Shown here: positions 1 to 64,000 of the stretch, piece by piece
Position numbering within the stretch: position 1 is the stretch's first letter
Layout of the letters: every line of letters starts with the position of its first letter
Source of the DNA: an uncultured delta proteobacterium
GTDB lineage: Bacteria; Myxococcota_A; Polyangia; Fen-1088
Length of the DNA stretch: 64,000 nucleotides
Reading direction: 5' to 3'
NCBI GenBank assembly: GCA_963737265.1
Contig: CAVTRY010000011.1
Location: 352,001 to 416,000, forward strand
The notes under the pieces: model-generated
Database searches by the model: none
Told to the model about the DNA's origin: nothing
What the model saw: the letters and a program-made list of their open reading frames with translations, nothing else
Position numbers and translations under genes: made by a program

Positions 1-330
1 CCGCAGGGCGTGGAAATCGGGATTGGCCCAGACGTCAGGCTGGTTGCCCAGCATCAGGCTGAGCACGGCCATGAAATGGCTTTTCCCTGAACCAAAGCTG
101 CCGTGCAGGTAGGACGCCACGTTGGTGCGCTCGTCGATGGCGGACTTGACGTAGCCCAGCGCCAGATCGAAGGCGTCGCGGATCTGGCCCGTGACCGCAT
201 AGTTGCGAATCACCGCAGCCGGATCGTCCACGCTCTTGTTCAGGACGACGACGAATTGGCTCTTCTGCACCCGTTCGGGCAGGTCCAGCAGGGCACGCAG
301 GTTGAGTTTTTCAGTCATGGGTGTGTTCAT
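1..330 (-). CDS. pglY: BREX-2 ATPase PglY, N-terminal part (runs off window)
   Basis: Translated by hand (not in ORF track): MNTPMTEKLNLRALLDLPERVQKSQFVVVL...YLHGSFGSGKSHFMAVL, a PglY-type Walker A context; downstream of pglW/pglX on the same strand; alternative start 318. Confidence 0.85.
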   Translation of the reverse strand, partial: MNTPMTEKLNLRALLDLPERVQKSQFVVVLNKSVDDPAAVIRNYAVTGQIRDAFDLALGYVKSAIDERTNVASYLHGSFGSGKSHFMAVLSLMLGNQPDVWANPDFHALR

Positions 331-342
331 GGCAAAAGTTCT

Positions 343-1218
343 TCAAGATAGAAGGGCTCCGTCGAGAAGCCCTTGGTTCCAAAGTCGACCGACCCGATCC
401 CCATCCGCGACATACGCCACGACCTGCCCATCATCGCGTACGCGGGTGACCACGCCATAGCCGTTCGACTTCCTGAATCCAAAGACCTCGTCCAACTCGA
501 TCGCATCGAGAAAACTCGGCGAATAGGTGGAGACAAATACCTGACCTCCCCTGGCAACCCGTCTTCTCAACTGCTTCACAGTTTCGCCTAGCTGTGACGG
601 GTAGACATGGCGTTCAGGGCTCTCGACGCAAAGAAGCGGATGATCCGAGACACACCACTGCTCGATCAGTGTTCCAAGGGCAACGATCGTCGGGTATCGC
701 TGAAACTGCGACAGACCCTTGATGGCCAGCAAATCGGCGCTCTTCAGCTTCTCGGTCTGGCGAGTCGGCTGAAACTCACCTCTTGCAAGGTCCAGTTCGT
801 TGGTGACCACCTGACCTATGCCCCGACTGAAGTCGATGAGAGATCGTTCTGTCTCATCACCATTCGATTGGCACTTTACAACTTCCCGCTGGACGATCGG
901 CCTGCGGTTCTCCTCGGTCAGCTCCAAGAAATACGTGATCAGGTCCAGCGTGGACCGTCCCAGATCAGTGCGGATCTTCAGCTCGATCTCGATTGGACCA
1001 TCGCAACCGCGCGAACGGACCTCCTGGAAACCGCCCAACCTGCCCAGGGCCGAGGTCACGTTCGTCGTCATGGCGTCGTTCAGGAAGGGAAACACCGAGA
1101 AGAGCGTGCTCTTCCCCGTTCCGTTTGCGCCAATCAGAACGCAGAAACTCGGGATATCGCGCATGTGCACGTCGCGAAAGGCGCGAAAGTTCTTGAGACG
1201 AATCGATTCAACTCCCAT
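343..1218 (-). CDS. ABC/AAA-type ATPase (AAA_15/AAA_21-like), apparently degenerate
   Basis: IRLKNFRAF start, Walker A GANGTGKST; Walker B reads LCVESPE, H-loop reads STYSP, no SDG signature visible; ATG at 1218 (ORF track starts 1236). Confidence 0.75.
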   Translation of the reverse strand: MGVESIRLKNFRAFRDVHMRDIPSFCVLIGANGTGKSTLFSVFPFLNDAMTTNVTSALGRLGGFQEVRSRGCDGPIEIELKIRTDLGRSTLDLITYFLELTEENRRPIVQREVVKCQSNGDETERSLIDFSRGIGQVVTNELDLARGEFQPTRQTEKLKSADLLAIKGLSQFQRYPTIVALGTLIEQWCVSDHPLLCVESPERHVYPSQLGETVKQLRRRVARGGQVFVSTYSPSFLDAIELDEVFGFRKSNGYGVVTRVRDDGQVVAYVADGDRVGRLWNQGLLDGALLS

Positions 1219-1390
1219 GGGCACCTTTTGTGGCAAAGACGCGCCGAGGTTCGAGTGTCACGTGAAGGCGATTGCTTTCGGCCTCCAGTTTTCGCAAAGC
1301 CGCAAAAATGGCGGGGAGGTCATTGTTATTCTCCCGCGCAATCTCTTCGCGGATAGTCCTGACCTCTTCGACGATGGGATCCTTCGTCAT
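1208..1390 (-). CDS. Small helical hypothetical protein (60 aa), antitoxin-like
   Basis: MTKDPIVEEVRTIREEIA; ATG overlaps the pglX stop (ATGA); resembles small proteins I recall next to PIN toxins. Confidence 0.6.
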   Translation of the reverse strand: MTKDPIVEEVRTIREEIARENNNDLPAIFAALRKLEAESNRLHVTLEPRRVFATKGAHGS

Positions 1391-4300
1391 GACGGTTCCT
1401 CAAGCTTGCCATCGTCCGAGGATGGGGTCTTGTTTGTCGTCTTGGACGCCTTGCGCTTGGTGGCGGCTTTGCGGGTGGGGGGGCGCCAGGCTTCGAGGTC
1501 GTCGGTGGTCAACTGGTGGGCGTTCAGCTCGGCGTCCAGGAATTGCTTGAACTCGCGCGCTGGGTTCTGGCTGCCGGCCTCGGGCTGGCTGTGCCATTGC
1601 TCGATCCAGAACATCAGCTCGTGCAGGCCCACCAGCATGGGCATCAGACGCTCTTTCGGCCAGCCGTCCTCGTTCTTGCGCTCTTGGTACAGGGCCACCA
1701 TGGCATGCGCGCGCTGCAGGTGATTCCAACCGGCCCAGCCGATGAGTGGGCTGGGATCGCCGTCCTTTTCGCAGCCAGGGTAGGAAATGAAGCGCTCTTT
1801 GGGCACGTCGAGCTTGCCGCGCAGGCGCCAGTAGTTGGCGTCGCGAAAGTCCTTCTGGTCGTACTTGGGCGGAACGGGGATCTCGCCGACGCTCTCGCCG
1901 AGGTCTTCACGGCGCTGGAGAAACCACGTTTGGCGCCATTGTTTGTGATTATCGATACCGTCCTCGGTGAACATCGCTGCCGCCGTGGCAGGGACAGCAT
2001 CAGCCAGCATCAAGCAGAGAATCTGCTCGGGCGAATTCGATTCGCCCCAGATGCGGGCGGCGAGCCGGACCAGCTTCTTGTTGGTCTCAAAGACGGCCAG
2101 AGTCGCTCTGGCGGGTTGAGGACGCTGCCGCCCGGTAGTGGCTTCCTCGAGGGCGTTCAGCACTGCATCCTGAACGAGCGAACGGAGTCGGTCCTCGTCG
2201 GTCACGTTGTCGCCGTCGAACTTGCCGCCGGAGCTAAACCAGCGCCGCTTGAACTCGGGCGCTTCGATTAGGGCCACGTCAGGCGGAAGCTGTGCCGCTC
2301 GCGGATTGCAGGAGGCAGCCAATCGGCGGTACGGCCGTTCCCTCTCGTCGTATCCCTCGATATTGGGAAGTGAAGAGGCGACGACCTGAGACCGTGCAGG
2401 ATGGTCCGACGGAAGAAGCCCGAACAACTCGTACACGATCCAATCCAGCTCTTCCTGAATCGCAACCATCCGGCCATGAGCCTCAGCCATCGTCTTTAGT
2501 GCATCGTCGATGCTGGCGTCAATCGTGTCCGTACTCGCTTCCGCAATGGCGCCCCGTAGGGTCTGCGGCGAAGCGACCACCGCCAACGTGTCCAGGAGCT
2601 TTGCCGCGGTCAGGAGCCAGCCCTCACGAAACTGGGCAAGACCTCCGGGAATTGGCAACTGCCTGATCTTCGTTCCATCAAACTCAAATCGGAACTTCTC
2701 CGGATCGGACTGAAGAACGCCTTTGTCGCTGGTGGCGCCCTTGTTCATGAACACCTGCTTCATCCAGAAGCAGGCGGTGGAGCTGTTCAGGTAGGCAAGA
2801 AGGGCGAGGTGGTCGTCTTCGGTGGCGGATTCGGGGAGCTTGATGATGGGGGCGGACCGCTTGAAGACCTTGCCGCCGCGGTCGAGCACGAAGTGGTTGT
2901 GGGTGGCGACGAAGGCGAAGGCGATGGACGCTCGACCGTCAGCCTTGTCTTTTTGCACAGCGCCCAGCTCACGCCAGTCGAGTCCACGTTGTGCCTTTGT
3001 CTTTCCAAAGAAGATGTAGTTCCCAAGTACGGTTCTGTATCGCCAGAGGTACTTCTCGGCTGTCGGGACTGGTCTGAATATTCCTCGTTCGTCGTGCGGG
3101 AAAAGGATGCTCTGATCCTTCAATGACCAGTCGCGAAGAAACTCGCCAGTTCCCAGAGGACGACATGCAGAGGGGTCGATGCCTAGACGTCGAAATACGG
3201 AGTACGTTTCTGCGATGTACACCTCGTCCGTTCCAGCGAGAGCCATGACACCAACCGTGCTTACGAACTCGCCCAGCGTCTTCTCGGCCCTCTCCTCCAG
3301 CAGCTCCTTCAACTCCGCAGCCCCGCCGCCGCCCAGCGACCACGGGTGTTTGTTCAACGTCGCCCGCGGCACTTCGGCCACCGTGATGTAGTCGTTCTCG
3401 AACCCGACTTCTTTGCGGTGCTCGACGATCGATCGCCAGACGTGGCCCTGCTCGGCATCGTTGGGCGTCGACGGTTCGCGCCGTTTTCCCAGCACCGCGT
3501 GCACGCTGGCCGCGGCGGACTTGCGGTTGCGTCCGAACAGCAGGACCGTGGGCGTGCCGTGACCGGGAATGTAGGCGCCGGAGGTGTCGATGACCGAGGT
3601 CAGCTCGAAATCCGGCAGGACCTCTTCAATCAACGCCTTGCCGAACTCGCGCTTCATGAAGCTGTTGGCGTTGATCAGGCCGACGAAACCGCCGTCGCTG
3701 GCCAGCTCGAAGAAGCGCTCGGTGAACGGCGCCGCCAGGGCGTATTTGCCGGCGGCGCTGCGGTAGCGTTGCCGATAGCGCTCGCGAAGGGTGCTGTCCT
3801 TGCACGTGATGTAGGGCGGATTTCCCACCACCGCGTGGTAGCGCTGGCGGAGGATCCGCCGTCCGGTGGTCTCGTCGTCGAGCGCGAACATGGATTCCTG
3901 CCAGGCCACGCGATCGATGTCGGGCCTGTCCTGCTCGATCAGCAGCAGCTCGGCACCTTTGCCTCCGCCATGCAGCAGCGAATCCGCCACCACTAGATTC
4001 AGCGGCAACTTCGGCGCGTGCGCCAGCTTGGTGATGCCTGTGCGTTGCAAATAGGCCAGGGTCAGGCGGAAGCGCGCAATGGCGACGGCGTAGGGGTTCA
4101 CGTCCACGCCGTACACTTGCCCGAGCGCGGCCAGCGCGTGGTCGCGCACGTCCACGGCGGGGGCGGCTTGCTGCCGGTGCGACAACAGGCGATCGAAGGC
4201 ACCGAGCAGGAAGTGGCCCGAGCCGCAGGTGGGATCGATCACGCGCACGGTCTCTAGACCGAACTCGGCGATGGCCGGCTCCAGGGTTTGTTCCAGGATG

Positions 4301-4935
4301 AAGCGCTCGACGAAATCCGGGGTTTGCAGCAGGGCGAAGCGCTTGCGCACGTCCTCGCTGAGATCTTGGTACAGATCGCCGAGGAAGCGCGTGTCTGCAC
4401 CATCGAAGCGCCAGAGCAAGGTTCCTTCCCCATCTCCATCTTCCTTTTCTTGGCGGAAGAAACCCAGCAGGGCGCGTGCGACTTCGGCGCTGGGGCCGAG
4501 TCGCCACAGGGGATTGTGGCGGGGGCCGAGCAGCTCTTCGGCGCCGGGCAGGCTCGACACTTCCTTGAAGACGACCAGAAGGTAATCGCGCGCGGTCAGC
4601 GAGGGCGCGAGCTCGAAGAACAACTGCTCGCTGTCGAGGGCGCCCGGCCCGGCCAGCCGTCGCCGGGCCAGCAGATCGCGATCTTCCAGGGTGCGCACGA
4701 AGACGCAGGAAAGCACCCACGCGGCGCCCACCTGTTCCAGGGTGCGCTGCTGCCAGGCGGGAAAGCCATCGGCCGTGCGGTTCGCGGCCTTTTCGGCCTG
4801 CCACTGGCGCTGTAGGGCTTCGTTCACCGCTGGTTCGGCGGCACGGGCTTTCAGATCTGGCAGCAGGGTCTTGGCCAGGAATTGCGCCAGGGCCTGGGTC
4901 AGGGTGACTTGCTTCTTGCCTGCCTTGGCGGCCAT
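1387..4935 (-). CDS. pglX: BREX-2 adenine-specific DNA methyltransferase PglX
   Basis: 1182 aa; DTRFLGDLYQDLSE, LLQTPDFVE, DPTCGSGHFL, GNPPY, C-terminal RGKLDVPKERFISYP. Confidence 0.93.
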   Translation of the reverse strand: MAAKAGKKQVTLTQALAQFLAKTLLPDLKARAAEPAVNEALQRQWQAEKAANRTADGFPAWQQRTLEQVGAAWVLSCVFVRTLEDRDLLARRRLAGPGALDSEQLFFELAPSLTARDYLLVVFKEVSSLPGAEELLGPRHNPLWRLGPSAEVARALLGFFRQEKEDGDGEGTLLWRFDGADTRFLGDLYQDLSEDVRKRFALLQTPDFVERFILEQTLEPAIAEFGLETVRVIDPTCGSGHFLLGAFDRLLSHRQQAAPAVDVRDHALAALGQVYGVDVNPYAVAIARFRLTLAYLQRTGITKLAHAPKLPLNLVVADSLLHGGGKGAELLLIEQDRPDIDRVAWQESMFALDDETTGRRILRQRYHAVVGNPPYITCKDSTLRERYRQRYRSAAGKYALAAPFTERFFELASDGGFVGLINANSFMKREFGKALIEEVLPDFELTSVIDTSGAYIPGHGTPTVLLFGRNRKSAAASVHAVLGKRREPSTPNDAEQGHVWRSIVEHRKEVGFENDYITVAEVPRATLNKHPWSLGGGGAAELKELLEERAEKTLGEFVSTVGVMALAGTDEVYIAETYSVFRRLGIDPSACRPLGTGEFLRDWSLKDQSILFPHDERGIFRPVPTAEKYLWRYRTVLGNYIFFGKTKAQRGLDWRELGAVQKDKADGRASIAFAFVATHNHFVLDRGGKVFKRSAPIIKLPESATEDDHLALLAYLNSSTACFWMKQVFMNKGATSDKGVLQSDPEKFRFEFDGTKIRQLPIPGGLAQFREGWLLTAAKLLDTLAVVASPQTLRGAIAEASTDTIDASIDDALKTMAEAHGRMVAIQEELDWIVYELFGLLPSDHPARSQVVASSLPNIEGYDERERPYRRLAASCNPRAAQLPPDVALIEAPEFKRRWFSSGGKFDGDNVTDEDRLRSLVQDAVLNALEEATTGRQRPQPARATLAVFETNKKLVRLAARIWGESNSPEQILCLMLADAVPATAAAMFTEDGIDNHKQWRQTWFLQRREDLGESVGEIPVPPKYDQKDFRDANYWRLRGKLDVPKERFISYPGCEKDGDPSPLIGWAGWNHLQRAHAMVALYQERKNEDGWPKERLMPMLVGLHELMFWIEQWHSQPEAGSQNPAREFKQFLDAELNAHQLTTDDLEAWRPPTRKAATKRKASKTTNKTPSSDDGKLEEPS

Positions 4936-6044
4936 TAGCGGGTTCCTTTGCGTGGCTTTTTCTTGGGTGGCGTCTTGACGGGGTCGATGGGGTCGACGCC
5001 GGTCAGGGCCTCATACGAATCGTGCAGCTTCCGGCGCAGCAGCTCTTTGGCGGGCAGCAAGGTCTGGTACTCGGCGATCAAGGCCGGCGAGGTGGAGCGA
5101 GCCAGGGCGTATTCAACCACTTCATCCTCTTTGCTCGCGCACAGGAGCATGCCGATGGAGGGGCGTTCGTGGGGCTTCTTCACGTCGCGGTCCAGGGCTT
5201 CCAGATAGAACTGCAGCTTGCCCAGGTGTTCGGGCTCGAAGCGGCCCGCCTTCAGCTCGATGGCGACCAGCGCACCGAGGCCACGATGGAAGAACAAGAG
5301 ATCCAGCGCGAAGTCGCGGCGGCCCACTTGCAGCGGGTATTCCGAGCCCACGAAGCAGAAGTCGCGGCCCATCTCGAGGATGAAGCGCTGCAAGTCCCTG
5401 AGCAGGCCGCGGTGGAGATCGGACTCGGAGTGGTCGTCGGGCAGGCCGAGAAATTCCAGGAAGTAGGAGTCCCTGAAAACGTCCGCCGCATCGGGATGCA
5501 ATTGTGTCAGCAGTGGTGACACTTTTGCCGGCCGAGCGATCACTTGTTCGAACTGGCGGGCGTGAATGCGACGTTCGAGCTCGCGCTTGCCCCAACGTTC
5601 CCGGATGGCCATGCGCAGGTAGAACTCGCGTTCCTCGGCCAGCTTGGTTTGCGCAAGCACGATGAGATGATGGGTCCACGGCAATTGTGTCACCAGTGGT
5701 GTCACAATCTCGTTGTCGCGATAGGCTTCGTAGAACTGGCGCATGCGGAACAGGTTCCGCGGCGTGAATCCGCGCAGCCGCGGGTGCCTGCGGGCGATGG
5801 CGCTGGCCAGCTCGGGGACGACCCCGTCGCCCCATTCGGCGGCCTCGATCTTCTTGCTGATGTGCTGGCCGACCTGCCAGTAAAGGCCGATCAGGTTGTT
5901 GTTGACGGCAAGATAGGCCCGCTGTCGCGCCGATTCGATCAGCGCCAAGACTTCGTCAAACCCGGACGGCGTTGCCGCCCGCCGTGACTGCGAGGGCGCC
6001 AGCGAGGTCGCCTGCTTGCTCTTCGCCTTCCCGATCGCTTTCAC
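4935..6044 (-). CDS. YhcG/DUF1016-family PD-(D/E)XK nuclease
   Basis: LYWQVG, NLFRMRQFY, LPWTHH, DLLFFHRGLGALVAIELKAGRFEPEHLGKLQFYL; GTG at 6044 overlaps the pglW stop. Confidence 0.9.
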   Translation of the reverse strand: MKAIGKAKSKQATSLAPSQSRRAATPSGFDEVLALIESARQRAYLAVNNNLIGLYWQVGQHISKKIEAAEWGDGVVPELASAIARRHPRLRGFTPRNLFRMRQFYEAYRDNEIVTPLVTQLPWTHHLIVLAQTKLAEEREFYLRMAIRERWGKRELERRIHARQFEQVIARPAKVSPLLTQLHPDAADVFRDSYFLEFLGLPDDHSESDLHRGLLRDLQRFILEMGRDFCFVGSEYPLQVGRRDFALDLLFFHRGLGALVAIELKAGRFEPEHLGKLQFYLEALDRDVKKPHERPSIGMLLCASKEDEVVEYALARSTSPALIAEYQTLLPAKELLRRKLHDSYEALTGVDPIDPVKTPPKKKPRKGTR

Positions 6045-9000
6045 TGGGGGCCTCCGCTGGGAATTTTGCGCTGGCCGCGGTCCAGGTTTTCGAGCCAACT
6101 GAGAGGCACGTGCAGGTGCTGCGCGGGTGAGGTCAATGGGATGGGCAAATCCCCGGCAGGATGGGGAATGCGAACGCCGCCGCCAGCGTCCTCGGCAGAC
6201 GGCACCAAAAGGAAGACCGCAGGCGATGCATCCTGGCGGGCGTGGTCGACCAGTTGCTTGAGAAATCGTGCGAGGCCGTAGCGGGCCAAGAGGCCAGGAT
6301 CGGTCAACACCAACGGCCCCGTGCGCGTCCGCAGGTCGGCGAGGGCTCGGTCGGCGGCTTGTTCCATCAGGGACCTGAGATTAAGCCACTCGGCGCCGAG
6401 CGGGCCCGCGCGATCGGTGACGAAGACGGTCGGTAGGTCGACTTGGTATTCGGCAACCACCGCTTCCATGGCCTTCAGCAGAAGGGCCTCGATACTCACG
6501 GGCTGAACCGACAGGCGGTGGCCGAGCTCGAGGGCGGTTTGGCGCGCATAGGCCGGTTGCACTTCCAGCACGCAGAAGCTGCCGCGCTTCTGGCGGACCT
6601 CGATGTCGCGAGCAAATTCGTGGGCGGCTGGATCGATCTTCTCGCGGTGGCCGGTGTGCGTGGTCAGCGCGCGCGTGATGGCGGCCAAGGTCCCGGTCGA
6701 TGGTGATAGCCCGCGCCGGTGGAAGCTTCCCGTCTTGGCATCCACCGTGTACCCCCGGGCCAGGAGAAGGTCGATCAGGGCTGGGCCTTGGGGCAAGGGT
6801 TGGGATTCGGGGTAGCGTGCGCCGACGATCTGGGCGACCAGGGCAGCGTCAAGTCCGGCGGGGGGCAGGGCCGACATGCACAAGTCCAGGGCCCGTTCGG
6901 GCGACAGTCCACGTGGGTAGATCTCGAGGCGAGCGCTCTTGGCGGCGGTCTTCGAGGCTGCCACTGCCAGCGCGACCAGGGGTTCGGGAGCAAGGGTGGC
7001 GAGTGGACCGGTTTTGACGACCGCGCGCAACTGCGCCTCGGCCCCGCCAGGGGAAAGCAGGGGCTCTGCCTGGGCCAGCTCGTCGGCCAAGGCGCCGAGA
7101 CGTTCGAGGGCGCGTAGATCGCTTTCGGTGGGAGCCACCCACAAGGCGCCGTTCACGCGCGCCAGTTGCAGCAGGTTGTGCGTCTCGACCACGATCCTGA
7201 CCAGGGCCTGGGCTCGCTTATCGCCTGGGGGTGAGGGTTGCGAACGATCGAGGGCGGACGCCAGGGCATCGCCGAGTGACGCGAGAGGGGCTTGGCCGCC
7301 GGTCGTTTCAAGCAGGCTGGTCACCAAACCCTGCAGCTCATCGAGGAAGGGAAGCTTCTGCCAACGCTGGCGCATCTTCTCGACGGCTTGATAGATGAGA
7401 GGTCGGGTCACGCCCAAGGTCGCGGCCAGCTCGGCGACGCTGTCGATGTGCTGGCCTTTGAGGAGATCCAGGCCCCACAGGTGGCGCACGTGCTGCAAGG
7501 GCTTTTCCCCCTGCTTCTTGGTGACCGGGGGCAGGGCGGCGTTGGTCCAGGCTTCGAGGGAGCGAGGGAGCTCGGCGTCGGTGAGCGGTGCGCTTGACGG
7601 ACGATCAGTTGTTGCAGCGGGCTCTTGCACGGTGGGAAGAGCAGGGCGCAGGGCCTCGAATTCGGGACGCTGGATGAACTTGAGGATCTCTTGCGCGGTC
7701 CCGCGTCCCACCCCGCGCATGGCGGAAAGCTGGTTGTTCGGCAGGCGAAGCAGGTCGGAAACGCGGAGCACATTGGCCCGGTACAGGCCATTCTTGGCGC
7801 GCGCGGGAAGGGGCAGCGATTCGATGGCGGTCTGAAGATTCAAGCCTTCAGGCATCGGCGCCGTGAGTGACGACAAGGTTTCGTCCGCGGCCGCCAGCTC
7901 ATCGATGGCAACGGGTGCTACGGCAGCAGAAGCAAAGCAGGCAACCCACTCGGTGCGCATGCGCTCGGCGGTGGAGAATCGCTTGCCTACATCGCGCGCC
8001 AGAGCTTGCCGGAAGAAGGTCACCAGCCGGTCGCGGACGGTGGCGTCGAATCGCTCGGCGGCAAGGGTGACCTCGTCGGACGTGGCGCTGGCGATGTCGC
8101 TCGCGCCCCAGCTCGGTCGCTCTCCGGTCAGAATCTCGTGCAAGGTGATGGCGGCGGCATAGCGATCGGCCGCGTCGTCCCAGCGTCCGCGCTGTGCAAG
8201 GAAGGGATCTCGATACGCAGGCGTTCCCAGGCGGACCTCGTTCGCGTCGGCTGCGGAGAGGGAAAAGTCGAAGAGAAGAAGATGTCGCTTTCGCTTTTGG
8301 TCGGCGGTCAGCACGCCGAGGTTTCCCGGCTTGATGTCGCGATGCTGGACACCGCGTTCTTCCAGTTCCTGCAAGGCGAGCAACAGATCCTCGCCCCAGC
8401 GTTTGGCGTAGTCGATGCTTTGCGCACCCTCGTCCGCCAGCAGACGCGCCAAGGTCTGTCCGGCGTCGGTCAGACGAAGGCAGGTTCGTCCGCCGAGTTG
8501 CATGACCTCGTGCAAACGGGCGATGCGGTCGCTGGCGCGGCCGTCTTTCTGAAGCGCGTTCAAGATCTCGCCTTCTCGTCGCAGTCGCGAATCCAAGTCG
8601 GGGGAGAGCGACACCTTCAGGGCGAAGGTGCCATCGTTGGTCACGATGCGCAGGGTGCGCGCCGTCGAGCCGGTGCCAAGGACATCTTCGACGAGAATCT
8701 CAGGCGCAATCTGGTCGTTTCGCTTCGCCTCCAGCGGATCCACGAAAGTCGGGGAAGGCGCCTTGGACGGGGTCAGCAGGGCATCGGTGAAAAGCCCGAT
8801 CCACGTGGCCACGTCGTCGCCGCGGTTCACCGGATTCTTGTCCGTTGCAAACTCCATGACGTCTTCGAGATCTTTGGGCTGGGCTTCCCAGGCATTGACC
8901 TCGCCCAGCCCCGCAGCTTTGAGGCCAGCGGCCAGCTCGTCTCGCGCGGTGGATAGTGAGAGATAGCCGCGACGGAAAAGGGCTTCGCGTTCCGCGAGGT

Positions 9001-10303
9001 TTTGTCCGGGCGGCCGGCCGACCATGACGAGATAGGCGACCGCGCCCAGCGAAAAAAGGTCGCTGGCGTAGTTGGCATTCTCGGGCTTTTCAAGAACTTC
9101 GGGTGCGACGTACACGTCCTCGGTGCTGCGGCGCCAGGCGGTCAGATGGGACGTGAAATGGGCCGTTCCGCTCGCCGACTCGGTCTGCGTGGCGAGTTGG
9201 AAGTTGAATAGGCGAACGTCGAGCTTCTTCGAGTCGTTCTTCGAATCATTCTTTGAGGCCTCCGGATTCCGGCGCACCAGAATCGACGAGGGGCAGAGGC
9301 CGCGATGCAGGATGGATTTACGATGGCAGTAGGCCAGCGCCTCCCCGACGCGGGTGACGATGCTGACACGTTCATCGAGCGTAAGATCGGGATTCGCGCG
9401 CAAGAAAGCATCCAGTGGCAGCTCGCCTTCGAGATGCTCGAAGACGATGCAAGGCGCGTCGGTGGGTCCGTGCGCAAGGTAGCTGCGCAACTTCAGGATG
9501 TTCGGATGATCCGAAAGCAAGGTCAGGTGGCGCGCCTCGCGTTCGGCCGCGCTGATCAGTTGCTTTCGCCGCTCAAGGGTCACGCTTTGCGCGACCTGGT
9601 AGGTGCGCACGCGGGCTTGAATCGTGGCGATGGACTCATGCTGTGCCAGATGGTCCTGATAGTTTTCGTGCTCAACCAGCAACTTGCCGAGGATCAGGTC
9701 GTTGACCTTGCGGCTGGCGTGGCTTTCGCGGAGGCCGAGAGCCTTGAGCGCGCCTACCGTTTCGATGGCTTGCGGGCGATTGATCTGGTTGCGCGTGGCC
9801 TGGGGCAGGACGCCGGGGTATTCCCCGAACTGGAGGGCGCGCAGGAAGGTTTCACGGGTGACGACGTGATTGCCGGCGGCGCCAGGCAGGTCGAGTTTGA
9901 CCTGTTCGGCTGAAGCAAAGATCAGGTGCTGGACCCAGGGCGCCTGATGTCCAATCTGCTTCTGCAGCAGGCTGGCCAGCACGCGGGCTTTGTATTCGGC
10001 GAGGCGGCTGGGATTTTCCAGCGTGGTACGTCCGCCGTCGGGAAACTCGACCACCCAGTCAACGACGTCTCCCTTGATGCGCCCGGGATGGCTCTTGATC
10101 TCGATCAGATAGACGGCGTGGAACCCGATGACCACGAGATCGAGGTCGTAACGGCGACCACCGGGATCGACCAGATCGATCAGGCCCCACAGGCGAAAGG
10201 GATCGCGATCCGGAAGGGCCGAAACGACGAAATTGATCGCAGACTGCTCATGCAGGTGCGGCGACGTGCCGAGTGCGATGATGCGATCCCTAGACAGCGC
10301 CAT
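6041..10303 (-). CDS. pglW: BREX-2 Ser/Thr kinase PglW (NERD + pseudokinase + kinase + RNAP alpha-CTD-like/HTH)
   Basis: N-terminal NERD (YDLDLVVIG..LIEIKSHPG), degenerate kinase (HRGLCPSSILV, FNFQLA), active kinase (HRDIKPGNL, FDFSLS, GTPAYRDPF), MRGVGRGT HhH; likely ATG 10303. Confidence 0.92.
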   Translation of the reverse strand: MALSRDRIIALGTSPHLHEQSAINFVVSALPDRDPFRLWGLIDLVDPGGRRYDLDLVVIGFHAVYLIEIKSHPGRIKGDVVDWVVEFPDGGRTTLENPSRLAEYKARVLASLLQKQIGHQAPWVQHLIFASAEQVKLDLPGAAGNHVVTRETFLRALQFGEYPGVLPQATRNQINRPQAIETVGALKALGLRESHASRKVNDLILGKLLVEHENYQDHLAQHESIATIQARVRTYQVAQSVTLERRKQLISAAEREARHLTLLSDHPNILKLRSYLAHGPTDAPCIVFEHLEGELPLDAFLRANPDLTLDERVSIVTRVGEALAYCHRKSILHRGLCPSSILVRRNPEASKNDSKNDSKKLDVRLFNFQLATQTESASGTAHFTSHLTAWRRSTEDVYVAPEVLEKPENANYASDLFSLGAVAYLVMVGRPPGQNLAEREALFRRGYLSLSTARDELAAGLKAAGLGEVNAWEAQPKDLEDVMEFATDKNPVNRGDDVATWIGLFTDALLTPSKAPSPTFVDPLEAKRNDQIAPEILVEDVLGTGSTARTLRIVTNDGTFALKVSLSPDLDSRLRREGEILNALQKDGRASDRIARLHEVMQLGGRTCLRLTDAGQTLARLLADEGAQSIDYAKRWGEDLLLALQELEERGVQHRDIKPGNLGVLTADQKRKRHLLLFDFSLSAADANEVRLGTPAYRDPFLAQRGRWDDAADRYAAAITLHEILTGERPSWGASDIASATSDEVTLAAERFDATVRDRLVTFFRQALARDVGKRFSTAERMRTEWVACFASAAVAPVAIDELAAADETLSSLTAPMPEGLNLQTAIESLPLPARAKNGLYRANVLRVSDLLRLPNNQLSAMRGVGRGTAQEILKFIQRPEFEALRPALPTVQEPAATTDRPSSAPLTDAELPRSLEAWTNAALPPVTKKQGEKPLQHVRHLWGLDLLKGQHIDSVAELAATLGVTRPLIYQAVEKMRQRWQKLPFLDELQGLVTSLLETTGGQAPLASLGDALASALDRSQPSPPGDKRAQALVRIVVETHNLLQLARVNGALWVAPTESDLRALERLGALADELAQAEPLLSPGGAEAQLRAVVKTGPLATLAPEPLVALAVAASKTAAKSARLEIYPRGLSPERALDLCMSALPPAGLDAALVAQIVGARYPESQPLPQGPALIDLLLARGYTVDAKTGSFHRRGLSPSTGTLAAITRALTTHTGHREKIDPAAHEFARDIEVRQKRGSFCVLEVQPAYARQTALELGHRLSVQPVSIEALLLKAMEAVVAEYQVDLPTVFVTDRAGPLGAEWLNLRSLMEQAADRALADLRTRTGPLVLTDPGLLARYGLARFLKQLVDHARQDASPAVFLLVPSAEDAGGGVRIPHPAGDLPIPLTSPAQHLHVPLSWLENLDRGQRKIPSGGPQ

Positions 10304-10311
10304 TCGGTCGC

Positions 10312-11046
10312 CTACGCGCACAGCTCCTGGTGGATTCGCGTGGCGCCGTCGCGGGCAAGGGCATCGGCGTCGGCCGAGAGCACGAGCACGGTCGAGCGAT
10401 CGAACTTGGTGGCCTTGGCCGCGTCGAGGGGTGCGTCGCTGCGCACGGCTCGCGGGCGCGTTCGACAACCGCACAAGGCCGAGGCCAAGCCCAGGAGTTG
10501 CCGCTCACCGGGCCGGTCGGTGACCAGCAGAAGCTGGTCGCCAAAGTCCATGTCCTTGCGCCCAGCCATGTGGTCGACCAGCGCGGCGATAGCCCCCGCG
10601 CCCGCGACGACCACTCGCGAGGCCGGAACGACTTGAGAGACATCGGTCGCCGGAAGGGTGAGGCCCCAGATCTTGGCCAGGTGATCGAGGGTCCGAGAAG
10701 GGCGGGCGGCATCCGAGCCAGCGAGGCCCTGGGCAGCGCCACGGAGAATCTCCCCGGCTTCGCTCGGTGGCAGCGAAGACCATTCAGGTCCAAAAGGTTC
10801 GTCGGCGGCCAGGTTGGGCAGGCCGAACACCGCGGCGGCCGAGAACGCGGCCGGGTGCAGCGCGGCGCCATCCCGCAGGAGCAGGTCCAACCGATCGGCG
10901 TCGGTCAGCTCGCCGCGAAAGGCCTTCCAGCGAGCGCCGGCGTCGGGCGTGAACCGCTGCGCCCCCAGTCCGCGATCCTGCAGCGCCCGGAGCCCCAAGA
11001 CCCCTGAACGATAGAAATTTTGCAATTCACGCGGTGCGATTTCCAT
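10312..11046 (-). CDS. Hypothetical protein, first gene of the BREX-2 operon
   Basis: ~244-aa ORF MEIAPRELQNFYRSG...; stop lies 8 bp before the pglW ATG; no family recognised. Confidence 0.7.
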   Translation of the reverse strand: MEIAPRELQNFYRSGVLGLRALQDRGLGAQRFTPDAGARWKAFRGELTDADRLDLLLRDGAALHPAAFSAAAVFGLPNLAADEPFGPEWSSLPPSEAGEILRGAAQGLAGSDAARPSRTLDHLAKIWGLTLPATDVSQVVPASRVVVAGAGAIAALVDHMAGRKDMDFGDQLLLVTDRPGERQLLGLASALCGCRTRPRAVRSDAPLDAAKATKFDRSTVLVLSADADALARDGATRIHQELCA

Positions 11047-11429
11047 GTGCAGCCCTTCCGGCGTCCTCATCCCGGAACCAAGCGAAATCCGAGGACAAAT
11101 CAGCGCCTGAGGTTACTCCTGATGGGCGGCTGGGATCATCGGCCATGTTGAGTGCCTCCTTGTACGAATGCGCTATGCGCGAGCTCTTCCATCGTAAGGT
11201 CGGTGGGGTGGCCTGACGCCAGCTGGATGACAGGCACAGGGTATCACCTCCTGGAGGTCAGGGTCGGGGAGACACACGCGGGCTCGGCATCGCCGCCGGC
11301 GACAACATCAACCCCGAGGGTGTATCGATGTTCGAGCCCATGGGCGGCAGCGAGCTGCCCCAATACCCTAGCCCGAGCCGCGGATGGAGTTCTTGCGCCC
11401 TACACCCCCATCGATTTACGCCCATGAGC

Positions 11430-11456
11430 GGTCACATTTGTGCTTGGTCATCCGTC
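11430..11456 (+). promoter_or_regulatory. ECF41-type promoter (GGTCACA-N16-CGTC)
   Basis: Matches the ECF41 consensus TGTCACA-N16-CGTC at 10 of 11 positions with an exact 16-nt spacer; followed by GAGGAGG RBS and ATG 11478; ECF41 sigma gene downstream. Confidence 0.75.
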
Positions 11457-11477
11457 ATGTAGACAGAGGAGGATGAC

Positions 11478-12062
11478 ATGAAATCTGAAGAACAACCGAG
11501 TAGGCATGAGCAATACGCGCCGGGGGCCGCTTCTGGCGCTTGGGTCCGAAAAGATGGAGAGACGTGGACGCTCGTTCTCGTCCGCGACATCCCCCACGCT
11601 CCCGAAGAAGTTTGGAAGGCACTCACGGACACCGAGCGTCTACGCGAATGGTCCCCGTTCGACTCTGACCGGAACCTCGGGGTCCTTGGCGCCGCAAAGC
11701 TCTCGACTGTGGGGGCGCCGGCGCCGCATTTAACCGAGACCCAAGTGAGGCGAGCTGACGCGTCGAGGGCGCTCGAATATGGCTGGGGTGGAGCCGACCT
11801 CCGCTGGGCACTGGAGCCACTGGGAGACGGCAGCAGCACTCGGCTCACGCTTTGCCACGACATCGACCGTCGATTCATATCGATGGGCGCTGCGGGCTGG
11901 CACATCTGCTTCGATGTCCTGGAGAAGCTGCTCGCCGGTCAGCCCATTGGACGCATCGCCGGACCCGAGGTCATGAACTTTGGTGGCTGGCAGCGATTGA
12001 ACGCCGAGTACGCGAAGCAGCTCGGTGTCGAGACCCCCAATTGGTCGCCCAGCGCCCGGTAG
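11478..12062 (+). CDS. SRPBCC/AHSA1-like domain protein
   Basis: WTLVLVRDIPHAPEEVWKALTD..LREWSPF, GAAGWHICFDVL; strong RBS. Confidence 0.85.
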   Translation: MKSEEQPSRHEQYAPGAASGAWVRKDGETWTLVLVRDIPHAPEEVWKALTDTERLREWSPFDSDRNLGVLGAAKLSTVGAPAPHLTETQVRRADASRALEYGWGGADLRWALEPLGDGSSTRLTLCHDIDRRFISMGAAGWHICFDVLEKLLAGQPIGRIAGPEVMNFGGWQRLNAEYAKQLGVETPNWSPSAR

Positions 12063-12316
12063 GAGGAACCCATGGCAGGCCACGCCAGCGAGCGCCTCAC
12101 CGCGCGTTGAGTAACCGCTTTTTCGGGGACGAGCCCGACCACAGAAAGGTGTTGCTACTTGGACGCTGCGATTGCGCTGGCCGCGCGGGTTCCAGCGGCG
12201 CGACTAGCTAGGCGGCGCGGTGGAGATCCGGCTGGCTGAGAAGTACTGGTGATCTAGACTCGGTTCTGGTTGCCCCGGCGCTCGAAGGAGGGCTCCGGGC
12301 ATACCGCGGAGGTCGG

Positions 12317-13198
12317 ATGGACGAGAACGATTGGCTGGCCAAACGGTTTCACGAAACGCGTGCCCATCTGCGAGCGGTGGCGCATCGGATGCTCGGCTCG
12401 GCCACCGAGGCGGAGGATGCGCTGCAGGATGCCTGGCTGAAGTTGAGCCGCTCCGATACGCGAGAGGTGGAGAACGTGGGCGGCTGGCTGACGACGGTCG
12501 TCTCGCGGGTGTGTCTGGACATGCTGCGCGCGCGCCAGTCGCGGCGAGAGGAACCCCTTACGTCCGAAGCGGACGCGTCGACCAGCACTGACCCCGAGAC
12601 CGACGTCACGCTTGCGGATGCGATCGGCCCAGCCCTGCTGGTCGTCCTAGAAATGCTAGAGCCCCAGGAGCGAGTTGCGTTCGTGCTGCACGACATGTTC
12701 GATCTGTCGTTCGAGGAGATCGCGCACATCGTCGATCGCACGCCCGCCGCAACTCGGCAGCTCGCCAGTCGTGCGAGACGCCGCCTCCGCGGTGCTGCCG
12801 AGCCCGCTCCCGGCATTACTCCCCGTCGCGACTTGGTCAGCACGTTCTTGGCGGCAGCACGCGACGGCGACTTCGAACGACTGGTGGCTGTTCTGTCCCC
12901 CGCCGTGGTGTTGGTCGCCGACGAGCTGGCGGTGCGCACGTCCGCGGCGAACGAGCGGCACCGACCGCCTCGGCTAGCCCCTGAGGTTCGTGGCGCATTG
13001 CCGGTTGCCGGCGCCTTCAACGGGCGCACGCGCGGCGTATTGCCCGCTCTCATCGATGGTGAGCCTGGCGCGGCCTGGGCGATGGGGGGCCGGGTGCTCG
13101 CGGCGTGGATGTTCACGATCGAGCACGGGCAGATCACCGTGATCGATGTGATCATGGATCCCGGGCGTCTTGCCGCGCTCAACGTGCGGGTGGATTAG
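12317..13198 (+). CDS. ECF sigma-70 factor, ECF41/SigJ group with SnoaL-like C-terminal extension
   Basis: LRAVAHRMLGSATEAEDALQDAW, WLTTVVSRVCLDML, ERVAFVLHDMF, RQLASRARRR, FLAAARDGDFERLVAVL, terminal DPGRL (NPDKL-like). Confidence 0.9.
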   Translation: MDENDWLAKRFHETRAHLRAVAHRMLGSATEAEDALQDAWLKLSRSDTREVENVGGWLTTVVSRVCLDMLRARQSRREEPLTSEADASTSTDPETDVTLADAIGPALLVVLEMLEPQERVAFVLHDMFDLSFEEIAHIVDRTPAATRQLASRARRRLRGAAEPAPGITPRRDLVSTFLAAARDGDFERLVAVLSPAVVLVADELAVRTSAANERHRPPRLAPEVRGALPVAGAFNGRTRGVLPALIDGEPGAAWAMGGRVLAAWMFTIEHGQITVIDVIMDPGRLAALNVRVD

Positions 13199-13372
13199 CA
13201 CTACGGTGTCAGCTCGGCAGAGCCCCCAAACAGCAGCTTCTGCTCCGACACCTTGTACCGCCGGCAGCAGTTTTCTCCAGGATCTCTGGGGTTAGGTCGA
13301 ACCCCACCGAATCTTCAACACGCATCCGCAGGTGGGGTGAAGTCCGCGAATTTACTTCGCGGACGAGGGGAG

Positions 13373-13432
13373 GGCCGCGGCCCTCCCTTCAAAAATCTTC
13401 AAGACGGGTCCATTTATGGACACGTCTTGAGT
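13373..13432. repeat. 60-bp palindromic element, copy 1 (REP-like)
   Basis: ggccgcggccctcccttcaaaaatcttcaagacgggtccatttatggacacgtcttgagt; reverse complement at 36358-36417 (58/60); core hairpin tcaagacgggtccat-tt-atggacacgtcttga. Confidence 0.85.
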
Positions 13433-13552
13433 CATTGCGTGAGCATCCGATGGACGGCGTGGGTGGCGTTTGGATAGAGCGTTGGATCCGGGACGGACCC
13501 TACCCGATTGCGTACCAGGACGCATCTCATGTCGCTCTCCTTCGCGTTTGCG

Positions 13553-14359
13553 CTAGTCGCTCTCGGCGGTGAGGTGAAGGAAGACTCCGGCAATGGGCTG
13601 GCGGCCGTCGGTGCCGAAGGTAATGGGCAAAGCCAAGCCGACCTTCATGACTGGAATAAGGGGACCTATCGCGCGAATGCCGACGGAAATCCCAGGGCCG
13701 ACCATGTAGGGGGCCAGTCGACCGAGATCGATACTGTTCTCGATGCCCAGCGAGTTGAGCTGTTCGCGCCCCCAGGTGACGAGAACGGCCATCTCCGCCA
13801 AGACGGGCAACTTCCGGGGAGAATCTCCGCCGAAGCTCATACCAGCGCTGGGACGCAGCACCAGCCGGTCGTGCCGCCAGGCAACGCGCAACCTCACGGC
13901 GTAGGGCAGGAAAGATTCACCTGCCTCGAAACCCTGGTCGGCCAGTCGAGTCTGGTCAATCGATTGCTCGCCCAGGCGGGCGCTAGCTTCGAGCTGAACA
14001 TGGATTTCCCGCTTCCAGTCGTGCCAGATGGATAGTCCGAGTGAGGGCGCCACCTCGAAGAGCTCTGTTTGCCTCTGCGAGCGTGCGTCGCCGCCCGAGA
14101 ACTCCAGGCCCAGGCCGAGGCCGGCCCAGCGGGTGAGTCGATACTCGAGCTCAGTCTCCGAGCGCCAGAAGAGCGCGCCGTCGCTTCGCCGTCGTAGCAG
14201 GGTGGCGCTGGAATCCACCTCTATCTCGCCGCTCGTCGCGCTGTCGACGTCCGTCACTGCCTCGCCCATGACCGGCTCCGCAATCGGAGTAGCCGCGGCG
14301 CGACCGGCCGTGGTCAACACAGCCATCAAGCACCAGACTGGCCGGCTCGGCGACCGCAT
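13553..14359 (-). CDS. Hypothetical exported protein, possible outer-membrane beta-barrel
   Basis: Signal-peptide-like start (MRSPSRPVWCLMAVLTTAGRAAA), alternating hydrophobic strands, ELEYRLTRWAGLGLGLEF. Confidence 0.55.
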   Translation of the reverse strand: MRSPSRPVWCLMAVLTTAGRAAATPIAEPVMGEAVTDVDSATSGEIEVDSSATLLRRRSDGALFWRSETELEYRLTRWAGLGLGLEFSGGDARSQRQTELFEVAPSLGLSIWHDWKREIHVQLEASARLGEQSIDQTRLADQGFEAGESFLPYAVRLRVAWRHDRLVLRPSAGMSFGGDSPRKLPVLAEMAVLVTWGREQLNSLGIENSIDLGRLAPYMVGPGISVGIRAIGPLIPVMKVGLALPITFGTDGRQPIAGVFLHLTAESD

Positions 14360-14484
14360 GTTTCGGTGCACGAGGCAGATTGTAGCCCAAACACGACCCA
14401 CCGCGGAGCCGAGCACGCAGGTCTCAAATGTGCGTTCAACAATGTCTTGGACGGTCCATGACCTCGAAACGCATAATCGAAATC

Positions 14485-15393
14485 ATGAAGGCAGTTCAGT
14501 ATAGCGAATACGGAGGCCCGGAGGTTCTGCGTGTCGTCGAGATCGACGAGCCGCACGCTGGTCCCGGCCAGGTGCGGATCGCAGTCCGGGCCGCCGGGGT
14601 CAACCCATCGGACTGGAAAGATCGGGCGGGAGATGCCCGCGATGCCACGCCGGTTCCATTGCCCTCCGGTGTCGGCTTCGAGGCGTCGGGCGTCGTGGAC
14701 GAGGTCGGCCCAGGCGTTTCGAATGTGTCCATCGGCGACGCCGTGTTCGGCTACGGCGCGAACACGGTGGCCCAGTATGCGGTTCTCACACACTGGGCTC
14801 GCAAGCCAGACGATCTGTCGTTTGAGGTTGCGGGTGGGCTTCCCGTGATCGTCGAAACGGCTTGGCGCTGTCTCGAGCAGATCGGCGTGAAATCCGGGGA
14901 GACGCTCCTGGTGAGCGGAGCCGCGGGCGGGGTTGGCTCGGCCGTCATCCAGCTCGCGCGCCTCCGCGGGATTACCGTTATCGGCACGGCGAGCACGCAA
15001 AAGCACGACTATGTGCGCGGGCTCGGCGCCATCCCGACAACCTACGGACGGGGCCTGGCGGAACGGGTGAGGATGCTCGCGCCGGAGGGTGTGGACGCAG
15101 CCCTCGATGTCGCCGGCTCGGGGATCATCCCGGATCTGATCGACATCGTCGGTGATCCTTCGCGGGTGCTTTCCGCCGCCGATCCCACGGCTCCGCAGTA
15201 CGGCGCGAGGTTCTGTCACGGACCTCCGAAACATGCGGAGCGGATCTTCGCTGAGGTTGCTCGGCTTTGTACCCAGGGCCTTTTCCGTCTGCGCGTGGAG
15301 CGGACCTTCCCGATCGAGCAAACGGCAACGGCGCAGGAGGTCAGTGCCAGGGGGCACGTCACGGGCAAGCTCATCATTTGCGTCGCGCAGTAG
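14485..15393 (+). CDS. NADP-dependent oxidoreductase (MDR/quinone oxidoreductase family)
   Basis: MKAVQYSEYGGPEVL, AAGVNPSDWK, SGAAGGVGSA, GKLII. Confidence 0.9.
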   Translation: MKAVQYSEYGGPEVLRVVEIDEPHAGPGQVRIAVRAAGVNPSDWKDRAGDARDATPVPLPSGVGFEASGVVDEVGPGVSNVSIGDAVFGYGANTVAQYAVLTHWARKPDDLSFEVAGGLPVIVETAWRCLEQIGVKSGETLLVSGAAGGVGSAVIQLARLRGITVIGTASTQKHDYVRGLGAIPTTYGRGLAERVRMLAPEGVDAALDVAGSGIIPDLIDIVGDPSRVLSAADPTAPQYGARFCHGPPKHAERIFAEVARLCTQGLFRLRVERTFPIEQTATAQEVSARGHVTGKLIICVAQ

Positions 15394-15452
15394 ACCTTTA
15401 CGCCTGATCGGAAAGAGTGCATCTCGCTCGTCGCGAGGGTCACATGCACCGA

Positions 15453-16730
15453 TCACCTGCCCTTCGGATCGGCTATCGGTCGCCCGAAGCGCTTGCGCGC
15501 GAGATCGCCGCGCCGGGGAACGAAGGTGCCGTCGGCCATCTCCTTGCTGACCACCTTCTGCAACAGCTTGTACATTCGGTGCGTTTGCGGTTCGTCGCGA
15601 TAGAAGACGTCCCAGGCGTCGCGATAGAGCTCCAGCAGGCGGTCCGGGGTCATGTGGCGCGGCTGGAAGACGACCTTGTCGGCGGTGTAGCTGTCCCAGT
15701 CCGAGGTCAGGATGCGCCCCTCTTTGACCAAGTCGTCGCGCGCACGGGTGTGAGGGAAGGGGGTGAGGATGGTGAATTCGGCCAGGTCGAGCTCGATCTC
15801 CAGCAGGAAATCCACCAGGCGCTTGATGTCGTCTTCGGTCTGGTCGTCGAGCCCGAGCAGGATGGTGCCCTCGACGGCGATGCCGTGGGCGTGGTAGCGG
15901 GCGACGCGGCGGCGGATGAAGTCGGAGGTGTCGAACACCGCTTGATAGACGTACCAGGCGCCGGCCTGGGCGGCGAGATCCAGCACTTGGTCGTCGTCCT
16001 CGATGGGGTGCGAGCACCACTTCTTCTTGAGCGGAATCATCTCGCGAAAGAGATCCAGCTCCCATTGCTTGTCCTGAGCGAGCGAATTGTCGACGAGGAA
16101 GAGGCGATCGTTGTCGATGCCTGACAGTTCTTCGACCACGCGGTCGAGCGGCCGCGGGCGAAAGCAGCGACCGCCGAGATAGCTGACGGCACACGGGTAG
16201 CAGTCGAAGCGGCAGCCGCGCGAGGCGTGGAACAGATCCACCATGCGCACGCCTTTGTAGTGGTAGAGTCCGCGCCGCAGAATCGAGCGGCGCGCGGGGC
16301 CCACAAGCCGGGTATCGGGGGGAGACGCGAGGAAGTCGTAGGTCGGCTTGAGCTTGCCCTTGCACAGGTCGGCGAAGACTTGCTCCATGCGGCCCTCGGC
16401 CTCGCCCAGAAATACCGAGTCGGCGTGGGTCTGGGTTTCTTCCGCGTGCAACATGGTGGCGATGCCGCCAAAGATGACGGGCACGCCGCGGCGGCGGTAT
16501 TCGTCGGCGATGGCCCAGCCGCGCTTCACCTGGCTGGTGAGCATCATGGAGATGCCGACGAAATCCACCGCATCGTCGAGGTTGAGCGCCTCGACGTTCT
16601 CGTCGACGAAGTCCACGTCGACGTCGGCGGGCAGGGCGGCGGCGAACACAACCGGGCCGTGCGGCGGCAGGTGAAACTCCGTTTGCCCGCTGAGCTTGGG
16701 CCACTTGGGATAGATAAGGCGAAACCTCAC
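15453..16730 (-). CDS. B12-binding radical SAM protein
   Basis: N-terminal cobalamin-binding domain (VIFGGIATM, GEAEG), SRGCRFDCYPC (CxxxCxxC), ILTPFPHT. Confidence 0.9.
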   Translation of the reverse strand: MRFRLIYPKWPKLSGQTEFHLPPHGPVVFAAALPADVDVDFVDENVEALNLDDAVDFVGISMMLTSQVKRGWAIADEYRRRGVPVIFGGIATMLHAEETQTHADSVFLGEAEGRMEQVFADLCKGKLKPTYDFLASPPDTRLVGPARRSILRRGLYHYKGVRMVDLFHASRGCRFDCYPCAVSYLGGRCFRPRPLDRVVEELSGIDNDRLFLVDNSLAQDKQWELDLFREMIPLKKKWCSHPIEDDDQVLDLAAQAGAWYVYQAVFDTSDFIRRRVARYHAHGIAVEGTILLGLDDQTEDDIKRLVDFLLEIELDLAEFTILTPFPHTRARDDLVKEGRILTSDWDSYTADKVVFQPRHMTPDRLLELYRDAWDVFYRDEPQTHRMYKLLQKVVSKEMADGTFVPRRGDLARKRFGRPIADPKGR

Positions 16731-16760
16731 GCTGAGCTCCTAGCACGTGAATTGGGCGGT

Positions 16761-17411
16761 TCACTCATGGTCGACCAGCCGCATGTCGAGTTGATAACCG
16801 CCCCCCGGAACGCGCAGCCGAACTTCCGGGAAGAATCCGTCCGGCGCGGTGCCGACCAGCTCGATCTCGCGCGTGGGGTGCACGTCGCGGTAGGTGCGGA
16901 TGAAGCGTGGTCCGTCCGCGGCGAGCTCAACGTCGGTGGTTTCGTCACCCGGCCGCGACCAACGGCAGACGACCTCGCCGGTCGGGTAGCGGCCGATGGC
17001 AGTGGGTTCGCCGGCGGGCGAAAGGTAGACATGCCCGACGTCCGCCATCAGCGATTGGGCAAAAGCGGGACGGTCGAAGGGCGGAACGGCGCGATGAACG
17101 ACGAGGGCAGGTCCGCCCGCGCCGTCCCTGCCTTGGGTCCCGTCGAACAGGCTGATGCCTTCGGGTGAAAGTAGAACCGCATGCAATTCGCCCCCGGTCG
17201 CCGCTGTCACGCCAACCAGGCCGCTGTTCTGGCCGAAGGGCAGCGAGGCGAAGATGGCGTGGGTGGCGCGCCAGGGCTGGGCGGGAAAGGCGTGGCGGCA
17301 GCGGGCGCTGACTTGCGCTGGGGTGCCGTCGCTGACGACAGGCGCGAGCGGCGGCAGGTGGGCGCAGGCCGAAGCCAGAGCAAGCGCGACGAGGAGAACG
17401 GATCGGCGCAT
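16761..17411 (-). CDS. Lipoprotein, DUF3261-like
   Basis: Lipobox LASAC; LLSPEGISLF segment; lies next to LolA in a FAS/PKS cluster. Confidence 0.65.
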   Translation of the reverse strand: MRRSVLLVALALASACAHLPPLAPVVSDGTPAQVSARCRHAFPAQPWRATHAIFASLPFGQNSGLVGVTAATGGELHAVLLSPEGISLFDGTQGRDGAGGPALVVHRAVPPFDRPAFAQSLMADVGHVYLSPAGEPTAIGRYPTGEVVCRWSRPGDETTDVELAADGPRFIRTYRDVHPTREIELVGTAPDGFFPEVRLRVPGGGYQLDMRLVDHE

Positions 17412-17413
17412 GG

Positions 17414-18061
17414 CTACCGGGGCGCCTCGAAAAGCTGGTCCGGGATCGGTCGACCGTAGTGGGCGTCCTCGAAGGTGATGTGGGTGACGCCTTCGCCCTC
17501 CTCGTAGATGTCGATGGCGTTCACCGTGCCGGGACGCTCGGCGAAGATGATGGCGATGTGGGAAATGATCTTGCCGAGCGACGGATCCACCGGCAACAGC
17601 TCGACGCGTGCGGGCTGGCCCGGCTCGGCCAGGTGCAATTCAGGACGAAACGTCCGGCTGGCGGAGAAATTGCCGTCGAGCCACAGGTTGATTTCGCCGA
17701 GGACGATCTTCATGGCTTCGAGCTTGGCGCTGGCGTCGGCGACCCACGCACCGTCGTGCTGTATCAGGCGCCGTACGTTGCCGGCGCGCACGACGAGCAA
17801 GGTCTGAAGCGGGCTCCGGTATTCCCAGCGCAGGTCGTTAGGGCGCCGGTAAGCCATGATTCCGCGCGAAACCAGCGGCCGCGACAGAATCTTGAGCGTG
17901 CGCGTCTGCACGAATGAGGTTTCGATGGTCTTGATGCCGGCGGCGGCAGCGCGGATGCTGTCCCAATTCCGGTACCAGGCGGGCTCTGCGCCGAGCGCTG
18001 GAGTGGCAGCCAAAAGTAGCAAGAGTGGATAGACCAGGACAAGCCCGACACGGATGTGCAT
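17414..18061 (-). CDS. LolA-like outer-membrane lipoprotein carrier protein
   Basis: Signal peptide, FVQTRTLKILSRPLVSRG, LRWEYRSP; ATG at 18061 just after the fabG stop. Confidence 0.85.
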   Translation of the reverse strand: MHIRVGLVLVYPLLLLLAATPALGAEPAWYRNWDSIRAAAAGIKTIETSFVQTRTLKILSRPLVSRGIMAYRRPNDLRWEYRSPLQTLLVVRAGNVRRLIQHDGAWVADASAKLEAMKIVLGEINLWLDGNFSASRTFRPELHLAEPGQPARVELLPVDPSLGKIISHIAIIFAERPGTVNAIDIYEEGEGVTHITFEDAHYGRPIPDQLFEAPR

Positions 18062-18063
18062 GG

Positions 18064-18804
18064 CTAGACCATCCCGCCGTTGACCGAAATTACCTGGCCC
18101 GTAATGTACGAGGCGTCGTCGGAGCACAGGAAACGCACCACGCGCGCGACCTCTTCGGGCAATCCGCAGCGCCCCATGGGGATCATCTTCTTTAGAATGT
18201 CGAGTGGCAGATCCTTGACCATGTCGGTCTGGATGAGCCCGGGCGCCACAGCGTTCACGCGGATGCCGATACGGGCAACTTCCGAGGCCAGGGCGCGCGT
18301 TGCTCCGATGAGCCCCGCCTTGGCGGCGGCGTAATTGGCCTGGCCGCGGTTGCCGATCAGGCCCGACACGGACGAAATGGTAACCACGCTGCCTTTTTTT
18401 TCCGGAATCATCTTTTGGATGACGGGTTTGGTGACATTGAAGAATCCATCGAGCGAGGTGTCGGTGACTTTGTGCCAATCCTGGCTCGACATCATGGCGA
18501 AAAGTCCGTCGGCGACGACGCCGGCATTGTTGACCAGGACGGCGACGCGCTCATGCCGTTCGAAGAGCGGTCCAAGCGCCGCATTCACGGCGGCCTCGTC
18601 GGCGACATCGAAGGGACAGAGCTCGCCCAGGCCACCCTGCGCCTCAATCTGCGCCAGCGTCTGCCGGGCAGTCTCCTCGTTGCTCTTGTAGTTCACGGCG
18701 ACGTGCAAGCCCTGAGCAGCAAGCTCCAGCGCGATTGCGCGTCCAATGCCGCGCCCGGCGCCCGTGACCAGCGCCAGCGCGGGCGCGGAGGTTGTTTCCG
18801 TCAT
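18064..18804 (-). CDS. fabG: 3-oxoacyl-ACP reductase
   Basis: TGAGRGIG, NNAG, GQANYAAAKAG, ITGQVISVNGG. Confidence 0.92.
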   Translation of the reverse strand: MTETTSAPALALVTGAGRGIGRAIALELAAQGLHVAVNYKSNEETARQTLAQIEAQGGLGELCPFDVADEAAVNAALGPLFERHERVAVLVNNAGVVADGLFAMMSSQDWHKVTDTSLDGFFNVTKPVIQKMIPEKKGSVVTISSVSGLIGNRGQANYAAAKAGLIGATRALASEVARIGIRVNAVAPGLIQTDMVKDLPLDILKKMIPMGRCGLPEEVARVVRFLCSDDASYITGQVISVNGGMV

Positions 18805-19269
18805 GCCGAGTCTCCAGTCTCAATGGGTGCGTCGGGCCGATAGGCTTGAATCGAACCGCTGAGCCACAAGAGCCCGTCGGCGTCGGTAACCAAGCCGTCG
18901 AAGGCAAGGTAGTTGGGGGCGCCATGGGAGATGCGCGCGCAACAACGCAACCGCGTGCCCACCGGGATGGTAGCCGCGTACAGCTTGGCTGCCGGGACGC
19001 CCACCAGCAAGCCGCCCGTGGCAGGCTGATTCTTCTGTCGTTCTCGCCATCCCTGCAGGGCTGCCGCGGCTTGCGCGATGAGCTCGATGAGCACCAGGGT
19101 TCGCACTTGGCCGTCCCGCGCGGTTGGCCAGGCGTCGTGGACAACGGCTTCCACCTCGATGGATTCATCATCGACCCGCACCACGGACTCGGCGAGCCGC
19201 ATGCGTGACCGATGGGGAATCAGAATCCTCGATGTTCAAACACGGGTTGGTCGCGTCGCTGGCGTTCAT
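18801..19269 (-). CDS. Hotdog-fold 3-hydroxyacyl-ACP dehydratase (ApeP/FabA-like), apparent frameshift near 19224
   Basis: ATG 19269 gives MNASDATNPCLNIED; removing one base continues LIPHRSRMRL...IELIAQAAAA, GLLVGV. Confidence 0.75.
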
Positions 19270-20114
19270 GGTAGGTGCAAAGGGCTATCGCCGTGCTCCA
19301 CCCAGCGGGGCGGCGTGGCTCCGTTGGCGAGCGGAGCCATGGCGAGACCGACGACGGCGTCGCACATCCGACCTGCTTCGTCCATCAGCCAAAGGTCGCA
19401 CAACAGGCGGCGGGGTTCGACCAACCGGGGAACGACGATACAGCGCCGTTCCCCTTGTGCTGTCGCAAAGGCAATTGTGCGCGCGGCGAAGCCGGTGGGA
19501 TAGGCCACGTAGCCCGCGTAGCGCTGGCCCCAAAGGCACGCCAGGTGCATCGCGCTGTCGAGGAGATACGGGCATCCGGCCAACGACGGATTGGACCTTG
19601 CGGGCTCAGGCGAGCGCACGGTGCCCTCGGCGCCAGTGCAGCCGAGTCGCACCGGCCCGCGCAGGTTGCGGAAGCGCGGTCCAAAGGGAATGAGATCGGA
19701 ATACGCGCGATCGGCCGCTAGCTCGAAATCGTGGGTGAGGGCGGGTGGCAGCGGCGTTTCCGGACAGGGTCCGCCGACCGTGACCATCGCGTGGGTGCGC
19801 GTGCGGTGGATGCCTCCCGCGAGCAGAATGCGCGAGGTCAGCGTGGCCCGCGTACCAGCTGTCCCGTCTTCGAGCGTGACCGCGAAAGCGCAGCGTGGAG
19901 CTTCCGCCGCGGGCAGAAAGCGCGGAAAGGACGCGTTCGTCATCGCCAGCGGTGAAGATAGGGCATCCTCGCGCGTGCTGTTCGCGGTCACGGCCTTGAC
20001 CAAAAGATCGAGAAGCTCGACCGCCGGTACCGTGGCTTTGCCGGCAATGGCGTGGTCTGCCACGTCGGGCAAGTCAGGCAGGGTCGCGAAAAAGACGCGC
20101 GCCACGATCGTCAC
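19266..20114 (-). CDS. Stand-alone polyketide-synthase dehydratase (double hotdog)-like protein
   Basis: ADHAIAGKATVPA (HxxxGxxxxP), FGPRFRNL, LLDSAMH; GTG 20114 overlaps the upstream stop. Confidence 0.8.
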   Translation of the reverse strand: MTIVARVFFATLPDLPDVADHAIAGKATVPAVELLDLLVKAVTANSTREDALSSPLAMTNASFPRFLPAAEAPRCAFAVTLEDGTAGTRATLTSRILLAGGIHRTRTHAMVTVGGPCPETPLPPALTHDFELAADRAYSDLIPFGPRFRNLRGPVRLGCTGAEGTVRSPEPARSNPSLAGCPYLLDSAMHLACLWGQRYAGYVAYPTGFAARTIAFATAQGERRCIVVPRLVEPRRLLCDLWLMDEAGRMCDAVVGLAMAPLANGATPPRWVEHGDSPLHLP

Positions 20115-20590
20115 GTCGGAAAGCGATTGAACACAGCGACGGTAATCGGGTCGACCTCGACCGGACGACCTTTGCGGTTGGTCGCGCAGTGGCGTGTGAA
20201 GCCGCGACAGAGGACGACATTCGACTCGGCATGCGTGATGATGTAGTCGAAGTCGACGCGGACCCGTTGCAGCTCGCGAAAGCGCGTGTGGACCCAAATG
20301 GGATCCTCGTACTCGAGCGGACGGAAGAAGTCGAGCCCGAGTTGGAAGATGGGGTAGGCGTAACCGTCGGCTTCGATCTTGCGAAAGGGAAAACCGGCGT
20401 CGCGCAGCAAGGTGGCGCGGCCGAGCTCGAAAAATCGAAAATAGTTCGCGTGATAGACCACGCCCGTGCGGTCGGTGTCCGCGAAGAGAACGCGATGAGA
20501 CACACGATGCCAGACGAGGCCGCCAGCGGCGTCGCGGACGTAGTGGTCGTTCTTCTCGTAGGGCGTCGGCTGAAAATCTGGAGCGCGCAT
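20111..20590 (-). CDS. Acyl-CoA/ACP thioesterase (YbgC/FadM family)
   Basis: RVLFADTDRTGVVYHANYFRFFELGR; ATG at 20590. Confidence 0.88.
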   Translation of the reverse strand: MRAPDFQPTPYEKNDHYVRDAAGGLVWHRVSHRVLFADTDRTGVVYHANYFRFFELGRATLLRDAGFPFRKIEADGYAYPIFQLGLDFFRPLEYEDPIWVHTRFRELQRVRVDFDYIITHAESNVVLCRGFTRHCATNRKGRPVEVDPITVAVFNRFPT

Positions 20591-20595
20591 TTTTC

Positions 20596-21855
20596 TCACA
20601 CACCCCGAAACACGACGCAGCAGTTGGTGCCGCCGAACCCGAAGGAATTGGACAACACGAACTCGTGGCTGTGGGGCCGGCTCGCCGGCACGAAGTCGGC
20701 GCCGTGAAGCTCGGGATCGGGAAGGTAATTGAGCGTGGGCAGGACGACTTGATGCTTGAGCGCCAGGATCGAAAGAACGGCTTCTACGGCCGCCGCGGCA
20801 CCGAGCGAATGGCCAACCTGGCTTTTGTTCGCGGTGATGGGAATTTGCGGCAACCGTGCGCCGAAAATCTCGCGCAGACACGCCACCTCGACCGCGTCGC
20901 CGGTTGGGGTGGAGGTTCCGTGCGCGTTGACGCTGCCGATCGCCGCGGCGTCGATTTCGGCGTCCGCCAAGGCGTCGACGATGGCCCGGACGATGGTCGG
21001 TTGATTGGGGCGGGTGAAGTGGTGCGCGTCCGACGTCCAGCCGATGCCGGCGATCTCGGCGCTCGCGCTTAGGCCATGCGCGGAAACGACTTCGTCGGCA
21101 GCCAGCACCACCGCCGCTGCTCCTTCGGCCAGCACGAACCCCCGGCGATCGAGGCTGAACGGTCGCGATGCCTGCCTGGGGTCGGCGAAGGCCCGATCGG
21201 TCGGGCGCAGTTTGAAGCTGGCGTTCATGTTGGCGAAGCCGAGCACGATCTCGGTGACGAGAGGCATTTCGACGCCGCCAACGATGGCGACGTCCACATC
21301 CCCATCGCGAACCATGCGCGCACCCAAGGCGATGGCGTGGTTGCCCGACGCACACGCACCCTGGGGCGAAAAAATAGGGCCGGTGAATCCCAAGACCGCG
21401 CCCGCCTTGCCGGCTGGAACGTTGGCGCAGATGTTGGGCAAGAGAAACGGGCTAACGCCGTTGGCGCCGATGCTCTGGAAGCGCAGGAATGCCTCGCGCA
21501 GGCAATCCGATCCATTGATTGCCGATCCGATGAGACAAGCGGTACGCCGACCGATTTTGCCGTCCATCGCGAGCCTGGCGTCGGCGAGCGCATCCTGACA
21601 AATCGCGACGGTCGCAAGGACGTAGGCTGCGTTCCAATTGTGCCGCTCCTTGGGCGTATCGAAGGCGTGGCGCGCCTTGTTTCGCTCCGGAATCTCTCCG
21701 ACGATCATGGGTGAACCGACCGAACAGCGCGAAAGCTCGCGAAACCCCGCTTCGTTGGCGACCGCGCGACGCCAGGTCGTCTCCGTGTCCGCGCCGAGAG
21801 CGGTGGCGGCCGCCTGGCCGACAACGAAGACACGACGATTTCTAGGTGATTTCAT
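20596..21855 (-). CDS. Beta-ketoacyl-ACP synthase (FabF-like)
   Basis: Cys-His-His triad: GACASG, AHGTSTPTGD, KSQVGHSLGA; NSFGFGGTN. Confidence 0.92.
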   Translation of the reverse strand: MKSPRNRRVFVVGQAAATALGADTETTWRRAVANEAGFRELSRCSVGSPMIVGEIPERNKARHAFDTPKERHNWNAAYVLATVAICQDALADARLAMDGKIGRRTACLIGSAINGSDCLREAFLRFQSIGANGVSPFLLPNICANVPAGKAGAVLGFTGPIFSPQGACASGNHAIALGARMVRDGDVDVAIVGGVEMPLVTEIVLGFANMNASFKLRPTDRAFADPRQASRPFSLDRRGFVLAEGAAAVVLAADEVVSAHGLSASAEIAGIGWTSDAHHFTRPNQPTIVRAIVDALADAEIDAAAIGSVNAHGTSTPTGDAVEVACLREIFGARLPQIPITANKSQVGHSLGAAAAVEAVLSILALKHQVVLPTLNYLPDPELHGADFVPASRPHSHEFVLSNSFGFGGTNCCVVFRGV

Positions 21856-22050
21856 GCAAGGGTTGGGTTGTGGGCCGCCGCCAGACTGGCTACGCGGCGC
21901 GGACCAACTTGCGACAAGCTCGCCCGCTTGCCGATTCTATGGCACGCCATCAACCGATTCCGCAAGGTCTGCGTGTGGCGGAAGCGCGCGCGATTGACGG
22001 GAAGAAAGCGGGCGTGGTAGTCCGAGGTCGCACGTCTCGAAGTGCTGACA

Positions 22051-22308
22051 ATGGATCACACCACGGCTTACCAGCTCATCGTCGAGTACCTGTCGCAGCG
22101 GTTTGGCGTTCCAGTCGAGAAAATCGCGCCTGAATCGAAGATGTTCGACGATCTCGGTCTCGACAGCATCGACGCGCTCGACATGCTGGCGCTTCTCGAC
22201 AAACAGTACCGCGTCAAGGTGAACGAGCAGGCCCGGAAAATTCGCACGGTCGAGGACGCGGTCCAGTACGTGCTGGCGAATCTGCCGGAGAACTCCGCGC
22301 CGCCCTAA
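22051..22308 (+). CDS. Acyl carrier protein
   Basis: DDLGLDSIDALD phosphopantetheine Ser motif, IRTVEDAV. Confidence 0.92.
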   Translation: MDHTTAYQLIVEYLSQRFGVPVEKIAPESKMFDDLGLDSIDALDMLALLDKQYRVKVNEQARKIRTVEDAVQYVLANLPENSAPP

Positions 22309-24041
22309 TGTCTGGCCTGCGACCGACGCTGGAGTTTCGTCGGGGCGAGGAGCTTGTCGCGCACGCCGTGGCAGCGCGGGACGCGATCTGGTTTCAGGGT
22401 CACTTTCCGGGGACGCCGTTGCTGCCAGGCGTGGCACTGCTGGCGCTGGTCGACCAAACGCTGTCGCTCTTTTGGGGCGAGGCCGGCGCGCCTCCGGTTG
22501 CGGTGTGCGCGTTCCGTCGCATACGGTTTCGGCAGCGGGTCGTGCCCGGAACAAATCTGCGGGTCCGCGCGCGGCGTGTGCAAGCCAATCGGATTCGCTT
22601 TGCGGTCGAGGTCGCCGGACTGCCGGCCTGCACCGGCGAGTGCGAGGTAGTGACGCCCGCAGCCACGAGCCACGCTCCTCTCGCTCACGGGCTGTACGCG
22701 CCGTGGGCTTTGCGCGCGGACCGAGGCGAGACCGCCTTTTCCTCCGACGGCACGACATTCGGTACCGTGGCGGCGCGCGCGGCTGGATTGTGCTTGCTCG
22801 CGGTGCCGAGCGGGCCGCCTGTCCGCGTTTGCGTGGCATCCGAGGACAGAGTCGACGTCGCCGCGGCCGTGTTGGCGGCCTTGGCAGGCGGAATTGAAGC
22901 GGTATTTCCGTCCGCTCTGGCGCCAGAGGCGCTGCTGGCCACGTTCGCTGCCCGCCGTTTTTCCCACTGGATTGGGCCTTTCGAATGGTCGGCCAACACG
23001 GCCGGCGTTTCGGCTGTTCGAATCGACACGGCCGTGCTGTCCGGGTCCTGGCGCTCCCTGAGCTTAGATGAGCTAGACGTTCCGCGCGTGTTCCTGCAGA
23101 CCGGCGGCTCGACCGGCCAGCCGCGGCTTTGGCAAAAGACCGCCCGCAATCTCCTCGGCGAGGTGTTCTTCCACGTGCATGGTTTGCAAGTCGGGCCGGG
23201 CGACCACGTCCTTGCAACGGTCCCACCGCACCACATCTACGGGTTGCTGTTCTCGGTCCTGCTACCGCTGTTTTCTGGCGCCACGGTCGAACGCGTTTCG
23301 CCGTTTTTTCCGCGTGAAATCGCCGAGCACATCGAGAAAACGGCCGCAACTATTCTGGTCAGCACGCCGACGCACCTGCGAGCGCTGGCCGCGGCACCGC
23401 CGTCGACACATCATCTTCGGCTGGTGCTGTCGTCCGGCGCGCCGCTTGCGGAGGCGGATTCGGCCGGCTTTTTCGCGCGCACCGGGTTGTGGCCATTGGA
23501 AGTCTACGGATCGACGGAGACGGGTGGCATCGCCGTGCGCCGGCAGGATCTCGCTGATTCCGCCTGGGCGCCGTTGCCGGGCGTGGATTGCCGCGCTGAG
23601 GGCGAGGCACTTGCCGTGCGCTCGCCGTATGTGTCGAGCGGCACCCGGCGGGATGCCGACGGATTCTTTCGCGTGGCGGATCTCGCCAACATTCGCCCCG
23701 ACGGTCGGTTCGACTTGCTTGGGCGCGACGACGGCGTGGTCAAGGTTGGAGGGAAGCGGGTTGAGCTGCCAGCCATCGAAAAGGCGATCCTCTCGCTCAA
23801 CAATGTCGGCGATGCCGTGGTGATGGCGCTTCCGTCTGAATCGGGCCGCGGTCAGGAAATCGTGGCGCTGGTGGTGTCTCGGCGCCCTGCCGAAGAAATC
23901 CTACCCGAGCTGCGCGCCCGGCTGCCGCCACCGTCGTGGCCGCGCCGGTTGCGATGTGTCGACTCGATTCCGACGACGCCTTCAGGGAAGCGGGATCGCG
24001 CCGCCATTTTGCGCATTCTGGACGCGATAGTGGGCGATTAG
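22308..24041 (+). CDS. Fusion of FabZ/ApeI-like hotdog dehydratase and AMP-binding acyl-CoA/ACP ligase
   Basis: N-terminal WFQGHFPGTPLLPGV; ligase motifs TGGSTGQPR, VPPHHIYG, YGSTETGG, GRDDGVVKVGGKRV, TPSGK. Confidence 0.88.
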   Translation: MSGLRPTLEFRRGEELVAHAVAARDAIWFQGHFPGTPLLPGVALLALVDQTLSLFWGEAGAPPVAVCAFRRIRFRQRVVPGTNLRVRARRVQANRIRFAVEVAGLPACTGECEVVTPAATSHAPLAHGLYAPWALRADRGETAFSSDGTTFGTVAARAAGLCLLAVPSGPPVRVCVASEDRVDVAAAVLAALAGGIEAVFPSALAPEALLATFAARRFSHWIGPFEWSANTAGVSAVRIDTAVLSGSWRSLSLDELDVPRVFLQTGGSTGQPRLWQKTARNLLGEVFFHVHGLQVGPGDHVLATVPPHHIYGLLFSVLLPLFSGATVERVSPFFPREIAEHIEKTAATILVSTPTHLRALAAAPPSTHHLRLVLSSGAPLAEADSAGFFARTGLWPLEVYGSTETGGIAVRRQDLADSAWAPLPGVDCRAEGEALAVRSPYVSSGTRRDADGFFRVADLANIRPDGRFDLLGRDDGVVKVGGKRVELPAIEKAILSLNNVGDAVVMALPSESGRGQEIVALVVSRRPAEEILPELRARLPPPSWPRRLRCVDSIPTTPSGKRDRAAILRILDAIVGD

Positions 24042-24056
24042 GAAGGCGCGCCGGAC

Positions 24057-24437
24057 TTGCTCGTTCGCCCCGATGCCGACAAATCCTTCCGCCAGAGACT
24101 GCGGCGCACACGCTTGGTGCAATCAGCGTTGCGCGAGCCCATCGATCCATCGCTGTTTGGGCGACCACCAGCGCGAGTCATCGCTGGCCTGATCCTGATC
24201 GGCGCAAGCTACCTAGTCGGTTGGCCCGCCATCGCCGCGTTGGGCGCGATCGCCGCTTGGACAGGTCGCCCCAAGCTCCTCTTGGGCGGACCTGCTCTCT
24301 ACGGGCTATCGTGGATCGTATTCGCGGTTGGCGTTGCCTTCGTGGGAAGCAGGTCCTTGCACTCGGGACGCGCCTTCGGGTTGCTGTTGATACGACGGTT
24401 GGCCGAAAAGTACCTGCCTGGACAAGAAGGCCGCTAA
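24057..24437 (+). CDS. Small membrane protein
   Basis: Two or three hydrophobic segments (GLILIGASYLVGWPAI, LYGLSWIVFAVG); directly follows the ligase. Confidence 0.6.
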   Translation: MLVRPDADKSFRQRLRRTRLVQSALREPIDPSLFGRPPARVIAGLILIGASYLVGWPAIAALGAIAAWTGRPKLLLGGPALYGLSWIVFAVGVAFVGSRSLHSGRAFGLLLIRRLAEKYLPGQEGR

Positions 24438-24494
24438 GATATGGCAGCGAAATTGCTTCGTGTTGACAAAGAGAATTCGGTGAGGGAACGATTT

Positions 24495-25502
24495 ATGAAA
24501 AGAAGAAGTTCGATCTTGGTGTCCATGGTTGTGCTCGCTCACCTGTCGCCCGCTCAGGCCCAGCCGCCATCAGTGGCGGTGATGCCCGTTCAGGGCGTGA
24601 ATCTTACTGAGGGGCAGGGCGACGCCATCGGTGTCCTCTTCGCCAATGCCTTCGCTCGCGAGGCCAACGTCACCGTGGCTTCGCCAGTCGAAACCAAGCA
24701 AACCCTGCAGCAGAGCAAGACGTCGCTGGCGGCTGCGAGGCAATTGGGGGCCTTCGAGTACATCGAGTTGAGGGCCATCCAACTTGGCACGAGAGTCACC
24801 GTGGCCGGTATCCGCTACACGAAGGACGGCCGTGAGCTATATCGCGCGGAAACCGCCGCGCCGAGCCTGGACGACATGGAGATGGCAACCGCCCGGCTGG
24901 CGCGCGCTCTCGCGTGGCGGCAGGCAATCGTCGGCGAACAGGTCACCGGTGTCGCCGGAGCTTCCGTTCCGGCCATGCCTCCCGAGATGAAGTCATACCC
25001 AAACGCGTCTGGCATCAAAACGGGACTTATATTTCCCATGGCCTCGGGCAGATCCATTTCTCCGATGATGTCGCTGCAATTCGACGGGCGGGTTGGAACC
25101 AGGGACTACTTCATTGAGTATGGCGCTGGCGCGGCTGTTCCCACCGATACCGAATCCAATTCCAATACCATCCAGATGGGTGGGGTATTCGCAGAAATCG
25201 GTGGAAGCGTCTACTTGTCCGATGGCAGTATCGCTCCCTATGTCGGTGGCGGCGTTTCGCCGCGAATTTGGGGAGCCACCAATTCGAGCAGTTCCGACGG
25301 GGGAGGTGCCCGGTGCGCTCTTTTTGGCCATTTGGGACTTACCTTTACGCGCGATATTCGAGCAAGAATCTACGCCGAGTTGCGTGTGTCCCAGAACATC
25401 ATTGGATTCTCAAGCCAGGTCACGAACTCGGACAATATTTCGACGCCCACGGGGAGCTATTATCCAACGGAGCTCGCAATGCAATTTGGAATTGGTTGGT
25501 AG
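24495..25502 (+). CDS. Exported protein with probable C-terminal outer-membrane beta-barrel
   Basis: Signal peptide (AQA), SVAVMPV domain, APYVGGGV strand, C-terminal aromatic residue (MQFGIGW). Confidence 0.65.
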   Translation: MKRRSSILVSMVVLAHLSPAQAQPPSVAVMPVQGVNLTEGQGDAIGVLFANAFAREANVTVASPVETKQTLQQSKTSLAAARQLGAFEYIELRAIQLGTRVTVAGIRYTKDGRELYRAETAAPSLDDMEMATARLARALAWRQAIVGEQVTGVAGASVPAMPPEMKSYPNASGIKTGLIFPMASGRSISPMMSLQFDGRVGTRDYFIEYGAGAAVPTDTESNSNTIQMGGVFAEIGGSVYLSDGSIAPYVGGGVSPRIWGATNSSSSDGGGARCALFGHLGLTFTRDIRARIYAELRVSQNIIGFSSQVTNSDNISTPTGSYYPTELAMQFGIGW

Positions 25503-25593
25503 CCTCGGCCGAGCACGCACGCCCGCGTGCAACCGCCCCGATGGTCTATGGTCAACGATCTTGGGGTCGCGGAGGGCGACCACCGCCAGTGTG

Positions 25594-28500
25594 CTATTGC
25601 TTGCGCGCTCGGCGCCGGCCACGCCAGAACAGGGCGATGGCGCCCAGCGCGAGCGAAAAAGTCAACGTTGTCCCCAGTCCAGGGGCTGCTTGCCCGAGCG
25701 AACAACCGCAACCCGAATTGCGCAGGTGCGTGGCCCCGCCAGTACCCGTCGAGGTGCCCGCTAGCGTACCCCCCGAGCCACCGGTCGGAATACCTCCCAA
25801 TCCGCCACCCGCGCCGCCCTTTCCACCGCCGACTCCGCCGGTGGCATAGGCGCCACCAGCAGCATGGGTGCTGCCGCCAGTGACGACCCATGTGGTGCCG
25901 CCAGAGGCGATGAAGGTGGTTCCGCCCACAACATAAGTGGTGCCGGTGATATTGGTGCCGCCAGTGGGATAGACATAGCCGCCAGTGGGATAGACATAGC
26001 CGCCAGTGGGATAGACATAGCCGCCAGTGGGATAGACATAGCCGCCAGTGGGATAGACATAGCCGCCAGTGGGATAGACATAGCCACCGCTGCCGCCCGT
26101 ATTGCAGTAAGGGCTGTATCCGGAAACAAAGCACGTGCCCATTCCGTCGCACACCGAGCACCCTCCGCACGAGCTTCCGTAGGCAGGGTAGGCGCACGCG
26201 CCGACGCCGTCACAAGTGGCGCCGCAAACTCCAGTGCTTAGGCCGCATTCCTTCTCCGGATCGGTGCCGGCCTTGTAGGCCGAGCATCTGCCGGCGAGGC
26301 CAGCCTGGTCGCACGACAGGCATTGTCCGTTGCAGGCGGTGTTGCAACACACGCCGTCCGCGCAGAAGCCCGACGCGCAGGTGCTGGCGCTCGTACAGGC
26401 CGTGCCGTTCATGGTCTTGCAGGCGCCCTTGCCGTCGCATGCCTGGCCGCTCGAACAGCTACCCGCAACTTCGGTGCCGGCCGCCGCCGCCACGCATGTC
26501 CCTTCTTGACCGCTGACGTTGCACGATTGGCAAGCCCCCGCGCAGGTCGCCGATCCGCAGCACACTCCCTCGACGCAATTGCCGGAGGCACACAGGGATG
26601 CGGAAGCGGACGAGCATCCCTCGCCATTGCCGAGGTTGGTAACCGAGTATTCCCAGGTCTCGTCGGTGCTAAGGCCATTGGTGTTGCCGCCGTACATGAC
26701 GACAACACCGCGGCCCTTGTCGAATGCCAAAGCGGCGTTGGCGCGCGACGAAGGAACGGTCGCGAGATTGCGCACGTACCAGGTCGGCCCCTTGGCATCC
26801 AGTTCCCAGGTCTCACGGCTGGCTGCGGACGAAATCACCGGATTGACGGCGTCGGTGTAGAAAACCTCCCGTCGTCGGACGGAGTCATAGGTCACATAAG
26901 CCGACGTGTTGTAGTCGAGATAGTCGCCCGAGTCACGCAACACCCAACCGGTCGAGGTGGGATCCCACTCCCAGAACGCACTGCCGCTGGTGCCGCCGAT
27001 GTAGGGGGGTAGTTTGCTCGTCGTCGTGCCATCGAACAGGAAAATCTTCTGTCTGCCTTCGTCGTACGCCATGATCGGGAACTCTCGGGTCGAAGGAGAG
27101 GACGAGGTGGCCGGTGGCGTTCGGTTTGTCCACGTGGACTTGGAACCATCCCACTCCCAGACATCGTTGCGCAGCGGATCTTGGTAGATGCCGGTGGTTG
27201 GGAAACCAGGGTAGCCATAAATCGAATTGTTCTGGGTCATGCCGCCGAACAGAAGGATCTTGTTTCGAGCGGTGTCCGTGACCATGCCGTGGCCGAACCT
27301 GGCATCTGGCATGATAGTCGGAAAGAGCTGCGTCCACTTGCGCGTCGTGGAATTCCATTCCCACGTGTCGCTGTAGACCGAGGCGGAATACGAGCTGTAG
27401 ATATTTTGGCCGCCGAACAGAATAAGAGACTTGCGTGCTGGATCGTAGGCAAGGCCGGCGTCCATGCGGGCAGGCGGTTTTGCGTCGGCCGTGACCTCGG
27501 ACCACTTGGTGCCGTCCCACTCCCACAAATTGTCGTGAACGACGTACGTGTTGTCGAGGCCGCCGAATAGATAGACCTTGCCGGTGTCGGGGCAATAGGC
27601 CATGGCGTGATCGGTAAGACGGCCGGGCGAATTGAGCGCAGCCGAGCGATTGGTGAAGGCAGGCGTGACGGGCTCGAGCTCCCATACCTCTTTCGAGGCG
27701 ACGTTGGTGTAATAGCCGCCCGGGCCGACGATGATCGGGGGAAGAATCGGCAGGTAGGTGACAGCGCCGCCAGCGCCGCCGTAGTAATAGCCGCCCGTGC
27801 CGTAGCCGCCGAAGTACGTCGTGGAATTGACCATCCCTGCCACCAATTCCAATCGTCCAGCGCTGTCGTTCGAAACCAGCGAGGCATAGATGCGCGGGCT
27901 GGGCAGGTTGGCCTCGGTGCCGGTCAGCCTCTGCGTCCACGCCGCGGTCGTGGGATCCCAATCCCACAAATCGTCGAGGTAGCCGCCGGTGTTGACGTCC
28001 CAACCGCCAAACACGACCAACTTGCCGCGACTACCTTCGAAGGCGGCGGCCTGGCCCCAGCGCGGGCTCGGCTTGGTGCCGGTCGCTGTCCGCTCATTCC
28101 ACGTCCCCGCCGCGGGATCCCATTCCCACGTGTCTTGCTTGGGAATTCCGTCGACAGTTGCGTCGTCCTTTTGCATGCCGCCAAAGAGCACGGCGAGATT
28201 CCGCGTGCTGTCCCACACCATGGAGGCGTCGTATCGCCCGGCCGGGCCAGCGGTCACTGTTTGCTGCGACCACGCGCCGGTCGTGGCGTCCCATTCCCAC
28301 GTGTCGCCGAAGGAAAGCGACATGCTAAGCCCGGAGGTGTCGCCGTTGGTGCTGCGACCGCCGCCGAAAAGCAGAACCTTGCCCGTGCTCTTCTCAAAGA
28401 CCATGCTGCCCTGGCAACGTGAGCTCGGTACCGTGCCGGCGGTGGTCCGATCCGTCCACGCTCCGGTCGTGGGATCCCACTCCCAGGTGTCCTGATAGTT

Positions 28501-28917
28501 GTAGCCGCTGCCGGCCCGGCCCCCGAACAGCACGAACTTGTTGCGTGTGGAATCGAAAACCAATCCGGCCCCCGATCTGCCCGCCGGCTTGGTTCCGGCC
28601 GGGGTTCTATCCGTCCACGCGCCGGTCGTCGGCGACCACTCCCACAATTCCTGTCGTGGCGTGGGCGAGGCGTTGCTGGGCACCGCAAGGCCACCAAACA
28701 TGACCAGGACTTTGCGGGTTTCGTCGAAGGCCGCCGATTGCAAATAGCGTTCGTCGGGAGAGTTGCTTGCGCCGACCTTGTTCCAGGTGGCGACCTCGCT
28801 GGCCGGGACCTTACCTAGCGCCTGGCGTGGTGAGACTGGCTTCGTCGTCGGCGGATCGGCCTGCGTGCAGGTCGCAAGAAATAGAAGCGAGGCGAGTGCG
28901 CCATTGCGTGGTTTCAT
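25594..28917 (-). CDS. Surface Kelch-repeat protein with Cys-rich repeats and MYXO-CTERM-like tail
   Basis: About 12 LFGG...DTWEWD repeats, CASGFCADGVCC repeats, GGYVYPT x6, SGCGCS + TM + RRR; likely ATG 28917. Confidence 0.88.
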   Translation of the reverse strand: MKPRNGALASLLFLATCTQADPPTTKPVSPRQALGKVPASEVATWNKVGASNSPDERYLQSAAFDETRKVLVMFGGLAVPSNASPTPRQELWEWSPTTGAWTDRTPAGTKPAGRSGAGLVFDSTRNKFVLFGGRAGSGYNYQDTWEWDPTTGAWTDRTTAGTVPSSRCQGSMVFEKSTGKVLLFGGGRSTNGDTSGLSMSLSFGDTWEWDATTGAWSQQTVTAGPAGRYDASMVWDSTRNLAVLFGGMQKDDATVDGIPKQDTWEWDPAAGTWNERTATGTKPSPRWGQAAAFEGSRGKLVVFGGWDVNTGGYLDDLWDWDPTTAAWTQRLTGTEANLPSPRIYASLVSNDSAGRLELVAGMVNSTTYFGGYGTGGYYYGGAGGAVTYLPILPPIIVGPGGYYTNVASKEVWELEPVTPAFTNRSAALNSPGRLTDHAMAYCPDTGKVYLFGGLDNTYVVHDNLWEWDGTKWSEVTADAKPPARMDAGLAYDPARKSLILFGGQNIYSSYSASVYSDTWEWNSTTRKWTQLFPTIMPDARFGHGMVTDTARNKILLFGGMTQNNSIYGYPGFPTTGIYQDPLRNDVWEWDGSKSTWTNRTPPATSSSPSTREFPIMAYDEGRQKIFLFDGTTTSKLPPYIGGTSGSAFWEWDPTSTGWVLRDSGDYLDYNTSAYVTYDSVRRREVFYTDAVNPVISSAASRETWELDAKGPTWYVRNLATVPSSRANAALAFDKGRGVVVMYGGNTNGLSTDETWEYSVTNLGNGEGCSSASASLCASGNCVEGVCCGSATCAGACQSCNVSGQEGTCVAAAAGTEVAGSCSSGQACDGKGACKTMNGTACTSASTCASGFCADGVCCNTACNGQCLSCDQAGLAGRCSAYKAGTDPEKECGLSTGVCGATCDGVGACAYPAYGSSCGGCSVCDGMGTCFVSGYSPYCNTGGSGGYVYPTGGYVYPTGGYVYPTGGYVYPTGGYVYPTGGYVYPTGGTNITGTTYVVGGTTFIASGGTTWVVTGGSTHAAGGAYATGGVGGGKGGAGGGLGGIPTGGSGGTLAGTSTGTGGATHLRNSGCGCSLGQAAPGLGTTLTFSLALGAIALFWRGRRRARKQ
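25957..26082. repeat. Perfect 21-bp tandem repeat x6 (coding VNTR, GGYVYPT)
   Basis: gccgccagtgggatagacata repeated six times without mismatch. Confidence 0.95.
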
Positions 28918-29426
28918 GTTGGTCTCCTCTAATGAAAGTAGGTTCAGTTGAAAGCAAAGGGCACGCCACGTCGAAGGACGCAAAGGGCGACCTCCGGCGG
29001 ACTTCCCTGGTGAAAATTCAGATACGGACCGACAGTTGTGTCGCGCTTGCGTCTTTGCGACGACAACCGGCGGGTCGCTCCTCATCATCTCCAGCGCCAC
29101 GGCGGTGCAGTCTATCAGCTTTGCCTAAAACACAAGCGGTGTCACCTTCAACGCCATCGTCGCGACTAGCAGGCGTGCAGAAACTCGGAGCCGAAAAAAT
29201 AGCGCCCTCTCGTTGACTCGTGAACTAATCACGAGGAAAAAATGCGAACATAGTGTTGCTGGCAGCTGGCAAATGGATTCTCAAGTCCGCCGCAGTCGCG
29301 GCTTGGGCTCCGGCCTCGTTCTGGTGACGCTGGTCACGCTCGCGCCTTCGTCCGCCGCCACCCGCGGCGTACTTCAGGGCGCCGCGTGGAATTGCGGCGC
29401 CGACGAATACACGCCATAAGAAGGAC

Positions 29427-30557
29427 ATGGCAAATCTGCTCTTTTCGTCGTTTCGCATCGGCAACTTGCAGCTCGAGAACCGCCTGGTATCGCTGCCGCT
29501 CTACCTGGCCTATCCCGACGTTGATCACCAGGTGAACGCTCTCGTCCTCGACTATTACGCTGAAATGGCCGCCTCCGGCGTGGGCCTCGTGGTGGTGGAA
29601 AACGCGACCGTTGCGCCCTGCGGGCTCTGCAATCCGCGTACGCTGCTGACTGCGGACGAGAATGGGGACGAAAGGTTCGTTCCTGGTTTGACCCGCCTAG
29701 CGGAGACGATTCACCGGAACGGCGCCAAGGCGGTGCTCCAAATTCATCACGCCGGCCGCTACGCCAAGCGACCCGATCGCGTGGCGCCGTCCGCGGTCCC
29801 AACCTGGGGCGCCGTGCCCAAGGCCATGGACGACGCCGACATCGCGAACACCATCGCCGCATTTGCGGTGGGCGCTCGCCACGCGCACGCGGCCGGCTTC
29901 GATGCGGTCGAGTTGCACGGTGGAACCGGATATCTGCTGCCGCAATTTCTTTCGCCGAGAACCAACTTGCGCCAGGACGCGTACGGCGGCGACCCCGAAC
30001 GGCGCATGCGTTTTCCCCTTGAGGTCGTGACCGCAGTTCGCAAGGCGGTCGGCGACGACTATCCCGTTGGCTACCGTTTTCTCGCCGACGAATACGTCCC
30101 GGGCGGCTTGACCTTGGCGGACACCGTTCCGTTCGCCAAACGCCTCGCCCAGCACGGCATCGCGTACTTGTCGGTCATGACCGGCTGCTACGACTCGTTC
30201 GCGCTGCCGGCTTACGTCGACGATGATCGTAAGGAGGCGTTCATGGTGCCCTTCGCGCATGCGATCAAGCAGGCGGTGCCGAATCTGCCGATCATCGCCG
30301 CCGGCCGCATCCAGAGCCCGGCCATCGCTCTTGCCGTGCTTCGCGACGGCAAGGCCGACTTGGTCGGCTTGGCGAGAGTCCTTTTCGCCGATCCGCTGTG
30401 GCCGCGCAAAGCCCGCGGCGAGATCGCCCTCGGCATCAATCCCTGCCAGGAATCCTGCACCCTGTGCACCCGGCGCATCGTGGAGCAGAAACCGGCGTAT
30501 TGCGCACGCTGGACAGAAGATCGCCGTCAGCAGTTTCTCACGCGCGTCGGCGGCTGA
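29427..30557 (+). CDS. NADH:flavin oxidoreductase (old yellow enzyme family)
   Basis: QIHHAGR, AGFDAVELHGGTGYLLPQFLSPRTNLRQDAYGG, DLVGLAR, C-terminal CxxxCxxC. Confidence 0.9.
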   Translation: MANLLFSSFRIGNLQLENRLVSLPLYLAYPDVDHQVNALVLDYYAEMAASGVGLVVVENATVAPCGLCNPRTLLTADENGDERFVPGLTRLAETIHRNGAKAVLQIHHAGRYAKRPDRVAPSAVPTWGAVPKAMDDADIANTIAAFAVGARHAHAAGFDAVELHGGTGYLLPQFLSPRTNLRQDAYGGDPERRMRFPLEVVTAVRKAVGDDYPVGYRFLADEYVPGGLTLADTVPFAKRLAQHGIAYLSVMTGCYDSFALPAYVDDDRKEAFMVPFAHAIKQAVPNLPIIAAGRIQSPAIALAVLRDGKADLVGLARVLFADPLWPRKARGEIALGINPCQESCTLCTRRIVEQKPAYCARWTEDRRQQFLTRVGG

Positions 30558-30599
30558 AGCGATACCAAATGGCAGGGCAGTCAAACGGTCCGACAGCGT

Positions 30600-31865
30600 T
30601 TGTATGTATCTGGTGGGCCAGACCAAGGTCATCCAATGCAACATTCGCGACATCACCGAGCGCAAGCGCACCGAGGAGGAGCGCAGTAGGAAGGCTTGAA
30701 CGGCAGCTCCAGGTGTCTCAAAAGATGGAGGCCATCGGCATGCCTCGCGGGCGGCGTAGCGCACGACTTCAACAATCTGCTTTCCGTGATCCTAAGCTAC
30801 ACCGAGTTCGCCATGCTGGATCTACGCGAGGGCGACCCGCTCAAGGACGATCTCCTTGAGGTGAAGAAAGGCCGGCGATCGGGCGGCCGTGCTGACCCGG
30901 CAGCTCCTGGCCTTTGGCCGCAAGCAGTGCTGCAGCCCGTGTCCGCTGAATCTGAATCAGGTTGCCGAGGGAATCGAGAAGATGCTTCGGCGGATCCTCG
31001 GCGAGGACATCGACTTCGTCCAGGTCCTTGCGCCCGACCTCGGCGTGGTGCGAGCCGATCCGGGCCAGATCGAGCAAGTGCTGATGAATTTGGTGGTCAA
31101 TGCTCGCGACGCCATGTCCGAGGGAGGCAAGCTGACCATCGAGACATCGAACGCGAATCTCGATGAGGAATTCACCGCGCACCACGTGGCGGTCGTACCC
31201 GGCCCCTACGTCCGGCTCGCCGTAACGGACACCGGTTGCGGCATGGGCGAGCAGACCAAGGCGCAACTCTTCGAGCCGTTCTTCACCACCAAGGAGAAGG
31301 GCAAGGGGACCGGACTCGGACTGTCTACCGTGTACGGCATCGTCAAACAGAGCGGTGGCAACATCTGGGTCCACAGCCGAGCAGCGCCTGGGCACGACGT
31401 TCAAGATCTATTTTCTGCGGGAATTCTCGCTCAAAGTGACGTCCACCCGACTGTCAGCCATCCTGCAGCCAGCTACGGGGGAACGGAAACCATCCTGGTG
31501 GTCGAGGACGAAGAGGCGATGCGGAAGGTGGCGATGCGATCCCTTGAGGCGGCCGGCTACAAGGTCCTGGTCGCCGCGGGTGGCGACGAGGCGCTGCGGA
31601 TCGCAGCGGAGCACGCTGGCCACATCCATCTCCTTCTCGCCGACATGGTCATGCCGAGGATGAGCGGCAGAGCCCTGGCGCAAGAATTTCGAAGACGCAT
31701 CGGACCGCCAAGGTCATGTACATGTCGGGCTACACCGGCAATGCATTCGCGGACGCCGGCGGCGTCGAGGAAGGAACGCATTTCATCGCCAAGCCCTTTA
31801 CCGCAAGCGACCTGGCGCACAAGGTTCGCCAGGTTTTGGACTGCGGCAGCGACGAGGCACCCTGA
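30600..31865 (+). pseudogene. Fragmented hybrid PAS histidine kinase/response regulator (CckA-like)
   Basis: RDITERKR, QKMEAIG, LAGGVAHDFNNLL, QIEQVLMNLVVNARDAM, FEPFFTTK..GTGLGL and ILVVEDE spread over several frames; N-terminus missing. Confidence 0.8.
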
Positions 31866-31889
31866 CGTGCGCGCGAAAGCTTGCAACCG

Positions 31890-33318
31890 TCACGTCGCGC
31901 CTTCTCCTCGCCAGGCACCGAGCGCGATACACAGAGCGCCGACGACAAACGAGTAGTAGTTGCAGAACGCCTGCTTGTTGAACGCGAAGAACGCGAAGAA
32001 CACGAACGCGATCGCCGTCGCGAACCCGGCAGGCGTTCGCGGGCAACGCCGCCAGGCCAGCAGGGCCGCGGCCGCCGCCGCGACGAAGCCGCACGCGCTC
32101 GGCAACCGCCCGCCCGTGACGTACGCGAACGCGGCCAGGAAGCTCAAAGCGTCGTTTCGGAAGGGCTGGTGAACCTGAAGTGCCACTACGTCGTGGATGA
32201 AGGCGGGCAGGTCCAAAAACGCGAATGGCAGCGTCACGATGGCCGCGACCGCGATCGCCGGGCCCGCCACAGAAACAACCCAGCGCCACCTGGTTTGGTC
32301 TTCGGGTCTTGCAGGTCGCAGCAAGGGGATCAGCGGCAGCCCCAAGATCATGTACTGCTTGCATGCCAGCAGCAACCCGAGCGCGACGCCTAGCCCGGCA
32401 CGAAAGCGGCAAGCACAAAATACAACCAGCGCTAGCAACGCCACTACGAAAGGCTCTGTCCAGCCTTGTTCAAGGACAAAGAAGCCGCGCGGCGAAAACA
32501 GATAAAGCGCCGCCGCCGCGAGCCCGATGCGACCGCCGCGGGCCAGCGCGATGAACGTTCCGCTGGCCGTCACGGCGATGAGCTGGGAATAGCGGAAGTC
32601 GCCGCCGAGGAGCGCGCCGGGTACCGCGAGCAACAGACTGAGCGTTGGGTAGGGAAAACCGAACTGCAGGCGGCCGCCCACCGACATTCCCGGTCCGTAA
32701 TAGTCGGAGGTGTCGCGGTAGATATTCGGGAACGTGAGTCTGTAGGGGTTGTGCCCGTCGAGGAGGGCGGCGATTGCTTCGCGGTGGAACGTCACGACGT
32801 CGATGCGTGGATCGGGCGAGTGCCTGAGCACCCAGGCGCCGAGGAGCAGGTGAAGCAAGAGGACCCCGAGCAGCGCCAGGCGGAGGCGTCGATGCTCGAA
32901 TCGACTCCGAAGCGAGGAGCGCTAACGCTAGCAGAGCTCCGAGGATCCCGATGCCCGCGAGAAACGGCGCGCGCGCCGTGAGCCCGCGGACATCGAGATA
33001 GATGCCAGGCGGACACACGAGCTGTGCCACAAGTACGAGCGCCAGGGCGACCCGAAGGGATCGCTCGATGTGGGCATCGGTGCGTGCAATGGGGCGTCCC
33101 GAGGGACGCCTCCACAGCGCCCAACCGCAGGTGAGCAGGCTCGCGGCCATGACCACGAAGCCGGCCGGTTCGAGTCGCCCATTGTGGAACTGCAGCGCAA
33201 TGGCCAGTGCAGCGGCCGTCACCGTGAGAGCGACGGCTCGCTCAGCCGGTCCGTCGGGCGAAGCCGACGCTCGGGGCGATGGCGAGACGACCGGAGCGAT
33301 GGTCAGCGGGGTCGGCAT
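31890..33318 (-). CDS. Polytopic membrane protein, GT-C (GT87-like) glycosyltransferase; frameshift near 32900
   Basis: PRIDVVTF, GHNPY, GFPYP, EQGWTEP, ACKQY, NKQAFCNYY; N- and C-terminal halves in different frames. Confidence 0.65.
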
Positions 33319-33468
33319 CCGAGGCGTCTACCCCAACTTCGGTCGTGAGCCAAACCGGATTTCATCCCGTGATGACCGAATCGACGCGTGCAGGAGCTCC
33401 GGCCAGGCCCATTCCCTGACTGTCAGTCGAACCAACCCACCTGCGCGCTGATCGTGTAGCCTGTTTCA

Positions 33469-34695
33469 ATGATGGTCACGTCCAAGTTGACGACGCTCAT
33501 GCCCTGGTGGGTCGGGATCGCCATCGCAGCCAGCCTCGCGTTCTCCCGCGGATCTCTCGCAGCCGGAAACGAACCCGCGCGAATTCGCGTGGCGGCGACG
33601 CTTGTCGACGAGGTCGTTCGCGGTTTGTTGCCTATCGTCCTACTCGCCCCGCTACCTGTCCCGCCCGGAGCAAGGGACGGAGAAGCGTCTCTGGCAGAAC
33701 TACAATACTGCGGGGCGGGCGAGAAGGGCGCTGGCCATTTTCGCGCCGTGATTCGCCTCGGCGCGGGCGCCCGCGCGACCTCGCTGTTGCCGAGCGAAAA
33801 GGCGTGCGGCCAGACCCTGGCGGAGGCGGCGAAGCACGTGCCCATCGATCCTGAAACGGCGGGTGAAGTCGCGCTCGCCGATGTAGAGGCGACGTGGAAG
33901 CCCTGGGAGCTGAAGCTGGTGGTTACGCGGGTGCTCGGGCTCGGGGCTGCCCGCTCCGGGCGCTCTCGGCTCATCGCCGGGCTGGAGAGCCAGCGCGAGC
34001 TGCTTGCCATCTCCACCGCAGACTTTCGCTTCGATACCGGCGCGGGCGACACCATTGCCCTTCACGCCGCGCCCATGTTTTTCGCTTCCGCCATCGACGT
34101 CGCAATTGGCCTGCATGAAAAGGGCAGCCCTTCACCTGTCGCTGCGCGAACCGGTTCGGTTGATTCTCGTTCCTCCGCTGCCAACGTCGCCGCCGACGTG
34201 CCGATGGCCTTCTTGAATCAGCTTCTTCGACAATTGACATGGTCCAAGCCCTTGGCGACTCCCGTGAACGGCGAGACCATCGATCTTCAACATCTGTCGG
34301 TCGCCTGGGAAGGCGCTGGCCTGGCCGTGACCGGCGATGCCACGCCGCGATCAATTGGCGAAACGGTTCGCGTGACCATCGGTTTGCGTGGCGAGGATCT
34401 GGCGGTGAGCTCGGTTCGCGCGGAAGCCCGCTTGGAAGACTGCGCGGGTCAGGGCGGCTTGGCCGGCGTCGGCTGCAACCTGCAAAACGTCGCCCGCAAT
34501 GCCGCCGCCGACGCCTTCGCATCGGCGTTGACCCGGCGTCTTCAGGGTGCGCTGGTGCGCGAGCTGGCGAGCCCGCAGGAGTTTCGCTTCACCGTGGCCG
34601 GCCGCAGGTTGGTCCTGCGCGGCGATTGGCTGCGCCTCGGCTTTGGCGCCTGCGGGCTGTCGGCCACCGCGCGCCTGAAAAGCGGCGACGATTAG
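33469..34695 (+). CDS. Hypothetical exported protein
   Basis: 408-aa ORF with signal-peptide-like N-terminus; no family recognised. Confidence 0.55.
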   Translation: MMVTSKLTTLMPWWVGIAIAASLAFSRGSLAAGNEPARIRVAATLVDEVVRGLLPIVLLAPLPVPPGARDGEASLAELQYCGAGEKGAGHFRAVIRLGAGARATSLLPSEKACGQTLAEAAKHVPIDPETAGEVALADVEATWKPWELKLVVTRVLGLGAARSGRSRLIAGLESQRELLAISTADFRFDTGAGDTIALHAAPMFFASAIDVAIGLHEKGSPSPVAARTGSVDSRSSAANVAADVPMAFLNQLLRQLTWSKPLATPVNGETIDLQHLSVAWEGAGLAVTGDATPRSIGETVRVTIGLRGEDLAVSSVRAEARLEDCAGQGGLAGVGCNLQNVARNAAADAFASALTRRLQGALVRELASPQEFRFTVAGRRLVLRGDWLRLGFGACGLSATARLKSGDD

Positions 34696-35054
34696 GGCGC
34701 GACCGCGGGCGCGCGACCGCGCAACCAGGCGGTAATTTCGGCCACCTGGTGTTCGTCGAGCTTCCCCTTATACGACGGCATCATGCCTGGCCCCTTGAAG
34801 ATGACCTCCGCGATCGCCTGATCCGTCATCTTGGGAGTCTCCTTCGTCAGATTAGGACCACGCCAAGTTCCAGTTGCGTCCCCATTGTGGCACTTGTAGC
34901 AGGTGACGTCGGCAATGGTCTGGCCGTTGAAGATCATCTGGCCTGGATCCGTCACCCTATCTTTGGGCGTTTGGGTTCCAGCGCATGAAACGAAAACACC
35001 CAGCAGCACCAGCGAGCCCACGGCGGTCCCACGAAATGCATTTGTTTTGTCCAT
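34692..35054 (-). CDS. Monohaem cytochrome c lipoprotein
   Basis: Lipobox FVSC, CYKCH haem motif, GPNL, GMMPSY axial Met. Confidence 0.88.
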   Translation of the reverse strand: MDKTNAFRGTAVGSLVLLGVFVSCAGTQTPKDRVTDPGQMIFNGQTIADVTCYKCHNGDATGTWRGPNLTKETPKMTDQAIAEVIFKGPGMMPSYKGKLDEHQVAEITAWLRGRAPAVAP

Positions 35055-35144
35055 AACGCAAAGCCTGACCACCGGTCATCTCGTCTGCAAGTCGCAATCA
35101 CATGGAAGGCCGGGGGGTGGCTGGCGGTTTTCCGCAGGCGAGCT

Positions 35145-36257
35145 TCACCGGCGACATGGGGAAGGCTTCCGCGACAGAGGGCGCGCCGTCCGCCAATCGC
35201 GCCAGTCTACCATCACGAGCTTCGCCATCCGCTTGACCGCCTTGTGCAGCCAGCCCGCGGGTCGCTTGGCGAGATCGCGCGCAATGGCGCCGCGGGCACC
35301 CTTGCTCCCGAGATGGATGTTGGCCGTTTCGTATCCCATCGCATGGAGGAGCATGGACTCGTCATGTCCCGCGGGGAGATCGGCCAGCTCGACACGGGTG
35401 CAATCAGGTGCCAGGCGGCGAACGATCCAATTGCCCTGTACGCCCACAAACGGATCGGGCACGCGAACGGCGTCTTCGATGATGTCCTGATAGTAGGTTT
35501 TGGGCTGGCCGGTCTGCGCCCGCTCCAGCAAACACGCGGAAGGCGCTAGTGCCTTCGCCTCGCGGGCAATCCGCCCGCCCCTCCAGTCGGACAGGGCGAC
35601 GAAGCGTTGACGTCCGAGGCTGCCCAGGCCGGCAACGCGGTGGACGATTCGGCTCTTCAAATTGAGCTCTGGCAAGAGATGCTGGAGCGCGCTTCTGGCA
35701 TCCTTCGGTATCGTGGCTGTTGAAGTGGAGATGCCGTCGAGCTTCTTCCAAAACGTCACCGGGTCACGCAGCTTGCCCAGCATGATCCTGCGTAGCCAGT
35801 CGTGGCTCTCGGCGAGCACGAACGGTCCGCCCCCCGCACCAAGGGCTTCGCGGTATCCGGCCAAGATCGAATCGCAGGCGCGCTTTCGCCCGAGGGACAG
35901 GTGCTCGCTCTGCACCGCGAGGTGAGCGCTGGTCGCCAGCCGAACGAGATCGATGGTCCAGGGCAGCGGAAACGCCTCGTCGAAGTCGTTCACGCCCCAG
36001 ATGAGTCGCCCCTCGCGGTCCCGCCACGTGCCAAAATTCTCCACGTGCAGATCGCCGACCGCCAGCACGGTGGGCGCTTCGGCCAAATCGGGGCACGTCT
36101 TGGGCCAAAGTTGCATCCAGCGATAGAAGGTGGCGCGGAAAAAGCAAAACACGTTCGACGCCATCAAGTCGTGTTTGCGTTTGACGTCGGCGCGAATCAG
36201 TTCCAGCTGCTGGCCGAGCCAACGCTCGTAGAGGAGAGTCGCTTTGCTGATGTCCAT
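35145..36257 (-). CDS. DUF2252 family protein (kinase-like fold)
   Basis: FFRATFY, GDLHVENFG, GVNDFDEA, RVAGLGSLGR. Confidence 0.85.
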   Translation of the reverse strand: MDISKATLLYERWLGQQLELIRADVKRKHDLMASNVFCFFRATFYRWMQLWPKTCPDLAEAPTVLAVGDLHVENFGTWRDREGRLIWGVNDFDEAFPLPWTIDLVRLATSAHLAVQSEHLSLGRKRACDSILAGYREALGAGGGPFVLAESHDWLRRIMLGKLRDPVTFWKKLDGISTSTATIPKDARSALQHLLPELNLKSRIVHRVAGLGSLGRQRFVALSDWRGGRIAREAKALAPSACLLERAQTGQPKTYYQDIIEDAVRVPDPFVGVQGNWIVRRLAPDCTRVELADLPAGHDESMLLHAMGYETANIHLGSKGARGAIARDLAKRPAGWLHKAVKRMAKLVMVDWRDWRTARPLSRKPSPCRR

Positions 36258-36357
36258 TGCACCAAGCCTATCACCAGGAATTGCGAGCGCGAGCTTGCCC
36301 CATCGCAATCAGATCGGCTGACGAGGCTGTTTGCCTGGCCTCACTTCGAGGCTGACA

Positions 36358-36417
36358 ACTCAAGACGTGTCCATAAATGGACCCGTCTTGAAGATCGTTG
36401 AAGGGAGGGCCGCGGCC
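36358..36417. repeat. 60-bp palindromic element, copy 2 (inverted relative to 13373-13432)
   Basis: actcaagacgtgtccataaatggacccgtcttgaagatcgttgaagggagggccgcggcc, 7 bp beyond the dnaA stop. Confidence 0.85.
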
Positions 36418-36424
36418 GGCGACG

Positions 36425-37804
36425 CTAGCGCTGGCGCAACCGGGTGGTCAGGGTTGAAATCACGCTGCGCAGGCTCGGGTCGGTCACGATCGTTCGCTCA
36501 ATCTTGCGAAAAGCGCTGATGACCGTGGAATGATCGCGTCCGCCAAAACGGCTGCCGATCTCCGGGTAGCTGGTGGCGGTGAGCTGGCGCGCCAGGTACA
36601 TCGCGATCATGCGCGGATTGGCGACGGCACGGTGCCGCTTGGGTCCACGCAGGTCATTCAGACTGACCTCGAAGTACGCCGCGACTTCACGCTGAATGGC
36701 CTCGATGCTGAGGCCGGTCGGTCCGGAGGAGGCGAGGGTCTTGAGGATCTCCTCGGCAAATTCCTTGGTGATGGTGCAGCCGGTGAGCGACGAACGGGCG
36801 GAGAGCTGCACCAGGGCGCCTTCCAGCTCTCGCACGTTGGACCGCACGTAGGTAGCGATGGTCAGCGCCACGTCGTCGGGCAGGTCGATATTGTCGAGCT
36901 CGGCCTTGCGCTTGACGATGGCCATGCGGGTTTCGAGATCGGGGTGGCCAATTTCAGTGATGAGGCCCCAGGTGAAGCGACTGCGCAGCCGCTCTTCGAG
37001 ACCGGCCAACTCGGCGGGCAGCTTGTCGCAGGTGAGAACGATCTGCTTGTGCGCGTGGTGGAGCGCATTGAAGGTGTAGAAGAACTCGTCCTGGGAGCTG
37101 TCCTTGCCCGAGAGGAATTGGACGTCGTCAACCAAGAGAACGTCGGGCGCCTCGCGGTAGCGGGCGCGGAACTCCTCCATCAAATTGACACCGTAGCCGT
37201 GACCGTTGCCGGACTGGCGGCGCTGGTTCAGCATCGATCCCACGAAACCGGAGACAAACTGCTCGCAGGTGACGACCGTGATGTTCCAGTCCGGGTGTTT
37301 GCGGTGGATTTCGTGGCCGATGGCATGAAGAAGGTGGGTCTTGCCCAGCCCGACGCCGCCGTAGATGAAGAGCGGGTTGTACTTGGACGCCGGCTCTTCG
37401 GCGACCATGCGCGCCGCCGCGTGGGCAAACTGATTGGTCTGACCGACCACGAAGTTGTCGAAGCTGTAGCGGTTATCGAGTCCCTTGGGGCTCTCCGTCG
37501 GGGCACGCCGCTCGTCGACGGGAGTTGGCTCGACGGAAATCTGGGCAGCGTCCTTCGGGGCGACCTCTTCCACGATTTCGAAGTCTACCGAAAATGCGGT
37601 CTGACTTCGACTTTTGAGGTCGGAAAGAATCGCGGGCAGGTAGTGATCCTCGAACCACTCCTTCTGATAGCGGTTGGGCGCGCGTAAATGGATGCGGTCG
37701 GCTTCGATCGCGACGCAGGTGATGGGGCGCAGCCACTGATCGCGCTGGGTTGGCTTGACTTTTTCTTCCACCGCTCGGACGGCTTCGCCCCAGATTTCTA
37801 GCAT
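36425..37804 (-). CDS. dnaA: Chromosomal replication initiator DnaA
   Basis: YSFDNFVVG, YNPLFIYGGVGLGKTHLL, VDDVQFL, RLRSRF, SNVRELEGAL, FGGRDHSTV. Confidence 0.95.
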   Translation of the reverse strand: MLEIWGEAVRAVEEKVKPTQRDQWLRPITCVAIEADRIHLRAPNRYQKEWFEDHYLPAILSDLKSRSQTAFSVDFEIVEEVAPKDAAQISVEPTPVDERRAPTESPKGLDNRYSFDNFVVGQTNQFAHAAARMVAEEPASKYNPLFIYGGVGLGKTHLLHAIGHEIHRKHPDWNITVVTCEQFVSGFVGSMLNQRRQSGNGHGYGVNLMEEFRARYREAPDVLLVDDVQFLSGKDSSQDEFFYTFNALHHAHKQIVLTCDKLPAELAGLEERLRSRFTWGLITEIGHPDLETRMAIVKRKAELDNIDLPDDVALTIATYVRSNVRELEGALVQLSARSSLTGCTITKEFAEEILKTLASSGPTGLSIEAIQREVAAYFEVSLNDLRGPKRHRAVANPRMIAMYLARQLTATSYPEIGSRFGGRDHSTVISAFRKIERTIVTDPSLRSVISTLTTRLRQR

Positions 37805-38449
37805 GTGTTGTCCACCACCCTTGATTCTAAAAAACCGTAGCTATTGCGCGGAATTGCGCACACGAATCCACAATCTGCCAACAGCAGTCGCCAGGTGAAC
37901 TTCGGCTTTCCACACATGGGCCAAGCCATGAATCGTCACCGGCAGAGGGCTGTTACTACCAACCAGACCGGATGCCAGCAAGACCAAAAAAGAATTCTCT
38001 GCGAAGGGCCGGAGATCCGCGCCGATCGGCAGCTCGATTTTTGGACACGAACCTGTCGGCCGACCCTGGGCGACGCAGTCCAAGCTTCCAAATGCTAGGG
38101 ATCGTTAGGAAAATGAAAGGTGATGCTGGAGTCGATTTTCCCTGGTCCCCAGATTCTCGGCCAAGTCCCGTTGGCGAGAGCGCTAGCGGCCATGGCACGG
38201 GCTTTGGAACAACTTGATGACAAAATTGTGTCAAGTTTCCGACGGGATTCGCCACCCTGCACGCGCGGGATCCGCTCTTTACCGTCGGAAAGGCCTGCGA
38301 AGAAAGCGACGGATGCAGGGTTCAGCGGCGTTTGGCGAGCTTGGCGACGGGCGCGCGCGGAAAACATGCTTCGACATGGTCGCCGATGGACCGAACAGCC
38401 CTTCCTCGCGCCTCGGGCCGCTCGCAACTGCGCAATTTCACTCGGTCCG

Positions 38450-39565
38450 TCAACCCGTTCGATGCTCGAGGTGGCGCGCCACCTCGTCTGCGATGGCCAG
38501 ACACGAAGTGAGGCCGGGCGAGTCGATGCCGAAAAGGTTGAGCAATCCTGTCACGCCGTGGATCTCGCGGCCTTGCAACACGAAATCGATGAAGCCGGAG
38601 CCGGCGGGCCCGAGCTTGGGCCGCACTCCCACGAAGCCCGGCGCGAGCGCTCCGTCGGCGAGGCCGGGATAGTAGCGGCGAATGGCACGGTAGAAGGCGT
38701 CGGCGCGGTTTTCGTCGAAGGCGTAGCTGACCGCATCGACCCAGGTCGCGTCCGGGCCAAAGCGCAAGTTGCCCGCGAGATCCAGGGCAACGTGAATGCC
38801 GAGTCCGTCGGATCCGGGCAAGGGATAAACCAGCCGCCTGAACGGCGATGCACCGGAGACCGTGAAGTAATGGCCCCGGGCGAAGTAGGGCATGGGAACG
38901 AATTTTCTGTCCAAGCCGCGCAGGGAGCTAGCAACGGCCGGTGCGGAAAAACCGGCGGCATTCACCACCGTGCGAAAGCGAAAGCGGCCGGGATCGCTGC
39001 CGCCGATGTCGAGATCGATGCCGTCGTCCGCAAGCTCGCCGCCGGCAATCGGGCTGCCGAGCACGAGCTCACCGCCGGCACGGCGCACATCCTCGGCCAG
39101 CGCGCGCATCAGGCCGTGGCTGTCGACGAGCCCGGTGGACGGCGAAGCCAACGCGCGGACGCAAAATACCGACGGTTCCAGATGGAGCACCTGCTCGCGT
39201 TCGAGCCACGTCAGATCGTCGAGGCCGTTGGTGTGGCCCTGGGCCTTGTAGTGTTCGAGCTGCGGAATTTCCGCATCGTTGGTCGCGACGACGATCTTGC
39301 CGATGCGGCGCCAGGTGACGCCGCGGCTGGTGCAGTAGCTTTCGAGCAACCGACGGCCCTCGACGCACAGGCGCGCCTTGAGCGACCCCGTCGGGTAGTA
39401 GATCCCCGCGTGCATGACCTCGGAATTGCGCGAGCTCGTGTGCATGCCCGTGGCCCGCTCAGCCTCGAACAACACGACCTGACGGCCAAGCAGTGCGAGC
39501 TTGCTGGCGATGGCAAGCCCCACCACGCCGCCGCCGACGACCGCGCAATCAAGTCGTTCCGTCAT
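38450..39565 (-). CDS. FAD-dependent oxidoreductase, L-2-hydroxyglutarate oxidase (LhgO) family
   Basis: GGGVVG, TSSRNSEVMHAGIYY, GVRPKL, GIDSPGLTSC. Confidence 0.88.
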   Translation of the reverse strand: MTERLDCAVVGGGVVGLAIASKLALLGRQVVLFEAERATGMHTSSRNSEVMHAGIYYPTGSLKARLCVEGRRLLESYCTSRGVTWRRIGKIVVATNDAEIPQLEHYKAQGHTNGLDDLTWLEREQVLHLEPSVFCVRALASPSTGLVDSHGLMRALAEDVRRAGGELVLGSPIAGGELADDGIDLDIGGSDPGRFRFRTVVNAAGFSAPAVASSLRGLDRKFVPMPYFARGHYFTVSGASPFRRLVYPLPGSDGLGIHVALDLAGNLRFGPDATWVDAVSYAFDENRADAFYRAIRRYYPGLADGALAPGFVGVRPKLGPAGSGFIDFVLQGREIHGVTGLLNLFGIDSPGLTSCLAIADEVARHLEHRTG

Positions 39566-39642
39566 GGGCGCCGAGACTATCCCAAGTCGGAGCTTGCTGC
39601 CTCTCGCAGGAACCGGCAGACCGCGCTAGAGTCGGCCCGACC

Positions 39643-40977
39643 ATGACTTCTACCCTGGCGGACAAGACTGTCGTACTCGGCGTGACTGGCGGCATCGCGG
39701 CATACAAGGCGGCCGAGCTGTGTCGGCTGCTCGTGAAAGCCGGCGCTCGAGTTCACGTCGTTATGACGGAGGCCGCCTGCCAGTTCATCACGCCCCTGAC
39801 GCTAGAGACGCTGTCGCGGCATCCGGTGGGACGCGATATGTTCGAGCTTGGGCAGGGCGCCACGATCGGACACATCGAGCTCGCCAGCGAAGCGGATATC
39901 ACAATCGTCGCGCCCGCCACGGCGGACGCCATCGCGCGCGTTGCCGCGGGCCTGGCAAATGATCTGCTGTCTGCCATCGTCCTTGCCACCAAGGCGCCAA
40001 TTCTTCTCGCGCCGGCCATGAACACCAACATGTGGGAAAACCCGATCACGCAGGACAACCTGGCGCGGCTGTGCAAGGGCGGTCGAGTGACCAGCGTGGG
40101 GCCGGACGCAGGCGATCTGGCGTGTGGCTGGGTCGGGGCGGGGCGCATGGTGGACGGCGAGGAAATTCTGCGCGCCGCCGAGGCGCGCTTGGGCGCGGAT
40201 ATTGTGCTGCCCGCGATGCCCGGCACCCTGGCTGGCCAGCGCGTCGTGGTGACCGCTGGGCCGACCTGGGAAGCGGTCGACGACGTACGCTTTCTCGGCA
40301 ATCGTTCGTCGGGGAAGATGGGTTTTGCCTTGGCCGAGGTCGCCGCGCGCATGGGCGCGGACGTGACGCTGGTCGCGGGGCCGGTCGCGCTGGCCACGCC
40401 CGCGGGCGTGGGCCGGCGCATTGATGTGGAATCGGCGCTGGAAATGCGCGAGGCCTTGCACAAAGGCCTCGCCCACGCCGATGTCGTCGTCATGTCCGCT
40501 GCGGTGGCGGATTTTCGCCCCGGCGTGCGCGTGCTCGGCAAGCTCTCGCGACGCAACGGCAAGAGCGCAACGTCGGTGGCGGCGCAAACAATTTCGCTCG
40601 TGCCCAACCCCGACCTCTTGGCCGAGCTCGGGCGATCGCGCCGGGGCAAGAAACCCTACCTTGTCGGCTTCGCTGCCGAAGTCGGGGTTTCCGGCGAAGC
40701 TCTGGCCGAGCGCGCCCGGCGCAAGTTGGCCGAGAAGGCTTGTGACGTGGTTGTTGCGAACGAGGTGGGGCGTCCTGGCATCGGCTTTGGCGCGGACCAA
40801 AATGCGGTGACGCTGGTCTTCACCGATGGGCGCGCCGTCGAGCTGCCGCCCGCGCGCAAAGAGGTGGTCGCGCAGGCAATCTGGGCTAGGATCGGGCCCG
40901 AGCTTACGCTTGCACCTAAGTTAGACTCCAAAGCGGACAAGAAACCCGCGCTTCGCTTGAAGGGGAAGAATGCCTAG
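39643..40977 (+). CDS. coaBC: Bifunctional phosphopantothenoylcysteine decarboxylase/ligase
   Basis: GVTGGIAAYK, APAMNTNMW, LACG, TAGPT, NRSSGKMG, AAVADF, VGFAAE. Confidence 0.95.
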   Translation: MTSTLADKTVVLGVTGGIAAYKAAELCRLLVKAGARVHVVMTEAACQFITPLTLETLSRHPVGRDMFELGQGATIGHIELASEADITIVAPATADAIARVAAGLANDLLSAIVLATKAPILLAPAMNTNMWENPITQDNLARLCKGGRVTSVGPDAGDLACGWVGAGRMVDGEEILRAAEARLGADIVLPAMPGTLAGQRVVVTAGPTWEAVDDVRFLGNRSSGKMGFALAEVAARMGADVTLVAGPVALATPAGVGRRIDVESALEMREALHKGLAHADVVVMSAAVADFRPGVRVLGKLSRRNGKSATSVAAQTISLVPNPDLLAELGRSRRGKKPYLVGFAAEVGVSGEALAERARRKLAEKACDVVVANEVGRPGIGFGADQNAVTLVFTDGRAVELPPARKEVVAQAIWARIGPELTLAPKLDSKADKKPALRLKGKNA

Positions 40978-41953
40978 CGCTTTCGTAGAAGAGAAAATCA
41001 AATCCTATAAGCCGAAGGTTCTCGAGTGTCTGCGTAGCGCGGGCGAGGTTCTGTCCGCGCGTCAGGAAATGGGCGGGAAAACCCGCGGCAACGTGCCACC
41101 ATGGCCGGGCTCGGGCGACGGCGATTTTCACGGTACCTTGGCCGCCATTTGGGTGTGGTCGCGGGCCAAGGATCTGCTTGGTGACGACCGCTTTTCTCTC
41201 TCCATTGCGTCGGCGTGGACCTTCGTGGAGTCGAGCTGGAACGACTTCATTCCGCGCTCCTTAGGTGCCCACGCGAGCGATGAAGCTGCCTACGACTGTG
41301 CCATGGTGCTGCGCGCATGGCTGGCCGGCGACGGCCCTGGCGCGCCTCTCGATGATGGCTCGCGGCGCGAGCGCGTGGCGTCGGCGGCGCGTCTGCTTGC
41401 GGCCTACGTGACCGATCTCGAAAAACCGGATGGCCGCGAGTTCAAGGATCCGGGGTTCTTGGTCTGGACCCTGGGCGAATACGCCCGCGCGGTCGGCGAT
41501 CGCGGCCTGAGCGCCAGCGCGCGCCGATTTGTCGAAGCGGCTTTCGGTATGAAAAGCCCGCCTCCCTTTGCATCCGAACCGGCCGCGCGCGACGGCCTGT
41601 TCGATTTTTCCTGCACCACCGCAACGCGCGTCCTGGCGGTCATCGGCGCCGAAGGACCGATTCCCTTCGTCGGCGCGTGGCTGCGCGAGCGCGTCGCGCC
41701 CGCGGTTCCGCCGGGCTTCGTGCCGCGACCCATGGACGAAAACACCTGGAACGCATGCGCCGCCACCACGCTCGGCTACGCGTTCTCGGTTTCGACCGAT
41801 CCCACCTTCTTCGACGCGTATAGATTGGTGATGGACGAGCTCGATCTGCGGGCGGAAAACGGCGCGCTCGGGCGCATGTCGGGCTACGCGGCAGAAACGG
41901 CGGCGACGTTTTATTACGCCATGGCTTCAGCTTCGATTCTGGGAAAGATCTAG
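40970..41953 (+). CDS. Hypothetical protein (predicted all-helical)
   Basis: 327-aa ORF overlapping the coaBC stop and ending 3 bp before the UDG gene. Confidence 0.65.
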   Translation: MPSAFVEEKIKSYKPKVLECLRSAGEVLSARQEMGGKTRGNVPPWPGSGDGDFHGTLAAIWVWSRAKDLLGDDRFSLSIASAWTFVESSWNDFIPRSLGAHASDEAAYDCAMVLRAWLAGDGPGAPLDDGSRRERVASAARLLAAYVTDLEKPDGREFKDPGFLVWTLGEYARAVGDRGLSASARRFVEAAFGMKSPPPFASEPAARDGLFDFSCTTATRVLAVIGAEGPIPFVGAWLRERVAPAVPPGFVPRPMDENTWNACAATTLGYAFSVSTDPTFFDAYRLVMDELDLRAENGALGRMSGYAAETAATFYYAMASASILGKI

Positions 41954-41956
41954 ACC

Positions 41957-42736
41957 TTGTCGGACCCGAGGCATGAGCTACGCGATCTCAGTGCGGCTTT
42001 CCGCACCCATCTGGAAGCGCGCGGGCGATGCGGTCTGCTCGGCGTTTCGCGAAGGCCGTCGCCGGTGTCGCCAGCAGCCTCGACGGCGAGTCCAGATTCG
42101 ACAGCGGACGAGCCGCTGACACTGTACCCGACGCCACCGCCGGTTTCCTACGACCAAGGGCAGATCCTGCACGGCGGGCGCGGCCTGCACGCGCTTCGGG
42201 CGGAAATGGGCGACTGCCAGCGCTGCAAGTTGGCCAAGGATCGCAGCCATATCGTATTTGGCACCGGCAGTCCCGAGGCGAATCTGATGTTCGTGGGTGA
42301 GGCGCCGGGCGCCGACGAAGACGCGCAAGGCGAACCGTTCGTGGGCGCGGCGGGGCAGCTTCTGACCAAGATGATCAAGGCTATGGGCTACGAGCGCGGC
42401 GACGTCTACATCTGCAACATCATCAAGTGCCGGCCGCCGCGGAATCGCAACCCAGAAGCCGACGAGATCGAAGCTTGCCAGCAGTTTCTGCGCAAGCAGG
42501 TCGCCATCGTTCAACCGCGCGTGATCGTGGCGCTGGGCAAGTTCGCCGCGCATTTCCTGTGCGGCGACGACACGCCCATCACGCGCTTGCGCGGAAACCT
42601 GCGCACGTTTCATGAGATCCCGGTCATGCCGACCTACCACCCGGCGTTTCTCCTGCGCGACGAGAGCCGCAAAGGCGAGGCGTGGTCCGACCTCAAGCAG
42701 GTCATGGGTATCCTCAAGAACATGGGCTTGCGCTAG
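41957..42736 (+). CDS. Uracil-DNA glycosylase family 4 (Fe-S)
   Basis: CQRCKL, VGEAPGADED..GEPFVG, KCRPPRNR, TYHPAFLLR. Confidence 0.93.
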   Translation: MSDPRHELRDLSAAFRTHLEARGRCGLLGVSRRPSPVSPAASTASPDSTADEPLTLYPTPPPVSYDQGQILHGGRGLHALRAEMGDCQRCKLAKDRSHIVFGTGSPEANLMFVGEAPGADEDAQGEPFVGAAGQLLTKMIKAMGYERGDVYICNIIKCRPPRNRNPEADEIEACQQFLRKQVAIVQPRVIVALGKFAAHFLCGDDTPITRLRGNLRTFHEIPVMPTYHPAFLLRDESRKGEAWSDLKQVMGILKNMGLR

Positions 42737-42803
42737 CCTAGCCGGCCGCGCGAAGCGCGGGGGGCAGGGCGTGTTGGTGGGTGCCGAGTGCCGAGGGCGA
42801 AGC

Positions 42804-42982
42804 GAACCCTCTTAGGGTTCCCATGAGTCGCGTGGTTCGCAGCGAGCTTTGCTCGCTGTGAACCATCGCGGGAGGGTTTGGGAACCCTTTTAGGGTTCCC
42901 ATGAGTCGCGTGGTTCGCAGCGAGCTTTGCTCGCTGTGAACCATCGCGGGAGGGTTTGGGAACCCTTTTAGGGTTCCCATGA
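42804..42982. repeat. 78-bp double-hairpin REP-like element, about 2.3 tandem copies
   Basis: tagggttccc recurs at 42813, 42891 and 42969; hairpins gggaaccct-ttt-agggttccc and tggttcgcagcgagc-ttt-gctcgctgtgaacca. Confidence 0.92.
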
Positions 42983-43044
42983 TGATTGACACCTGGGATC
43001 GGCAACGATAACTTCCGCCGTGCGCCCGCGCAGAGGAGGACCTG

Positions 43045-43401
43045 ATGGCTAGCGAAGATCCCTGTTTCATTGGCAGCAAGACCACAGTCCGGGGCCAGGT
43101 CTCCGGCAAGCAGGATGTTGTGGTCGAAGGTCGCATCGAAGGCCACATCAGCCTGGACAGCCACCTCACGGTGGAAGAATCGGGAACGGTCGAAGCCGAC
43201 GTCGAGGCGACGGTCGCGACCCTGAAGGGCGAGGTGCGTGGACCGGTGGTGGCAACGCGCTCCGCGGTTCTTCACGCCACGGCCCGCATGGCCGGCAAGG
43301 TCAAGGCGCCGTCCATCGTCATTGAGGACGGGGCGCGGTTTTCGGGTGAAATCGAGATGGATGTCGAGCTGCCGACGGACGTCGTGCCGGGCAACGCCTA
43401 G
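43045..43401 (+). CDS. Bactofilin (BacN-like by position)
   Basis: VVEGRIEG, VEADVEA, IVIEDGARFSGEIEM. Confidence 0.88.
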   Translation: MASEDPCFIGSKTTVRGQVSGKQDVVVEGRIEGHISLDSHLTVEESGTVEADVEATVATLKGEVRGPVVATRSAVLHATARMAGKVKAPSIVIEDGARFSGEIEMDVELPTDVVPGNA

Positions 43402-43425
43402 GCGGTCGCGCAGAGAGCGGAAATC

Positions 43426-43767
43426 ATGGCAAAGGAAAAGGAAACGAAACCCATGGCGAATACGGTCATCGGAAGCAGCATCGTTATCGACGGCGAAATC
43501 ACCGGCGAGGAGTCGCTCACCATCCTGGGCACGGTGAAGGGCAAGATTTCGACAGCCCAAAGTGTCGTCGTCGAGGCCGCCGCCACCGTCGAGGCCGACG
43601 TGGAGGCTCAAACCGTTACGGTCAGTGGCAAGGTGACGGGCAACGTGACCGCGCGCGAGAAGCTGGAGCTGCGCCCCGAGGCCAAGATGGTCGGCAACGC
43701 CAAAGCCCCGCGCATCGTGGTCGCCGACGGCGCCACCTTCAAGGGCAACGTGGACATGGACGTATAA
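43426..43767 (+). CDS. Bactofilin (BacO-like by position)
   Basis: TVIGSSIVIDGEITGEE, IVVADGATFKGNVDM. Confidence 0.9.
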   Translation: MAKEKETKPMANTVIGSSIVIDGEITGEESLTILGTVKGKISTAQSVVVEAAATVEADVEAQTVTVSGKVTGNVTAREKLELRPEAKMVGNAKAPRIVVADGATFKGNVDMDV

Positions 43768-43776
43768 GGCTCCACC

Positions 43777-44382
43777 ATGGCTGACAAAGAAACGGTGATC
43801 GGCGTCGAAACCAGGATTTCGGGTGAAATCCGCGGCGACGAAGACCTGGTCGTCAAAGGCCGCGTCGACGGAAAGATCCATCTGTCGCAGGCGTTGACGG
43901 TAGAGAAGGGCGCCATCGTGCAGGCCGACGTGGACGTCCGCACGCTGGTCGTGGCGGGTACCTTGGTCGGCAGCATCGTGGCGTCTGAAAGCGTGCGCCT
44001 GCAGCCGACAGCGCGCGTGGTCGGCGATCTCACCTCGCCTCGCGTGATAATGGAAGCGGGCGCAGCCTACCGTGGCCGCGTCGACATGGGCGATGTCGAA
44101 GCCGCCAGAGCCGCGGTTGCCTCGCGCGCGGTCGACAGACCTGCGACGAGCAGCATCGAAGCTGCCAAGACGCGTCCCGCGCCGCCACGCGTGGCCGCGA
44201 CGCCGAGGACGGTCGCGCCCGTCGCGTCGACGACCAAGATCGCGCCGCGTTTCGTTGCGCCGCCAGCGGGGGAGCGAACCGCTGCGGCGCCAGCATCCGC
44301 GCCGCCGGCTTTCCCGCGCGCCGCGGGAGCCGCGAACAGCGCGGCGCCGGCCTGGGCCAAGAAGAAGATCCGCCGCCGATAG
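43777..44382 (+). CDS. bacP: Bactofilin with Ala/Pro-rich basic tail (BacP-like)
   Basis: [23 protein letters not shown], low-complexity tail ending KKKIRRR; third gene of the triplet. Confidence 0.8.
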
Positions 44383-44444
44383 TTGCATCAAAGCAGGCCG
44401 CGCGGCGTGCATCTGGTGACAATTGTGATACGGTTCGCTCGCCC

Positions 44445-45842
44445 ATGTGTGGAGTAATTGGCATTTTCGGGCACCCGGAGGCGTCTAATCTCGCCTATCT
44501 GGGACTGCATGCGCTTCAGCACCGCGGGCAGGAATCCGCTGGCATCGTTTCGAGCGACGGTCAGCACCTGCACTGGGTGCGGGAAATGGGCCACGTCAGC
44601 GAGATCTTCACCGAAGAACGCCTGCGCGATTTGCCCGGCTCGTCGGCCATCGGCCACGTGCGCTACTCGACCACCGGCGATTCCGTGCTGAAGAACGCGC
44701 AGCCCATGGCCGTCAACTACGCGCATGGCTCCATCGCCGTGGCTCACAACGGAAATCTCGTCGACGCCGCGGAGATCCGCGCCCGGCTGGAGGACGAGGG
44801 GTCGATCTTCCAGAGCACCAACGACAGCGAGATCATCCTTCACCTGCTGGCTCGTTCGCGCGAAGGCGACTTGCCTTCACGCATTGCGGATGCCCTGCGC
44901 TCGGTTCACGGCGCCTACTCGCTCGCCTTTCTGTCTGAATCGTCGATGATCGCCGTGCGCGATCCCCTTGGCATCCGGCCGCTGTCGCTCGGTCGTCACA
45001 AGAAGAACGGCTGGGTCGTGGCATCGGAAACCTGCGCTTTCGAGCTCATCGAAGCGGAATTCATTCGCGACATCGAGCCGGGCGAAATGTTGGTCGTCGA
45101 TCGGGAAGGCGCGCGCAGCTTCCATCCCTTCAAGCCCGCGGAGCCGCGCCGCTGCGTCTTCGAGTGGATCTATTTCGCGCGGCCCGATTCCACCATCGCC
45201 GGGCAGTCCGTCTATTCGGCCCGCGAAAACATGGGACGGCGACTGGCCATTGAGCATCCGGTGCCCGCCGACATCGTGGTTCCAGTGCCCGATTCGGGGA
45301 CCGCGGCGGCCATCGGCTATGCGCGCGAGAGCGGCATTCCCTTCGGCCAGGGCCTGATGCGTTCGCACTACGTCGGACGAACCTTCATCGAACCCTCGGA
45401 ATCGATTCGCCACTTCGGCGTGAAGTTGAAGCTGTCACCGGTGCGCGACGTGCTCGCCGGCAAGCGCGTGGTCGTCGTCGACGACTCCATCGTGCGCGGA
45501 ACCACCTCGGGCAAGATCATCGGCATGATTCGGTCCGCTGGCGCACGCGAGATTCACCTGCGCATCAGCTCGCCGCCCACCGTTGGTCCCTGCCACTACG
45601 GCATCGACACCCCCGATCGGGACAAGCTCATCGCCAGCTCTCACACCGTCGACGAGGTTCGCCGTTTCGTGGGCGCCGATACGCTCGGCTATCTTTCCCT
45701 CGCCGGCCTGCACGAATCGGTGGCCAAGGTGCTCACCAAGCAGGAGCATCGCGGCCTGTGCGACGGGTGCTTCTCGGATAAGTATCCCATTCCGCTGCCG
45801 GCGCCGGCTCGTGCGCGCCAACTGCGCTTGATCTCGGCGTAG
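44445..45842 (+). CDS. purF: Amidophosphoribosyltransferase
   Basis: MCG start, [33 protein letters not shown]. Confidence 0.96.
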
Positions 45843-45924
45843 GCCGCGGCGGGACGAAGCGGCTGGCGGGACGAGGTCGCTGGTGGACGACTGCCGACGA
45901 TCTCCGCGCTAGATTAGGCGCGAC

Positions 45925-47739
45925 ATGATGTCCCCGCCTTCGACCTCGCCGCCGCCGGTCGGGCTGTTTGCCCGTCTCCAGGCGAGCGTGGCGCAGTCTC
46001 GCCAGACCCTCGGGTTGGTGTGGCGATCCTCGCCCAAGGGAACGCTGGGCCTTGGCGGGCTGACCGTGCTCGCGGCGTCGCTGCCGCCACTTGTCGCCTA
46101 CGTGGGTAAGCTGATCGTGGACGCCGTGGTCGCGCGCGACCGCGCGCGGGCCGTGCATATGGTCGTCGTCGAGCTGGCGGCCGTCGGCGTGATGGCGCTG
46201 CTGGAAAGGTCGCTGGGGCTGGTCCGGCAAATCGTGGGCTCACGCCTCGGCATCGACGTCAACGTGGCCATTCTGGAAAAGGCCGCGACGCTCGAGCTCA
46301 GGCATTTCGAGGACTCGGAATTCTACGACAAGCTGTCACGCGCCCGGCGCGAGGCGTCGCTGCGTCCGCTCTCGCTCATAGAAAGCAACTTCTTGGTTCT
46401 GCGCAACGCCATGACTCTGGCGGGCTACATCGCTCTGCTGGTGCATTTCTCCGGACACATGGTGCTGGCGCTGCTCGCCGCCACCATGCCGGCGTTCATC
46501 GCCGAGGCCAAATTCTCGGGCGCAGCCTTCCGCTTGCGCAATTGGCGCTCGCCCGACACCCGCCGGCTGCAACTACCTCGAATACGTGATGGCCAACGAC
46601 GAGCACGCCAAGGAGGTGAAGCTGTTCGATCTCGGCCCGATGTTGCTTGGTCGCTATCGCGCCTTGGCCGAGCGTTTCTTTGCCGAAGATCGCCTGCTGG
46701 CCGTGAGGCGGGCGGGTGGGGCTACGCACTTTCGCTGGTGAGCACGGCCGTGTTTTACGGCTGCTATGCGCTCATCGTCGCAACCACCGTGGCCGGCCGG
46801 CTCTCGCTTGGCGACATGACTCTGTACCTCGTCGCCTTCCGTCAGGGGCAGCAGAGCTTTCAGGCCATTCTCATGGCCGCCGGCAGCATGTACGAGGACA
46901 CGCTCTACATGTCGAACCTGTTCGAATATCTCGCCATCCCGACGGAAAACCGCAAGCGCAAGACTCCCGCCGCCGTCGCGGTCGAGGAAGGAATTCGCTT
47001 CGAAGGCGTCGGATTCCAGTATCCCGGCGCCGAGCGCTGGGCCCTGCGCAATATCAATCTGTTCATCCCCAAAGGACAAAGCCTGGCTCTCGTCGGCGAA
47101 AACGGGGCCGGCAAGACGACCTTCATCAAATTGCTATCCGGCCTGTACCAGCCGAGCGAAGGCCGCATTCGCCTCGACGGCCGCGATCTGGCCGACTGGG
47201 ATCGGCAGGCGCTGCGCCGCCGCATCGGCGTCATCTTCCAGGACTTCAACCAGTACCAATTGCTCCTACGCGAAAACATCGCCTTCGGCAGCGTCGAGCA
47301 CATGCGCGACGACCTGCGCCTGGCCCGCGCCGTCGATCAAGGCGGCGCGCGCGAGATGGTGGCGAACCTCGGCGAGGGGCTTGAAACCCAGCTCGGCCGT
47401 TGGTTCAAGGGCGGCGTCGACCTTTCCGGCGGGCAGTGGCAAAAGGTGGCGCTCGCGCGCGCCTTCATGCGCGACGAGGCCGACATTCTCATCCTCGACG
47501 AACCCACCGCATCGCTCGACGTGGAGGCGGAGCATGCCGTGTTCCAGCGCTTTCGCGCCCTGGCCCATGGACGAACCACGATGCTCATCTCGCACCGCTT
47601 CCCCACCGTGCGCATGGCCGACCGAATCGTCGTGCTCGAAGGCGGCCAAGTCATCGAGGAAGGCACGCACGCCGAACTGCTGGCCGCCGGTGCTCGCTAC
47701 GCCCGCCTATTCGCCTTGCAGGCCGAAGGGTACAGGTAG
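45925..47739 (+). CDS. ABC exporter, fused permease/ATPase; compensating frameshifts at about 46570 and 46715
   Basis: GENGAGKTT, LSGGQWQK, ILDEPT, ISHR; the conserved NYLEYVMANDEHAKEVKLF segment lies in another frame. Confidence 0.9.
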   Translation: MMSPPSTSPPPVGLFARLQASVAQSRQTLGLVWRSSPKGTLGLGGLTVLAASLPPLVAYVGKLIVDAVVARDRARAVHMVVVELAAVGVMALLERSLGLVRQIVGSRLGIDVNVAILEKAATLELRHFEDSEFYDKLSRARREASLRPLSLIESNFLVLRNAMTLAGYIALLVHFSGHMVLALLAATMPAFIAEAKFSGAAFRLRNWRSPDTRRLQLPRIRDGQRRARQGGEAVRSRPDVAWSLSRLGRAFLCRRSPAGREAGGWGYALSLVSTAVFYGCYALIVATTVAGRLSLGDMTLYLVAFRQGQQSFQAILMAAGSMYEDTLYMSNLFEYLAIPTENRKRKTPAAVAVEEGIRFEGVGFQYPGAERWALRNINLFIPKGQSLALVGENGAGKTTFIKLLSGLYQPSEGRIRLDGRDLADWDRQALRRRIGVIFQDFNQYQLLLRENIAFGSVEHMRDDLRLARAVDQGGAREMVANLGEGLETQLGRWFKGGVDLSGGQWQKVALARAFMRDEADILILDEPTASLDVEAEHAVFQRFRALAHGRTTMLISHRFPTVRMADRIVVLEGGQVIEEGTHAELLAAGARYARLFALQAEGYR

Positions 47740-47829
47740 ACACCCACATTGTCGCCATGCCGGCGCGAAAATTCGCTCGGTGCGCATCAGGCACTTGACT
47801 AGAAAGGCCGGATCCCCAATCGTTGGCAC

Positions 47830-48663
47830 ATGATTCGCTTCAGAACCTATTGGCTAGGAACCTGTGTTTTGTCCGCGGTCGCCTTCTCGTCGACGGTCGC
47901 TTGGGCGGACACCGAGGTGGCTATCGTGAATACCGTGCAAGCCTCGGCGAAGCTGATTCAGGATGTTCAGCAGACGGCAACCAACACCATGTACGGCCTG
48001 GCCGTGGGCGTCGTGCCGCCCGAGAAGCTGACCCCCGAGGGCGCGGCTTGCGCCAAGCCCGATTGCTTCGCCGCCCTTGCCAAGCGCGTGGGCGCGACGC
48101 ATGTCCTGGTCGTGCAAGGTAGCGCCGATCCATCTGGCTATCGACTGTCGCTCAACGTGCGCGATGGTGCGACCGGGCGGTCGCTCGGTACCGACGGCAA
48201 GGACTGCGAGCTGTGCGAAGAAGACCAGTTCACCCCGGCGGTCGAGGAACGGATCGGTGCCCTGTGGAACCGAGTGATGCAAGAACAGGAAGCGGCCAAT
48301 GCTGCTCCCGCGGTCGTGGTTCCGCCGGTCGAGCAGCGACCGGGCGTGGAAACGACGGTCGTGACACCATGGTGGAAACAGCGCACGCCGGTGATGGGAC
48401 TTGGTTTCATGGCCGCGGGCCTGGTGGCGGCAGGGTTTGGCGCCTACTACGTCGCCGTGGACGGCGACACCGTCACCAGCAACCGCATCAACGCAAATCC
48501 CATCATCCTGCGCGACACCGGCAAATGGGGCTGGACCTTGGTCGGCGTCGGCGTCGCTTCGCTGGCGGTCGGAACGGCGATGGTGATTTGGGGAACCGAC
48601 GACGGCACCCACGTTTCCGTGGCCGTGGGGCCAGGATCGCTCGGACTGCAAGGAAGGTTCTAA
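47830..48663 (+). CDS. Exported hypothetical protein with C-terminal Gly-rich hydrophobic helices
   Basis: Signal peptide (AWA), C...CF and CELC motifs, two TM-like segments, ends GLQGRF. Confidence 0.7.
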   Translation: MIRFRTYWLGTCVLSAVAFSSTVAWADTEVAIVNTVQASAKLIQDVQQTATNTMYGLAVGVVPPEKLTPEGAACAKPDCFAALAKRVGATHVLVVQGSADPSGYRLSLNVRDGATGRSLGTDGKDCELCEEDQFTPAVEERIGALWNRVMQEQEAANAAPAVVVPPVEQRPGVETTVVTPWWKQRTPVMGLGFMAAGLVAAGFGAYYVAVDGDTVTSNRINANPIILRDTGKWGWTLVGVGVASLAVGTAMVIWGTDDGTHVSVAVGPGSLGLQGRF

Positions 48664-48666
48664 GAC

Positions 48667-50446
48667 ATGAAAGCCATGTGCAAGTTAGGGGTCGTCTTTC
48701 TTGTGGTCGCGGGCGCGGCCAGCTGCGATTCCACACGCCGCGACTTTTCCCAATGCGACCAGACCTACAACGCATGCTTGAAGGGCTTCGTCTGCGACCT
48801 CAGCCAGGGCCTGTGCGTGCTCAACAATGGCCAAGCCGATGCTGCCATCGTGTCCGTCGACGCTACCCCGATGGACACCGCAATCGTCGCTGATGCCGCC
48901 GACGCGCCCGCCGTGGAAGTGGCACAGACCGACGCCCCGCCCGCGCTGGACGTGGCGGCCGACGCGGCCGTCGACGTCGCGCAGCCTGCGGATCTGGCCG
49001 CGCCCGACCTGAGCGTGCCGGACGCCCAAGGAACCTGTTCGGTCGATAACGACTGTGTCGGCGTTGCCGGCGGCGCCTTCTGCGTGGCCGCCAAATGCGT
49101 GTCCTGCAATACCAACGGCCAATGCAACAACGACGCTGGCGTGCCGATTTGTTCGGCGCAAAACGTTTGCGTTTCCTGCGCCACGGCGGTTGTCGATGGC
49201 GGGGCAGGGTGCCCGGCCAGCGCGCCCCTTTGCGAGCCCAACTCCGGCCGCTGCGTTCTGTGCCTCCAAAACAGCGACTGCCCGACGGCCGGCAAGGCCT
49301 TCTGCGTGCAGAACCAGTGCGTAGGCTGCGACTCGGTTCCCGCAGGCACCGGCGGCACCGATGCCGGCGCCTCCAGCGACGGCGGATCGACCGACGGCGG
49401 GGCGGCGGGCACGGGCCCGTGCACCGGATCCACCCCCGTGTGCGCGACCAGCGCCAACACCACGAACGCAGCCATCGTCGGCCAGTGCGTCGGCTGCGCG
49501 AGCAACGCCGACTGTTCCGGCTCGACCCCGATCTGCAGCGCCGCCAACACCTGCACGGCCTGCACCAGCGACACCCAGTGCACCAGGCGGTCCCGGCGTG
49601 TGCATGTTCCACCAAGATGGAAGATGCGCAAGCGATGCCGAGACGATCTATGTGCAGAATCCATCTGGGTGCGCTGGAGGCGCTGGTACGGCGGCGTCGC
49701 CCTTCTGTCAATCGCAAGATGCAGTCACAGCTGTGACTGCCAACAGACGCCTCATTGTGATGAGCGGCCCGACTCTGTTCCCGATCACTTCAACGACGAC
49801 TACTTCGAGCGGCCAAATCACGATCATCGGTCAAAATGGTGCAACCACCGCCGCCGGGGCATTTGTCGGAATTCACGTTACAGCGGGGGACGCGTACATT
49901 CGTGGTCTCACGATTTCGAATGGTAGCAATACTGGCTTGGTCGTGGACGCAGGCGCCACGATTCGGATGGACCGGTGCTATGTGTTGCAAAACGTGGGCG
50001 GCTTGTTGGTGCACACCGGGGCAGGCTTCGATATTGCCAATAGCGTCTTTGCGATCAATCTGGCAGCAACCGGTGATGCTGGGGCGTACGGTGGCGTTTC
50101 CCTTGGCACTGCGGGTACGAACCTCCCGAATCGATTCTGGTACAACACCGTAGTAAACAATCAACAAATTGGTGTTTCGTGCCAGGCGACAAGTACGCAG
50201 CCTCTAAATGCCGTCCTGATCTATGGCAATATTGGAGACACGATTAGCCAGTGTTCAGTCGATTCAAACTCCGTGACGAATCATAACAGCGTCGTTGGTC
50301 CCGCTTTAGACACCAACTACCACCTCACATCGACCTCCCCATGTCGAGACAAAATTGACCTCACAATCCCGCATCCATTTGACGATATCGACGGCCAGAC
50401 TCGCCCCAGGGGACCTAAGCTCGACTGCGGCGCCGACGAATTCTAA
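48667..50446 (+). CDS. Cys-rich lipoprotein with C-terminal right-handed beta-helix; frameshift near 49585
   Basis: Lipobox AASC, Asp/Ala linker, CVxC..NxDC repeats; second frame continues GGPGVCMF...DIDGQTRP..DCGADEF. Confidence 0.75.
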
Positions 50447-50543
50447 GCCCTCGACGTTGCCCCGACGTCTGGCGCCTGGCCCAAGGACCCGTCCGTAGTC
50501 GGCCGTTCGGACGAACGACTTCTAGTAGTTCAGCACCGAGCTC

Positions 50544-52679
50544 TCAGTAATAAAGCTCGTTCTCGACCAGAACATTTCCGTCTTGTAGGAGCGTGGCCGT
50601 GTGTAGCCTTCTCGGATAGTTCATCGAACCTGTGGGAGAAAAACTTCCGCTGCTAGGGTCGTACAGCTCCGCGCTCGACCAGACCGTGTTTGAACCGGAG
50701 GTGTCGATTCCCCAGCCACCTGCCACGAGAACCTCGCCGTTCGGCAAAAGCGTCGCTGAATGCGCGGAGCGGCCCACGCTCATCGAGCCAGAGGCGGAGA
50801 AACTCCCGTTGCTCGGGTCGAAGAGTTCCGTGCTTGAGCTGTTCGCACCGCCCACGACTATTACCTTGCCGTTTGGTAAAAGGTTTGCCGTGTGATACAC
50901 CCTGCCCGCCGGCAACCAGCACCTTTCCATTTGGTAGGCGGGTGGCCGTGAAGTGCTGTCTGCTGCTGGACATATACCCTGTGGCTGTAAAGGTGCCGCT
51001 GTTCGGGTCGTACAACTCTGCGCTGGATAGGCAGACGGAATTGTCGCCGTTTAATCCACCAATGACGAGAACCTTGCCGTTTGCCAGACGAACGGCGGCA
51101 TGATTCGCCCTGGCGGTGGTCATGTTTCCTGCTGCCACGAACGAACCACTAACGGGGTCATACAATTCCGCGCTGGCCAAGTTGGTTCCCCCACTAGCTC
51201 CGCCGGTGATGAGCACCTTGCCGCTCGGTAGCAAAGTCGCCACGTGATAGTCCCTAACCGTTGACATCGCGCCCGTAGCCGTGAACGTTCCCGTGCTGGG
51301 GTCGTACAATTCTGCTCTCGAGGGTGGCGCCGATCCGTTGACGTCGCCGCCAGCGATGAGCACCTGGCCGGTCGGCAGTAATGCTGCCGCCTCTCCAAAT
51401 CTACCGACAATCGGGGTGCCGGTCAGCGTGAACACGCCCGATCCCACGGCCGTGCTCACGGTGACCGTGGCTTGCTTGGTGACGGAATCGCCGGCCAGGT
51501 TGGTCACGGTCAAGGTGTAGGTCGTGTTGGCGGTCAGGGTGCCGGTGGGGACGCCGGTGCCGCTGGCGACGGTGCCGATGCCCTGGTCGATGCTGCCGGT
51601 ACCGCCGGTGAAGGTGGCGGTCAGCTGGGTGAGGGTTCCGCAGGCGATGGTCGGCATCAGCGCGGCGAAGCTGGCGATCACCGGCAGCGGAACCACGGTG
51701 ACCGTGGCCTTGGCTGAGGCGGAAAGGCCCGCGCTGTTGATGACGGTCAGGGTGTAGGTCGTGGTCGATGACAGGGGACCGGTGCCGATGCCGTTGCCGC
51801 TGCTGATGCTGCCGATGCCGTGGTCGACGCTGGAGCCGCTGGCCCCGGCGAAGATCGCAGTCAGGGTCGCGCTGGAGCCGGCGCTGATGGTGGCCGGGCT
51901 GGCGGTGAAGCTGGTGATGGTTGGTGGCGCCGGGGGTGGGCTGTCTTGGCTGCTGAGGACGTCTTGGCCGCCGGGGCCGTCCTGACTGTCCGGGCCGCCG
52001 ACCAGCATGTCGCTGGTTCTGTCGACCGGCGTATCGGTGGGCGAATCGGCGAGTGAAGACACCTCCTTGGAGGGCACCACGTCGCCGAGAACTCCAACGT
52101 CGTTCGCCGCGACTTCGACCACGACTTCGACCGCGACGTCGACCGGCACATCGATGATGCCAACGGACACGTCGGCCGTGTTGTTCGGCGCCGCATCGAC
52201 GGGCACGTCCACGCCACCCGCGCCGACATCGCCCACGCCGAACGCACTGCCGCCATCGGCGAAGAGGCCGCTGTCGTGCCCGACGTTCGGAGCGCCGCCG
52301 TCTCCGCACGCCAGAGCGGATCTCCCGATCGTGACCTGCGCGGTGTTCTTAGCGCCGGCCGTGATTGTGACCAGGAACGGGGCAGGGGTTTCGCCCATCA
52401 CGCATCCGGTCCTGTCCAGGGTTTGCACCGTGAAGGTTATCGTTCCCGCGGGTAAGTCCGGGTATTCGAGCAGAAACGAGCCGCCACCAGTGGGCGGGAA
52501 GGCGGCGGCATAGCTTCGGCGCGTGGAGCCCGGCCCGATCAGATCGATCGCGACCGCGGGCGCCGGCGGGTTTTGCGCATCCGGCTCAGGGTAAGCGCCA
52601 GCAGCCCATAGTCCTGCTTCGAGCCACACCCGACGAACAGGGCCAGTCCGACAAACAGGGCGCACGCTAGTGAACGCAT
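50544..52679 (-). pseudogene. Lipoprotein with Ig-like and Kelch domains, disrupted
   Basis: MRSLACALFVGLALFVGC lipobox; frameshift near 52590; SAELYDP/HxATLL Kelch repeats; half-repeat deletion with frameshift near 50900; ends mid-repeat (GNVLVENELYY). Confidence 0.75.
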
Positions 52680-53290
52680 GGCACCCCCGAATCGCAGGCA
52701 GGCGATTTCGTGCCGCCGCCCCTGCTTAGCAAGACCGCGGTCACGACCCCGCCCGCGACCACGGCGCCCACACCGGTCCAGAACCACCAGCGCTGATAGA
52801 CCGGGGCCTCCGCCGGTGCTTCGGGCATCCGTGCGTCGAGCAGCATGGGCGTCGGCGATGGCGCCGGCGGGGCAGGTGGCGGGGCAGGCGCCGCAGTTGC
52901 TGGCGCCGGCATCACAATGACGGTCGGCTGCGTCGCACTGGCTGGCTTGCGCTCCAGATCCTCGATCCGCCGCTCGATCGCCTTCACGTCGTCGGGTGGC
53001 AGCGGCCCGGCCTTGCGTAGAAATTCACGAAAACGAGAGGCCGCGGAGGCGTTTTGAGCGTTCAACTCATAGCAGCGCGCCTGATTGAAGATGAGCGTCG
53101 GGTTTTTCGAATCCAGCCACAACTCCGCCAGCAGCCGTACCCCCTCGCGAAAATTCCCCGCCGCGCACTCAAGGCGCGCCTTCTTCTCCTTCTTCGCATC
53201 GAGCTCCGTCTTGTCCGCCGCGGAGGCGCTTGGGCCGGCGAGGGTCACCAGCAGCGCCGCGACAACGATCGAATGCATCGTGGACTTCAT
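52667..53290 (-). CDS. Exported TPR-like protein with Pro-rich linker and C-terminal TM segment
   Basis: Signal peptide, LIFNQARCYE, PVYQRWWFWTGVGAVVAGGV; ATG 53290. Confidence 0.78.
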   Translation of the reverse strand: MKSTMHSIVVAALLVTLAGPSASAADKTELDAKKEKKARLECAAGNFREGVRLLAELWLDSKNPTLIFNQARCYELNAQNASAASRFREFLRKAGPLPPDDVKAIERRIEDLERKPASATQPTVIVMPAPATAAPAPPPAPPAPSPTPMLLDARMPEAPAEAPVYQRWWFWTGVGAVVAGGVVTAVLLSRGGGTKSPACDSGVPCVH

Positions 53291-53497
53291 GGTTCGCGTC
53301 TCCTCTACACCGCGCAATCTATCCGTCTTGGTCGAAAAATCGCAATCGAAGCCGTCACCTTGCACCCTCGGGACGCGCTTGAGCAAGCGACGGTAGGGGC
53401 GAAGCAGCGCCAAGGACGCGTCCCACGCAGCTCAGTCTTTGATGTTGCCGTCATTTTCACCTGACACAATCAGTAGACTTCGCAATCCCAGCAGTCG

Positions 53498-54733
53498 TCA
53501 TGGCTGAAACCACTCAAAGGTCACGGTTCCATCGGCGGCGCGCACACCCCAGTAGGTGCCGACTGATGTCGATGCCACGGGAAGCGGGCTGTCCAGGTCG
53601 ACAGAGTGCCGCAGCACCTCCGGCCGTTTGCGCGCCCAGAGATCTCCGTCCTCGGTCAAAAACGTGGGGGAGAACGACGGCTTCACGTCGTAGTAGTAAT
53701 CCTTGTTGACGTCGAACGCAGCGGAGTGCAGCGTGCCCGCGGGAATGTCGATACCCGAGAGGGAGATGGCGCCCTGGTCGGCATTGGGGCCAATGTTCAT
53801 GGCAGCGATGCTGTATGCCGGCTGTTCTGCTTGCGACTGCACAACGGCGACTAGCTGGAACCGCCCGGCGGACATGGGTGACCCGGCCCAGACGCCAAGG
53901 CGCTGGCGGACGATGGGCACCATCCCCGGAATCGGTTCAGATCGAATCACCCGCATGCGTTCCGGCGACACGAGCGCCACACCCAGCACAGCGCCTTCGG
54001 CGGTCGCTTCCACCCATCCGATGACCGCGTGCTGGGACTCTTCGCCGGGAATGGTACCGGCGATGGATACCACGGGTTGCCCCGGAATCTCGGATTGCGC
54101 CTCGCTGGTCACGGAACCGGCGGTCTTGATCTGTCCCGAAAACGAGTGCCGCCAAAGCGCGGTCCCGCTGCCCGCCGGGCGCCAGGAATAAAGGTTGCCG
54201 ACCCCGGAGTGATCCGTGACCGCCGGCAGGATCGGAACCTCATCGGCATCGATCGCGATTTCGATGGGTTTTAGCTGCATCAACGCCTGCATGTGAAGTC
54301 GGCGGCCGAGCAGCCAGCCTACCCAGAACTGGTGCGACATGCTGGCCGAGACAGCGCTCGTTGCGCCGAAGAGCAAGGCGCCCTCGGGTACCGGCACATC
54401 CCACGAGACCCATTTGTCCGTTTCGAGATGTGCCCGCTCCCGGCCGGTTTGCGCGAACTCGGCGGTGTGGAGAATTCGATTCTTGCCCAGCACCGCCAGC
54501 ACAAAGACTTCGTCGGCGAAATCTTGGTAGATGGCGACGAGACCCGGATTGGCGAGAGCGAAAGATGGCATTTTCATCCTCAACGGCATGTTGTTATTGG
54601 GGCGGTCGGCGACCGCATTTGAGTGCGTGCAGCCCTGGCAGCCCTGAAGGATCACGGCGAAGGCGACACAGCGAAGGGCAATGTAGCGTCGCAACCGGCC
54701 CGGACGCCGACTAGGGCTTGATGTTCCCGTCAT
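53498..54733 (-). CDS. Hypothetical exported protein or lipoprotein
   Basis: 411 aa; hydrophobic N-terminus with LQGC; overlaps the upstream gene by 23 bp. Confidence 0.6.
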   Translation of the reverse strand: MTGTSSPSRRPGRLRRYIALRCVAFAVILQGCQGCTHSNAVADRPNNNMPLRMKMPSFALANPGLVAIYQDFADEVFVLAVLGKNRILHTAEFAQTGRERAHLETDKWVSWDVPVPEGALLFGATSAVSASMSHQFWVGWLLGRRLHMQALMQLKPIEIAIDADEVPILPAVTDHSGVGNLYSWRPAGSGTALWRHSFSGQIKTAGSVTSEAQSEIPGQPVVSIAGTIPGEESQHAVIGWVEATAEGAVLGVALVSPERMRVIRSEPIPGMVPIVRQRLGVWAGSPMSAGRFQLVAVVQSQAEQPAYSIAAMNIGPNADQGAISLSGIDIPAGTLHSAAFDVNKDYYYDVKPSFSPTFLTEDGDLWARKRPEVLRHSVDLDSPLPVASTSVGTYWGVRAADGTVTFEWFQP

Positions 54734-56303
54734 TCTTCACCTGCAGGTAGTCCCATCCGGCCAGCTTTAAGTAGCAGAGCCCGCAGAGGTGCTTCTTGTT
54801 CGAGGCGTAGGACATGATGCAAACCTGATTCTTGTCGTGGGCGGACGCTTGAACGTCATCCGGAACGTCCCTTGGGTCGAAGGTCCCGGGTGCGTGGGCC
54901 AGAAAGAGAGCGTGGCCGACCTCGTGGATGAAGGTCTCCGCGTCGTCGGAGACCGTGAACTGTAAGAATATTGCCTTCCTGCGACCAGTTAAACCTGGAA
55001 TCGGACCTGCGACGCCCGCCGTGAAGCCCCCGGCTTTCGGGTTCTGATTGTGTGGGCCGTTGCGGCCGAACTTCACCGCCGTGATACCGTTGTCAGGAAT
55101 CGGGATTCGTTGGGCTACCTTCGCCGTGACCAGGTACCACGCGTCGTCGCACTTCTCTTTGTACGCCTGCTCGTCGCTGGCGCCGAAGAAGTTCCTGATT
55201 CTCTCCCACAGTACGCCGAAGAAACCCGCATCCGGATTTGTCAGCTCCCAGTAGTCCATGAACTCCCGGAAGCGGACGGGATAGCCTTGGGGGTCGGATT
55301 CCAGAGCCTTGCTCAAGAAGGGATCCTTCGCCTTCTCAGCGACAGCGGTCTTGTACTCCGCGGCCCACTTGGCGCCGATGTCTTGCGGGGCAACACCTGG
55401 CGCGGGCTCGATCAGCAGGGCTGCCTTCTTGTATTCCGCGGTCAGCGGCGGCGTCGTGATGGGCGTGGTTCTTGCCCCGACAATCCAGGTCGCCACGATG
55501 GGAATGCGCCGCCAGGAAACCAGCTTGACGATGTTCGACCGGTGAGGCGCCGGGGCGCTGTGTGGGGCGGCTTCGTCTTTGACATCGAGCTTTTCGCCGA
55601 CATCGACGATGGCCCGCACCTTGTGCGTGTCACCCGCCATGCGGCCGGGTCTGAAGTACACCGCCGAGTCGGCGCTGTCGTCGGCGCCATCGCCGCAATC
55701 GGTGAACGCGGCCCAATCACGCTGTGCGGGCGCTGTCATGTTCCATTCGTCGCCGGAGGTCCACTGGGTCCCGGCGGTCGCGCGGTCAGCGGACTTGGCG
55801 CGAAAGCCGCCGACCATGAGATGGGCGGACGCCCCCTTGGGCTGGGTGGCGCTCTCCTCGAAGGATGACGCCTTCTTCACAAAGGTCTTGGCGGCGGCAT
55901 GCATCCCGCGGCTACCCAGCGAACCGTCGAAATCGGCCGAAGATTCGAGCTTGAAGTCCCAGAGCAGGCGAGCTCCGATGAGCACCGGCGCCGAGCGCCT
56001 TCCTTCGCCGGACTTGGACTTTAACGTGATACGAGCCAAGAAGGGTACCGTTGGACCCGCACCCACGGCGGCCTCGTATTCCGAGGACGACGTATCGTCG
56101 TCCATCTCCCTATTCGTCTTTCTGAACAGCGGACTCTCGACCATCACCCGCCCTTCGCAGTCGCCCGGCATGCCGCTCTTCTTCAGCTCGTCGATGAGGG
56201 CGGCGACGGTGGTCTTCCACTGGTCGGCGACAGCCAGCGGGCCGCTGTCGTCAACCACGATCTTGATGTCCTTGACCTCGATGCCGAGCTTGCGAGGGGC
56301 CAA
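54711..56303 (-). CDS. Protein with C-terminal metzincin-like zinc protease motif; start uncertain, possibly 5'-truncated
   Basis: HEVGHALFLAH (HExxHxxxxxH), CIMSY Met-turn, LCGLC; only a TTG start without clear RBS. Confidence 0.65.
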   Translation of the reverse strand: MAPRKLGIEVKDIKIVVDDSGPLAVADQWKTTVAALIDELKKSGMPGDCEGRVMVESPLFRKTNREMDDDTSSSEYEAAVGAGPTVPFLARITLKSKSGEGRRSAPVLIGARLLWDFKLESSADFDGSLGSRGMHAAAKTFVKKASSFEESATQPKGASAHLMVGGFRAKSADRATAGTQWTSGDEWNMTAPAQRDWAAFTDCGDGADDSADSAVYFRPGRMAGDTHKVRAIVDVGEKLDVKDEAAPHSAPAPHRSNIVKLVSWRRIPIVATWIVGARTTPITTPPLTAEYKKAALLIEPAPGVAPQDIGAKWAAEYKTAVAEKAKDPFLSKALESDPQGYPVRFREFMDYWELTNPDAGFFGVLWERIRNFFGASDEQAYKEKCDDAWYLVTAKVAQRIPIPDNGITAVKFGRNGPHNQNPKAGGFTAGVAGPIPGLTGRRKAIFLQFTVSDDAETFIHEVGHALFLAHAPGTFDPRDVPDDVQASAHDKNQVCIMSYASNKKHLCGLCYLKLAGWDYLQVKNDGNIKP

Positions 56304-56560
56304 ACATCAAATCCATGGCGCCATCCGACGCGTGATTCGGAAGCCAATCATTATGGCGAAGGCTACTCGAAGGCGGGTTTGTCTCGTAGCGAAAGGTGGT
56401 TGACGCGACCCCTCGTTTCAATAGACTGGCGCTCGCAAGCCCCGACCCCTGGGTATTGGACGCTGCCAACTGACCCCGAACGCCCGACCCTTTGGGTTTT
56501 GGGGCCGTCGGTACGCAACGAATCTCCCGGCCCCCTCAGTCGGGGAATCAACTCCCGGAT

Positions 56561-58575
56561 TTACCCCACGACCTCCAGGAACTCCGCAATCACCCGGATC
56601 TCGCCGTCCTCCCGCCGCAGGTGCATGGGCTTGAAGTCCGGGTTATCCGAACGCAACTCGATTTCCTTCGCGCCGCCGTCCTTGCCAACGCTGGCCACGT
56701 GCCAGCGCTTGAGCGTGTAGCTGCCGCCGTGCTCGGGGTCGGTGTCGTCACGTAGTTGCACCACCACGCGCTTGCCATCGAGCGCGGTGGGCGCTGGCGC
56801 CACGCCACCGGGGAACAAGCGGAACAAGGCCCAGCAGCCATCTGGGATTGCGGTTTCCATCGAGCGCCCTGCCACTTTGGCCACGAACATGCGTCGGTCG
56901 GGGATGTGCTGGGCGTGGACCTTGGCCCAGCCGATGATCTGCGGTGCTTGCGACTCGCTGAAACCGCCGGCCGCCGCGGCCAGGTCGTGGACGGGCAGGG
57001 CGCTTCGGTACTCCTCGGCGGGCGGCACGCTGTCCACGATTTCCAACCTGGCGATCCGGTTGAGCAAGGGATCCATGTCGGGCAGCAAGGGCAGCCGTTC
57101 CTGATGGTGCAGAAGATCCGCGATCTCCTTGCGCGACTGCTGGCCCCACCATGTGATGTCCTTGCGGTCCGCGGGCTCGTTCTCAAGCAGCAAAATGTAG
57201 TGCCAGGGCTCCTTGTCGTGCTCGGTCAGCAATTCGCAGTAGCGCTGGCCGCGGCGGGCCTTCTCCTTGTCACGGTCGTCGTAGCGGCCCTTCACCTCGA
57301 TGATGAAATTGTGGAAGACCTCGCCGATGCGGGCGCGCGCGATGAAGTCCGGGTAGTAGTGCGATAGCAAGCCCTGCCAGTCGTACTCGATGAAGTACCC
57401 GACGCCGCTGCGGTGGTTGTAAACCCAGCCGGTCACGTCCTTGGCTTCGTCGAGCAGCCGCGCAACCGCCTCTTCATCGGCGTTCTCGACCGCCGCACGG
57501 TCGTAGCTGCTCTTCTTGGGATCATCGAAGACGTGTTTCTTCAGCGCTTGATAGCCGGCCAGTTCCTCGGTTTTGCGCTCGGATAGCTGCGCCTCGCTGG
57601 TCCGCCGTTCGGCCGTGATCGCTTCCTGCAAGGATGGCAGCAGCGCCTTCTTCACTGCGGCGATGACATCGGCCCGAGCCAGGTTGCCAAGCGCGATGCG
57701 CGCGTGCGGCCCTTCGGGGATGCGGTCGAAGTAGATGGGGATTCCCATGGGCAGATTGAAAGTCTTTCGTTCTAGGAACTCGCGCACCAAACCCTTCACC
57801 GCGTTCTTGTGCTGAAAGCTCGCCCGCATCTCGCGCAGCATGGGCACCGCCATTGCCACTTCGATGATGTGGTCGAAGTCGCGATAGGACGGCACCTCGG
57901 GGATCGTGAATCTCTGGCCATCCGTCTCGGTCGCGGCCAGGGCCTCTTTTAGGTAGGTCGTGATCTCCGTGTCCGCGATGTTCTCCTGCCAAGCCAGGCG
58001 CGGCGAAAGTTCTGGCACGCGTTCCAGGTCGAACGACTTGCGCCAGTCGGGTACCACCTCGCGCATGCCCTCGAAGCGCACCAGGCGTACGCCAGCGGCC
58101 TCGCGCTCGGTCAGATCTGCCTTCTGCAAGATGGGCACGTATTCGCGGCTGTGCTCAATCTCGTCCGAGGACTTGAGATCCACGATGTCGTGGATCTGGT
58201 CGATGATGCTGCGGAAGGAAGGGTGCTCGATGACGTACAGCTCTTCCTTCTGCATGGAGGCGCCGCCGTCTTCGTCGAGGATCGGCGGGTGCATCATGCG
58301 CAAACCGCGGCCCAGCGTCTGCTCGGTCAGGGTGCGCGAGTCGCACGGGCGCAAAGGCACGATGACCTTCACGTTGCGCACGTCCCAACCCTCTTTCAGC
58401 ATCATCACGCTGACCACGACGTTGTAGGGGTTGTCTTCGAGAACAGGCTGCCCGTCGCCGTCGAGCACCGGCCGCCCGTCGCCGTCCATCTTGGGGATGC
58501 GGTCGTGGTCCACGGCGTTGACCGAACGGCGGACGGCATCCCAGGCTTCCTCGTTGCGCTCTTCCTTCTTGAGCG
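56561..58575 (-). pseudogene. 3' half of a type III-like restriction (Res) helicase/nuclease fused to an S24 peptidase domain
   Basis: VSVMMLKEGWDVRNV and EQTLGRGLR (late helicase motifs), YYPDF..IIEVKG nuclease, AAAGG/GRSM/TLKR S24; Walker A and DEAH absent. Confidence 0.8.
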
Positions 58576-59432
58576 CTACTTGGAATGCCGTGGCCCGAAG
58601 AAGCGATCACCGTTGTAGTGAAGGAGGTGATCAGGAAACTCTGCAACCCATACCTCGGTTTCCCAGGCGATCTCGTCAGCATACCTTTTGAATTCGCGGA
58701 ACGATGGGAACGCCGAGACGTACACCCGACCCGGTGCCAATTGCGATCTTCATCGTAGAGCACGACATCTGGAAGCTTGTCGTGCTTGGTAACTGGCACG
58801 CCGAGTGCGGTGAGTTGGGTCTCGACGATCAGCTTGGTCTTGTGATCTGTGTCGCCGAGATAGAGAACAATGGTGTTTGCGGCGAATCGAGGCAGGAAAG
58901 TCTGGATGATTTCGGCCTGCAGCAAGTTGTGCACGCCTGGCGACAATTCAAGCGACGTGCCTCCGGGGAGAGATACGGCAACCGCGGCCTGTTTTCTCGC
59001 GCGCCCATACAGCTCCGCAAGCCCACCTTTTTGCGCAGTCAAGAATCGACGAACGGCAGTTTCAAATCCCTTCGCCCCGAATGTGCGAATGACTTCGAGG
59101 GCCTCCGGAGTAAGTGCGTAGTGCGTTCGTGGTGAGTTCGTAGCCAGGTTCGGATCGTCGGGGTTGCGTGCCAGGATGCCTCCTTGCACGAATTGGTGAA
59201 TCGCCTGGCGACGAATCGTCTCCCGCGTATTCTCCGCGTAGATCTTATGATAGTTGTCCCTGGCGAATGCAATCACATCGTGCGGCGTTCGGCGCGGATT
59301 ACTCGCCTTGCCCCATGGTGTTCTCGGCCCGATATTTGCGAACGCAAGCAAGGTATAGACAGCGTTTGGGTTCTGCTGCTCCGTCGGCATGCCGAATGCT
59401 GCGAGTATATCCTTGGCGTCATCAGGCTTCAC
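58576..59432 (-). pseudogene. BsuBI/PstI-family type II restriction endonuclease with internal deletion and frameshift
   Basis: YAENTRETIRRQAIHQF, LSPGVHN, LYLGDT, HDKLPDVVLY; after DRNW the C-terminus (VYVSAF..IAWETEVW..HYNGDRFFGP, stop 58576) is in another frame; no EAVTSHGP-like segment present. Confidence 0.82.
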
Positions 59433-60945
59433 CAAGCACCCCACTCGCCGCAGTGTCTGCCGATTGTCCACCAGCCACACGTGTCGCGATAGCGTCGAGA
59501 ATAGGCCCGGGTGGCAATGGCAAAGCGCGGAGTTCAGTGGCACTCACCTGCGTGTTGCCGCTTGAAATCCGAAAGTAGGAATCGATGAGATCCGAGTTGA
59601 GAAGAGCGGCGAGTCCGATGGCCTCCGAGGTCGAGAGCTCGCCGCCTGGACGATGGATGAAGTTCACATGATTTTCGAGGCCGATCATGTCAGTCGGGAG
59701 ACACCCAGCAAGGTACGGCCCTGCGACCAGCCGGCGTGCATCTTCCTTGGCTGAGAAGCGACGAATGAGCACGTAGGTGCGGTTTGCAACTAGGAGCTTT
59801 GGGCCTGCGCCGCGCTCTATGTGTTCGGGCTTCCGAAATCCACCGGCGAGGGGCCATCTGACAACGCCCGGGAGCACGTGTTGAAGCCACAGCAGCGGCA
59901 CCGTACTGGCGGATGGCGCCTCACGAAGGAATTCCTCCGCGCGAAAGGGCACGACGGGGCCTGTCGATACTTCGAGTTTCATAGTGGCCAAGGTTCCAGC
60001 CCACCCTTCGACCATGTCCATGACTCGAAGATCGCGGCGATTGGATGGCAAGAACACGGACGAATCACGTTCTTCCGCAATCACGCGACCGCGCGGGACA
60101 ACGCTGATCGCTCGCTCTGCAAGGTCGGATTCCCCCTGGGACGACGAGATCGTCACCGACGGATTCGGCAGATCGGTCTTCCTGTACATCACGATGATGT
60201 TCTCTTGGAGCACGCCGTCGTTACGAAAAGCGTCGGTCCGAGACTCGAATACGTGAACGTGATCGAGGCGAGCGACGGAATGGAGACGTCGCCGGAAGCG
60301 TTTGAAGTAGTAACCGGACGAGAAGCTCCTCGGAATGATGAAGCAAATTTGTCCGCCACCCGTAAGCATCCTAATCGCAACATCGACAAAGCGTGCGTAG
60401 GCGTTTGGTGCGTCACCACCAGAATCATCAGTTGGCGACATCTTGAAGTACGGCGGGTTTCCGATGGCGTAGTCGAAGCTCGGCAGTGGCCTTGTGCCAA
60501 GTCTAGGGCGATCAAGTTCGAGAAAATCGTCCTCGACAACGCTGTACTGAAGGCGTTCTCCCCAAGTTTGCTGTGCGGCTGCCAACGATTCGCGGAGAAT
60601 TCGAGCGGCACCTGGTTCCTTCTCGACCGCGGTGAGATGAACTCGGCCGGGGCACCGGCGAAGCAGATCGTTGACCGCGGCGATTCCGAGAACCCCCGTT
60701 CCGGCCCCGGGATCAAGAATGCGCACGCATTCGCCACGGGGAGCATCGAAGAGGGACGCCATGAATGCCGCAATCTTGGGACTCGTAAAGAACTGCCCCC
60801 ACGATTTCTTGTGTGCATCACCCGTGTCGCTGCGATAGCCGGCGGACAGAGCTGCTACATTGTCGAATATCTCACCCGTGTGCAATTCGCCCTCGATGAG
60901 GCTGGCGAAAGGGGACGAATGAAGACCTGAATGTCTCATGTTCAC
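59422..60945 (-). CDS. N6-adenine DNA methyltransferase (BsuBI/PstI, Eco57I-like gamma class)
   Basis: GQFFTS, DPGAGTG, GNPPY, IIPRSFSSGYYF, VLQENII, STGPVVPFR, GNTQVSATEL; overlaps the endonuclease start. Confidence 0.9.
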   Translation of the reverse strand: MNMRHSGLHSSPFASLIEGELHTGEIFDNVAALSAGYRSDTGDAHKKSWGQFFTSPKIAAFMASLFDAPRGECVRILDPGAGTGVLGIAAVNDLLRRCPGRVHLTAVEKEPGAARILRESLAAAQQTWGERLQYSVVEDDFLELDRPRLGTRPLPSFDYAIGNPPYFKMSPTDDSGGDAPNAYARFVDVAIRMLTGGGQICFIIPRSFSSGYYFKRFRRRLHSVARLDHVHVFESRTDAFRNDGVLQENIIVMYRKTDLPNPSVTISSSQGESDLAERAISVVPRGRVIAEERDSSVFLPSNRRDLRVMDMVEGWAGTLATMKLEVSTGPVVPFRAEEFLREAPSASTVPLLWLQHVLPGVVRWPLAGGFRKPEHIERGAGPKLLVANRTYVLIRRFSAKEDARRLVAGPYLAGCLPTDMIGLENHVNFIHRPGGELSTSEAIGLAALLNSDLIDSYFRISSGNTQVSATELRALPLPPGPILDAIATRVAGGQSADTAASGVLGEA

Positions 60946-60990
60946 TCTGATGGAGGATGGCCGATAACGGATTGTGTGTAAACCGGCTTC

Positions 60991-61018
60991 GCGAAATTCG
61001 ATGAGCGAAATTCGATGA
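60991..61018. repeat. 14-bp perfect direct repeat x2 upstream of the type II methyltransferase
   Basis: gcgaaattcgatga gcgaaattcgatga. Confidence 0.8.
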
Positions 61019-61032
61019 TAAGAACGGAAATA

Positions 61033-62121
61033 TCAGAAAACCATGGTGAGGAAGCTGTCGAGGCCCTGGCGCCAGGTGTCCTTGTAGGCCAGCACCTCGA
61101 CCAGCGAGGGCTCTTTCTTCACCTGCACCGTAACCTCGTCGCCGCCGTCTCGCGTGGGGAGCCGGCCGGCTTCGCCGGCCGCGGACCTTCGCGGGAGGGT
61201 TTGGGAACCCTCCGAGGGTTCCCATGTCAGATCAATATCGACGGTGTTGTCGGCGCGGAAGTCGTTGTTCACCATGAAGGGCGGGTCGATGTAGACGAGG
61301 TCGACCTTGCCCCGGTAGCGCCAGTCGCGCGTGCCAGGATCCTTCTCGTCGAGCAGGGTCTGGAGCGCGACCAAGTTGTCATTGGTCCAGATGAGGCGAT
61401 TCGGCGGCAACGTGGTCACGTCGCGCGCCTCCGCCGTGCGGATCTCCAGCCCCGCCAACTCGCCCCGATCCATGGCCCGCCCCGGCCGCACGATCTCCAC
61501 CACCTGCGTTGGCACCGAGGCCGCCATCTCCTTGCGCCACATGCCCTGCCAAGCCAGCCGCGGCTTTCGCGGAGTAACATCCAACGTGATTTCCAGCCCC
61601 GCGCCCTCGCTCGCCGTCGCGTCCACATCGGTCGTGTTCGGCACCGGCAAGGACGGCGTGCGCACCGAGCGCGTGACCGGCGGTGGCGTCGGCTCCAGCA
61701 GCGGGAACCCCTGCCAAGCAAGCTGCGTCTGGGCCGGCGCGGGCGGCGCGGGCGCCGCAGGTGGCGCGACCTTGGCGGCCTCTTCCTTGCGCACCTTCTT
61801 CACCTTGGGCTCCGGCGTTTCGTTGTCCCCGTCGCCGTCATCGTCGTCTCGCCCGCGCTCCGCCGCCAGAATCCGATCCACCAGCACCTGCTTCTCGCGC
61901 CCCTCGGCCGAGATGCCCACCGCAAAGCAAACCGACTTCAGCGTGTCGCGCGCGAGCAGTTCCAGAATCTTCTCCAGAATCCCCCGCTTCTTGCTGCCCG
62001 CCACCACGTCCATCATCTCGTCGAGCCGCATGCCGCTGGTCACGCCAAGATCGAGCGTCTTGCCGACTTCCAACAACTCCGCCCGCGTGAGCGCCCCGAG
62101 CGCCTTGCGTTTGAAGGCCAT
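61033..62121 (-). pseudogene. Type III-like Mod (beta-class) DNA methyltransferase, 3'-truncated
   Basis: KPRLAWQG, NRLIWTNDNL, GKVDLVYIDPPF, AYKDTW..GLDSFL then stop; no SAM-binding FxGSG motif. Confidence 0.82.
61150..61227. repeat. 78-bp double-hairpin element in frame inside mod
   Basis: tcgcgtgg...tcgcgggagggtttgggaaccct-ccg-agggttcccatg, homologous to unit 42828-42905; encodes TWEPSEGSQTLPRRSAAGEAGRLPTR. Confidence 0.85.
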
Positions 62122-62201
62122 GGCCCGGCATCGTACACGACGCAGGAGCCCCGGAATAGTGCGAGCGCGGCTATGCGGAGGCCCGATCCTTCTGGCGAGG
62201 T

Positions 62202-62729
62202 CTAGCGCGGTTCGCGGGCGAGCCGTCGCTTCTTGAAAGTCTCGTCGAAGGTCGTGTAGTCGTTCGGCCGCCCTTGAACCTGGCGCTTGTCGTCCCAGAT
62301 CGAGGCTTTCTCGCGCGCCTCTTCGAGTGAAACCTCGCCACTCTCCACAGCCTCCACCATCAAATCCATGATGTCACCCGCGGGGACGCCGTTGTCCTTG
62401 GCACAAGCACGAGCGCGCTTGTCGATGGAAACGAATAGAGGGCGTTGCTCTTGTGGCAACTGCATCGCCCATGCAACCGCCTCGGCCTCGCCCTTGTCGT
62501 GGCCCTTCTGTTTGAGGTCGCGAAGATTCGCGTCTCTGGCAGAGAGATCGTGAATGCGCAGACGTTCGGTCTTGCAAAAGGCATCTACGTCCACCGCTAC
62601 CGTCGAAAGTTCGTGCCTGGCGATGTATCCCGTCATCAGCCACGAACCCTTTCCAGAGGCCAATGAGCGCAGGAAGGACAGCTTGCGAATGCAGAGGAAT
62701 GCGTCGGCGTCGAAAAGAACGTCCCTCAC
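62202..62729 (-). CDS. PIN-domain-like protein
   Basis: VLFDADAF, IARHEL, DKGEAEAVA, FVSIDKRAR acidic pattern; GTG overlaps the upstream stop. Confidence 0.72.
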   Translation of the reverse strand: MRDVLFDADAFLCIRKLSFLRSLASGKGSWLMTGYIARHELSTVAVDVDAFCKTERLRIHDLSARDANLRDLKQKGHDKGEAEAVAWAMQLPQEQRPLFVSIDKRARACAKDNGVPAGDIMDLMVEAVESGEVSLEEAREKASIWDDKRQVQGRPNDYTTFDETFKKRRLAREPR

Positions 62730-63928
62730 GCGACCGTCACGGACAGGTCTTCCGATGGAAGGTTCAGGGCGAAGAAGTCGAGAACGCTTTCCAGGTCGGC
62801 GGCGGGGGTAATGCCCAAGGCATCGGCAAACTGGTCGCGCCGAATTCGCCCGGCCGAATAGAGGCGAGCCGCAACGCGCGCGACCTCGGTTCGGCGTTCG
62901 GGTTTCACCTCGTCGAGCGGGAAGCCGTCGATTCCGGTTGGCTCTTCGTGGGTAACCCACCGGGCCTCTGTTCCCAAAACAGTGAAAGCCGGACCTGGAT
63001 TCTCTGGCAGCTCGACCTGGCCTTCATTCCGAAGGTACAAGCGGATCGCGCCGTAGGGCAGTCCGTAGCTCGCCAGGGCTCGGGCGGTTTCGGGGTTGGA
63101 AAGGGTGGCGTCTTTTGCGACCAATCCCTGGATGATCTTCTGCGGGCAGATGAGGCGTACCGCAAACGCATTCGCACGCTGCTCGACTTCGAGTTGCTTG
63201 TCGTTGAGATAGCCGGAGATCGTCGCGACCGGCTCAAGCCGGTTCCAGTCAGGAAGCAGGTGACAGAGTTCGTGCGCAAGGCTGAACCTTCGGACACACG
63301 GGTTCTTGTTCTTTCCTTCGAGGTTCAAGACGATAGTCGGCCCGCGAAGATGATCGAGGAAGGTCAGTCCGGCTGGACCAGCTCCGCCCAACTCGGCATA
63401 GAGCACGGAGATCGAAGGGAATCGCTCGGCAACGAAATCGCGCATGGACAAGATGGGCGCATCGTGGAGCTTGAGCTTGCTTCGGAGATCGGCGGCGCAT
63501 TTCGCTCCCTGTTGGTAAGGCAGCCGTCCCTTGATAGCTTCAAGCCCTGGTGTCTCTTTCCTGAACTTCTCGCGCCCGTCCTCGTTGGTTTCCAGATGGC
63601 GCAGACTGGCGAGGTCGCGCGCGGCATTTGCTGCGGCCACAACGCGTACACGGGTCATGTCGTCAAGAGCATGGAATTCGTCGAGACTCGCCAGCGTGAC
63701 CACACCGTCCCCCTTGGCTAGTTGAATCGGCTCATCGGCAAGCCGGTCAGCGTCGATCCCATAAATGCGCGAAAGCGCGTCGGCCTCGAAGACCGTCGGA
63801 GCGTCGCCATGCTCTTCGATGCGCGCAAGGCGTTCGACCGAAACATGGGACATTCTGGCGGCAGCCTCTCTGGTGTAACCCAGTAGCCTCTCGCGAACGT
63901 CCCTGAGATTCTCGACTTTGGTGGTCAA
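62726..63928 (-). CDS. XRE-HTH fused to ImmA/IrrE-family metallopeptidase
   Basis: N-terminal HTH (LRDVRERLLGYTREAAA..LARIEE), RRFSLAHELCHLL, EQRANAFAVRLICP. Confidence 0.9.
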   Translation of the reverse strand: MTTKVENLRDVRERLLGYTREAAARMSHVSVERLARIEEHGDAPTVFEADALSRIYGIDADRLADEPIQLAKGDGVVTLASLDEFHALDDMTRVRVVAAANAARDLASLRHLETNEDGREKFRKETPGLEAIKGRLPYQQGAKCAADLRSKLKLHDAPILSMRDFVAERFPSISVLYAELGGAGPAGLTFLDHLRGPTIVLNLEGKNKNPCVRRFSLAHELCHLLPDWNRLEPVATISGYLNDKQLEVEQRANAFAVRLICPQKIIQGLVAKDATLSNPETARALASYGLPYGAIRLYLRNEGQVELPENPGPAFTVLGTEARWVTHEEPTGIDGFPLDEVKPERRTEVARVAARLYSAGRIRRDQFADALGITPAADLESVLDFFALNLPSEDLSVTVA

Positions 63929-64000
63929 GGGGAAAGCACCTGCTCCTAGTATCGGATCGGAAGTCCCGTCAAGGCCCTGAAATTTCGGGGTGAAGGCGAG

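Follow-up and report, generated by a model that had tools for sequence, protein, structure and literature searches.

A palindromic insert in a truncated methylase gene

How does a palindromic segment of 78 nucleotides, of a kind that also forms a tandem repeat between genes, come to lie in frame within a DNA methylase gene, and does it add a peptide loop to the protein that carries it? The question arises in a stretch of 64,000 nucleotides from an uncultured delta proteobacterium of the Polyangia, hereafter the window, which is part of contig C11 of the genome G000 (assembly 99.5% complete, 25 contigs). An earlier reading, made from the letters alone (the sequence-only reading), had paired positions 61150-61227 with the tandem unit at 42804-42982 on account of a common tcgcgtgg and tcgcgggagggtttgggaaccct...agggttccc, and the two stretches do read so. 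As it had also stated, the gggaaccct/agggttccc stem is identical in both and its loops differ, the other stem differs in sequence yet pairs, and the 78 nt make up 26 open codons of the minus-strand ORF at 61033-62121.

The hairpin pattern GGGAACCCTNNNAGGGTTCCC matched four places in the window at up to two mismatches, against 0.00 expected from 100 shuffles, and the same hairpin, written as GGGAACCCT-nnn-AGGGTTCCC, was found at 25 sites of the 6.55-Mb genome at up to one mismatch, the reversed control giving 0. Folded as single-stranded DNA, the copy in the methylase gene reached z = -4.7 on one strand and -4.2 on the other, and the intergenic unit reached z = -10.3; in both cases, 0 of 200 shuffles folded as well. 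The covariance model of the family, here named R1, scored the methylase-gene copy at 91.4 bits over its full length at C11:413146-413227 (window 61146-61227), the forward orientation of the family being on the minus strand. Alignment with the empty site of an orthologue in the genome G010 placed the whole insertion at 61148-61228 (81 nt, boundaries +/-2 nt), such that the 78 nt of the sequence-only reading stand as its core and not as its full length. Hairpin 1, the part of the family that is conserved in sequence, lies at 61202-61224 and has a 10-bp stem, TGGGAACCCT/AGGGTTCCCA, with a 3-nt loop. Hairpin 2, at 61151-61193, is closed by CGCG/CGCG and contains an 8-bp core stem (61163-61181) with a GAA loop. 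The intergenic array sits between two genes of the same direction and consists of two full units on the minus strand at 42824-42982, with a period of 78 and 93.2 bits each (C11:394824-394904 and C11:394902-394982), next to a partial third unit at 42802-42822 that retains hairpin 1 only, with one mismatch; Tandem Repeats Finder reported a period of 78, 2.3 copies, and 99% matches over 42804-42982.

Do the residues encoded by the insert belong to the methylase? A phmmer search of 1.84 billion representative sequences gave 420 matches, and most of the top ones aligned in two parts, interrupted at query residue 101-107. Ten of the 12 aligned homologues, namely all those that run through the site, do without the 26-27 residues that separate DIDL from DGGDE, whereas the remaining two, P0026 and P0035, diverge at the site and have no element peptide. 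The G010 orthologue, with 98% protein and about 95% DNA identity, has a 1013-aa open frame with a complete PF01555 domain and, at the site, has GACCT|CGGCGG against GATCT[81 nt]CGGCGG in the window; a separate 3-nt indel is located about 14 nt downstream of the insert. An empty site at 98% identity indicates that 61148-61228 is the insertion and that it is recent. The sequence-only reading had named the absence of the peptide from homologues as a check, and the outcome supports it. The opposite possibility, that the methylase has these residues as a loop of its own, specific to the lineage, which resembles the repeat by chance, can draw on the open frame and on nothing else; it is refuted by the homologues and by the G010 orthologue that do without the residues, disagrees with the 91.4 bits that the DNA scores against the R1 model, and has in our estimate a vanishing probability.

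The same pair of genes holds a second event. At 61590-61598 (minus strand) of the window, the blastn alignment breaks where G010 has 89 nt, a net difference of 81 nt, and this stretch of G010 contains its own R1 copy in the opposite orientation (68.4 bits at L207:1352-1432). Each genome is filled where the other is empty, and hence two independent in-frame insertions occurred in sister genes.

The host of the window copy is, however, not a working gene. The ORF at 61033-62121 on the minus strand encodes a 362-aa 5' remnant of a SAP-domain and N6/N4 DNA methyltransferase gene (mod in the sequence-only reading), with a SAP-like N-terminus, a linker, and the start of the methylase, and it ends about 70 aa past the DPPF motif in ...DSFLTMVF*. 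Full-length homologues have 670-905 aa, and most of the PF01555 methylase domain is missing from the remnant; the Pfam scan of the ORF gave no match and the PDB sequence search with the methylase fragment nothing at E <= 1. Similarity to the G010 DNA ends at position 61042, the absent 3' part, which in the G010 gene comprises more than 420 codons, was not found elsewhere in the 99.5%-complete assembly, and its place is taken by an Eco57I-type N6 methylase gene at 59422-60945 on the minus strand (PF07669, PF02384). Judged from its sequence, the methylase gene of the window is a dead 5' remnant in which R1 landed after the split from the G010 orthologue. Since the methylase is truncated, no working protein gains a loop at this site.

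In the low-GC gap between the remnant and the Eco57I-type gene, there is a perfect 14-bp tandem (GCGAAATTCGATGA x2) at 60991-61018, possibly the junction left when the methylase gene lost its 3' part. The neighbourhood, 59422-64000 and C11:416956-420528, resembles a defence island that comprises the Eco57I-type methylase, the remnant, a gene for an HTH and ImmA/IrrE peptidase protein (62726-63928), and, just beyond the window, a helicase of the SNF2/DUF3670 type; C11:420301-420528 contains a second SAP-like stretch. Elsewhere in the window, 25957-26085 is made up of 6.1 copies (100% matches) of a 21-bp unit, GCCGCCAGTGGGATAGACATA, with weaker 21- and 24-bp repeats nearby.

The R1 family and its conserved pairing

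A profile built with nhmmer from the seed copies gave 65 matches in the genome, and 25 distinct copies were aligned. Their forward consensus is ATGGGAACCCT-nnn-AGGGTTCCCAaACCCTCCCGCGa...[stem]-AAA-[stem']...CCCACGCGA, which corresponds to a conserved hairpin (ATGGGAACCCT-nnn-AGGGTTCCCAt), a conserved linker (AACCCTCCC), and the longer, CGCG-closed hairpin 2, whose stem varies in sequence, being different in almost every subfamily, and keeps its pairing. For the 25 copies, RNAalifold predicted 22 pairs, 12 of which show changes on both sides. Paired cells amounted to 96.5%, compared with 84.7 +/- 0.9 in shuffles, and none of 500 shuffles reached the observed value; cells changed on both sides numbered 62, against 17.1 in shuffles, and pairing fell to 30-47% when the partners were slid by 1-3 columns. 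Helix 1, in hairpin 1, is paired in 97.8% of cells over the 25 copies with both-side changes in four of nine pairs, and helix 4, in hairpin 2, in 95.4% with both-side changes in five of seven. Hairpin 1 is conserved in sequence and covaries too, as seen in the forms GGGAACCC, GGAAACCC, and AGGAACCC, and in ATGG..CCAT against ACGG..CCGT.

In the genome of the window, the covariance model found 74 matches; once overlaps are removed, 62 copies remain, spread over 42 loci, of which several are head-to-tail arrays of 2-7 units and only one mixes orientations. Both the scan and the covariation thus bear out the proposal of a dispersed family selected for structure. A comparison of five element-rich loci with Rfam returned no family match, only tRNAs and sub-threshold noise. 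The explanation that, taken whole, we consider best, and probably correct, is that R1 is a dispersed, non-autonomous repeat family of about 81 nt under selection for pairing.

Copies inside intact genes

The array periods are mostly 81, 84, or 78. Forward frames 1 and 2 and reverse frame 2 are each free of stops in 35 of 44 anchored copies (80%), and the other three frames in 14-28 of the 44. With unit lengths that are multiples of three and three mostly stop-free frames, many insertions into genes keep the frame; the bias toward such lengths is suggestive rather than a test, because subfamilies share unit length by descent. In-gene inserts would then survive as an extra 27-28 residues rich in Pro, Gly, Arg, Ser, and Ala. 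Open frames spanning R1 loci were scanned with Pfam and compared with orthologues, and five of the 42 loci proved to be in frame in coding sequence, one of these being the methylase remnant; three others belong to a single disruptive event and four are uncertain. Some sites taken as empty could be precise losses or could belong to outgroup lineages.

In an M16 peptidase gene (C12:156742), the insert interrupts FLLD|RPSF within the catalytic-type domain and leaves the HxxEH motif intact. This site is empty in nine genomes (G010, G006, G011, G002, G003, G005, G007, G012, and G014), has one unit in G000 and G008, a variant unit in G004, and both kinds in tandem in G009, and every orthologue has an open frame. 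The AlphaFold2 model of the M16 domain with its insert, from a 12-row alignment, had a mean pLDDT of 38.1 and a pTM of 0.34 and was unusable for placing the loop. The variant element (L051:1463-1562 in G004, L052:1464-1563 in G009) has a longer GC-rich palindrome with a GGGTGGGGGCCCCCACCC core in place of hairpin 1, an unchanged hairpin 2, and the same M16 site as the standard unit.

In hflX (C14:157046), the site lies between roughly 200 conserved N-terminal residues and the Pfam GTP-bdg_N domain. G010, G005, G007, G011, and G012 have no unit there, decayed remnants are present in G008, G002, and G006, and the filled sites, with a period of 81 or 84, hold two units in G000 and G003, three in G004, and five in G001. 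Just past the end of the window, an SNF2 helicase gene (C11:419401-419522) carries one copy in G000 and in both of the G004 copies of the gene, and the site is empty in G010, G002, G008, G006, and G025; the upstream sequence is conserved, yet it contains stop codons in G010 and G002. For a DUF222-HNH gene, the support is a single Pfam match that spans the R1 insert. The disruptive event concerns a gene for a 307-aa HUH-like protein, where R1 brings a stop codon in three copies on C16; the paralogues on C23 and C22 are empty.

Copies within genes occur in both orientations and in at least two frames each way. From the open frames and the conserved sequence on both flanks, the inserts are probably translated. 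The claim that the element can add peptide loops to proteins accordingly has two outcomes: it fails for the window copy, whose host is the 362-aa remnant, and it is supported for intact genes by the in-frame insertions counted in the M16 peptidase, hflX, and SNF2 helicase genes of G000, with a further one in the methylase gene of G010.

A glutamate-synthase-like gene with three units (C21:168630) was dropped as an intragenic case: the sequence upstream is only 53-64% conserved, contains a stop in G010, and has no coding signature in G001, and the array is probably, with some uncertainty, a 5' leader. Open frames over the copies at C11:1286941, C14:150846, and C16:36187 were left uncounted for want of support on both sides.

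Distribution of R1 and its position relative to genes

R1 is present in 12 of 12 congeners, in 22 of 24 genomes of the family f1, and in one of 16 genomes from other families of the class; G014 and G024, both of f1, gave 0 matches. The counts in relatives are lower bounds, with 112-150 candidates scored per genome. Many genomes have at least 112 matches and G001 at least 150. An exact-pattern scan with one genome per species found at least 123 stretches with the element, and the titles among the matches listed all refer to metagenome-assembled genomes (MAGs) of Polyangia, Myxococcales, Myxococcota, delta proteobacterium, or (Proteo)bacterium. From these titles, R1 belongs to an uncultured lineage of the Polyangia. 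The sole genome outside f1 with R1, G035, has at least 49 matches, for which horizontal spread or a misplaced bin is possible.

Contigs of public sequencing runs were also compared with the stretch. A few contigs, from X2, X3, and X15, skip the element, as would be expected of relatives whose site is empty, and hundreds match the element itself; these contigs come from mixed organisms and show neither expression nor within-species polymorphism. None of the public runs contained half of the words sampled from the stretch.

Could the repeat be retained because it serves the host, as a stabiliser of mRNA 3' ends, a terminator, or a protein-binding site, with the in-gene copies being incidental? 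Conserved pairing would be expected of such a signal, and hairpin 1, a 9-bp inverted repeat with a 3-nt spacer, has a shape that would suit a dimeric protein. Most copies also appear to be intergenic, since not one of the 20 largest G001 arrays is flanked on both sides by a coding signature. However, a structural signal does not predict presence and absence at orthologous sites within conserved genes, and it is difficult to reconcile with a copy number that ranges from 0 to more than 112 among the genomes of one family, with copies in both orientations relative to genes, with hairpins that no T run follows, and with the lack of an Rfam match. We therefore regard a host-serving signal as quite unlikely and retain the dispersed, non-autonomous repeat family as our reading of R1.

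At two loci, R1 arrays directly abut tRNA genes (L010:422-494 and L021:418-490). A CRISPR reading of the arrays was rejected, as the units are contiguous and near-identical and have no unique spacers.

Proposed mobilisation of R1

R1 was gained or lost at orthologous sites and has multiplied locally as near-identical head-to-tail units. New sites would be seeded by a trans-acting enzyme able to recognise the hairpins once folded, probably in single-stranded DNA, and the arrays would then grow or shrink through slippage or unequal recombination. The sequence around the insertions was analysed in other genomes, in 98-108 singletons. Of 108 singletons, 99 have AT immediately before hairpin 1, and 30 have a RATY motif whose first base is exactly 9 nt upstream of this hairpin, compared with 1-6 in control windows; at the M16 site, the RATY is native host sequence. 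The hflX target, ATAG|CCGCGTA, resembles the junction between units, AATAG|TCGCGTG, and the M16 insert has GATCG on both sides. The RATY flank, the likeness of the hflX target to the junction, and the GATCG at M16 are hints that fit an enzyme reading the hairpins together with a short flank.

Of what kind would this enzyme be? A miniature inverted-repeat element (MITE) moved by a DDE transposase, with terminal inverted repeats and a target duplication of fixed length, could have the size of about 80 nt and the copy number of R1, and one copy (L110) does have TCTAGAT on both sides. Among 98 singletons, however, no duplication of 3-6 nt rose above chance at any offset (best, 14 matches against 8.8 expected), the ends of the consensus, ATGGGAACC at 5' and TCGCGTGGG for the reverse-complemented 3' end, agree by inspection in no more than 3-4 bases, and a full-length parent element with a DDE transposase gene was not found. 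A DDE-type origin of R1 is thus very improbable.

The other candidate is a REP/REPIN-type element moved by a RAYT of the same genome, and here the genome itself offers some support, for it encodes a distant RAYT-like family of 307 aa with HUH-like and Tyr motifs by inspection. Its match to NCBIfam NF047646 has E = 2.4e-12 and 46.9 bits and spans profile positions 14-144 of 146; a single match to PF01797 (Y1_Tnp) has 20.9 bits. Both scores are, however, below the curated cut-offs of 80 and 23 bits, respectively, and a PDB search with the HUH protein gave chance-level matches only. The absence of target duplication and the position-specific RATY motif 9 nt upstream of hairpin 1 fit such an enzyme, and HUH genes are present in both genomes for which recent insertions are demonstrated, G000 and G010.

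The location of R1 argues against this candidate. No R1 match lies within 1.5 kb of either intact HUH gene (L003, L004), and the nearest R1 copies to the eight HUH matches are 30-129 kb away, except on C16, where R1 is inside the gene and breaks it. In G001, none of the three HUH matches listed is, by inspection, beside R1 copies among the at least 150 matches listed. Over 41 genomes, R1 and HUH genes do not co-occur, which is weak evidence where it relies on absences from MAGs: no HUH match at E <= 1e-5 was found in G012, G013, G009, and G015, with at least 111, 105, 79, and 79 R1 matches, respectively; G006 has five HUH matches and at least six R1 matches; and outside f1, 13 of the 14 genomes with HUH genes have no R1. 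A GTAG or CGTC tag is absent at either hairpin foot in the 25-copy consensus, the arrays run head to tail rather than as inverted doublets, and the orientation of R1 relative to local GC skew is near even (23 vs 19 loci), in a small test over 25 contigs with weak skew, which lends no positive support to ssDNA transposition either. The link to RAYT and HUH enzymes drawn by the sequence-only reading was therefore not upheld by flanking, co-occurrence, tag, or doublets, nor was a RAYT or IS200-like TnpA gene flanked by the element found where it was looked for, around the HUH genes. We consider a RAYT of the same genome unlikely as the mover of R1. Beside both intact 307-aa HUH genes, there is long low-complexity tandem DNA (L003:2109-3407; L004:452-1054 and 1900-2800) that is open in several frames, with GKTLAPPKR and KDPGTTQA motifs.

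A more far-reaching proposal is that the mover of R1 is neither RAYT nor DDE, that R1 evolved tolerance within genes through lengths that are multiples of three and stop-free frames, that conserved genes like hflX gain and lose 0 to 5 in-frame units between sister species, and that targets are chosen by likeness to the element's own junction (ATAG|YCGCGTR at hflX, GATCG at M16). As a whole, this proposal is speculative and rather unlikely; if true, R1 would be a bacterial generator of variable-length protein loops.

Relation to known elements

The elements closest to R1 in behaviour are the Rickettsia palindromic elements (RPEs), which, in the portions of the literature consulted, are palindromes found between genes and in frame in unrelated genes and have no dedicated transposase known. 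In-frame insertions of RPEs are summarised in the sections consulted of a 2024 review of MITEs (PMC10969869). R1 likewise entered unrelated open genes in frame, namely those of the M16 peptidase, hflX, the SNF2 helicase, and the G010 methylase. From the RPEs as described there, it is set apart by its host, Myxococcota (Polyangia) and not Rickettsia, by its length of about 81 nt against about 100-150, by a fixed build of two hairpins, one conserved and one covarying, and by its frequent head-to-tail arrays, including the in-frame arrays of 2-5 units in hflX.

The REP, BIME, and REPIN elements of E. coli and Pseudomonas resemble R1 in being short, structured, mostly extragenic repeats that number in the tens to hundreds and are grouped in arrays, without target duplication. 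Di Nocera et al. (2013; PMC3733652), in the parts consulted, describe REPs within genes of several species, as singles, dimers, and clusters, CGTC-tagged REPs without a dedicated transposase, and RPEs inserted in frame. As far as those parts go, the CGTC-tagged REPs share with R1 the intragenic units and the lack of a dedicated transposase, but they are single hairpins with 8-9-bp stems, and R1 has no CGTC tag. Compared with REP/RAYT systems in general, R1 has neither a GTAG/CGTC tag nor a flanking RAYT or co-occurrence with HUH genes, and compared with REPs and REPINs, it forms direct arrays instead of inverted doublets and has two hairpins per unit.

Palindrome-associated elements derived from IS200/IS605 have a hairpin at each end and neither inverted terminal repeats nor target duplication. 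R1 is like them in these respects, and the short position-specific motif on its 5' flank can be noted beside this likeness; unlike them, it has no parent element or associated TnpA that we could find, and its orientations number 23 vs 19 under weak skew. R1 acts like RPEs and REPs, yet it fits the definition of neither a REP/RAYT system nor a DDE-type MITE. A structured repeat family with no RAYT partner bears on the question of what moves such elements.

R1 is a new family of the REP/RPE-like kind, whose behaviour as such is already known. The suggestion that it was undescribed in its lineage agrees with the full-text literature on Myxococcota, subscription-only papers being outside its scope, in which no description of such an element was found. 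The family carries the reading of palindromes as protein beyond Rickettsia and a handful of REP-rich species into a free-living soil lineage with large genomes, and it provides clean natural experiments in one hflX (GTPase) site with 0, 2, 3, or 5 units in sister species and in an M16 peptidase domain with 0, 1, or 2 units.

R1 repeats also inflate and distort gene calls in MAGs, as in the database proteins P0049 and P0066, which matched our query and are reading frames over long R1 arrays. Another database protein, P0112, is a PMT-family glycosyltransferase with two R1 units near its C-terminus, read in the same frame as the window copy.
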